DNA of 53,284 nucleotides from Ruditapes philippinarum (lineage: Eukaryota). This document shows, piece after piece, positions 1 through 53,284 of the stretch (within the stretch, counting starts at the first letter, position 1; each line of letters begins with the position of its first letter). Position numbers and translations under genes: made by a program. The notes below the pieces were generated by a model. It made no database searches and had not been told where the DNA came from. It saw only the letters and a list, made by a program, of their open reading frames with translations. The stretch lies in the NCBI RefSeq assembly GCF_026571515.1, contig NW_026860139.1, forward strand, positions 124,001 through 177,284, written 5' to 3'.

Positions 1-3000
1 TGGCCGTGGATACAAACCTGGATCAAAATTTAAATATAGCATACAATTATAATTCTCTGTATCTTCAATGGGTTTTATAGCCTGTTGCTTTTTAATTCAT
101 ACAACACTGGGCAGTAAAGTATACTTATATCACAGATCATCGCCTTAGTGCTGCAATGGGCTCCATAAACAGAATCAAATGTTCTGGAACAAAATATTAA
201 TCTGCTTTATATCCATTTATCATGGATTTGATTATGTGTGCAATTTACTACCATGTTTATTTCATGCAAGCATTTTGAGAGTATTCTTTTTTAAAATTCA
301 AACAATAATTTTAGCAGCAGATATAGCTTCATACACTTTAAAACTTAATCAAAACCAAAAACAAATGTCTTTCCATACCTTTGCCTTCATCAAAGCATAT
401 TGACAGTTCCTCCACTTTGATTGCACATGGAATGAGGGCTGTACTAGGTGTAACACCAGGTTGTAGGTTACAGATATCTAAACATTGATCATTAATACCA
501 GCATTTTTACAACATGGTCTGTGATCACGTCCATCTGATTGTTCAAGACAAACAAAATAATAACTGATTAAAATTTAATAAATTCATTAAGCATGATTTA
601 TATAATAACATTAGTATCAGTGAGTGCTAGGTACAAGAATACAATGTGGAGTGTCATTGGGAAAATGACCCACAAAAAAGGAAGTTAATAGAAAATACAA
701 ATATTGTTGATGCAAATCTTAAACATCTCTAGAGAGCTAATTATAATACTGCATGTTTGTAACGTCAATTTTCATTGGATAATCATGATGTTTATGTAGT
801 TTTATATACACAGCTACTGTCAATTTTCTGAGAAATCTCACTTTTTTTCTCAAAAAAAAGAAAGAAGTTTGCTGTATCATAAATTCTTTATAAATATTCC
901 TGACAGGTTTTATGACTGTATTTAAACAGTTGTTTGCAATACAACCCTTGCCCAGCAGCTTGGGTTATATTTCCAAAAAAAAAAAAAACGTTTATATAGG
1001 GCCATATAACCTGTTAAAAATCTTTATAACTAATAATACATGTAAAAGTAAAGATAAAACATTATTTGATAAACAAGCTGTAATAAATGACTAGAAAGAG
1101 ATGGATGTACCTGTACTACACAGTAACATTGCTGTAATATCATCTACACAGCTAAGTGCAAGAGTGAGAGCTTCATCAGTCAATCTGAAATCATGTACGC
1201 ATATCTGTAAGCATCGTGCACTGACACCATTCTTCATACAACACTCTGAAAATAAAACCAAATAACACAGAAATCTTACATCTTATACTACATAACCCGT
1301 TTTTATGAAATTACAAAAATTAAACAAAAAATTTTTAAAATTTTTGGATGCAATTTTTAATTTTTTTATTTATAGCCTTTTTTATTTTTTTTTCATAACA
1401 CGGCAATACCCAGAAATCTTTATATATATACTGTAAAATACTGGAATATAATTTTTTAATTTTTACAATATAAAGAAATTTTAAAAGATAAAACCTGTGG
1501 GTATTCCCAAAAACCCCATCCCAAACCTTATTGTTCCATTTTAAAATTTCAAAAAAATTTTGTTTTAAATCCTTTTCATGACTTTCTAAAAGTGTAAAAT
1601 TTTACCCTTTCAAAAATTACATAACAGTAAAAGTTTTTCAAATTTTAGGGGTTTTTCGAGAAGGGGGTTTAAAAGAGCCCCGTCCGACAAAACAAAAATA
1701 GTGCCCTTTGGCCCAAACCAAGGATGGAATTCCCAAAAGGGGGGGAAAAACCTGCGGGGTTCCATGGGGAAGTTGTAGGGAATTTCCCCAAGGGGGGGGG
1801 CCCGGGGGTTTCTACCAGGTTTTTCCTTCCCTTAAACCCCCCTTTGGTTTTTAGGAATCTGTTTGCCCCAACCTTTTTAATTTTTTGGGTTTTTCCCCCT
1901 TATCAGGGCTGCCGGGAAAGCGCAGGGTGGTCTGGATCCATGCTGGTCGCAAACCCATTATGTTGGTTTTGTCGTGACGCTGCTCAATTATTTCTTTGTC
2001 AATGAAAATATTTCAAGTATGAGAGAGCACCATACATGTAATTAAAAACTTGTATTTAAAATCTGGAAAACTGGATGGATAATTTAAACCCACAGAGGAA
2101 ATTATTGTTTTCCCTTTAAAACTTCAGAAAAAACAAAACAAGAATTTATAGCTATTTAAAAAGTTAAAACATAAAAATTTAATTTTAAATTTAAATTTAA
2201 AAATTTACTTATTTGCTCCAATTTAAAACCCAAAACCCGGCATTAATTTTCTATATTTTGCACAAAAATTAAAAAATTTCATTCAAGAAGTATGTTAAAA
2301 AAGGTTTTAAGACAAAAAAAAATTGTTTTGTTTAACAATAAATTTGTTTGTTTTTTCTATGAATTTTTGAGATAAATTTATAAAAAATCTTTCCCGTTTT
2401 ATTATAAAACAGTTACTGGCCCTTCTGTTTTTGCTTTTAACAACAATAAATAAATGGGATGTATTTTTTTTAAAAAATCTTAAATTATCTTTAAAAGGCA
2501 TTAAAAAAACATTATTCATGTTTCCAAGGGTTAAAATATCTAAATACCAAATCATTTTTTTCGTACATCATTAATGTATTTAAAAATTTTTAAAACTATG
2601 TCATGGGAAAATGATATTAATCTTTTAAAAAATTTTAGCTCAATTTTAAAAATAAAAACCCAAATTTTCCAGTCTGTGGGTTTTTAACATTTTTTAAAAT
2701 ATTTAGGGTCAACCTTTAAATTTTCAAATCATGAAAATGGGTTTAGTTTAAGGGGATCAGATTATGGGGTTCTACATTAACGAACATACCCATAATAAAT
2801 GTGAACAAATACAGATCTTAGAAATTTAATTCATTTCAAACAAATATTGTGTATATTAAATGAACACTAAACTTGCTGGACCTGAAATTGATATGCCTTT
2901 GCTACCAGTATAGGGTCAGGCTGCAACCTTAAAATCCATGCAGTTTGACAAAGCTCTATGTTATAATCTGATCAATATTTAATTTGATATTGAAATGCCT

Positions 3001-6000
3001 TAAACTTTAAATGGACTGCTCCAAATTCAAAGCTGGGTAAATTCGTAAGATCCTAGCACAAATTTAGCAGGTTAAGGATACATGTAAAATGTTGACCCTG
3101 ACTTTATAATTGACCCATTTTATAGGCAATACAACACACAATTTCAATATCCACATATCAGTATTACATAAATATTTCAAAGGGGAGAGGTGGCCTAGTG
3201 CATGTAGTGATTAAGGTGTCTGCCTCTCAACCCAGGGATTATGGTTTCGAGCCCTAAACAAGTCATAACAATGTTTCTTCATATTACACCAGTACTGGTT
3301 GGTTCCAGGAAGCAAATTCAAAAGTAATTAATATAAGTTGCAAGAAATTGTTTCACAGTCGAGCTTAGATAAATCTGTTAAACCGTATTTCAGAGGATGT
3401 ATACAACAGTTTCTATGTCAGAACATATCAACTAACCTTCTGTGATAAGAATAAGGGTAAGTTCAGGAAGACTGGAACCATTCTCATTCTCGGTTGATAC
3501 TACAACATCATATTTGGTTCCAGGCTCTAAATTTGTAATCTTGTATGTAGTTCCAAACTTTATTTCTGCCTGAAATATTATAAATAAAGATATAGTGATA
3601 CATTTTATTTCTTACTAAATGATGATACTCAAAAATAATATATCCGAACATATCTAATCTGCATTAAAACAAGAATTCCAGCCTTATTAATGTCAATACT
3701 GCAATCTATGACCACAAAGAGTAAGAAACAAGATGCCAAGTCTCTCACTTTTAAATGCTAGAAGCATCAAGAATGAAAGTCACTTGTTTCACTTATGGTA
3801 CAAAATGGTGGTGGTGGTGCTTGTAGTTTTCACTCCAAATCACAGCAGTAAGCCACAATGAATTTACCAGAGCACAGTTCAGCCACAGCATTTTTCCTGG
3901 GCAGGCTGTCAAGCAGTTTACCAGTACTATTTGTCTTAACTTTCGCAAGGAACTGATAACTTCTGTACATGCCAAAGCAGAAGAAAAGTGTAAATGACCG
4001 TAAAAAGGATTTCATGATCAATCACAATGAAAGTGACCTACACTGCCTGGGAATCAATCCCAGATAGCCTGATTCACAATCCAAAGCTCTACCTAATGAG
4101 ATAGTCAGACAGTTAGGTACAAAATGTGAGTCCTGACATTTCACCTTCTTAGCTATTGCTATAACACTGCTATCTAGGTTGCAGTTAAATAAAAATGAGT
4201 AATTCCAAATTTTATTTTACTTTTAAAAGACTATCCCGAGAATGCTAAAAAAACAGCTGTCACTGTTATTTAGACCAACAGCCTTTAAAATTACGAGTTT
4301 CAACATTAAGACAGGAGACAGACCTGGTATTGATGTAAATACATGACTCTAACTATATTACATGAAAGAAAATGCCTGTCTAGAGATTAAACTATAACTT
4401 CAACAAAAAAACTACTAACGAAACAAAACTTACACTTTTCCATTCATTAAAAATATCCTTGTCTTTTTTCCATGAGACTAAATATTCATCTCCAGATTTA
4501 AAGTTTCCTGGAGCTTCCCAGGCAACAACAGCAGACGTGTCAGTTACAGTTTCAGCAAGTATGCGGGTATTCTGTGGCGGGTCTGGCATCATAACTGAAA
4601 TATAAAAATATAAATCACAAGACCTGCTATACTGTAACGTGCTAGAACTGAAAGTGATAATTCTACAGTATGACCAAGCTATATGCCCTTTTGCAGATCA
4701 AATTTTGTATTTTATAAATAAAAATCCCTAAATATTCAAATGGATTGTTCCAAATTCAAAACAGGGGGCAAGTTCATTACACAAATTCAGGAGGTGAATG
4801 ATCAACAAGCTAAAGTTAAACAGCATCCTCATGAGAAAATACAAGGTATAGATCTTTACTTTTAAAATAGCAATTATAACATCCCCGGTCTGCCTTTTTG
4901 AGGGTAACTCCCAATATGATATTATATGCCTAAAATGAGATAAAATTCTCACTAATTCTTCCATCTTCATGACAAGAGGGCCATGATGGCTCTGAGGTCG
5001 CTCACCTGTATATAGGCCCCCGGAGCGGGGCCAGTTTAAACCCCAGGGCTTTTATTTGAGCAAACTTGGAAGACACCCATTACAAGATGTTTCATGATGT
5101 TAAGTTTTTACTACACACATATAATGAAAAACAATGACCTCCCCCCCCCCCTTTGGCACGGCCAATTTAAACCCAAGGGCTTTTATTTGGACAAACTTGG
5201 TAGACACCAACAAAAAGATGTTTCCTGCTTAAAATCTAACCTCTAGCTCATTGGGTTTTTTAAAAGAAGATTTTTTAAGTTTTTACTATACACATATAGT
5301 TAAAAACAATGACATCTCTGGGGCGGGGCCAGTTTTAACTCCAGGGCTTTTATTTGAACAAACTTTGTAGACACTTACTAGAAGATGTTTCATGCTTAAT
5401 ATCTAAACTCTAGCTATATGGGTTTTTCAAAGAAGATTTTTTAAGTTTTTTGCTATACACATGTAAGGAAAATCAATGACCCCCGGGGCGGGGCCAATTT
5501 TGACCCCAGGGCTTTTATTTGAACAAAGTTGGTAGACACCCATTAGAACATGTTTCATGCTAAATATCTTAGCTCTAGCTCTTTGGGTTCTTTAAAAGAA
5601 GATTTTTTAAGTTTCTACTATATGCATATAGGGAAAATCAATGACCCCCTGGGACGGGGCCAATTTTAACCCCAGGGCTTTTATTTGAACAAACTTAGTA
5701 GACACTCACTAGAAGATGTTTCATGCCAAATATCTAAGCTCTAGCTATTTGGGATTTTTTAAAGAAGATATTTAAAGTTTTTTCTTTTGGTTGCCATGGC
5801 AACCAGAGTTCTGCATGGAATTAAATTCTTTGAACAATTTTTAAAGGTGACCACCAACGGAACATTCCTGTGAAGTTTGGATGAAATTGGCTTAGTGGTT
5901 TATGAGGAGATGTCATTTAAAGTAAAAGTTTAGGGATGGACGACGGACAGACGCCGGACGGACGCCGGATGAAAAGCGATCACAAAAGCTAAAAACTGAT

Positions 6001-9000
6001 AAAATCTTTTAGTGCTATGATAATATTTTCCTTCATAGTATAACTATATATTTAATGATTCACCTAAATCTGCTGTTTATTTAGATTTTTTTTCATATTT
6101 TGTCAATTATATAGAATACTGACCCCAAAAATCACTGCCACTTTTGGTAAGGGAGGTAAATATTGAAACTATCTAATAAACTATTCAATGGAACTTGAAC
6201 TTTGAACAAATTAGGACAATAATGACTTGCCTTAAGTTACTGACAGCCTACAAGTCATGTCCTAAATACTAATTAAGGATGGTAAAGTTTTAGCAACAAT
6301 ATTTCAATCTTTCATACAGCCTGTTTTAAAAGCATTTTTAATTTGGTTTCTGAAAAAAATGAATGAATACTGAAAAAATTTCTTATACCAGAGCCTTCAA
6401 TCAAACATGCTGATATTCTGTTCATGTAGCTCAGACACCCTGTAATACTCCAGTCTAGGATTGGTTCCCCTTTGCATAAACTTAAACATTCACTTGGTAC
6501 CCCTGATACCATACAGCATGGGGAGTGGTCGCCATGCCCTGAAATTAACAGTAGACCTCTACATGACACTGTCCAATTATATCAACTTTGTATGATTATA
6601 ACCATTTCTGACAAAATTGTAATTTGACATAGAATTAAATGAAACAAGCCTAAAATCATTTTATAAAGTGAGTTTGCGGTGGTTTATACTGAATGCCTGT
6701 ATTAAAAAAATATACATGTATACTGGTTATATTACATTAAAAACGAGTAATGGCATGTGATAACTTTTATGAAACAAATAAATGACAAGCTTAGATAAAA
6801 CTGTATTCACTGCTAAACTATTGTTTCTGCTATAATTACTGCCAGATTACTGTTTCTTCGATTATAACTGCTAGACTATTGTTTATGTTATCATTTATCT
6901 GCTACAATACTGTTCCTACAATAATAACTGCTAGACTACTGTTTCTGCTCTATTTACTACTTGACTTCTGTTTCTGCTATTATAAATCACTGCTAGACAA
7001 CTGTTCCTTCTATTACAACTGCTACACTACTGTTCCTCCTAAAATAACTGCTAGACTACTGTTTCTTCTATTATAACTGCTAGACTACTGTTTATGTCAT
7101 AATTTATCGGCTACACTACTGTTCCTCCAATTATAACTGATAAACTACTGTTTCTGCTCTAATTACTACTTGACTTCTGTTTCTGCTAAAATTACTGCTA
7201 GGTAACTGTCCCTTCTATTACAACTGCTAGATATTGTTTCTTCTTTTATAACTGCTAGACTATTGTTTATGTTACAATTTATATGCTACAATACTGTTTC
7301 TCCAATAATAACTGCTATACTACTGTTTCTGCTATAAAACCTGCTAAACTACTGTTTCTGCTATAATTACTGCTAGACTACTGTCTCTGCTATAATTACT
7401 GCTAGACTACTGTTCCTTCTATTACAACTGCTAGACTACTGTTCCTTCTATTACAACTGCTTGACTACTGTTTCTTCTATTACAACTGCTAGACTACTGT
7501 TTATGTTATAATTTATCTGCTATACTACTGTTCCTCCAATAATAAAGACTAAACTACTGTTTCTGCTATAATAACTTCCAGACTACTGTTCCTCTTATAA
7601 GTTAAAAGGGAATACTAGCCAGTCAAATTACTTTGTATATTTTATTATTATAAATAAATGCTGTTTATAAAGTAACATATGAAGTATATCCTACCTGCAA
7701 TACATTGATAAATGATATCAAGTTCTGATAAACATTTTAGCATGTCAGGATGTCCACCAGTGTAGTACAAACTGGCCGCACAGTAACCTTGGCAATCACT
7801 GGTAACATTGTATTTTTTACAGCAATCTGGAAAATTACATGTAAATATGCAGATAATATGATCCTTATCATTAACAAAATATGAAACTATCTGAAACTTT
7901 GATCAGCAAATATTCAGAATAACTGATGAAACTTTACCATTCATGTTCAGGTATAAAAGCATTACTAACTCAGGTATAAATGTTTGCTTTACATACATTT
8001 TTCAAATAAGTCAACATCACCTGGCAGAATTTCTAACAAAAGTAAGAGTAAAAATGCTAAATGAATAAAATCAGTAACTTTTACCTCTCTGCAATGTAGG
8101 TGTATCCAAAAACTCTCGAAAATAAATAAAAGAAAAATGTGTTCTAATACAATAATCCATACATATAAGTACATTATAAAAAATGTATATGCTTCAATGG
8201 GATTAAAAGTTATGATTCATTATATTAATTCTGAAAAATCACTTGCCACTCACAGCTGTGGGTTCAAACTCCATGAGGGATTATATATATTTTTTTTTTC
8301 AAGTGAGGAAGCTATCCAGCAAGCTTTGGAATGCAGTGGTTCAACTCTGGTGCCCACTTGTGTCTGAAATAATGCACTGAGGGGCACCTGAAGTCTTCTT
8401 TCACCAATAAAACTTGAAAGTTACAATATGACCATTACAGTGTTGGTGTGACTTAAAACTCAACAAAATAAACAAACTGACTGAAAAATAAAACATACCT
8501 TGTATTGTCTGTGTGTAGTTTGATAGTGGTACTACCTCTGAAATGTGAATAAAGATCATTAAAGTAACAGGTGGATCTTGAAGACTAACTTAAAGATGGC
8601 AACACATGAATTATTGAATATAATTAACAGACCAAAGTAAAGTAAAGCATGCCTTGATATACCAATATAATAATGATTTTATTCCATAACTACCATCTAT
8701 AAACATGCTACATCAAATTTAGTCTGCAACATTTTCAATTTTGCCATTTTTGGGCATTCTTTAAGAATTTAATTTTCTCTATTCCAGACTTCAACTGAAT
8801 TTTTACAACAGAACAATACATTTGTGGATGGTAAAGAAGAAACACTTACTACAATACAATAGTGTGGTAAATAAGTGTCAGACTCATTTGCATATCATAA
8901 TTTTATGAATTTCTGCATAATGTATAATTTTCGTGGAGTTAAATAGTTTAATAGTGTGACTAATTTCCTTAGGTTAACTATTCACTTTCAAAATTCAAAT

Positions 9001-12000
9001 TAAGAAAGCGGAGAAGCTATTCATGAATAGTTCTGAAATACAAAGATAGACAAGTCCATCACTCATATTCAGCAGTGTAAGTATTAAGCATATAATGCAA
9101 CACTGCTGAATTCTTTAAATAGGTTTGCCATGGTATTTTAAGACCTTTCAGGAAATTGTGTTGTTATTTTTTTCATTCCATGACAGATCTCATTTTCATA
9201 AAATGTGGATATATGTTTTTTGCTATAAACATTGTAATAATGTTTTATTTGCAATAAAGTTGTTTGTTGTTGTTGGTGTTATGAATTTGAAATTGTCCTT
9301 GGTTAGCTATTTGCTGACACAGAAATTGACAAGCCAACTGTAAAGATATTCTCCTGACTACAAAAACAAGCAAGATAAAGTATTTTGAAATTACCAGGGA
9401 ACGTAAAGTCATGATTGTTACAATCATTCACAGAATTGATTAAGAATGTATGACAACAATTCCTATAACCATGCAATATTAAAAATATATGAGTCGCGCC
9501 ATGACAAAACCAACATAGTGCGTTTGCGACCAGCATGGATCCAGACCAGCCTGTGCATCCGCGCACTCAAAAGGATCCATGCTGTTTGCTATCTCTACTT
9601 GAAATAGGGTTTGTAAGCGAACAGCATGGATCCTGATCAGACTGCATGGATGCGCAGGCTGGTCTGGATCCATGCTGGTTGCAAACACACTATGTTGGTT
9701 TTGTTATGGCGCGGCTCATATTAACCTGCAGTAGACTTCAGTATAGGGAGAGATGGTTGACTGGCTCCACTGCTTGCTATAGCAACTACCTGTATCTCAT
9801 ACACTACATTCAGCTCTAGATTCGTCAACTCTTTCACAAGTGAATTAAGACGTAAAAGTGATGTCTAGAGAAGTAAAGACATATATTAATTGACATATAT
9901 TAATCAATTGACATATATTAATTGAAATTAAGATCTTATGTTAAAAGGACCAAGTTCAACCATATAGAATTAGAATGTTTAACATATGCAAATAAAAGTG
10001 AGTAATTCTCAAATCCTTGAAAGAAATGCTACACATTTGTCTTCACAAAAAATTGAAATTATCAGCTCATCATTTTTAAAATGGACTTCCCCTTATTTGA
10101 ATATGGACAAATACATTTTTAAGTTAGGGGACAATCCATTATTAAGTAGTGAAAAACAAAGAGTGAGTTAGCAAATGTAAACAGTCAAATTAATCTACAT
10201 GAATAAGCTAGCTATACTACTTGCAACTATGGTTAATAGTACTTCAAAGAAATAAGTTATTTAAGACTGGCAAAATTGTATCACATTCTGTAACATTTAT
10301 TCAGAAATTTTACATCTTATTTATTAATGCAGATGATATCTTTATATTATATTTTCAGGACAAGTTTAAAAATGCAAGTTAGGTACTCCTTACAGAGTTT
10401 AGAACATCAGATCCCTCTTCCATGTACTGGACTTTGTAACCAACAACAACATCAGGGTTGTCATGAGGCGGTTGCCAGGTAACAAGAAGAGAGTTTCCAG
10501 TATTTATAGCTGACACATCAGTAGGAGGACTAGGTAACAATGCTGAAAATAGAAACAAAACTGTTTATGTCTATGTCCATCAAGTGTGTAAGTTTAAACC
10601 CGTGGTATATGTTCACTCTGACATGTTAGATTGATGACAAAACACGCTGGCTGATTGATAAACACCACCAACTCCTATATAATCTTGAAACAAATGAGGA
10701 TACAGAAATTACAACTGACATACAGAATTGAGAAATATTGTTGAGGTAAAAGTTACTACTTCGCTTTATAAATGAAATAATTTCACTAACTGTAAAATGT
10801 TTTAAAGAAAGCATCGAAATAAAATTTTGTTTCATTGCGAATACAGAATGTACTTCATTTTTAAAATGTCTACATTTACTAGAGCATAGTATTATATGTT
10901 TATATATTAATTTAAATTACTGTATACATTACACAGACACTTATGTAAGGTGTCTGTGTTTTAACAATGCATCATACAAAACTAAGAGCATGTATTTTTC
11001 CAATATTTCTTGGAACAAGAAAACTCACCATTTCCTTCCTTGAAACAAGTTATATAGGACATTATCTGAGCATCACTGATACATGATGTGTAATCTGTGC
11101 CATCATCTTCTCCCCAACCTTTACACAGATTCTGACACAGATCTGACAGTCCATTACGCATACAACATCCTAAATGGTTCCTTCCATCTAAAAATACAAT
11201 TATCACCAGAATATAACATAGTGATAAAGAGTTATGACAGGTTATATGGCCCAGTATAAATGGTTATAAACATATGTAACCAGAGCTACTATGAATATGA
11301 CTTAACAGCTGCTGTGAAGATGAATAATATAAACGTTATGATAGCCAAATGAAAATTATATATACAAACATGCAGCACATGTATTATGGCAGCTTATATA
11401 AATTTGTTTATTCTTCACTTAAGTAATTGTCAGTAGGCTTTGAAATATTATAATTTTCAGCCAATGTTCACAACACAAAATTCCTTAAAGGTGAATACAG
11501 AATATACTTAATTTTAAAAACATAACTTGGAACATGTAGGAAAGCTTCACGTAAACTTATAATGAGCATGTCATGGACATGTTTTAAAGTTAGCCAAAGA
11601 AAGCCAATCAGACATAAAATATAAGTAAAACATTATGCTACACCAATCAATCATGGGATACAATAAGTTTTTAAAAAACAACATTTAACGTTAACCTAAT
11701 CCTGCTGAAACAGAATGTGATTATTAGCCAGACCAGCTTGCACATCAATGTAGCCTGACCAGACTCATTACTGCTGGCTAATACTAACTTCAATTTTTTA
11801 TCTTGATATCCCCAAAATCATTAATGGACAGTTCCTAAAAAGGGAAGCCAGACAAGTCCATTTAAGAAACTCAGCAGGTAAAAAGTTAACTAGGACTTAC
11901 CTTGTCCACATTTGAGAATTTGAAGAATATTTCTTGAGATGCAATCACCATTATCAGCTATTGTAATTTTAATGAGGTCCAAGATTGATGTAGAGGTATC

Positions 12001-15000
12001 GCAGAATGGTAGCGCACATTTCTCTACTCCATTTGTAACACAACAGTCTACAATATATATCATAATATATTCTTGATTCAGGACAATATCACAAAATTAA
12101 CATGAAAGTTTGCTTCTGGTTTAACAATAAATACAAATACAGTTAAACATGTGCTTCAGGCCATACAATATACCCATAAAAAAAGAAATGCAGTAGGAAA
12201 CATTCACAAACATTTCAAAGACAGAAACACATATATTTTATCTGACCAGTATCTGTAAAATAATAATTGTATTAAAGCAACACTGATTGGAACATTATAT
12301 AACTTGTGAGTAAATGTTTGTTATTTTTAGAAGAATCATAAAATTTATGACACGATCTTTACCAAATCAGTTAGTTCAAAATCAAGGAAAAATGGTCTAT
12401 AAAGTGTCAAGACCTTTTGTAAATTGGAACATTCAATTAAAGCTTCTTATACAGGCCAGAATTACCATTCATCAAGGTCTGGTCTCCATTGACAGGTCTG
12501 ACTATATTCACTTTATACTTTTATACTTAGCTTAACACCTTGTTGACTATTTTCTGACATAACAAATGTGCATCGATGTTCATACATCATTTCTTTAGGC
12601 AGATAATTCCTTTAGTTTTGTTAAGATTTTCTATACAAATTTACAGATGCTGTACATGTACAGTAAAAGGAAAATGACATGCATGAGTGTGCTATTCTGA
12701 GGGATAGTATCTTGGTTGCGTAAAGTTGTACATCAACAACATTCAAGCAATATTTTGTTGTTGCTTTTTTGTTGTGTTTTATGTCACACCAACACAGTGT
12801 ATGTCATATGGCGACTTTACAGCTTTACTATTAGAGGAAGGCTTCAGGTGCAACTCTACATTATTTCAGGCACAAACACTTTAAGCAGAAACTCATATAA
12901 TACAACCCATCAGAATGTGATATGTATCTATCAACTGTATAATAATAGGATATTGATCATGTTTGATGATAAAAACCAGAATAAAGCCCAATTTTGCATT
13001 TTCTATTATCATTTCTTTTGTTTTACACAAAAATGAAATTCCTACCTGTGACATTTAAAGCTGGTATAGATGGAACTGGGGGTGCATCTATACAAATAGA
13101 AAATACAAATATATAATAAGCAAGTTTACATTCAATTTCTTACTTTACTAACTCATCATTCTAGATAAAACTAGAACTGCCACTATCATGGCGTGAATAC
13201 CCCCGCATACCACTTTGTCAGAATCAACAGTGGCCATTTAGAGCTCAAGGACAACCTCCCTGCCAAATCTGAGGTTACTAAGCCAGTGCATTGCTAAGTT
13301 ATGTATTCTACATGCTTCAAATGTGAAAATGTCAAAATCAATACATTGCGGACAGGACATTCTTTAACAATTGAGAAGAAAAGCTTTTTTTTGTCAAGGT
13401 CCCTGTGACCTTGACCTTTGACCCAGTGACCTCAAAATCAATTGGGGTCACCTTATAGTCATGATCAATATCCATGCCAAATATGAAGACTGTGGGTCAA
13501 AGAAATCTTAAGTAAATGGGTGGACAAACTTTTTGAAGTCAAAGTCCCTATGACCTTGACCTTTGACCCAGTGACCTCAAAATCAAAAGGGGTCATCTAC
13601 TAATCATGATCAACATCCATGCCAAATATGAAGACTGTGGGTCAAAGGAATCTAAAGTTATTGGGCAGACAAACTTTTTGAAGTCAAAGTCCCTGTGACC
13701 TTGACCTTTGACCTCAAAATCAATAGGGGTCATCTACTAATCATGACTAACCTCCATTCCAAATATGAAGACTGTGGGTCAAAGAAATCTTAAGTTATTG
13801 GGCGGACAAGCTTTTTGAAGTCAAGGCCCCTGTGACCTTGACCTTTGACCTGGTGACCTCAAAATCAAGAGGGGTCATCTACTAATCATGACTAACCTCC
13901 ATTCCAAATATGAAGACTGTGGGTCAAAGGAATCTTAAGTTATTGGGCGGACAAGCTTTTTGGAGTCAAGGCCCCTGTGACCTTGACCTTTGACCTGGTG
14001 ACCTCAAAATCAAAAGGGGTCATCTACTAATCATGACTAACCTCCATGCCAAATATCAAGACTATGGGTCAAAGGAATCTTAAGTTATAGGGGCGGACAA
14101 GCTTTTTGAAGTCAAGGCCCCTGTGACCTTGACCTTTGACCTGGTGACCTCAAAATCAATAGGGGTCATCAACTTATCATGACTAACCTCCATTCCAAAT
14201 ATGAAGACTGTGGGTCAAAGGAATCTTAAGTTATAGGGCGGACAAGCTTTTTGAAGTCAAGGCCCCTGTGACCTTGACCTTTGACCTAGTGACCTCAAAA
14301 TCAATAGGGGTCATCTACTAATCATGTACTAACCTCCATGCCAAATATGACGAATGTAGGTCAAAGGAATCTTAAGTTATTGGGCGGACAAGCTTTTTGA
14401 AGTCAAGGCCCCTGTGACCTTGACCTTTGACCTAGTGACCTCAAAATCAATAGGGGTCATCTACTAATCATGACTAACCTCCATGCCAAATATGAAGACT
14501 AAGGGTAAAAGGAATCTTAAGTTATTGGGCGGACAAGAAAAAACCGACGGACAGCCGGACGGACAAGCTGATTCCAGTATACCCCCCTTACAACTTTGTT
14601 GTGCGGGGGTATAAATATATTTTGTAGAACTGTTTCTTCATCAATAAATATGTACAATGAAACTGTACAAAGTACCATCAGACCAAACCACAAAACCAAA
14701 ATTGTGGTTACAACATGTCATAAATGTTAGGCTTTAAAATGAACTAATTACAATAAATTGAAATTAATACCAGTACATCTGAGATTCTAGATACCTCACT
14801 GGTTTCATATGATACAGTAATTTTAATGCTGGACTTGTAGTTAAATTGTTGTATTGTTACATGAATAGTGTGAGAACATTAAATAAAAAATAAACCACAA
14901 TGTAAAACAAGATAATACAAGTACTACTACAAAGATATTATGACCTTCTCTCATTCACCATATCAAACCTATTGCAATTTTATCTTGTATATTTGTGTTA

Positions 15001-18000
15001 AATTTTAAAAAAGATATGCCAATCATCTAGTTTACAAAACTGAATAAAAAATTTTGCTTATTGTAAAATTTAAGAAAGCAGTGGCCTATAAAGGTTAAGA
15101 AGTTTGCTCTACAACCAAAGGATTGTGGGCCTAAGCCTTATTGGGGTCACATAACCTTGGTTCTTTATAGGAAACCAGTATTGGTTTATTCTATATAACA
15201 GTAAGCTACTGTCGTTTGGTGAAGCTGACACTAGAAATGGTTCAATAATGCTTTAAGCTTTCATTACAGACAAACTAAAAATGTGTATGTTTAACATATG
15301 ATTATAATGTTCTCTGTTGTAATTATCATACGAACTTGCAATCAGCAGATGGTGAATCACTTTCACAGAATCTGCAGCACCATCAACATAACATTTGTAT
15401 GTACCAGCATCTGTCATTAACACTGGATATATTTGCAAGTTCCAGTATCCCCCTCCATCTGAAATAATATAATTGAGCCGCGTCATGACAAAACCAACAT
15501 AGTGGGTTTGCAACCAGCATGGATCAAGACCAGCCTGCGCATCCACGCAGTCTGATAAGGATCCATGCTGTTCGCTATCAGTTTCTCTACTTGTTATAGA
15601 GTTTGTAAGCGAACATTTTGGATCCTGATCAGACTGCGCGGATGCCAGTTCAGCCTTCAGCTTTTCTAAAGGTTAAATAATTATGTTATTATTACATAAA
15701 TGGTTTCATATAATTGTCTAATCAAAATGAGGTGGAAAATGAAATTTGCCATAGATAAAATAGATAAACAATAAGGAAAACTTTCGAAACCTCTAATCTA
15801 GTGGTCTGCTCTCTATATGTAAATTAGTAAAGTTGACAATTGGTTAGAAACAAAAGTCACAGACACATAATAAATAGCTCTTGGGACGTTGTGTTGAATA
15901 AGACTTAACAGTCACAGATATGATACAATTTCCAAGACATAATTACTGAAATACTTAGTTTGAAACAACAAAGAATTGTTCAGCCAAAAAATTAAAACAT
16001 AAACATTTTATTATGATGAAAATATATAAATAATTAAAATTCTAAAATTATGACAGTAAAGTTAAAATGTTTACCTTGAGGTCCATATATTGAATATTTG
16101 TTCTCATAGTTCTCAGCATGTATCACAGATCCTTTAGATATAGTTATATTGTGGTCAATAAAATCCCATTTTACCTACAAAAACAACAATAAAACTAGAA
16201 CATAGTGCTTGTGATAATTATGGAGTAAATAGGAGTCAGACAAGAGCTGTCCGTAAGACAGCGCGCTCGACTTTTTTATTGCTTGCCAATAAAAAAAGTT
16301 TTTGCAGTAAAAGGCAATACAAGAATCTATGTGTTCTGTCCGTAGCTGGTCACTTGTCCACCAATCAAATAGGCGAGATAAAATGTGAAATATGCATATA
16401 CTACTGATTTTAATTTCAAGTACAAAAAGAGAAAAATAACTAGTTGTTTGATACCCTTGAATATTACAGCAATGTTTATATGACATAATTTATGGTAAAG
16501 TGAACAAGTGGATAGGAATGAATTTTTTTAGATTTTTTAAGTTTTTTAGTGCTTGCCTATAATACAAAACATTGACAGTTAAGGGCCATAATTCAAATAA
16601 AATCTTTGACAGAATTACCTTCTCCTGGACATGTTTGGGAATCATGATTGTGATAGTAAACAAGTATTCCAACTTTCAAATTAATATCTCAAACAGTTCA
16701 GTCAAAAAGTGGACTGGTACTAAAAACTTAACCAAGATTCTAAGTCGATAAAAGGCCTTAATTTTTTAAAAACAAATCCTTGACAGAGTTACCTTCTCTT
16801 GCGTACAGATGGGGTAATGATGTGAAATAGCATTAAAAGTTTCAAAGCAATATCTCAAAGGGTTAAGGCAATAAGTGGATTTTACCCATATTCAATGTAT
16901 TTTCTAAGTCAAAAAAGGGGCATAATTCTGTCAAAAACCTTGACAGAGTTATGTCCTCTTGTCTGTTGATGAAGGTCGTGATGGTAAACAAGTATGGTCA
17001 GTTTCAAAGCAATACCTCCAATGGTTTTGAAATAAAGTGAGGTGGTACAAAAAACTTAACCAAGCTCAATACACTTTCTAAGTCAAAAAAGGGCCATAAT
17101 TCTGTCAAAAACCTTGACAGAGTTATGTACTCTTGTCTGTAGATGGAGGTTATGATGGTGAACAAGTATGGTAAGTTTCAAAGCCATACTTGTAATACTT
17201 CTGAAATAAAGTGGGGTGGTACGAAAAACTTAACCAAGGTGTGACGCCAACGCCGACGCCGACGCCGGGGCGAGTAGGATAGCTCCCCTTTTCATAAAAA
17301 AGTCGAGCTAATAAAAATAACCCAAGGATGATGTTTATCTTTTCATATTGAAGTTTTACTTTACTCTGAAGCTATGGAATTGAACATTGCACAAAAATAA
17401 CTGTATCATAAATTCTGAACACAGTGATTGCTATTCATTGACTATGATAAAGATTAAAGGAAAAACATTCTTTTAATATAGGATATAAATGAATGTGAGG
17501 ACCGTAACCTCAAGTTTAAAGTTGCACGTTGCATATAGGCTGATATAGAAAAAATTAACTCTACCAATAAGATATTTATAATTAATCAATTGAAAATAAA
17601 AAACTTCTGTATTAATAAATAATTGACACAAAAATCACTGAATTTTACAACTTACAGTTTGTGAAGGTTGAAGATTTTTAACTTTGCACTCAAATTGGGC
17701 CACTTTACCAACTTCAATCTTTATTGTCTGGGATGTTGTTTCTATTGTCTGGCCGAAAACTGCAACAACAACCATTAAATAATTATCATTAAAATGCTTG
17801 CAAGGATAGTAAATCTAAGCCACTAGCAACTGTTCATACATACAGCCTTACCAGATGTTTAATTTACTTTTATTTATATTTAGATACTAAGAAATCCCTG
17901 AAACAGCTCAATGGACTGTAACCAAATTCAAACTAGTCCATTTCTAAAATTCAGCAATTATAAGGATGAAAAAGATCATGTGATTTTAATTGGTACATAT

Positions 18001-18608
18001 GAATGTACTGTCATCTCAATTAACAGAAACACAATCACTATATCCAGTGTGTCCAGAAGTGAGAATACTCAGAGTGGTGAAAAGCATCATCTTCTTTTAA
18101 ATTGGTTTCTTTAAAGCCAGAATTCATAAATTGAACACAACTTACTGACATGTATATTTATACAATTTAACAGCTAGTCTTCTCAAGAAATATTACATCA
18201 AGACATTGTCTCAAAGCTCAACAGCTTCTGACATTAAAAAACAATCATCAACTTTAACCATAAATGATTATTTTTCAGTTACAAATTGCGACACTAAACA
18301 CAAATTTTCAACAGGCTGACAAAAGTTCCAGTAGAATGACAAATTTCCTTTTTTTGACTAACGAAATCTAATTTTTGGTAAACAGTTGACAAAAATCAAG
18401 CAAACTGACAATTTATTGGACAAACTGTCAAATGTTTAGAAAAGTTAAACAAATTTTGAGAAAATTGACAAGGTCTAAAGTCAATTCATAAATCATTTAA
18501 AAACAACAATATAGAATTACATGAAGCAAAAACTTAAAGGAATCATAAGAACATACCTGTTAAAATGCTGGCCAGAAAAATGGTAGCTTGATACATAATT
18601 GTCTCCAT
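1..18608 (-). CDS. Ig-like and fibronectin type-III domain-containing protein with DB modules (IGDB-like), spliced, 3' part outside the window
   Basis: Phase-consistent GT-AG exons: 18557-18608 (METIMYQATIFLASILT, signal peptide); 17656-17759, 16075-16174, 15336-15458 (Ig: AQFECKV..VKW..WNLQI..DAGTYKCYV); 13046-13087 linker; 11901-12047 + 11029-11187 (DB1: CC..C..C..C..C/DGRNHLGCC..C..C..C..CFKEG); 10394-10542 + 9726-9864 (FN3: LPSPP..VTWQPP..GYKVQY..LTNLELNVVYEIQV); 8499-8537 linker; 7695-7826 + 6389-6538 (DB2); 4434-4594 + 3437-3569 (FN3: WEAP..ITNLEPGTKYDVVV); 1111-1245 + 379-534 (DB3: DGRDHRPCC..CFDEGK); 1-17 (GLYPRP, start of next FN3). Architecture recognised from C. elegans igdb-type proteins (DB module PF01682); no search was run. 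Confidence 0.9.
1300..2750. other. Probable low-quality / miscalled sequence
   Basis: Excess homopolymer runs; a repeat that is clean elsewhere in the window is distorted inside it. Confidence 0.75.
1675..1990. mobile_element. Corrupted copy of the 9488-9720 MITE
   Basis: The right TIR ggtctggatccatgctggtcgcaaacccattatgttggttttgtcgtgacgctgctca is clean (~1929-1986); the left part is recognisable but homopolymer-inflated. Confidence 0.7.
3181..3385 (+). mobile_element. tRNA-derived SINE (family A)
   Basis: A-box-like gtggcctagtg, B-box-like ggtttcgagccc; shared body acaccagtactggttggttccagga; homologues at 36338-37185 and ~15077-15190. Confidence 0.7.
3805..4105 (-). mobile_element. Degenerate SINE-like element
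   Basis: Reverse-strand B-box-like gggattgattccc near 4048-4060 plus a body (ttcctgggcaggc..accagtact..gatttcatgatcaatc) that I recognise as a common mollusc SINE core. Confidence 0.5.
4972..5990 (+). mobile_element. HINE/Helentron-like non-autonomous element with ~166-bp tandem core (5 units), 3' hairpin missing
   Basis: Starts acaagagggccatgatggc..gctcacctg; tandem ccccagggcttttatttgaacaaac units; (GGAC/GACG)n microsatellite at ~5936-5970; same family as 28097-29524. Confidence 0.8.
6800..7600. repeat. ~29-bp minisatellite (consensus actgctagactactgtttctgctataatt), ~27 units
   Basis: Directly visible tandem periodicity with recurring variant units. Confidence 0.9.
8235..8478 (+). mobile_element. 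tRNA-derived SINE (family B)
   Basis: B-box-like gggttcaaactcc; 3' end atatgacc..tgttggtgtgacttaaaactcaacaaaataaac; related fragments at ~12752-12885 (minus) and ~41485-41625 (plus). Confidence 0.6.
9488..9720. mobile_element. Palindromic MITE (~230 bp, long TIRs, TA-flanked)
   Basis: tatgagtcgcgccatgacaaaaccaacatagtg .. cactatgttggttttgttatggcgcggctcata; inverted ends of ~70 bp. Confidence 0.85.
13168..14613 (+). mobile_element. HINE/Helentron-like element with ~145-bp tandem core (8 units)
   Basis: tgaccttgacctttgacc recurs at ~13406, 13551, 13696, 13833, 13978, 14125, 14269 and 14415; 5' atacccccgca inverted with 3' tgcgggggtat; gacggac tract and terminal hairpin at ~14578-14612. Confidence 0.85.
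15474..15645. mobile_element. Truncated copy of the 9488-9720 MITE
   Basis: tgagccgcgtcatgacaaaaccaacatagtgggtttgcaaccagcatggatc.. lacks the second TIR. Confidence 0.8.
16239..17310 (+). mobile_element. HINE/Helentron-like element with ~170-bp degenerate tandem core
   Basis: Starts acaagagctgtccgtaagacagc.gctcgact, ends agtcgagcta; (GACGCC)n microsatellite at ~17243-17267; gggccataattc recurs about every 170 bp. Confidence 0.8.
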
Positions 18609-20225
18609 ATTGACAATCTCACTTAAATCTTCATGTTAAATTCCCTGAAATATATATAAAACATACTGTTTCTAAGGCAATTGCTGTAATTTGCTCTTAT
18701 ATATTTTTCTCTGTCATTCATTGAGGAAATCAATAATTCCAACTTGGAATCACTTAGCACTTATCATTCACAAGTAACTAAACAGCCCCTAAAAATAATT
18801 CACAGTTGCATTCATTGTTAACATATTGACATATGAACAATGATTTTGTTAGCATGTGACATAAATTAAATGAATCTGGAACTCCCCTTACAGCAAGGCT
18901 TGTAGTATGACATTTTTTTATAAAATTTACTTTTTCACTGTAACCCTAGATTATACATTTTTAACATGTCCTATAAAGTTATTCACCCGTTAAAAAGTGC
19001 AGGTTAAATGTAAACATGTTAAAGTGAGAAAATAAAACTATTATACAAGACGTTAACATTTACCAACTAAGTTTCTTGTCTTTATTACCATTAGATATTA
19101 TCCTCTTCTTTTTACTTAATTACCCTTTTGTTAAGCTTACAATGCAGAAAATATAAACACAGATCTTTACATACTTCAGTTAACCTGCGTCCGTTAGATG
19201 CCAATTAGTCAAAATGTATTTTTACACTGAAATAACGATTTTCAAGGCAAAGCCAAGTCCAAATCTCGTTGTTATAAACAAAGCAAGTTAAAAGTAAAAA
19301 AAAACAGTGCTACAAACAAATATTGGAACTTGTATTATCAAATCCAAATTCATCGAAATACTGACTCTGCTTAAGCTGAACTCCAATATCTGTCATGGTA
19401 ATAGGTATGAATATTTCCAATGCTCCTATATTTACATTACATTGATAATTTCATTAGCACTCCAGTAAAGTTCATAAGTTTATACTCAGCATCTTACATA
19501 TACATGTATATTATATGTTTGTTACCAATACATGTATATTATCAACTTACCAACAACTTATCAAGACTATACAAAGATGGATAAAAATTCCTTACAGACA
19601 TAAAACCTGAACATCAATTTTTAAACAATGAACAAAGTGCTCTTAAACTATTTATCACAGTGAATAAAATTAATTTATATCAGTATGTACCCTACAAAAA
19701 TTTTTACTAGCATATTCAGTTACAACCTCTCAGAGCATGAAATGTACATGTACAATGTACAATGGTTTTGTATTTTTTTAAAATTTATTTATTCAAACTG
19801 AAACATTTAATAAAAAGCTTTTACTTTTACTTATTACATTAAAATAAAAACTTTATTTTTTATTAATATATTCTTTGAGTGGCAAACAATTTCAGAAGCA
19901 TTTTCATAGAGACCCCAACCTTTAATTAAAGTAATCTTTCTCAGTATATATCATAAGATACTAAATTGGGGTCCATGGCACTTAAACTATATGTGTACAT
20001 ATGAACATATGATTTAGTGGTGTAAAACAAATATGCACAACAGAGCATGTGATTGAAGGGGATTTACATGTAAATCCTGCCCAGGGTGCTATGGTTATGC
20101 ATAGGCCATTAACTTGAGAAATAAAGAAAAACAAGAGAAAATATGGAATCTGACAGCCTGCCACAGTAGGTGCCACTATGGCCATTGAAAGGATATGAAA
20201 TCATTGAAATTATTGCATGAATTCA

Positions 20226-20382
20226 CCACAGGAACTTGAAATTCTATCAAATAACCAATATTAATTATAATATCCAAATATACCCCCTATATACCATAAA
20301 AAAAACACATGTTTTTTATAGTATATAGGGGGTATATTTTGCATATTATCGTTAATAGTGATAGAATTTCAAGTTCCTGTGG
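20226..20382. repeat. 157-bp near-perfect palindrome (foldback/MITE-like)
   Basis: ccacaggaacttgaaattctatca..aatataccccctatatac / gtatatagggggtatatt..tgatagaatttcaagttcctgtgg. Confidence 0.85.
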
Positions 20383-21641
20383 AATTCACTATTAATTGGT
20401 AAAAAACCTTTTTATGATAATGTACTGAACTACTTAAACTACACAGTTTACTTACATTATGGTTAACCTGATCTACATAATTTATGCATTTTTATCATTA
20501 TGATACTAGTAATTTACCTGAAGCATTTTTCTAGCTACATATTCATAGCTCAATAATTTAATATATGTTTCTATAACTTTATGAATTTCACTATAATATT
20601 TCAACATAAGAGAAGTTTGGGAGCAAATGTAGAGTTTATATTATCACATTGCTTAGGATGTACACTATTTCATATGATACATGTATAGCAGAAATCTTCA
20701 AGCAATACTTTATCAATGAACATAAAACTGCGCATGGTGGCGGTTCTTGATTACCTCTGAAAATATTTTTCAAAAATATAATATTATATTTTCCATATTT
20801 ATGTACATAACAGAAGGAAATATTCCCCCGTGTTTTGTCCTACAATATTTCATAAAATCAAAAGAAACAATTTTATCATTACATTTACAAGGAAAAATGT
20901 ATTTGTTTAACTACAATGTGTTACTATCAATATAGCTTATGTAAACTTAAACACTTTAATAAATCTGCTTACCTCAAATGTAATAACTTTTTACAAAAAG
21001 GAACAATATCTAAATGATCATAACATCCAGCTACATGTATAACATAAATATAATGTGTAATGTGTAAAAGAAAACTTGGAAAATATAGAAAATTTACAAG
21101 ATAAAATTTGTATGTGGGTTGACAAATCATTTAGTTTACAAAGAACAATTCTGGGATATAGGGATTATGTTTCTTTTGAAAAGATCATAAAACTGTAACT
21201 TCAAAGCTAAACTGACATTTCAAGACAGAACAAAACAAATCAATTATTGAAAGAAACATTTTCAAAGCATTTTAAACACAGAGGCTACATAATCTGAGTG
21301 TATACCCTACCCAGAGCCCTTGGTGTTGTAATATAGATCCTGTAAAATAATGTTTTTATGGTTTTAAATCATAAATATGATGCTCAAATTAAGATTAATC
21401 ACTATTATAGGTTCCAAAAAGCATTATTTTTAAAGATATTACCGAATTTAACATTTCATGTAAATAAAGGGAGGTAATTAGAAATTGATTTTCTATAAAG
21501 TTTGAGTTAAATTTTCCAATAAGAAATGAATGACTATATTTTAATGATTACATAATATTATAATATGCACAAACATTTGCAGTACATATTTTAAATATTA
21601 TTTGATGTTTGAAAATTGTATTACTAGCATAATTATGTAGT

Positions 21642-21750
21642 AGATATAAGCCGAAAACTGTCCAATATGTAAAATATTGAATTTCATGAGGCGCATAGCG
21701 CCGAAGGGTTTTCAATATTTTACTTATTGGTCAGTTTGAGGCTTATATCT
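21642..21750. repeat. Imperfect inverted repeat around a GC-rich core
   Basis: agatataagcc..ccaata.gtaaaatattgaa / ttcaatattttac.tattgg..ggcttatatct flanking gaggcgcatagcgccgaa. Confidence 0.7.
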
Positions 21751-22405
21751 TACTTAAATTACTACTTTTACTATCAAATATCATGTTATCTATCGAAAAA
21801 TTAGAAATAATGTATTTTTGAGCTAGAAATGTACAATATTAATGTTTAAGCAATTATCTTTTTCTTACTTGCAAAACCCTACAGGTAGCCTCTTGAATAA
21901 CAAAATGTCTGTAGCATGAAATTTTCGTGTTTGAAATATGACCAATTATGTACATGAACACAATGATATACAAAAAATATACCAGTTACACAAAATGTTG
22001 GACTTACACACATACAGTATACATGAATTTACATTTGGGATTTTTACAAAGAATAATAAAAATGAAATGTTTTCAAATTTGTGTTGAATCACAAATATTT
22101 TAAATGATTGACTGAAACAATCTATGACTTTAAAGAAGATTTAGTGTTAAAATGATATTTTTACTTTACTACAACTATCACGAATATTAAATTTTGGATA
22201 TTAATGCAACAAAATGATATTTTCTTACTTTTGAATTCATATTTGTCATACCACAGGAGTCTGGAATTGTTTCTTTATATAAGCAGTCAAACATAACCGA
22301 TTTTTTTTAAAATTTTATTTAAAAGTTGACCATTACCCTTATTTAAAAAGTTGACCTAACTGAAACATATCGTACATACAATAAAGCAAATCATGTATGA
22401 TTGTC

Positions 22406-22671
22406 AACTTAACATATACATGTATTTAAAACAGAAAAAACGGACAATAGACAAGAAATTAATCCCATAAAAATCATATCTTAACTGACGCTTCGCTGTC
22501 TTTCACTTGGAAAGCTTAAACAGTGATATGATGTTAAGAACTTAACATATACATGTATTTAAAACAGAAAAAACGGACAATAGACAAGAAATTAATCCCA
22601 TAAAAATCATATCTTAACTGACGCTTCGCTGTCTTTCACTTGGAAAGCTTAAACAGTGATATGATGTTAAG
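22406..22671. repeat. Exact 133-bp tandem duplication
   Basis: 22406-22538 is identical to 22539-22671. Confidence 0.9.
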
Positions 22672-23060
22672 AGCTTGAAAATCGAAAATCAGTAGGTTTG
22701 GAATAATAATTCGTTAAATGAGCCAGAGAACAAGACTTAAGTATTGTTCTGTTCGTAAAATTAAGTAAAATGCTTAATGGGCGAAGGAATGACATTGCAT
22801 CATTCCTCGTGCTAACTTCTGAGACAAGAGGTTACAAATTACTTAATCGTTTTTGTTGTTTTTTTTCTGTTTTTTTTCGTTTTTTCTTTTCTTTTTGTGT
22901 TCTTCTTTTATTTGGAGAATTTTCCACAAAATCCTGTGGTCATACGAGACGGCACACTGTCTAATATTAATGTGTTACACTATTAATATTGGACCTACAC
23001 ATTAATATTGGACACCTACAGGTACTGTATTAAAAATACAGTACGGTCAGAACAAAGGAA

Positions 23061-23068
23061 TGACGTCA
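23061..23068. promoter_or_regulatory. Perfect CRE palindrome TGACGTCA upstream of the IGDB-like gene
   Basis: Motif match in a relatively CpG-containing stretch 5' of the gene; function is inferred only. Confidence 0.25.
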
Positions 23069-23187
23069 TAGTAGTAATTTAAATACATATATATATAATT
23101 TTATTGTGTGTGGTTAACCACTTTACACACAACATACAGGATCTAAAAAGCCTCATTTGGGTAAGATAAATGACAACTAATTGAACT

Positions 23188-23524
23188 TTAACACTTTCGC
23201 TGCCAGAGGGTTATTGTTTTATTGTTCACCTATTTGCCGGAGGATTTTCTAAGAAATTACTATATTATTAATTAATATAATTATTATTATTTGTTATTAG
23301 TATTATAATAATTATATATGTTTCTAAATCTGTTAGTATAATAATAATTATTGTCGATGGTATAATTTTCTTTATATTTATTATTATTTTTATTATTATT
23401 ATTATTAATTTATTATTATTACTATTATTATTATTATAGAAACGGCTAAAGCCGTCCATATGGCAAATACGCCGAAAATAACAGGGACAGCTTAAGCCGT
23501 CCCTATGGCAGTGAAAGGTTTTAA
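23188..23524. mobile_element. piggyBac-like MITE with internal (TTA)n-rich tract
   Basis: ttaacactttcgctgcca .. tggcagtgaaaggttttaa imperfect TIRs with TTAA at both ends. Confidence 0.55.
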
Positions 23525-26500
23525 AGTGACATTATGCCCATGCTAAGTGTATATCCGTAAATGAACAGGACTTTAAGTTTACATTTTTTCATAATTCCTT
23601 CAATTTTAATAAAAAAAGGGACATTTCTGTAAATATCCACCAGTATTTACCTGCAACATTTAATTTATACAGTCTTTTTGATTAGGCAGATTTATATTAT
23701 AGCCTAAACACATTACAATATCAACTGTTGGTCAATCAACATTATAAAAGTCAATCATTTGAAATATACACTCAAAGCAGCTCAGCTTGTTAATGAAAAA
23801 ATTAGCAAAATATCACTTTAATATAATCATACAGATGGTTGCTCAATTTTTGAATTTTAATTCAGAAATTAATGATTGGACTTTCTACATTCAAAGTAAA
23901 TCAAGAGTGTCATTTTATTATACAAATTCCATGAGAAACAGGTTTAAAAGATGTGTATCATAGGTTCTATTTTACCTCTCAATTAACTTTAAAGACCTAT
24001 ACATATTAAATTATTGTACATATATTTCTAATATTTTCATCTTTTCATGCAGTAAAATCTGTCAAGCATTTAGTCATAATAACTGGTACATAATACATAA
24101 TAGTTGTAATACGGAATTTGGCAAATGTGGGTTTATCCAAGTTAATCATAATCCAAGTGACACTTTTAATTTTGTGCATGTTTAAGGCATGAAAGTTTTC
24201 AGACTTTACCAGAATAAATCACTTTATTGGAAAACTAGATCAATTCACCAGAACAATTTTTCTTTATTTTTATAAAAATACAGTAAATTTTGATTTCAAG
24301 AAAGAAATCCAACACAGATTTTAAGTTTTTTTTTTACTTTTACTTTGTTAAACTGAACATGTATTTTATTATATTGTTATCAAATGATGACAGTTTACAA
24401 GATCTTTGATTATATTACATGAAATGGGGTTTTCCCTCTACCTTGCTTATACTGTTGCAGGCCACCCCACCAACACTAAATCCTTTTTTATTGGGACCTG
24501 GCTCACTGTTGCGCAACAATGATGGCTGGCTTTTTAACTTCATCTTTTCAGCTTCAGATACCACATCCTTTTACAGAACCACTCCAAAAATAGAAGCTGG
24601 ACAAGACTAGTTCTTATAAAGATTTAAATAATCTGTTTACTTTAACTGGGTGAAACATCTGACCTACTTAAACTCAAAGCTGCAGGTCTATAAATTTAAG
24701 ACTTGTGGTTTTAATATATATTTTAGCTTTTAAGAGCTCTTTAAAATAATTCACATTGTTATTAAAATAATTCACATTGTTATGAAACAAGCCTAAAATA
24801 TAAATAAATAATGATAATATTATTCTGTTGAATGTCAAAGTATTATAAATTTACACAATGTTTACATTAGGTGAAATTTTATTTTTGTAAGTTAAATATC
24901 TTATAACAAAAATTTACAAGAAATTTAATATTAATATTAAGCTTTTATTCTAATTTATCATCTCAGCAGATTTACTTGCTTAAAGGGACTCCACTGAGGT
25001 TTTAAAGTCATAACAATACATAAGCATAACATAACATTTGAATTTCTTACGTAAGTAAGCTGGGGCATTTATACAGAAATATATGCAAAGATGTTAAGAA
25101 ATATACTTTGAAATAAATTGAAAATCGTATTTTTATGCTTTTCTTAGCCCGATTTGAGTGAAAAGCATTTAATAAACGCTTTTCAATTTTGGTCATTTTT
25201 TTACAATTTGAACAATCATTCTGGAAAAACGAAGTGCGAGAATGATCTAAAATTTTGCACAAAGATTAGTGGTCTTAACCTACATCAAATGAACATTTAT
25301 CTGAAAAAAAATATTTTTTGTCCCATAATGTCAAATAAATTTAATGCATAATTACTAAAATTAGAAATAATATACAATCACTGAAATTAGAAATTACAAA
25401 TACCATTGTTTTAATACAATCATATTTCACATCTTTACAGCAAAAAAAAGTCCTTAAGCTTCATAAATTAATAATTAAAAAAAGTGTTTGTAAATAACTG
25501 TGAAATTACTTTATGAAAAAGTTATCAATGTAATATTACAAATAAAATATTTTAAACATACCAAAAAGGTAGTAAATCCTTACTTAATATTGATTTAGCT
25601 TTAAAACATATCTGTGTCCTAAAAACCTCGCTCATCCGTTAAGATTCAGTCACGTATCTGACAATAAACATTTTATACTTAACCCAGGATGTTTTAAAAG
25701 AACCCTTATATAATTAATCATTTATGTGGAAGATTGTAATGTGTTTATTATATTGAAATAAGCTATTTTCTAGCTTATATAAGAATTTAACTTTGTTCAA
25801 TGAGCAGCCTACATACTTTTAAATTCTCTGTAATAGCATACTTAATGCTTTAATGGTTATTAACCATGCATTAAAGTTGTTTTAGAGGCATTCACAAATG
25901 TAGTCAATCACGTTTTAAGCATCGTTCAAAATTTCACACCGTAGACCAAAACCATGGTTCAAAAAACTGTTAGTGTTACAGTAACCTATGGTCACGTTTA
26001 AGTCAACCAGGGTGATATAAGGTGACAAGTCCCTGTAAAACAGGAGAAGAAAACCACTGGCACTAAACGGAAAGAATATGTGCATAATATTCCAAACTTT
26101 ACTCCATTTTAAACTTCTAATAGCTTTATATACCACATCATTCATCACTACTGTTATAATAACCCACTATATGAGTATAAAACATCAAATTGCCTCAATA
26201 AAAGCAGGAAAAGAAATGTCAACATACCACTTTTTAAAAAATCATAATTGGCAACAAAAATACCAGTATAACAGTAATACCAGGCTAATACAGCTCGATT
26301 TCGCCATTCCTTTCATTTATAATGTGTTTACATCAATACTGACAGATAGGGGTGTCCATCATTCTGATATAAAAGAATACTATCACCAAAATCTTTAACC
26401 AGTAAGCAATTACTCATTTTTTATCAGTTCAGCCTAATAGCATAGTCACAGGTACAGTGTTTGCTTCATAAATGTAAATCCAGGTTCGAATCCTGAAAAA

Positions 26501-26652
26501 GGCACTTTTTCTATTATTTTTTGTTTAAAGATATTTTTCAACTAAATGGATTTTGGTATTTTAACTTGTGAATAATTATTTCATTCACACACTGCTATTG
26601 AAAACATTCAGTTTTACACATATTCAAGAATAGTATTTTTCGAATTACAGAA

Positions 26653-27225
26653 ATGTTACAGAGTATTAATTTTGAAGACCAGATTTATTTTAACACAAAT
26701 CAAGTGAATACTAAAGTAATTGTAACAAAAATTAAGGAAAAAATTTTTGATGTAGAAGTTAATAAATGGAAACAATCATTAGAGTGTGTGTCATCTATAT
26801 CAGGAAATGGTAGAAATAAGCTAAGAACATATAAAATGTTCAAGAATGTTTTTGAAACTGAAACTTATGTAAAAGAACATTTGCCTTTTCATTATCGAAG
26901 AGCTATGGCATTATTTAGATGCGGTGTTGCACCGATAAGATTGGAAACGGGGAGGTATGAAAATCTGTCAATACATGAAAGAACTTGTTTTAACTGTACT
27001 GATACTGTAGAAGATGAGATACATGTTATGTTACACTGTCCACTCTATTTACAATTCAGGGAAGACCTATTTGAATCTGCGAGAACAATTGTTAATAATT
27101 TTGACAACTTATCTGATGTGGAGAAAATGCATAACGTTTTTGTTAATCCATTTTTGACTAAGTTTACAGCCAAAGCATGCTTTAATATTTTAAAACATAG
27201 ACGTCTTTTACTTTATTGTAGGTAA
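26653..27225 (+). mobile_element. 5'-truncated non-LTR retrotransposon (LINE) ORF2 C-terminal fragment, CR1/L2-group-like
   Basis: 190-aa ORF with KLRTYKMFK..ETYV, RRAMALFRCGVAPIRLETGRY and a CxxC..EDExH..HC zinc-binding motif (CFNCTDTVEDEIHVMLHCPLY) typical of the post-RT region of invertebrate LINEs; no RT core present. Confidence 0.85.
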
Positions 27226-28096
27226 CTATTTCTCTTATTAAGTAGGTATTTAAGATAGAGTGTTGTGAATCTTACAGATTGAATTTATTTTATTATTATA
27301 CATTTTAGTATTTTATTTCTCTTAAATTTCATTAGAATTGTTATACATCAGACTAGTGAATTGTTTTATATATAGACTTTTAGACACATTAGTAGGAATA
27401 TGAAAGCTTAAAATGATAGATTCACAGCATTCCCAATTCATTTATTATAAGTGTGTATAGTATATAATCATATAAGTATGTAAATATGATCTTTTATTAT
27501 ATTTACCTATAGATGTAAGCTTTGCTTACACGTCTCTTATAATTCTATATTGTATATTTATAATACTGATTATATTCCTTGATATAATAGGACTGTCCCA
27601 TTATATAAAATCTGTGACCAAAAGAAAATGTAGATGGTTTAGTTTTAAGGCCAGAACATAATACTTCATAATTACATAGTATTACATTAGCTATATAAAT
27701 GGTGAAGTTCAAAGAACCCGTGACACAGCAGTTACCTGATTTTGTGCTGACGTCAAAGGATTACACTTATCAAGACTGTAGGTCTACAACGAATGTGCTG
27801 AACAGAACTGTATTAAACAACATTGATACCCGGTAAGCATGGAAATGGCATACATGGAAGCAAAAAAGCTACAGCACAGGACAGGTGACAAAATAAATCA
27901 AAGCACAGATGGCGCTGAATTTGTTTGGGTCTCAGAATGTCAGAAAGGTGAAGGTTGTGAGATTATAAACCAATTTGTTTTTGTATAGTGCCACCAATGC
28001 TTTCCAGTGTTTTAACTGTAGTAAATATTGGCTATAAGACTAATTGCAACACTGATAGTCAATTCAATGTTTATTTGACTTAAAAAAAATTTTAAA

Positions 28097-29524
28097 CCAG
28101 AAGGCCATGATGGCCCTGAGGGTGCTCACCTGTATATAGCCCCCCCCCCCCAACGTTGCGGGGCCAATTTAACCCAAGGGCTTTTATTTGCACAAACTTG
28201 GTAGACACCCATAAGAAGATGTTTCATGCTAAACATCTAAGCTGTAGCTCATTGGGCTTTTTAAAAGAAGATTTTTTTAAAGTTTTTACTATACACATAT
28301 AGTTAAAAACAATGACACCCCTGGGGCCGGGCCAGTTTTGACCCCAGGGCTTTTATTTGAACAAACTTTGTAGACACTTACTAGAAGATGTTTCATGCTT
28401 AATATCTTAACTCTAGCTATTTGGGTTTTTCAAAGAAGATTTTTTAAGTTTTTGCTATACACATATAAGGAAAATCAATGACCCCCGGGCCGGGGCGGTG
28501 CCAATTTTGACCCCAGGGCTTTTATTTGAACAAACGTGGTAGACACCTTTTAGAACATGTTTGATGCTAAATATCTTAGCCATAGCTCTTTGAGTTCTTT
28601 AAAAAAAGATTTTTTAAGTTTTTACTATATGCATATAGGAAAAATCAATGACCCCCGGGGCGGGGCCAATTTTGACCCCAGGGCTTTTATTTGAACAAAC
28701 TTGGTAGACATTTATTAGAACAAGTTTCATGCTAAATATCTTAGCTCTAACTCTTTTGGTTCTTTAAAAGAAGATTTTTTAAGTTTTTACTATATGCATA
28801 TAGGGAAAATCAATGACCCCCTGGGGCGGGGCCAATTTTGACCCCAGGGCTTTTATTTGAACAAACTTGGTAGACACCTATTAGAACATGTTTGATGCTC
28901 AATATCTTAGCCATAGCTCTTTGAGTTCTTTAAAAGAAGATTTTTTAAGTTTTTACTATATGCATATAGGGAAAATCAATGACCCCCCGGGGCGGGGCCA
29001 ATTTTGACCCCAGGGCTTTTATTTGAACAAACTTGGTAGACACCCTTTAGAACATGATTCATGCTAAATATCTTAGCTCTAGCTCTTTGGGTTCTTTAAA
29101 AGAAGATTTTTTAAGTTTTTACTATATGCATATAGGGAAAATCAATGACCCCCTGGGGCGGGGCCAATTTTGACCCCAGGGCTTTTATTTGAACAAACTT
29201 GGTAGACACTCACTAGAAGATGTTTCATGCCAAATATCTTAGCTCTAGCTCTTATGGTTTTTTAAAAGAAGATATTTAAAGTTTTTTCTTTCGGTTGCCA
29301 TGGCAACCAGAGTTCTGCATGGAATTAAATTCTTTGAACAATTTTTAAAGGTGACCACCAAAGGAACATTCCTGTGAAGTTTGGATGAAATTGGCTTAGT
29401 GGTTTATGAGGAGATGTCATTTAAAGTAAAAGTTTACGGACGGACGCCGGACGGACGACGGACGGACGCCGGACGAAAAGCGATCACAAAAGCTCACCCT
29501 GTCACTTTTTGACAGGTGAGCTAA
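28097..29524 (+). mobile_element. HINE/Helentron-like element with ~166-bp tandem core (7 units)
   Basis: 5' subterminal gctcacctg inverted with 3' caggtgagc; 3' hairpin agctcaccctgtca..tgacaggtgagct (29491-29522); GGAC microsatellite; A-rich flanks. Confidence 0.85.
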
Positions 29525-30317
29525 AAACAGGTTGCCTCAACTGGGATTTCAACTCCAGATCTCTCGATTCATAAACGAGCGTGCAAACCCCTCGGCCACG
29601 GTAAAGTTATATGTTAACGGCCTGAAGAAAAAACATATTATTCTAAATTAGGGTTTGCATGTAACTCTTATAATTTTGACGCTAAACCTGTTGTTAACAC
29701 AGATGTAAATAATCATGGAGCTTACTGTAAGCATGTATATCTATAAAGAATGAAACAACATTAGAAATCTTCGACCATTCGGGAACTACTTTGCTTGAAA
29801 ATTAATGCGCCTGTCATTTGAAAATCTTTACGCATTGATCTCCCCTGAATATTTTGGCGTAAGTGAACATATAAAGGGAAGTAACCGCTTCAAAAAAGTG
29901 GACTTCTTTAGGCATTTGCAATTAACAGCATTAGGCTCTGAAATTTCGCTACCATTATTTGTTTGGTCTGACGACCCAAACAAATAAAAACAACCAATCT
30001 CCATCAGTATGGTATTGTATGACCTTTATGGGACCAGGAGTTTCCATTCTGGCCAGCAATTTATGTCTGCTACCCGACCATTAACAGATGACTACCCAAA
30101 CCAAAATGTTTGCTTGTTGTAAGCTTGCGAAAACATTGTGAAATTGCCTAGAAATGCTTTCCTAAAGCTTGCTACAAGCTTGTGCAAGTTTAGTACCAAA
30201 TTTTGCAGAAACAGTACAAATTTGTGACATTTTTACTGCAAGCTTGGCAAGCTTTTAGTATAAATTGGACTTATACATATACTTATCATGGTGTTTATGT
30301 CACTCATCATTTTGTTA

Positions 30318-31578
30318 TTAGCTCGACTATTCGAAGAATATGAGAGCTATTGTAGTCGCCCCTGCGTCGGCGTCGGCGTCAGCGTCGGCGTTGGTTAAAG
30401 TTTTTTGTAAAGTCAAATATCTCAATTATTACTCGAGATTATCAATTGAAACTTACAATACTTATTTATAGTAACAAGGTACATCAGATAGACAAGTTGG
30501 ATAACTCTGCCTACAATATTGACAGAATTATGCCCCTTTTCAACTTAGAAATTTTGGTTAAAGTTTTTTGTAAAGTCAAATATCTCAATTATTGCTTGAG
30601 ATATTCAATTGAAACTTACAATACTTATTTATAGTAACAAAGTACATCAGATTGACAAGTTGGATAACTCTGCCTACAATATTGACAGAATTATGCCCCT
30701 TTGGAACTTAGAAATTTTGGTTAAAGTTTTTTTGTAAAGTCAAATATCTCAATTATTGCTCGAGATATTCTATTGAAATTTAAAACACTCTTTTATAGTA
30801 ACAATGTACATCAGTTTGCAAAATTGCATAACTCTGCCTGCAATATTTGCAGAATTGTTTGCCCCTTTGAAACTTAGAAATTTTGGTTAAAGGTCTTCAA
30901 AGATATTTACTACTTTACACATGCACTTAGGGTCATAATTGGAGGGTCATAATTGTATGTCACTGACCAAGTTCCATAACTCTATCTTGCATTAAGGCTG
31001 ATTCATATCCCCTTTTCTACTTAGTCTCTTGGTAAATGTTTACATGCAAGTTTTACATATCTCAATAACTATTAAAGATGTTTATTTAAAACTTCACATA
31101 TGCATTTAGGGTCATAATTGTAGGTCACTGACAAAGATCCATAATTCTATCTTGCATTTAGGCTGATTTTTCTCCCCTTTTTCAACTTAGAAATTCATGG
31201 TAAAGTTTTGCTTGTAAGCTGTTATCTCAATAACTACTGAAGGGTTTGTGCCTTTTTTGGGACAATTTTGTGCATTCATAATAATAAAGCAGTGATTTAC
31301 TTGATAAAACATCTTAATAACAAGCCTTTGAACCTTTTCTGTCAAATTTATGTATTCATAGGTAATTAGTATTATTATACTCAATAAAACACCCTTGTGA
31401 CATTACCTTCTGAATAGTCAAGCCAATACTGTATAATTAGACTCTCTCTAAGGCCTATAACATGAATTTATAAAAAATTAGCCCTTTTGTGAACTTAAAA
31501 AATTTAACATTATCAAGGCTCTTTTACTATCAAGCACTTAGAATAGTTGAGCATGCTGTCCTACAGACAGCTCTTGTT
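30318..31578 (-). mobile_element. HINE/Helentron-like element, termini related to 16239-17310, 163-bp core repeats
   Basis: ttagctcgactattcgaagaat..gagcta hairpin; (GGCGTC)n tract; 163-bp repeats at 30393, 30556 and 30719; ends gctgtcctacagacagctcttgtt. Confidence 0.8.
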
Positions 31579-34500
31579 TGTATTAAATTTTGTAAAAATG
31601 TTTCAACTACATTGTATATGTTTGAATTTTTAACTTGTACCTATCAAAATAAGCTTTTAAAGATTACACAGTTTTATCACATACCTCATATCTGCAACAG
31701 TTAACCTCAATGTGCTAATCCATCAAACTTGTAAAACAATGGCATTAAGGCCTGAAGATAATCTAGTATAATCATGCCATCACCAGCTGCTATAAATTGA
31801 ACCATTTCAACTATCTCCTGATTAACAAACTTTATGAACATTATAATATCAAAATGTTCAGGGTTTTTTTTCCAGGATTTTGGGAACATGACCCATACCC
31901 ATGGAATAAGTAATTTCAGCGATGTTTTGTTAAACATTGGGGTAAAAATGCATGACTTAATTTTGCAGTGATTAAATGAATGCAAGGCTCACTGTCTAGG
32001 ATGGGATCTTCAAACATTTAAGCACCATTACAGTGAAGAAGCCCTTATTTTAAAAGGTTGAAGAAGCCCTTATTTTAAAAGGTTTTAGAATTTGTAATTC
32101 AATAAATTTATCTTGTAACATTTAATTGGGAATTTTTTTCCTGTGGATTAGGAAAATAATATACTAGATCTATTTTCAATTGGGAAAATGACCAAATATC
32201 AAGCTAAAAAAAATCCCTGATACATACTATAACAGATTCCTACCTGTCATTCACCAACAACTTCATGTACATAGAATATGTTTCACAAAATCTTTATATC
32301 ATTGAATTAAACAAAAAAGTGAACATGATAAAATGAGATGTTAAAAACCAAATAACTTGTAGGAAAATAAATTAAATAAATGTTGTAGTAATCATTTTAA
32401 TACTGTAGGTAATTATTCTTCCTAGATTGTACAAGCAAATGAATCCTTCGACATGGGTTTACTAAATTTCAATCATTACAAGAATAAGTTTTGGATAAAT
32501 AAAATAAATCTGAGATATATGCAATTCATCAGTTAGTATTTTGTAGAAAAAATCTCATTAAAATTTCAGCAAGGCCACGCACATCAGCATGTGTCATTTT
32601 CAAGTGTCACAGCAACTGAAAACATGGGTGTCATGTGCATTCTTCTATCCAGCCAACAACATGAATTATCTTCAAGATTAGTCCAACTGAGACTATAAAA
32701 AATGTCTATACTATTAAAAAACTTTTCACTAACAAGATACTTGTGTCAGGTTTCTTTTGTCATATTAGATGTTTCTGAAGGTGACTACCCTAACTGTTGA
32801 AAAAAATGTGTCTCCTGATATAAATATTCATACATGTACTATAATGCAACATAATAATGATATACTTATGATAATAAAACTACTTTAGGAAGTGCAATAC
32901 ATCAGTAATATTAAAATCTTAATGGTCAATCATATAATGCACGGAGAACTTACATACATGTAAATAAATTAATAAATACATGTATCAAAAATTCAAATAT
33001 ATAATGTTTATAATAAATATTGAAATATAGTTGTTTTCCTTCTAATACTACATGTCCAAAAATATTGCCAAATTAAATTAGATATTATTTATCTCATGAA
33101 AGCTGCCATTAAGAATTACCTTAGCAGTTAATTATACTAGGAGAGGAGATAAATTATTTAGTTATTGAATGTTGAATGCAAAATCTCCCTTAATACAAGT
33201 TTATATCTTTTGTTGTCTAGTGACTGTGTTTTCACTATGTTAGAAAAAAAAGCTAGCCTTTCAAAAACAAAAATTTTTAAGTGAAAGAATAAATTTTGAC
33301 CTACCTATCCAACCTGACCCTTTCTGGTATCATGGTTTTTTGGAGGTAAAACAAATGCATTTTAAAGGGTGGCCTTCACTAATTCATCAATTACATAAAA
33401 GCTGTCAATTTTTGACAGTGTACTATTCAACTTCGATACAAAATCAGCATAAATCACAACATGCCACTTGTGAAAATGAAAATAACAGCATATTGATTAT
33501 TACATGTTTCAAGGTGGTGCTGTTTTTTTTTTGTTTTTTTTGTTTTTTTTTAAATTAAGTTCTACTGTAGTTCTCAGGCTTCCATAACTTTATATGTTGC
33601 TTTTATTTTGACGTTGTGCGACAGTAAACAGTACTATAAAACCTGTTCACAGAAGTCTCTTTAGCTAAACCATATCTTGGTTGGTATGGGAAATATTTAG
33701 GTTTTTTAAAATGCTATACTTATATACAATATTCTAGTCTTTTCAAAGAGACACCAAGATAATTTTGGATGGGCGATGTCTATATATCTATGAATGGTGA
33801 AGTGTTCAACAAATTGACAATTGTTTGTTAAAAAATCATGATACCATAGCATGCCATTCCGTTGATCATGTTACTGTTTTATGTTATTTGCCAGATGCCC
33901 TACTTAGGTTGACTTTTAGTTGAAAATTATTTGCAACAAAAGTCTCCAGAGGTTGTCATGAAAATAAGAAGTTAGCATCATCTTAGAAAAAAGTATCAAA
34001 TGCCATATAAATAACGTGTGCGTGATATTATGTTCATTATGTGTATGAAAACATATTAAATTTAAACTTTACATACCTGAGTTTATACCTGTTTGTTTAT
34101 TAAAGGGATCAGTTAGTGAATGTTAAATTAAGAATATTTTTACTGCATCATTAATCCATAATAAAATGCTATTAATTAGTACGACGAGATAAAATTATAC
34201 TGTTTTAATATTTAAAATCAAACGTTAAATTATAAATGTACGTTCAAATTTTAAACAACTAATTGCTACTCCCTTTGCATGGAATTTTTGCGGGAACCAG
34301 GCTGATATCTGCATCCGGGTACGAAATTTCGTCCTTGCTATGAAACTAGTGTGAGCTCAACAGTGCTCAAAAGGTATAGCGACTCTCAGTATCTATGCTT
34401 TTAAAGTTGAACTTTGATTCATTTGAATGAAATTGATTCATTTGAATTTAAATGAAATTCAAAATGAATGTCTTTATAAAAATACTTCGCCTTTGTTTTA

Positions 34501-34786
34501 TGGGGTAGAAAAAGTTATTGTTTTTGAGTTTTATGTACACAAAACTAAACGTAACTTAACTGTCAAAATGTAGATCTAATCAAATTATTCAAAGTGCAAT
34601 CAGAAAGGAACATGTTTAAAGCTGCACACCTTCAGATGAGCTATTGTGGCTCAGATTCTGTAAAATTTGTATATTACCCAATGACAGAGAAACAAAATTT
34701 CACATTGTCTGATTGTTCTTTATATTATTAATTATTTATTCAAATATCATTAGGCCTACTTTACTAAAATCAGGTGTTTTGCTTTT

Positions 34787-35269
34787 GGAAGTGGCTAGCT
34801 GTACGGGCCCGTACGGCTAGCCAAAAGTTCTAGCCGTACGTGAGTCACGTACGACTAGCCAGGACACACTGTATTGGCTAGCCGTACGGCACTTTTCAAA
34901 AATATATGGAAGGCGGAAAGCATATGTTATTTTATGACTTTAAGCGACGATTTTAGTCAAGAAGCATGAAAATCAAGGACGTTATAACATGCAACTTTGA
35001 CACTTATTAAGATTATACAACGCTTGTTCGTATTCATTTTTTTTTTTTGCAAAACGGCGTAGCATCTTTATTAAAGTGAACACACTAGGACAAATGCGGA
35101 GATTTGATTAAAATCGGCGTTTAACATGTTTAAAGACACAAAATAACATATGCATTTTCGACTTCAATATAATTTTGAAAAGTGCCGTACGGCTAGCCAA
35201 TACAGTGTGTCCAGGCTAGTGGCTAGAACTTTTGGCTAGCCGTACGGGCCCGTACGGCTAGCCACTTCC
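34787..35269. mobile_element. Mutator/MULE-type MITE (483 bp)
   Basis: ~100-bp TIRs (ggaagtggctagc.gtacgggcccgtacggctagcc..); 9-bp duplication tttgctttt at 34778-34786 and 35270-35278. Confidence 0.85.
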
Positions 35270-36337
35270 TTTGCTTTTAAAGCCATTACTTTGGGAAAAA
35301 TACCGAAGCTCAGTGTTTGAAGTTTTGCATTGTAAAATTGCTTAATTGTGAAAAATATTTGGTACCACAAGAAACATCCTTACACTCAAATTATGTGCTG
35401 CATTGTTCATACCAATACAAATGTCACATATGGAGCGTAACAAATACAATAATATAGTGCCAATAATTTGTCAGGAAACATCTGCCTGTTACAATACCAG
35501 AATGAACTTAAGCAAATTTGTCTGTTTTGTTATTGGGAATTTCAAATCTGTTAGGATTTTTTTTAAAGATTGGGAAAAAATAATAAGCATTTTTAATTGG
35601 GAATTGTTCTTATAATCTGACCAGTGATGAGACTGGGATAAGGCATGAAAACGAGTTAAAGTTACACTGCAGTATTCCCATACTCGTTCAGTTTTTTATT
35701 TAATATATATTAAATGTTATACAGTTTTAGGTGGGAAATATAGGACTCTATTGACACATTGAAAGCCAAAAAGTATTTTTGAAATCCTATGAATTGAAAA
35801 TAGGAAATTTTAAATGCAAAACAAATCCGTTATGTTAAAAATGAAAGTTTAAATATGAAGGAGCATAGTTAGGATATGTTGCCTGCTTTTTAACTTTTTG
35901 CCATCTTATCTGTGATATGATGCATGCTACATAGCATCTGATCCCCTTTCAAAATTCCGTTTTGTTCAGTTCCGCCCATAATGTTTTCTCGTTAAGGGCA
36001 CACGCTTTCTATTACTTGGGGACGATACGCAGCTTTTCATGGAATGACACTTAGCACTTGTCACATTGAAGGGTCCAATTGATAACAGCTGCATGAACAC
36101 ATCTGTAGATGTTTTGAAATTCAAAATTACACTATTTTCATGTTTAAATATTGAAATCTGTTTGGGCTGGTGTGAGGGGGCATGGACAATAGTTTGCACT
36201 TGATAGTACTGTCCATGAACAGGCTCAATCAAATTGTGCCTGCAACATTTTCAATTTTGCTACTTTGGACTTTATTTTCTCTATATAACAAATCTAAATA
36301 AGGGTCATTTATGATTTTATATCTTAATTGATGATAA

Positions 36338-37185
36338 GGGTAGCAGTGGCCTAGTGGTTAAGGTGTCTGCCTCTCAACCCAGGGATCAAGGGTTTAAGCC
36401 CTAAGGGGGCAGGGGACATATCCGAATGATGGCCCCGGTCAAATTTTTTAATAACTCAGACATGGTGTTTTGAAGGTACTGGAAACTTCTGATATTTCTC
36501 TGTCATTGTAATTCTTTCTTGTTTGTGTGTAGGAAATGAGAAGTATTTTTGGGTTTTTACCCGAAACTAAGCATTTTGGTAGCTTTGTATGTATTTCTGA
36601 CTCCAAGTGGAGGTGAAAAAGTTAAAAATCAAGCTTTGACAGTTGGCGCCAAACAAGTAAGAAATTTCAGATAAATTTTGTGAAAAATCTAAACGTATGA
36701 CAGACACTTTATTGGTCATTTCTGAAAATGCCATAGCTTGAACTGCGTGTTACTGATATATTTAAAGGAATCGGGCGGATTCTGGAGTATGCTGCATCTT
36801 CATGAAGATTGCCCATATTGGTATATTTTAGGTGTGATTTTGGGTGGGTGGGGGTAAATATAAATTGCTGTCAGTCATTTTTTGAAGGAGCAATGCATGC
36901 AAACTATTATTTTCTTCAATGTATGTCATATATCCTTGAATAATGCTGTGCAACTGGTTATCTGCCTGCGAAACAGATTTTGAAATATTTGGAATTGTGT
37001 TTCTGGTCACACTGAAATACAAAATTGTTCATTTTTAGGTCCCCTGCCCCCTAAAGGGTCACAACCATGTTATTTCATATAACACCAGTACTTGTTGGTT
37101 ACCAGGAAATTGTACTCAAAAGTGATTAGAATAAGTTGCAAGAACTTGTTTCTCAATTGAGCTTTATAAATAAATATGTTTAAAC
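36338..37185 (+). mobile_element. tRNA-derived SINE (family A), split by the Harbinger-type MITE
   Basis: gtggcctagtggttaaggtgtctgcctctcaacccagggat (head) and gggtcacaaccatg..acaccagtac (body, after 37054). Confidence 0.75.
36405..37051. mobile_element. PIF/Harbinger-type MITE (647 bp) inserted in a SINE
   Basis: TIR GGGGGCAGGGGAC..GTCCCCTGCCCCC; TAA duplication (36402-36404, 37052-37054); the flanks rejoin into the SINE seen uninterrupted at 3181-3385. Confidence 0.85.
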
Positions 37186-37221
37186 CAAATGATGATAAAA
37201 AGTTTCGTTCACAGAATCTAA

Positions 37222-40200
37222 ATGAGTGGTGTAGTGAAGAAACTTCAGTATCTGGAGTTTCCAGAATGTACAAAAGAAGCCCTCAACTACTTAGTGAGGA
37301 CATGTGCCTCAGATCCCCACAGGGGTGTTCCAGGAAGGTCCTCTGGTGGTGAAAATGTTGCATCTGTGGTTGCACAAGATTACATTATTGAAATTTCAAG
37401 AAAGAAAGGCCATAAAAATAGGGTAAGTTAACCAATTTGATTTAGGTCAATTTAACTCTCTTAATTAACCAGGTTTTCAATTTTGAAAATCCTGGTTATT
37501 AGATTGGGGTATGGCGGGCGGATGGGCGGATGGGCGGCTGGGCGGATGGGCGGATGGGCGGGCGTCAAACGAAATTGTGTCCGCTCTGTAACTCTTCAAC
37601 CCTTTGAAGAATTTTGATGAAACTTCAGACAAATGTTTACCACATCAAGATGACGTGCAGAACGCATGTTCCGCATGGCTGGCTCCAAGGTCAAGGTCAC
37701 AGTGACATTAACATTGAAAATCCTGTCCGCTCTGTAACTCTTCAACCCTTTGAAGAATTTTGATGAAACTTCAGACAAATGTTTACCACATCAAGATGAC
37801 GTGCAGAACGCATGTTCCGCATGGCTGGCTCCAAGGTCAAGGTCACAGTGACATTAACATTGAAAATCCTGTTTACATGATTTTAACTTGATTTGGCAGT
37901 CAAAGGTCATATCATCTTTGGAGGTAATTTAAAAAAGATATGATATATTATTTCATGTCTACTTTGTAACTTGTTTTTCATTATACAGAATTATCAATAT
38001 AATTATAGTGAACAAATTCTTCTGTGCTGAACTCGTCCTACATTTCTCAACGGATTTTGTTCAAACTTTCACAGAAGCTTTGTCATCAAGCACCCTGGCA
38101 CATATTGTCGGGGTTTTGTGATTGGATAGTTTTTGACCTAATTATGGCCCTTTGTTTTTTTCCTTATACATAATATTATAGTGAACACTTCTTCAGTGGC
38201 AATTCCTCCTACATTATTCATGTTTTACATTGCACATAGTTACATTGTTTGTTGCTTGTATTTGTATTTCAAATACAACATATTTATCTACAATGGTGAT
38301 AATTGAAAACCTGGTTTCATGGCATTGCCATGTTTCTTGTTTTTTTTTATGAAGTGATATAGACATTTTTCATGCTTCAAATCTTGAAAGTTGCTCTGTA
38401 TTAATCATTGTAAATTATTAACAGTACACTGAAAAAATGGTTTAATGTTGGTGTATAGATCTAGGTAAACATTGTAGTAAGTAGACTTATCTTTGATACT
38501 ATCGCACACATTCTGTAGAAGTTAATTAAGAACTTTATTCCTTTTTTTAAAAATTTAAGATATTTGTCATGTTCATTGCCTGATTGACACCTACAAAAGT
38601 TATATAAATCATGGTCCATTTATATAAATCATTTAGGTCCAAAATAGCCCACCCTTGGAGTTGATTAGATTATAGAGACTTGTATAATATATATATCTTA
38701 AAATCTTCTCCTAAAACTAAAATGCCCAAAAGCAAAGTTATTTAGAAAATAACATCACAAAACTAGTATTACTAGTAAATTTTGATCCTATAATAAGAAT
38801 GTGTGATCCCATCTTGCATAACAGAGTTGCGGCCGGTTAAGTGGCAGGTTGTTTTAAATTTATAATCTGATTTACTTCTTTCAGAAACTGAATTCAGTTA
38901 ATGAACTTCAACTTCTTGAGATGTTATGTTCAGCTTTACAAGAGGCTCCAGAACATGCTTGTTACAGTGTATTCACTGCCATATTTGGTGGCCATGTTGA
39001 CCCAGTTAAAATCAGTCTTATGACCAAACTGGTATCCATGGCAATATCTATCAGCTGCAGTCCTGTGCTCGGATGTGCTGCCTTATGGATGCAGGTTAAT
39101 ATTTTCAGAGTTTAAATCTTTAGAACTTATTTTCTACATGTATCTTGTGTTAAACATTTAGTTAAAGTTACTATACTGTACTTACCTGATTTCTTTTCTG
39201 TTTACTGATATGATATGGAAGGTTGATAGCTGTGTTCTTAGAGATATTTGTAGGGTATCATCTTTGAGTGTAAATTTTTCAATCTCTGACTAATTCTTAA
39301 TACCTTTCATCTTGATATCCCCAAAATAAATAATGGACAGCTACATAAATGTATAAAATGTTTTTAATCTCCCAACAGGAGCAGGGAAGTCAGAGTCAGT
39401 GTGTTTGTGATTTGGCCCAGAAATTGGTAGATGACTACTGCATGTTGTATCCAAATGTTAGCAAGGCATTCAAGAACCTGCCTAAAGTATCATCATTGTT
39501 TACATGCAATTTTATGACAGCCCTGACAACTATCTACCCTTATACAGGTATGTTAAAACTTGCTTGTTTGAAGATATACTATAATGTCCCTTTAATTAAA
39601 AGTTATTTTTTCTCTTTGTGAAAATTGTTTCCCTGTTTGATATTTTCATGAATATATATTTATATTACCATCTGTTTACTATGCCCAGGAAAACCGATTT
39701 TGTATGGTTCTGTGTTAATTTTAATCAATTATTTATTTCTTAAACTTTGTACAAAATGTAGTCAGCCCCCCCCCCCCCCCCCCAGTAGTGAGAGAATCAG
39801 ATTAGAAATCACTAGTTTGAACCTCATGTGTCACGAATGTAGGACAAAACCCCACACCTCAAAACCCCACACCTCAAAATTTTATGGAGTAGACAAAACC
39901 CCACACCTTCAATTTTATAGAGTGGATATAACCCCAAACCTTCTAATTATTTGTTATAAAACCATACAATTCATATGATTTTGATCTTGTTAGAAAAGAA
40001 TAAATAGAATAATTACACAAGTTTGATATAGTTACTTTAATTATTTTACATAGTTCCTTTGATCATGATAATTATAATGGTATATTATATTTTATTAATA
40101 TATAATACAATATGATTAAATAATAATAGACTATACAAATATTACAAACTGTTAAATAAAAATCAAAGGATAAGCATTCAAATATTACAAATGTTATATA

Positions 40201-43200
40201 AAAATCAAAGGGTAAGTCTTCATTAATCTTAATTTGCATTAATTATTCAAAGTGTCAACAATGTCACTTATTGTCTCTCACCGCTGATTCAGAAATTATG
40301 TGTGGGATTAGTAGTCAGTCACTTGCAGAAATTGGTAATCCGGAAAGCCAGTTAGATATGACAAAAAATGATCAGGCTTAAGAAATAGACATATTGTACT
40401 GAAAGTAAATATATTTTAAAAATACATTATATATACATGTACTGTGAAAAACCAGTAACTTAATTTATGTGATTTCATTTGATTTAGATGCCAGCAAGTC
40501 ACCTCCTCCAGTTTTGTTAGAGTGTTTTGTAGACTGGATCTCAGCTGATTCTTGTTTGTGTTCAGACTCTGTAAGACTTGTGCGTATCCAGTCAACATTT
40601 ACCTGTCCAATCGGTGGACTGGTACGCTGGTGCATTCTTGGACCTCTTGTGACAAATAGTATTGATGCAGACACAAAAACTTCAGAAATAGTAAAAAGTG
40701 AAAGACCTAGTGCTTCAAAGACAGGGAAATTCTCTTCTGAGAAATTGCAGAGTTTATTTTCAAGGTTACACCTTGCAGTGCTTCAAAGCTTACAAGCTTA
40801 TAAAAGTATGGGACTCCAAGAGCAACTTTTGACATTTACAGATCTATTTATAGTGTCAAAGACACTAGCAGTATTTTATAAAGGTGGACAATGCACAGAG
40901 CAGTTATTGTCTGTTGTAAATATTTCCACAGACAGACTTTCTCAAATTATACAGGTTGCGTTGACTACCAACAGTCTTTCAGGTAATATCATGCTGTAAT
41001 TCTATTTTATATCATATTTAACAAGCTTCTATGGTTGGAGATCAAATTGTTGAATTTTGCATAAATTAGGTTAAATCACTTTGTTATTTATGTAATGATT
41101 TGATTCATACTTGGACAAAACAACTCATATGACAAAACCTTTGAAAAGATTTGAAAAGGCAACATACATGTATATGATAAAACCAAAATGCAGAATGATT
41201 TAAATATGATATTGACCTTAAAATGACCCTGACCATGAAGGTAGGATTATATAATTTGTCAAAATCGTCATTACTTCTTCTGCATAAATTGACACTAAAG
41301 ACAACATTAGTATATTAGATACAATTCATGTATGACCGTGGAAACAAACTTTTGATTAAACTTTGTGCAGAGAAATGATCTTTTTTGAAAACCCATCACG
41401 TCAATATTCATATTCGGAAATGTTTATTTATAAGTTTTAGCTTGATGATAAAAGCATATTTAGTGTTTACCTTTATAAGCCTTCATGGTCAAGTGGTTTA
41501 GTGTTAACTTCTAACCAGTTGCCCCTTTCTTCTGAGGATTAATATATTACATAGAGGTCTTCCTCCATCAGTAAGTCACCTTATGTCACCATATGACCAT
41601 AGCTATGTTATGTGAAACTAAAAAAAAATGCCAATGGCTACAATGTTGATAATTAACTAGCTGATAAATTTCATCAATTATTTCAGAAAAGTTTGACATA
41701 CGCCAAGTGTGTGAAGGACTACCACAGAACAGGTATATATCCAACCATTAAGATATGATAAATATTAGATCTTACACAAATTGAATTTTCATGTAGAATT
41801 AAGTTATGTTTAACAAGTCTTGGTAAGTGTTATTTAGCATGGCTTTTTAACCTTGACCTTGCTGGCAACAACCGAATCAACCAATTAAGCAGTCCAGACC
41901 AAGATCAGCCTGTACACCTTTGCTATCTGATCATGGTCTGCGCTGTTCTCTATTCAGTCAGCACATATTTTTAATTTTCCCCAAAAATTTATGTTTTATC
42001 CAGATAAAGAGATGAACAACTCAATTTTTTAGCTCAATTATTGAAGAATAGGGAGAGCTATTGTACTCATCCAGGCATTGTGTGTCAATGTTAGCATTAG
42101 TGTCTCACTTTGATTAAGTTATTGTGTGCAAGTTGGTATCTCAAAAACTACTGAAGGGAATGGGTTGAAGGGTTGAAATGTCATACACTTATATGAGAGC
42201 ATAATAGGAGGTCACTAAGGCCAATAACTGACATGCATTATGACTGACAGAATTTTGACCCCTTTTGAACTCAATTTTTTTTACAGTATCCAGGCTCTTG
42301 GCTGAGAATACTGCCCTTCCAAAATCACTTGTAGATATTTAATACTGGGTTAATTTGTTAAGGGTTTATACTGTCTGTATGTAAGAAATGACAATCAATG
42401 TAGGTTTTTGTGTCGCCTCTACGGAGTAGTGGCGACATATAGGGATCACTTCTCCGTCGTCTGTCTGTCCGTCTGTCCGTCACAAAACTTGTCCGGACTA
42501 CTCCTCATAAACTACTGGTGCAATTTCATCCAAACTTTACAGGAATGATCAGTATCAAGTCTAGTTGTGCATATTGTCAGCATTTTCCGGTTCAATGATT
42601 TTTGGCAGAGTTATGGCCCTTTAATAATTTTTAATTTTAAAGTTTGTCCGGACTACTTCTCTTATACCACTAAAGCAATTTCAATGAAACTTTACAGGAT
42701 TGATCTGTAGCTCAAGTCCTTGCGCATATTGCAAGGGTTTTCCGGTTGAATGATTTTTGGCCGAGTTATGGCCCTTTGATAAAAAAGGTGTATTTTTCTG
42801 TGTGTTGCCAGATACACAAAACTTGTCCGGACTACTCCTCATAAACTACTGGTGCAATTTCATCCAAACTTTACAGGAATGATCAGTACCAAGGGTAGTT
42901 GTGCATATTGTCAGCATTTTCCGGTTCAATGATTTTTGGCAGAGTTATGGCCCTTTAATAATTTTTAATTTTAAAGTTTGTCCGGACTACTTCTCTTATA
43001 CCACTAAAGCAATTTCAATGAAACTTTACAGGATTGATCTGTAGCTCAAGTCCTTGCGCATATTGCAAGGGTTTTCCGGTTGAATGATTTTTGGCCGAGT
43101 TATGGCCCTTTGATAAAAAAGGTGTATTTTTCTGTGTGTTGCCAGATACACAAAAGCTTGTCCGGACTACTCCTCATAAACTACTGGTGCAATTTCATCT

Positions 43201-44363
43201 AAACTTTACAGGAATGATCAGTACCAAGGGTAGTTGTGCATATTATCAGCATTTTCCGGTTCAATGATTTTTGTCAGAGTTATGGCCCTTTAATAATTTT
43301 TATTTTTAAAGTTTGTCCGGACTACTTCTCTTATACCACTAAAGAAATTTCAATGAAACTTTACAGAATTGATCTGTAGCTCAAGTCCTTGCGCATATTG
43401 CAAGGGTTTTCCGGTTGAATGATTTTTGGCCGAGTTATGGCCCTTTGATAAAAAAGGTGTATTTTTCTGTGTGTTGCCAGATACACAAAACTTGTCCGGA
43501 CTACTCCTCATAAACTACTGGTGCAATTTTATCCAAACTTTACAGGAATGATCAGTACCAAGTCTAGTTGTGCACTGTCCGTCTGTCTGTCCGTCTGTCA
43601 CAAACTTTGTCCCAACATGAAATTGGCCATCATGAGGCGACACATGTGATTACTGATCGCTCTTGTTTTATCACATGATGGTATAAAGGCAGATATTATA
43701 GAAAGTGGCAAAATCATTATGTGACAACCAAATGTGTATTACACAGTCATGTGTAATATTAAGATATGCATTATGGTTATATTGTGTTTAACAAAAAAAA
43801 AATGAGAAAAAAGTAATTTCATGCACAACAGTAACTTCTTAATGTTTGACTGTTTACCTACTTAAAAATCTATCCAGGCCACTAGAAATTCTTTTATTTA
43901 ATACCTTTACCATCATATTTAGGAATCTTGTACATGTTGTATGATAAATGATGTTGATTGCTAGATTGCAATTGGGGATATTAAAATAAAATAAGAAAAG
44001 TATGCACCATTATTTCGCATCAAGTATTATAAGACCAACTAATGCCCTGACGCCTCACGAAAAACATGCCTAATATCTTATTATTAAGTAAACAAAAAAT
44101 TCAACAATAGCAGAAAATTATTTTTAACAAATTTGTCTTTGTTCCTGTAGCAGTCGTACTGTTCATCTGGTAAATTAAGATATCATATCATTTGTAGAGC
44201 TTAGCATTTTGAGAATTCCCCTCTTTTCATAGTGTAAACTGAAAATTATGTTATAAAGCTCAACAAGTCTTTTATGTTTGTTTCATTTGTTGTATTTTTC
44301 AGGTTGTTGCAAATGATTGTGTCAATGAGATATGGAAAACAAGAAGCAATGGATTTATCATGA
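37222..44363 (+). CDS. INTS15: Integrator complex subunit 15 (C7orf26 homolog), 6 coding exons, 393 aa
   Basis: Exons 37222-37422, 38885-39094, 39379-39547, 40488-40982, 41687-41732, 44303-44363 splice in frame (1182 nt). Motifs KLNSVNELQLLEMLC, LMTKLVSMAISISCSPVLGCAALWMQ, LAQKLVDDYC, PPPVLLECFVDWI, PIGGLVRWCILGPL, SRLHLAVLQSL and LPQNRLLQMIV match my recollection of human C7orf26/INTS15 (LNSLQELQLLEIMC, LLGKLVSMAVA..PVLECAASWLQ, ALVDDYC, PLVGLIRWCVKAPL, LPHNNLLQLVI). Confidence 0.92.
37466..38342 (-). mobile_element. HINE/Helentron-like element in an INTS15 intron, 146-bp duplicated core
   Basis: aaccaggttttca..tgaaaatcctggtt hairpin; (GGCG/GGAT)n tract; identical units at ~37579 and ~37725; distal tgaaaacctggtt..cttgtt. 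Confidence 0.8.
42028..42322 (-). mobile_element. Short degenerate relative of the 30318-31578 family
   Basis: tagctcaattattgaagaatagggagagctattgtactc matches the hairpin end of 30318; one degenerate core unit. Confidence 0.55.
42408..43668 (-). mobile_element. HINE/Helentron-like element with ~334-bp dimeric higher-order core
   Basis: tgtcgcc..ggcgaca hairpin; (GTCT/GTCC)n tract; alternating subunits cttgtccggactactcctc (~42485, 42818, 43154, 43488) and tttgtccggactacttctc (~42640, 42974, 43309); distal aggcgaca..ctcttgtt. Confidence 0.85.
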
Positions 44364-44402
44364 GACATTTATAGCTTAAGTGTGTCAGCTTTCTTCATAG
44401 AA

Positions 44403-44468
44403 AATAAAAATGACTATACAAATACCCTGTATAGCATTAAAGTTTCAATGAATAAATAAATAAATAAA
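44403..44468 (+). terminator. Candidate polyadenylation signals of INTS15
   Basis: AATAAA at 44403 and overlapping aataaataaataaataaa at 44451-44468, 40-100 nt after the stop codon. Confidence 0.55.
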
Positions 44469-44875
44469 ATAGTCAGATAGGTTGTTGCTCATATCCTTTG
44501 CATCAATAATGTAATGTGCGATACTTTCATGCCTTCACTAAAAAAGCGCCAGATCATATACTGCGACAGGGTGGTATGTCCATATATATTTAAGTCGCGT
44601 TTACCTTATTTGGTTAATGTACTGAAAAGGTTAAAGCCATGGTCTATATACATTGTTTCCACATTGTTTCAAACTTCGAATACACAGCTTTAAGTAATCT
44701 GTTCTTATCTCTAATGAAGACCAACACCATCTATTTTTTCGTATTTTATTCATAATATTGTAATCAAATAACACATCGTAGCATTTAATGACCAAACAGT
44801 CTCTTTGAAACATTTGAAAGTGAATTGTGTTTTTCTTTTAACTATCTTTTACTAAATGTTGTGTTCTTTCATTAA

Positions 44876-45669
44876 GGTATTAAGACCCTAATGGGCACTA
44901 TCAGAAACTAAAAAATTGACATCATAAGTCAGATGTATACCTTAAAATACACCTGTATGCAAAATTTAAACAAAGTTTACCGTACGGAAATCAAGTTATG
45001 GCCATTTTTCTGAACTCAAGCTAGGATGTTATGAGGGCCCTTTTTTAGAAAGTAGGAACCTTAAAATAATCTGCAATAACATTCTAATAAGAAATGTTTT
45101 CCCATTCATTTTTGGTAAGAAACAAATAGTACCATTCAGCTAACAATCCAAATAAGCAAAATTATGGTTTCTACTTCAAATTTATGAAATATGTATAAAA
45201 ATGTTACCCTACCCCACCCATTTTTACCACGTGTCTGACCATTTTTCTACTTAGGGAGCTTAATTTAAAAAATTCTTAAAATTGACCCAAATGAGGGCCT
45301 GTTTTCAAAGTTTTCCTAAATTTTTAAAATAGTATATTGGTTGATCTTGTAAAATATGAAAGACTTTTACTGTCTAGTTTTGATTATATTACACTTTGAA
45401 AATATCAGGTACCATATTTATTACTAGATTTAGCATAATTTAGCCAATAAATACCTATATAAATTAAGAAATCAAAATTAAACACTTTTTTCTTTCTAAA
45501 TGGGACATGAGAGATACATAAATAATGTTAAAAGAAAAAAAGAAAGAAAAAAAAAGTTGACCCTTCTGGGGATTGAACCCATGGCTCTCATTTTCAATGT
45601 AGTTAACAGTAGTTCTAGCCTATTTGAATACTCTTCAAAGCGGAGGTAATGCATTAGGGTGCTAATACC
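44876..45669. mobile_element. Kolobok-type non-autonomous DNA transposon (794 bp)
   Basis: TIRs GGTATTAAGACCCTAATG / revcomp GGTATTAGCACCCTAATG; TTAA on both sides (44872-44875, 45670-45673); RR..YY termini; empty site with a single TTAA at 49086-49089. Confidence 0.85.
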
Positions 45670-46612
45670 TTAAATGACCACTTGTCAATAGATTTCGTAT
45701 TTTGCAACACCGGTTCTTTATTGAGAGGTTATCCAGTATGTAGTCCTTAAACAGCCTAATTGTAATAGTTGAATATATTTCTATATTATTTTGTTTCCAT
45801 CTTTTCATATTTGAAAAAAAATGTGTGATCTTTACAATATCACTATGTTTACGAAGACTGGCCTTTATTGACAGGTTATACAGTATGTCATAATAATAGA
45901 GGTTTCTTCACAGCCATCTGATAGTTAAATTTAATGTATAGTTTTTATGCATTATCTGTTAATTTTTTAATCTTGTCTTATTATTAAATGTCAATAAAGG
46001 CCATATTTATATTTCCTAAAGAATGGTTTTTACTGAGAGGTTTTACAGTATAGCACGATGACCCCTTAAACAGTCTCAATAAAACATTTAAAAGTGAATT
46101 ATGTTTTTCTTTGACTGAATGTTATGTTCTTTCATTAAATGACCACTTGTCAATATATTTTGTATTTTGCAAGACCGGTCTTTATTGAGAGGTTATGCTG
46201 TATGTCATTCTTAAACAGATTCATTGTAGCATTTAAATATACTTTAATATACATTATGTTTGTTTTCATCTTTTCTTATTTGAAAAATGTGTGCTCTTTA
46301 CATTATCACTTGCCAATACAGTCCATGTTTACCAAGACAGGTTATACAGTATGTCATAATATAAGAGGTTTCTTCAAAGCTATCGCATAAGTTCATATCT
46401 GTTTCAAACTAAATCGTTACACACTTTTGATATTTCTATTACACAGCTTAGCATTCTTAATTCTAATAAAGACCAACACCATCTATTTTTTTGTATTTTA
46501 TTCATAATATTGTAATCAAATAACACATTTTAGCACAGCAGTAACAACAAGTTTACACAACAACAAAATAATGTATGAAAAGCACTAAAAAGGCACATTG
46601 TATTCTGTATTA

Positions 46613-47466
46613 TCAATCACATCTGGACAACTCACAAACCACGCTGGTCCACACTCCGGCAGCCCTATCTTGGAACGTTTGCCCACTTGTTGCTGATGAT
46701 GAAGTGTTAATATTCATCTGTACATTATCGTCTGCTTCTAAACTGGACTTGATCGCTGATGCTGTCTTTTGTACCTGAAATGATTAACAATTGAATATAA
46801 AATGATTTATTCGAACGGTGAGATGATGAGGCTTTTATGTAATGCAGTTTTACATAACTATCTAATGTTATTTTTAAATAGGCAAAATATAATTAAGTTT
46901 GTACTGATAATTCGATCTGAAATTTATTAATAGTTGAATATGAACATATATGAAATCTGCTAACGAAAAACGACAAACGTAAGTACTACAGGTATAGTTC
47001 TTTCGAATACTTTAAGCGTTATATCTGTTTAACATACCTCAGTCCATTTTCTGCTGGAATACTGCTTGTACATGTGACACACTCCTTCGTTGACAGACAA
47101 ACGGAGAAGTAGACGAAGATGATGAGACTGTTTATCTTCTATGACTGACATCATACTCTGCTGGTCCACATTGGCTATAGCATTCTCTGAAAAAAAGAAT
47201 AAGAATAGAGTTTGAGAGCTGTTCTGCATTTATATGTAATGTAGTATATGCAATATTTAGCTTAATGTACAAGATGAAAATGAATATTTGTAGTTTCTTT
47301 CATTATTAATTCTAACAATTTTTAACTTCAGAACGCTTTATAATGATAAGAGCTTCATGTAAATGTAATGAGTATTGTTCTTACCAAGTTGTGATACAGT
47401 CATATCACTGTTGTGAAGAACCACCAACTTGTTGCGAAGACAACACGCTGCTGAGATAATGTCCAT
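46613..47466 (-). CDS. Uncharacterised 130-aa protein, 3 exons, copy 1
   Basis: Exons 47385-47466 (82 nt, donor gtaag), 47038-47186 (149 nt, ttttttcag / gtatgt) and 46613-46774 (162 nt, tttcag .. TGA) join in frame: MDIISAACCLRNKLVVLHNSDMTVSQLENAIANVDQQSMMSVIEDKQSHHLRLLLRLSVNEGVCHMYKQYSSRKWTEVQKTASAIKSSLEADDNVQMNINTSSSATSGQTFQDRAAGVWTSVVCELSRCD. The exons are GC-richer than their flanks; AATAAA on the minus strand at 46497-46502. Confidence 0.75.
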
Positions 47467-50028
47467 GCTGATTTATTTGTAGGCAGATGAAGTCTATTAT
47501 ATATTATAAGACTATGAATTTTGTGTATTAAGGTAATGACCTGGCTTGGTGTAATTTTGCTCAGTGTATATTTTATGAGGTAAAAGGTTTTATGGCTTGG
47601 GTCTTGTGCCGTCTGGATATTTATACTGCAATGGTCCATTGTTTTACAGTTTGCATTTTAATTGTTTCGTTAATTTACTTTAATAAGTTGAACACTGCTT
47701 ATTGCAGAGAGATATTTTTCTTTTGATCACATGTACATAAAAGGAAGATCAAACAAAGTTAATGGCCATTTAAAATCAATCATCATTTAATTGTTTGATA
47801 ATTGGATTTTTATTAATAATAATTAAAGGCTTTAATTGCGTATTTCTAATTAATTAGTTAATCAGCAAAGTAATTAGTCGAATTAAAACGATTACCAAAA
47901 ATGATTGCTTAATTCAAATTTAAAATTATACTGAAAACATATTCGTTGTTACTGCGTTTTGTTGCTTAAGTTTATCTGCATTTATTGTGAACTCTTACTT
48001 TACAACCGGAACATAAATATTGTAAAATATTATTTTGTAAACCCCTAATGTATTTTATTAATACCTGGGTGAATAAAGATATTTGAATTGAAGAATATTA
48101 TGAATAACAATATATATTATAAATGCCAGTATTTCGAACAGTAGAACGAATTATAGTCCTCGGAAGACAATTTGTCAATAGAATCCATAATAATATTTCC
48201 TAAAAAATCGTTTTTATTGACAGGCTTTTACAGTACAGCTTGCTTAACGGGGGACGTCTTAAAACAGTTTCATTGAACTATTTGAATGTGAATTATATAT
48301 CTTTTAACTATTATTTTAATGAGTGTTGTGTTCTTTCCTTGTATGACCAGTTTTCAATAGATAGGCCTTTATTGAGAGGTTATACACTATGTTATGCCCG
48401 ATGAAGCAGTCTTTAAACAGCGTAGTCGTAGCATTTAATGACCACTTGTTAATAAAGACCATATTTATATTTCCTAAAGAATGGTTTTTAATGAGAGGTT
48501 TTACAGTAAAGCACGATCACAGTCTCTTTGAAACATTTAAAAGTGAATTGTGTTTTTCTTTTAACTATCTTTTACTAAATGTTGTGTTCTTTTATTAAAT
48601 GACCACTTGTCAATAGATTTCGTATTTCGCAAAACCGGTCTTTATTGAGAGGTTATCCAGTATGTAATCCTTAAACAGCGTAATTTTAACAGTTGAATAT
48701 ATTTTAACATTATGTTTGTTTTTATCTTTTCATATTTGAAAAAAATGTGTGCTCTTTACATTATCACCATGTTTACAAAGACTGGCCTTTATTGACAGGT
48801 TATACAGTATGTCATAATAATTGAGGTTTCTTCACAGCCATCTTATGGTTATATTTAATGTACAGTATGTATGCTTTAACTTCTTATGTTTGAATCTTGT
48901 CTTTTTATTAAATGACCACTTGTCAATAAAGGCCATATTTATATTTCCTATAGAATGGTCTTTACTAAGAGGTTTTATAGTAAAGTGCGATGACGGAGGA
49001 CTCCTTAAAACAGTCTCTTTGAAACATTTGAAAGTGAATTGTGTTTTTCTTTTAACTATCTTTTACTGAATGTTGTGTTCTTTCATTAAATGACCACTTG
49101 TCAATAGATTTCGTATTTTGCAACACCGGTTCTTTATTGAGAGGTTATCCAGTATGTAGTCCTTAAACAGCCTAATTGTAATAGTTGAATATATTTCTAT
49201 ATTATTTTGTTTCCATCTTTTCATATTTGAAAAAAAATGTGTGATCTTTACAATATCACTATGTTTACGAAGACTGGCCTTTATTGACAGGTTATACAGT
49301 ATGTCATAATAATAGAGGTTTCTTCACAGCCATCTGATAGTTAAATTTAATGTATAGTATTTATGCATTATCTGTTAATTTTTTAATCTTGTCTTATTAT
49401 TAAATGTCAATAAAGGCCATATTTATATTTCCTAAAGAATGGTTTTTACTGAGAGGTTTTACAGTATAGCACGATGACCCCTTAAACAGTCTCAATAAAA
49501 CATTTAAAAGTGAATTATGTTTTTCTTTGACTGAATGTTATGTTCTTTCATTAAATGACCACTTGTCAATATATTTTGTATTTTGCAAGACCGGTCTTTA
49601 TTGAGAGGTTATGCTGTATGTCATTCTTAAACAGATTCATTGTAGCATTTAAATATACTTTAATATACATTATGTTTGTTTTCATCTTTTCTTATTTGAA
49701 AAATGTGTGCTCTTTACATTATCACTTGCCAATACAGTCCATGTTTACCAAGACAGGTTATACAGTATGTCATAATATAAGAGGTTTCTTCAAAGCTATC
49801 GCATAAGTTCATATCTGTTTCAAACTAAATCGTTACACACTTTTGATATTTCTATTACACAGCTTAGCATTCTTAATTCTAATAAAGACCAACACCATCT
49901 ATTTTTTTGTATTTTATTCATAATATTGTAATCAAATAACACATTTTAGCACAGCAGTAACAACAAGTTTACACAACAACAAAATAATATATGAAAAGCA
50001 CTAAAAAGGCACATTGTATTCTGTATTA

Positions 50029-50882
50029 TCAATCACATCTGGACAACTCACAAACCACGCTGGTCCACACTCCGGCAGCCCTATCTTGGAACGTTTGCCC
50101 ACTTGTTGCTGATGATGAAGTGTTAATATTCATCTGTACATTATCGTCTGCTTCTAAACTGGACTTGATCGCTGATGCTGTCTTTTGTACCTGAAATGAT
50201 TAACAATTGAATATAAAATGATTTATTCGAACGGTGAAATGATGAGGCTTTTATGTAATGCAGTTTTACATAACTATCTAATGTTATTTTTAAATAGGCA
50301 AAATATAATTAAGTTAGTACTGATAATTCGATCTGAAATTTATTAATAGTTGAATATGAACATATATGAAATCTGCTAACGAAAAACGACAAACGTAAGT
50401 ACTACAGGTATAGTTCTTTCGAATACTTTAAGCGTTATATCTGTTTAACATACCTCAGTCCATTTTCTGCTGGAATACTGCTTGTACATGTGACACACTC
50501 CTTCGTTGACAGACAAACGGAGAAGTAGACGAAGATGATGAGACTGTTTATCTTCTATGACTGACATCATACTCTGCTGGTCCACATTGGCTATAGCATT
50601 CTCTGAAAAAAAGAATAAGAATAGAGTTTGAGAGCTGTTCTGCATTTATATGTAATGTAGTATATGCAATATTTAGCTTAATGTACAAGATGAAAATGAA
50701 TATTTGTAGTTTCTTTCATTATTAATTCTAACAATTTTTAACTTCAGAACGCTTTATAATGATAAGAGCTACATGTAAATGTAATGAGTATTGTTCTTAC
50801 CAAGTTGTGATACAGTCATATCACTGTTGTGAAGAGCCACCAACTTGTTGCGAAGAAAACACGCTGCTGAGATAATGTCCAT
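50029..50882 (-). CDS. Uncharacterised 130-aa protein, 3 exons, copy 2 (C9F and V16A relative to copy 1)
   Basis: Exons 50801-50882, 50454-50602 and 50029-50190, offset 3416 bp from copy 1; splice sites and frame intact. Confidence 0.75.
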
Positions 50883-51894
50883 GCTGATTTATTTGTAGGC
50901 AGATGAAGTCTATTATATATTATAAGACTATGAATTTTGTGTATTAAGGTAATGACCTGGCTTGGTATAATTTTGCTCAGTGTATATTTTATGAGGTAAA
51001 AGGTTTTATGGCTTGGGTCTTGTGCCGTCTGGATATTTATACTGCAATGGTCCATTGTTTTACAGTTTGCATTTTAATTGTTTCGTTAATTTACTTTAAT
51101 AAGTTGAACACTGCTTATTGCAGAGAGATATTTTTCTTTTGATCACATGTACATAAAAGGAAGATCAAACAAAGTTAATGGCCATTTAAAATCAATCATC
51201 ATTTAATTGTTTGATAATTGGATTTTTATTAATAATAATTAAAGGCTTTAATTGCGTATTTCTAATTAATTAGTTAATCAGCAAAGTAATTAGTCGAATT
51301 AAAACGATTACCAAAAATGATTGCTTAATTCAAATTTAAAATTATACTGAAAACATATTCGTTGTTACTGCGTTTTGTTGCTTAAGTTTATCTGCATTTA
51401 TTGTGAACTCTTACTTTACAACCGGAACATAAATATTGTAAAATATTATTTTGTAAACCCCTTATGTATTTTATTAATACCTGGGTGAATAAAGATATCT
51501 GAATTGAAGAATATTATGAATAACTAAATGCCAGTATTTCGAACAGTAGAACGAATTATAGTCTTCGGAAGACAATTTGTCAATAGAATCCATAATTATA
51601 TTTCCTAAAAAATCGTTTTTATTGACAGGCTTTTACAGTACAGCTTGCTTAACGGGGGACGTCTTATAACAGTTTCATTGAACTATTTGAATGTGAATTA
51701 TATATCTTTTAACTATTATTTTAATGAGTGTTGTATTCTTTCCTTGTATGACCAGTTTTCAATAGATAGGCCTTTATTGAGAGGTTATACACTATGTTAT
51801 GCCTGATGAAGCAGTCTTTAAACAGCGTAGTCGTTAGCATTTAATGACCACTTGTTAATAAAGACCATATTTATATTTCCTAAAGAATGGTTTT

Positions 51895-53284
51895 TTTCAA
51901 AAAAGTTTTTTAACCCTTTTTTTAAAATTTTTTTAAATTTTTTATAAAAATTTTTTTAAAAAAATATTTTTTAAAAATTTTTTTTAATTTTAAAATTTTT
52001 TAAAAAAAAGTTTTCCCCCAAAAAAATTTTTTTTAAAATTTTATTTTTTTTTTAATTTTTTTTTTATTAATAAAAACCAAAATTTTTTTTAAAAGGTTTT
52101 CTTTTTAAAAAATTAAAAAATTTTTTTTTAAATTTAAAAATTTTTTAATTTTTTTTATTTTTTATTTAAAAAACCTTTTTAATTTTAAATTTTAAAAGAA
52201 GGGTTTTCTTTTAAAAAATTTAAAGTTTTTTTAAAAATTTTAATTTAATTTTTTTTTTCAAATTTTTTTTGAATTTCTTTTAATTCATTTTCCCCCAAAA
52301 ACCCCTTTTTTTTTTTAAATATTTATAAAATTAAATTTTTTAAAAATAACCAAATTTTTTTAAAAAAAAAGGGAAAAAAATTTTTAAAATTTGATTTTTA
52401 AAATAGGGGCCCCCATTTTTAAACCCCAATTTTTCCATTTTTTGGGTAAAAAATTTAAAAAAATTTTGAAATAAAGGCCTTTTATTTCTTTTTTAAAAAA
52501 ACCTTTTTTTTTTTTTTAAAGAAAAAATTACTTTTTTGGGTTTTTAAAATTTTTTTAAAAAAAAAAAATTTTTAAAGGAATTGATTGATTTTTTTTTGAA
52601 TTTAAAAAAATTGAAAAAAAAACCCGGAATTAAAATTTTTTTTGGGTCTTTAAATTTTTTTTTTAAATTTTTTCTTAAACTGGGTTTTGAAATTTTTTTT
52701 TAAAACCAAAGAAACGGGGAAAAAAATTTTTCAATTTGTTTACTTTTTTTAAAATTTTTAAAACTTTTTTTTTTGGGAAAATTTGTAATAAATTTTTTTA
52801 AAAACAAATAAAAAAATTGGTTTTTTTCCAAAAAAAAAACCCTTTTACTTGGAAGCTTTTTAAAAAAAGTAAAAATAAAAATTTTTCTTATAAATTTTTT
52901 AAATGGAAAAATTGTTGACAAAAAAATTTGGGGTTTATTTTTTTTATTTTCTAATTTTAAAATTGGTAATTTTTTAAAAAAAATTTTTTTTTTTGGGCCC
53001 CTTTTATTTTGGAACAATTTTTTGGGGCCCAAATTTAATTTTGGATTTTTTCAAATTTATTTAATTTTTTAAAAACTTTTTTAAAAAAATGTTTTAAATT
53101 TTTTCCTTTTTAAAAGTAAAAAAAGGGGGGGGGCCCCTTTTTAAAAATTGAAATTATTTTTTAATTTTTAAATTTTTTTTAAATTTATTTAATAAAAAAT
53201 TTTTTTTTTTAAAATTTCTTTATAATTTAAAAAAAAAATAAATTTTTACTTTTTTTTGTTTTAAAATTTTTTTTTAAAAATTTT
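51895..53284. other. Probable low-quality / miscalled terminal sequence
   Basis: Abrupt switch from a well-aligned duplication to almost pure A/T/G/C homopolymer runs. Confidence 0.85.

What the first reader, a model, noticed from the sequence alone, without database searches (positions are those of the whole stretch)
46613..50882. Tandemly duplicated 3-exon orphan gene (130 aa) missed by the ORF track
Seen: two intact copies with canonical splice sites and compatible phases (1, 0), a TATA-like tatataa ~30 nt before the ATG and AATAAA ~110 nt after the stop. The only coding differences I found are both non-synonymous and both in exon 1 (C9F, V16A). Inference: a small, probably helical protein with no signal peptide. 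The segment LRLLLRLSVNEGVCHMYKQYSSRKWTEV resembles an 'LRL..EGVR.MY..YA..K..E' motif I recall from uncharacterised mollusc proteins (unverified). This may be a lineage-restricted family undergoing copy-number change next to the conserved gene INTS15.
Basis: partly seen in the sequence, partly recalled or inferred. Interest (0 to 1): 0.7.

Follow-up and report, generated by a model that had tools for sequence, protein, structure and literature searches.

The report
Spliced cousin of histone-ended clam genes
This is a real, spliced clam gene, repeated in tandem, for a small protein predicted to fold as a two-helix hairpin; it is likely the intron-bearing, poly(A)-type branch of an unnamed mollusc family whose intronless members carry histone-style message ends, and a conserved promoter palindrome suggests it would be switched on by Wnt signalling.

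Summary
Observation confirmed: two intact three-exon copies (130 aa) in a 3,416-bp unit, 99% identical; the assembly holds six, with a 5.2-kb junk stretch inside the array. RefSeq already models them as uncharacterised Ruditapes philippinarum proteins. Assembled contigs skip both introns; dN/dS against paralogues is 0.22-0.29. The gene is no orphan: at least 16 loci in this genome, relatives in Mercenaria and Dreissena. AlphaFold predicts a helical hairpin plus a tail helix; no Pfam, PDB, viral or transposon family matches. The scan has noted such stem-loop families on other genomes; the link to a spliced, polyadenylated branch was not in the notes seen. The short spliced genes of two species share an inverted TCF/LEF-like site pair (7-bp spacer) upstream, degenerate in the window copies. 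Best reading: a small intracellular adaptor, the 'variant-type' branch of that family. The partner is unknown; Wnt control is inferred. The two amino-acid differences are singletons, not selection.

The parts
47385..47466 (-). Copy A exon 1 (82 nt, ATG at 47466, phase-1 intron follows); most of helix 1
   Evidence: intron-1 joint in contig of run X7
47038..47186 (-). Copy A exon 2 (149 nt); hairpin turn and conserved R-x-S-V-x-E-G-V-x-x-M-Y-x-x-Y-x-x-x-K-W motif
46613..46774 (-). Copy A exon 3 (162 nt): end of helix 2, disordered linker, tail helix with conserved D..W..CE..R
   Evidence: intron-2 joint in X5, X7, X10, X14
50801..50882 (-). Copy B exon 1 (protein identical to RefSeq LOC132759012)
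50454..50602 (-). Copy B exon 2
50029..50190 (-). Copy B exon 3
47721..47743 (-). Copy A promoter palindrome, TCF/LEF-like half-sites with 7-bp spacer (degenerate here), about 277 nt before the ATG
51137..51159 (-). Copy B promoter palindrome
47497..47508 (-). TATA-like run of copy A (copy B 50913-50924)
   Evidence: sequence; function not tested
46497..46502 (-). AATAAA of copy A (copy B 49913-49918)
   Evidence: sequence; use not shown
45670..49085 (.). One full 3,416-bp repeat unit (gene plus 470-490-bp satellite-like sub-repeats); the second unit runs 49086-51895 and is cut by junk
   Evidence: head-to-tail joint in 34 reads of X22
51896..53284 (.). Start of a 5.2-kb homopolymer junk stretch inside the array (assembly artefact)
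40448..40996 (+). INTS15 exon, neighbouring conserved gene

Best explanation
The two copies are real, spliced genes under purifying selection for a 130-residue protein predicted to fold as a two-helix hairpin with a tail helix; it is likely the intron-bearing, poly(A)-type branch of a larger unnamed mollusc family whose intronless members carry histone-type 3' ends, and it likely works inside the cell as a small protein-binding adaptor whose gene would be switched on through a conserved pair of TCF/LEF-like promoter sites. Steps. Shown: gene structure, splicing in assembled contigs, purifying selection, paralogues, stem-loops on the intronless relatives, promoter footprint in two species. Strongly inferred: common ancestry with the intronless family (about 0.85). 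Inferred: the conserved face of helix 2 binds a partner helix, likely a nuclear protein (about 0.5); the two branches divide labour as replication-dependent and variant histones do, short-lived cycle-coupled messages against signal-driven polyadenylated ones (about 0.35); the palindrome binds TCF (about 0.5 for the paralogues with near-perfect sites, about 0.3 for the degenerate window copies). The tandem array is likely a young product of unequal crossing-over between satellite sub-repeats and need not be adaptive.
For: Splicing: contigs skip intron 2 exactly in 4 of 8 runs laid and intron 1 in 1 of 8. Selection: dN/dS 0.22-0.29 against four intact paralogues. Intron 1 sits at the same phase-1 position in distant paralogues and in 7 genes of an unnamed host. 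Fold: helices 3-43 and 47-99 at pLDDT about 90, tail helix 111-127; same hairpin in the 352-aa paralogue. Conserved residues of helix 2 spread over more than one face. Family link: the motif pattern gives 19 intronless genes, control 0; HHalign 93.9%, E 1.6e-7, 65 ungapped columns; our profile scores them 23-38 bits against at most 7.9 for unrelated frames among 3,177; shuffles that keep the motif reach the score in 0 of 200 for each of 10 proteins. Rfam Histone3 lies 3' of 11 of 19, 2 above the curated cut-off, with the same purine-rich downstream element as this genome's histone genes. SIM-like acidic tails in 6 of 10 intronless proteins, none in ours. Promoter: TTTGATS-N7-GATCARA in 4 of 5 close paralogues and 5 of 7 genes of the second host although dS is 1.4-2.5; 3 of 11 genome-wide matches lie at family genes, control 7; half-sites fit SCTTTGWWSWW (PMC4154663, passages); the genome has a LEF1-like gene.
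Against: No partner, localisation or expression pattern is shown. With the motif masked the cross-family score drops to -1 to 9 bits, so the link leans on one helix, and coiled-coil bias may help it. The window palindrome has 3 mismatches to the consensus (1 of 150 shuffles as good) and is absent from one close and three distant paralogues; the consensus was chosen after both species had been seen. The spliced runs are only guessed to be RNA; only one joint (X7, intron 2) has 31 or more letters on both sides; the two raw-read RNA runs gave no spliced read (X22 looks like DNA, X24 does not cover the exons). The protein has no SIM-like motif, acidic tail or K[KR].[KR] signal, so a nuclear role is borrowed from relatives. 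That the intronless relatives are folded alike or processed by SLBP/U7 was not tested.
Confidence: 0.45

Rival explanations
1. The protein is a microProtein-like competitor: the bare hairpin and tail helix bind the same partner as the 320-440-aa paralogue, which has a long Q/P/S-rich and acidic middle, and so dampen it.
For: Long forms keep the hairpin and the tail motif with about 230 extra disordered residues; linker length varies from about 15 to over 230 residues; microProteins act this way (PMC9638782, PMC4807768; listing and abstract openings only).
Against: No shared partner or co-expression shown; the long form's activity is unknown; the intronless branch is also short, so short may be ancestral.
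Confidence: 0.15
2. The likeness to the intronless family is convergence of amphipathic helices; the gene belongs only to a small heterodont-clam family, and the palindrome binds another factor or nothing.
For: Identity to the intronless proteins is low outside one motif; masked scores are weak; named relatives come only from Ruditapes, Mercenaria and Dreissena.
Against: Ungapped register over 65 columns; reversed sequences score at most 3.2 bits; motif-kept shuffles never reach the score.
Confidence: 0.15
3. The gene is real but the array is partly an assembly artefact or a neutral copy-number variant; true copy number may be lower than six.
For: 5.2 kb of homopolymer junk inside the array; copies 96.6-99.1% alike, with one synonymous change, three amino-acid changes and one frameshift; an error-ridden duplicate of the gene on contig C6218.
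Against: The head-to-tail joint stands in 34 reads from 31 starts in another sample; copies carry private intron substitutions. This rival is compatible with the best explanation of the protein.
Confidence: 0.4
4. The ORF is a transposon or virus gene.
For: Multi-copy, dispersed and tandem; flanked by repeats.
Against: Conserved spliceosomal introns; no Pfam transposon family over cut-off; 0 of 43 viral and 0 of 5 prokaryote candidate stretches confirmed; no BFVD match at E 0.001; dispersed copies share only gene and promoter.
Confidence: 0.03

Closest known systems
RefSeq uncharacterised proteins LOC132759011/012/013/016 (R. philippinarum), LOC123557613, LOC128557504, LOC123562900, LOC123532286 (Mercenaria), LOC127872810 and DPMN_083424 (Dreissena)
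   Same: The same proteins or 55-68% identical short relatives; long forms about 28-30%.
   Different: No function or family name; six of these ids were searched and occur in 0 papers of the library.
Intronless two-helix mollusc family with histone-type 3' ends (19 genes here; similar families in scan notes e1-7908630, e1-7908482, e1-10637367)
   Same: Same hairpin-length domain and helix-2 motif in ungapped register; tandem clusters.
   Different: Window gene has two introns, AATAAA and no Rfam stem-loop, lacks the acidic SIM-like tail, adds a tail helix and a promoter palindrome. Whether the noted families are the same one could not be checked (empty).
Replication-dependent versus variant histone genes (H3.1 against H3.3, H2A.Z)
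   Same: One family split into intronless stem-loop genes and intron-bearing polyadenylated genes (PMC13525598, passages).
   Different: Not a histone; analogy of gene design only; cell-cycle coupling untested.
ESCRT-III/PspA/Vipp1 hairpin, ING N-terminal domain, prefoldin, p85 iSH2
   Same: Antiparallel helical hairpin (Z 9.9-11.7; Foldseek E 0.1 or worse).
   Different: At most 17% identity, scores within the range common for long helices; no Pfam match; lacks their other parts.
Direct Wnt/TCF target genes
   Same: Conserved high-affinity-like TCF sites near the promoter.
   Different: Inverted pair with fixed 7-bp spacer; degenerate in the window; no binding or induction data.

Membership tests
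Expressed protein-coding gene | Intact frame with canonical splice sites | tested here: met
   five of six copies intact
Expressed protein-coding gene | Spliced transcripts | tested here: met
   contig joints at both introns; runs only guessed to be RNA; one joint with 153 letters on the short side
Expressed protein-coding gene | Purifying selection | tested here: met
   dN/dS 0.22-0.29, dS 1.2-1.7
Two-helix EGVRNMYYEYA superfamily (protein) | Profile similarity beyond the searched motif, in register | tested here: met
Two-helix EGVRNMYYEYA superfamily (protein) | Same fold in both branches | not tested
   both folding jobs went to the spliced branch
Intronless stem-loop branch | No intron | tested here: not met
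   two introns
Intronless stem-loop branch | Histone stem-loop and downstream element after the stop | tested here: not met
   no Histone3 hit; an 11-of-12 partial match 22 nt after the stop cannot pair fully and is reached by 29 of 5,170 background windows
Intronless stem-loop branch | Acidic, SIM-like tail | tested here: not met
Direct TCF/LEF target | Conserved SCTTTGWWSWW-like sites near the promoter | tested here: inconclusive
   met in paralogues of two species, degenerate in the window copies
Direct TCF/LEF target | TCF binding and Wnt-dependent expression | not testable with these tools
   needs ChIP, reporter or drug test
ESCRT-III/PspA or ING | Sequence family match (Snf7, PspA, ING) | tested here: not met
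   no such family among Pfam hits at E up to 1 for 14 members; PDB profile searches gave nothing under E 0.5
ESCRT-III/PspA or ING | Specific structural match | tested here: inconclusive
   generic hairpin matches only
Transposon or viral protein | Family match or occurrence in viral contigs | tested here: not met
microProtein | Binds and blocks a larger relative or its partner | not testable with these tools
   only the architecture fits

The most novel reading that the evidence does not exclude
Molluscs run an undescribed nuclear protein family the way animals run histones: an intronless branch that uses the SLBP/U7 histone 3'-end pathway and is tied to S phase or cleavage, and a spliced, polyadenylated 'variant' branch, this gene, that has been rewired to Wnt/TCF through a fixed inverted site pair and amplified again and again in separate clam lineages.
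Probability: 0.2. Interest if true: 0.85.

Novelty: new variant of a known kind. Interest (0 to 1): 0.52.

Why it matters
Alone, a young tandem array of an uncharacterised gene is ordinary. It matters through its family. Stem-loop ends are treated as the mark of replication-dependent histone messages; a non-histone family with both stem-loop and spliced poly(A) branches would be a second, natural test of why genes move between the two processing routes. The promoter footprint gives an unnamed bivalve gene a testable regulator, in animals where my searches found no paper on TCF-site-bearing lineage-specific Wnt targets.

Tried and rejected
Pfam on exons, members and long forms: nothing over cut-off. 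PDB sequence profiles: nothing meaningful; BAP31 at E 0.005 for the intronless profile is a plain coiled-coil match. ESM Atlas: no usable hit, twice. Foldseek PDB and viral: 0 matches at E 0.001. Homodimer job: no answer, neither support nor evidence against. No RNA holder was listed as RNA on record. Two of 13 hits (P0012, P0015) are repeat proteins without the motif and were dropped; P0019 (internal repeat) and P0011 were left out of later alignments. The frameshifted C15185 copy was left out of the dN/dS range. The C6218 '85% paralogue' is an error-ridden read-like copy, not a gene. Exon 1 of the two C8434 copies was not found. Vestigial stem-loop in the window 3' UTR: too weak to claim. 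The tail helix does not fit the recalled beta-catenin-binding D-x-h-h-x-aromatic pattern (by eye). Positive selection on C9F/V16A: rejected as singletons. No palindrome printed for the 19 intronless loci. Literature searches found no paper on this family; supplements were not searched and gene ids could sit in expression tables there.

Full report
1. Observation. The finding is as described: two minus-strand three-exon genes, 82/149/162 nt, introns 198 and 263 nt with GT..AG ends, each giving 130 residues, differing at codons 9 and 16. They sit in a 3,416-bp unit, 99.0% identical, that also holds 470-490-bp satellite-like sub-repeats. The window is G000:C8626:124001-177284. The contig carries six copies; between the second and third lies 5.2 kb of homopolymer junk that begins at window 51896. 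One outside copy has a 1-nt deletion in exon 1; among the six there are one synonymous and three amino-acid singletons. Identical proteins are RefSeq LOC132759012, 013 and 016 of Ruditapes philippinarum. The neighbour is INTS15.

2. It is a working gene. Of 8 runs laid (out of 24 listed), contigs of X5, X7, X10 and X14 skip intron 2 exactly and X7 skips intron 1. Limits: these runs are only guessed to be RNA; all joints but one have 25-29 letters on the short side; raw-read run X22 covers introns like exons and shows no spliced read, and X24 does not cover the gene. X22 does hold the head-to-tail joint in 34 reads, which supports a tandem arrangement in another sample. Against four intact paralogues dN/dS is 0.22-0.29 at dS 1.2-1.7.

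3. It is not an orphan. This genome has at least 16 loci: six in the array, five at about 55-60% identity with the same three exons (one frameshifted), two on C8434, and three distant two-exon genes of 134, 161 and 353 aa. Databases add Mercenaria and Dreissena proteins and unnamed records (4 of 11 candidates; 13 hits among 1.84 billion, two of them spurious; 5 of 7,990 scored). An unnamed animal in JGI metagenomes gave 8 loci, 7 with both exons, an independent recent expansion (8 of 26 stretches). Intron 1 keeps its phase-1 position throughout. The window gene groups with Mercenaria LOC123557613/LOC128557504. Long forms insert about 230 Q/P/S-rich and acidic residues between the same N-terminal domain and the same tail motif.

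4. Shape. AlphaFold on 22 sequences gives helices 3-43 and 47-99 (pLDDT about 90), disorder at 97-110 and a weaker helix 111-127; pTM 0.58. The long form gives the same hairpin. Fold searches return only generic hairpins. No hydrophobic leader or membrane segment is seen. Conserved residues R56, S58, V59, E61, G62, M66, Y67, Y70, K74, W75, V78 fall on more than one face of helix 2; I infer that one face closes the hairpin and the other binds a third helix, from the tail or a partner.

5. The larger family. They are intronless frames of about 110-195 aa. Their profile aligns to ours without a gap over 65 columns (93.9%, E 1.6e-7). Because the pattern shares letters with our motif, I ran controls: motif-kept shuffles never reach the score (0 of 200, ten proteins), reversed sequences give at most 3.2 bits, masked ones -1 to 9; unrelated frames reach 7.9 bits against 23-38. 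Eleven of the 19 loci have an Rfam Histone3 match just 3' of the gene, two above the curated score, followed by the purine-rich element also seen after this genome's H3 and H1 genes (named from recall of the printed sequences). Six of ten have a SIM-like acidic tail (pattern from recall). The window gene has introns and AATAAA and no such match. That split mirrors replication-dependent and variant histone genes (PMC13525598, passages). I saw the stem-loops before reading the scan's notes; three notes on other genomes describe what sounds like the same intronless family, none mentions a spliced branch, and a look-up by sequence was empty.

6. Promoter. About 180-280 nt before the ATG the short spliced genes share TTTGATS-N7-GATCARA, with a variable spacer of fixed length and a second small block 20 nt on. 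It is in 4 of 5 close paralogues (one displaced by an insertion) and 5 of 7 genes of the second host (one truncated, one with another upstream), though synonymous sites between the species are near saturation. Genome-wide the strict pattern has 11 matches, control 7, three at family genes. Half-sites fit the TCF consensus SCTTTGWWSWW (PMC4154663, passages) and a LEF1-like gene is present. In all six array copies the element is degenerate (3 mismatches); the three distant paralogues lack it. TCF control is therefore an inference, weaker for the window copies.

7. Mechanism and rivals. I commit to a small intracellular adaptor, the signal-driven poly(A) branch of a family whose other branch uses histone-type ends (0.45 for the whole). 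Rivals: competitor of the long paralogue, convergent likeness, inflated or neutral array, mobile-element gene; see the fields above.

8. Verdict. Real and annotated but undescribed in the searches run (supplements not searched). The array is ordinary; the family link and promoter footprint make it worth following. New variant of a known kind; interest 0.52.

Noticed in passing
G000 C524, C589, C691, C1425, C1829, C2352, C2745; e.g. L153:1558-2082(-), L150:1885-2364(+), L149:1537-1911(-): A repeated cassette of three non-histone intronless genes, each followed by a histone-type stem-loop and downstream element. 78 stem-loop matches genome-wide (control 5); of 30 read, 2 follow histones, 5 the two-helix family, 11 these cassette genes, 12 gave no frame. 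No Pfam family over cut-off; one has a SIM-like VIIID motif. Possibly a mobile or amplified unit.
   Followed up: partly
L107-L125 (C3649, C9516, C8792, C4506, C6736, C13742, C13759) and L148: Intronless two-helix genes with stem-loops; several on C3649 also have AATAAA just before the stem-loop, and most share a further TATTGTCA-like block after the downstream element.
   Followed up: partly
L126:6054-6452 (C9516, about 108 kb): The LEF1-like HMG-box gene lies about 60 kb from the five-gene intronless cluster; may be chance.
   Followed up: no
3' UTRs of the spliced genes, window 46585-46581 and paralogues: GTGCT recurs within 100 nt of the stop in five separate clades; background 168 of 3,618 windows. 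Possible miRNA or RNA-binding-protein site; found post hoc.
   Followed up: partly
window 44657-44875: An 83% remnant of the gene's 3' end joined to a satellite piece; contigs at higher depth in several runs end here, perhaps the 3' end of another transcript.
   Followed up: no
window 48043-48385: A contig of run X1 skips 341 nt with minus-strand GT..AG ends upstream of the promoter: possible upstream or read-through spliced transcript.
   Followed up: no
L024:3945-4271(+) and 4818-5724(-): The 161-aa distant paralogue lies on the opposite strand beside an exon that looks like BRF1 (recalled, not tested), probably nested in its intron; it and the long forms share an acidic M[DE]W motif.
   Followed up: no
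window 15253-15672(-) and 26602-27225(+): An Ig-like-looking exon and a LINE-like C-terminal frame (both by recall); no Pfam hit at E 0.01.
   Followed up: no
L082 (C6218): An unpolished, error-ridden duplicate of the gene; the assembly holds read-like contigs.
   Followed up: yes
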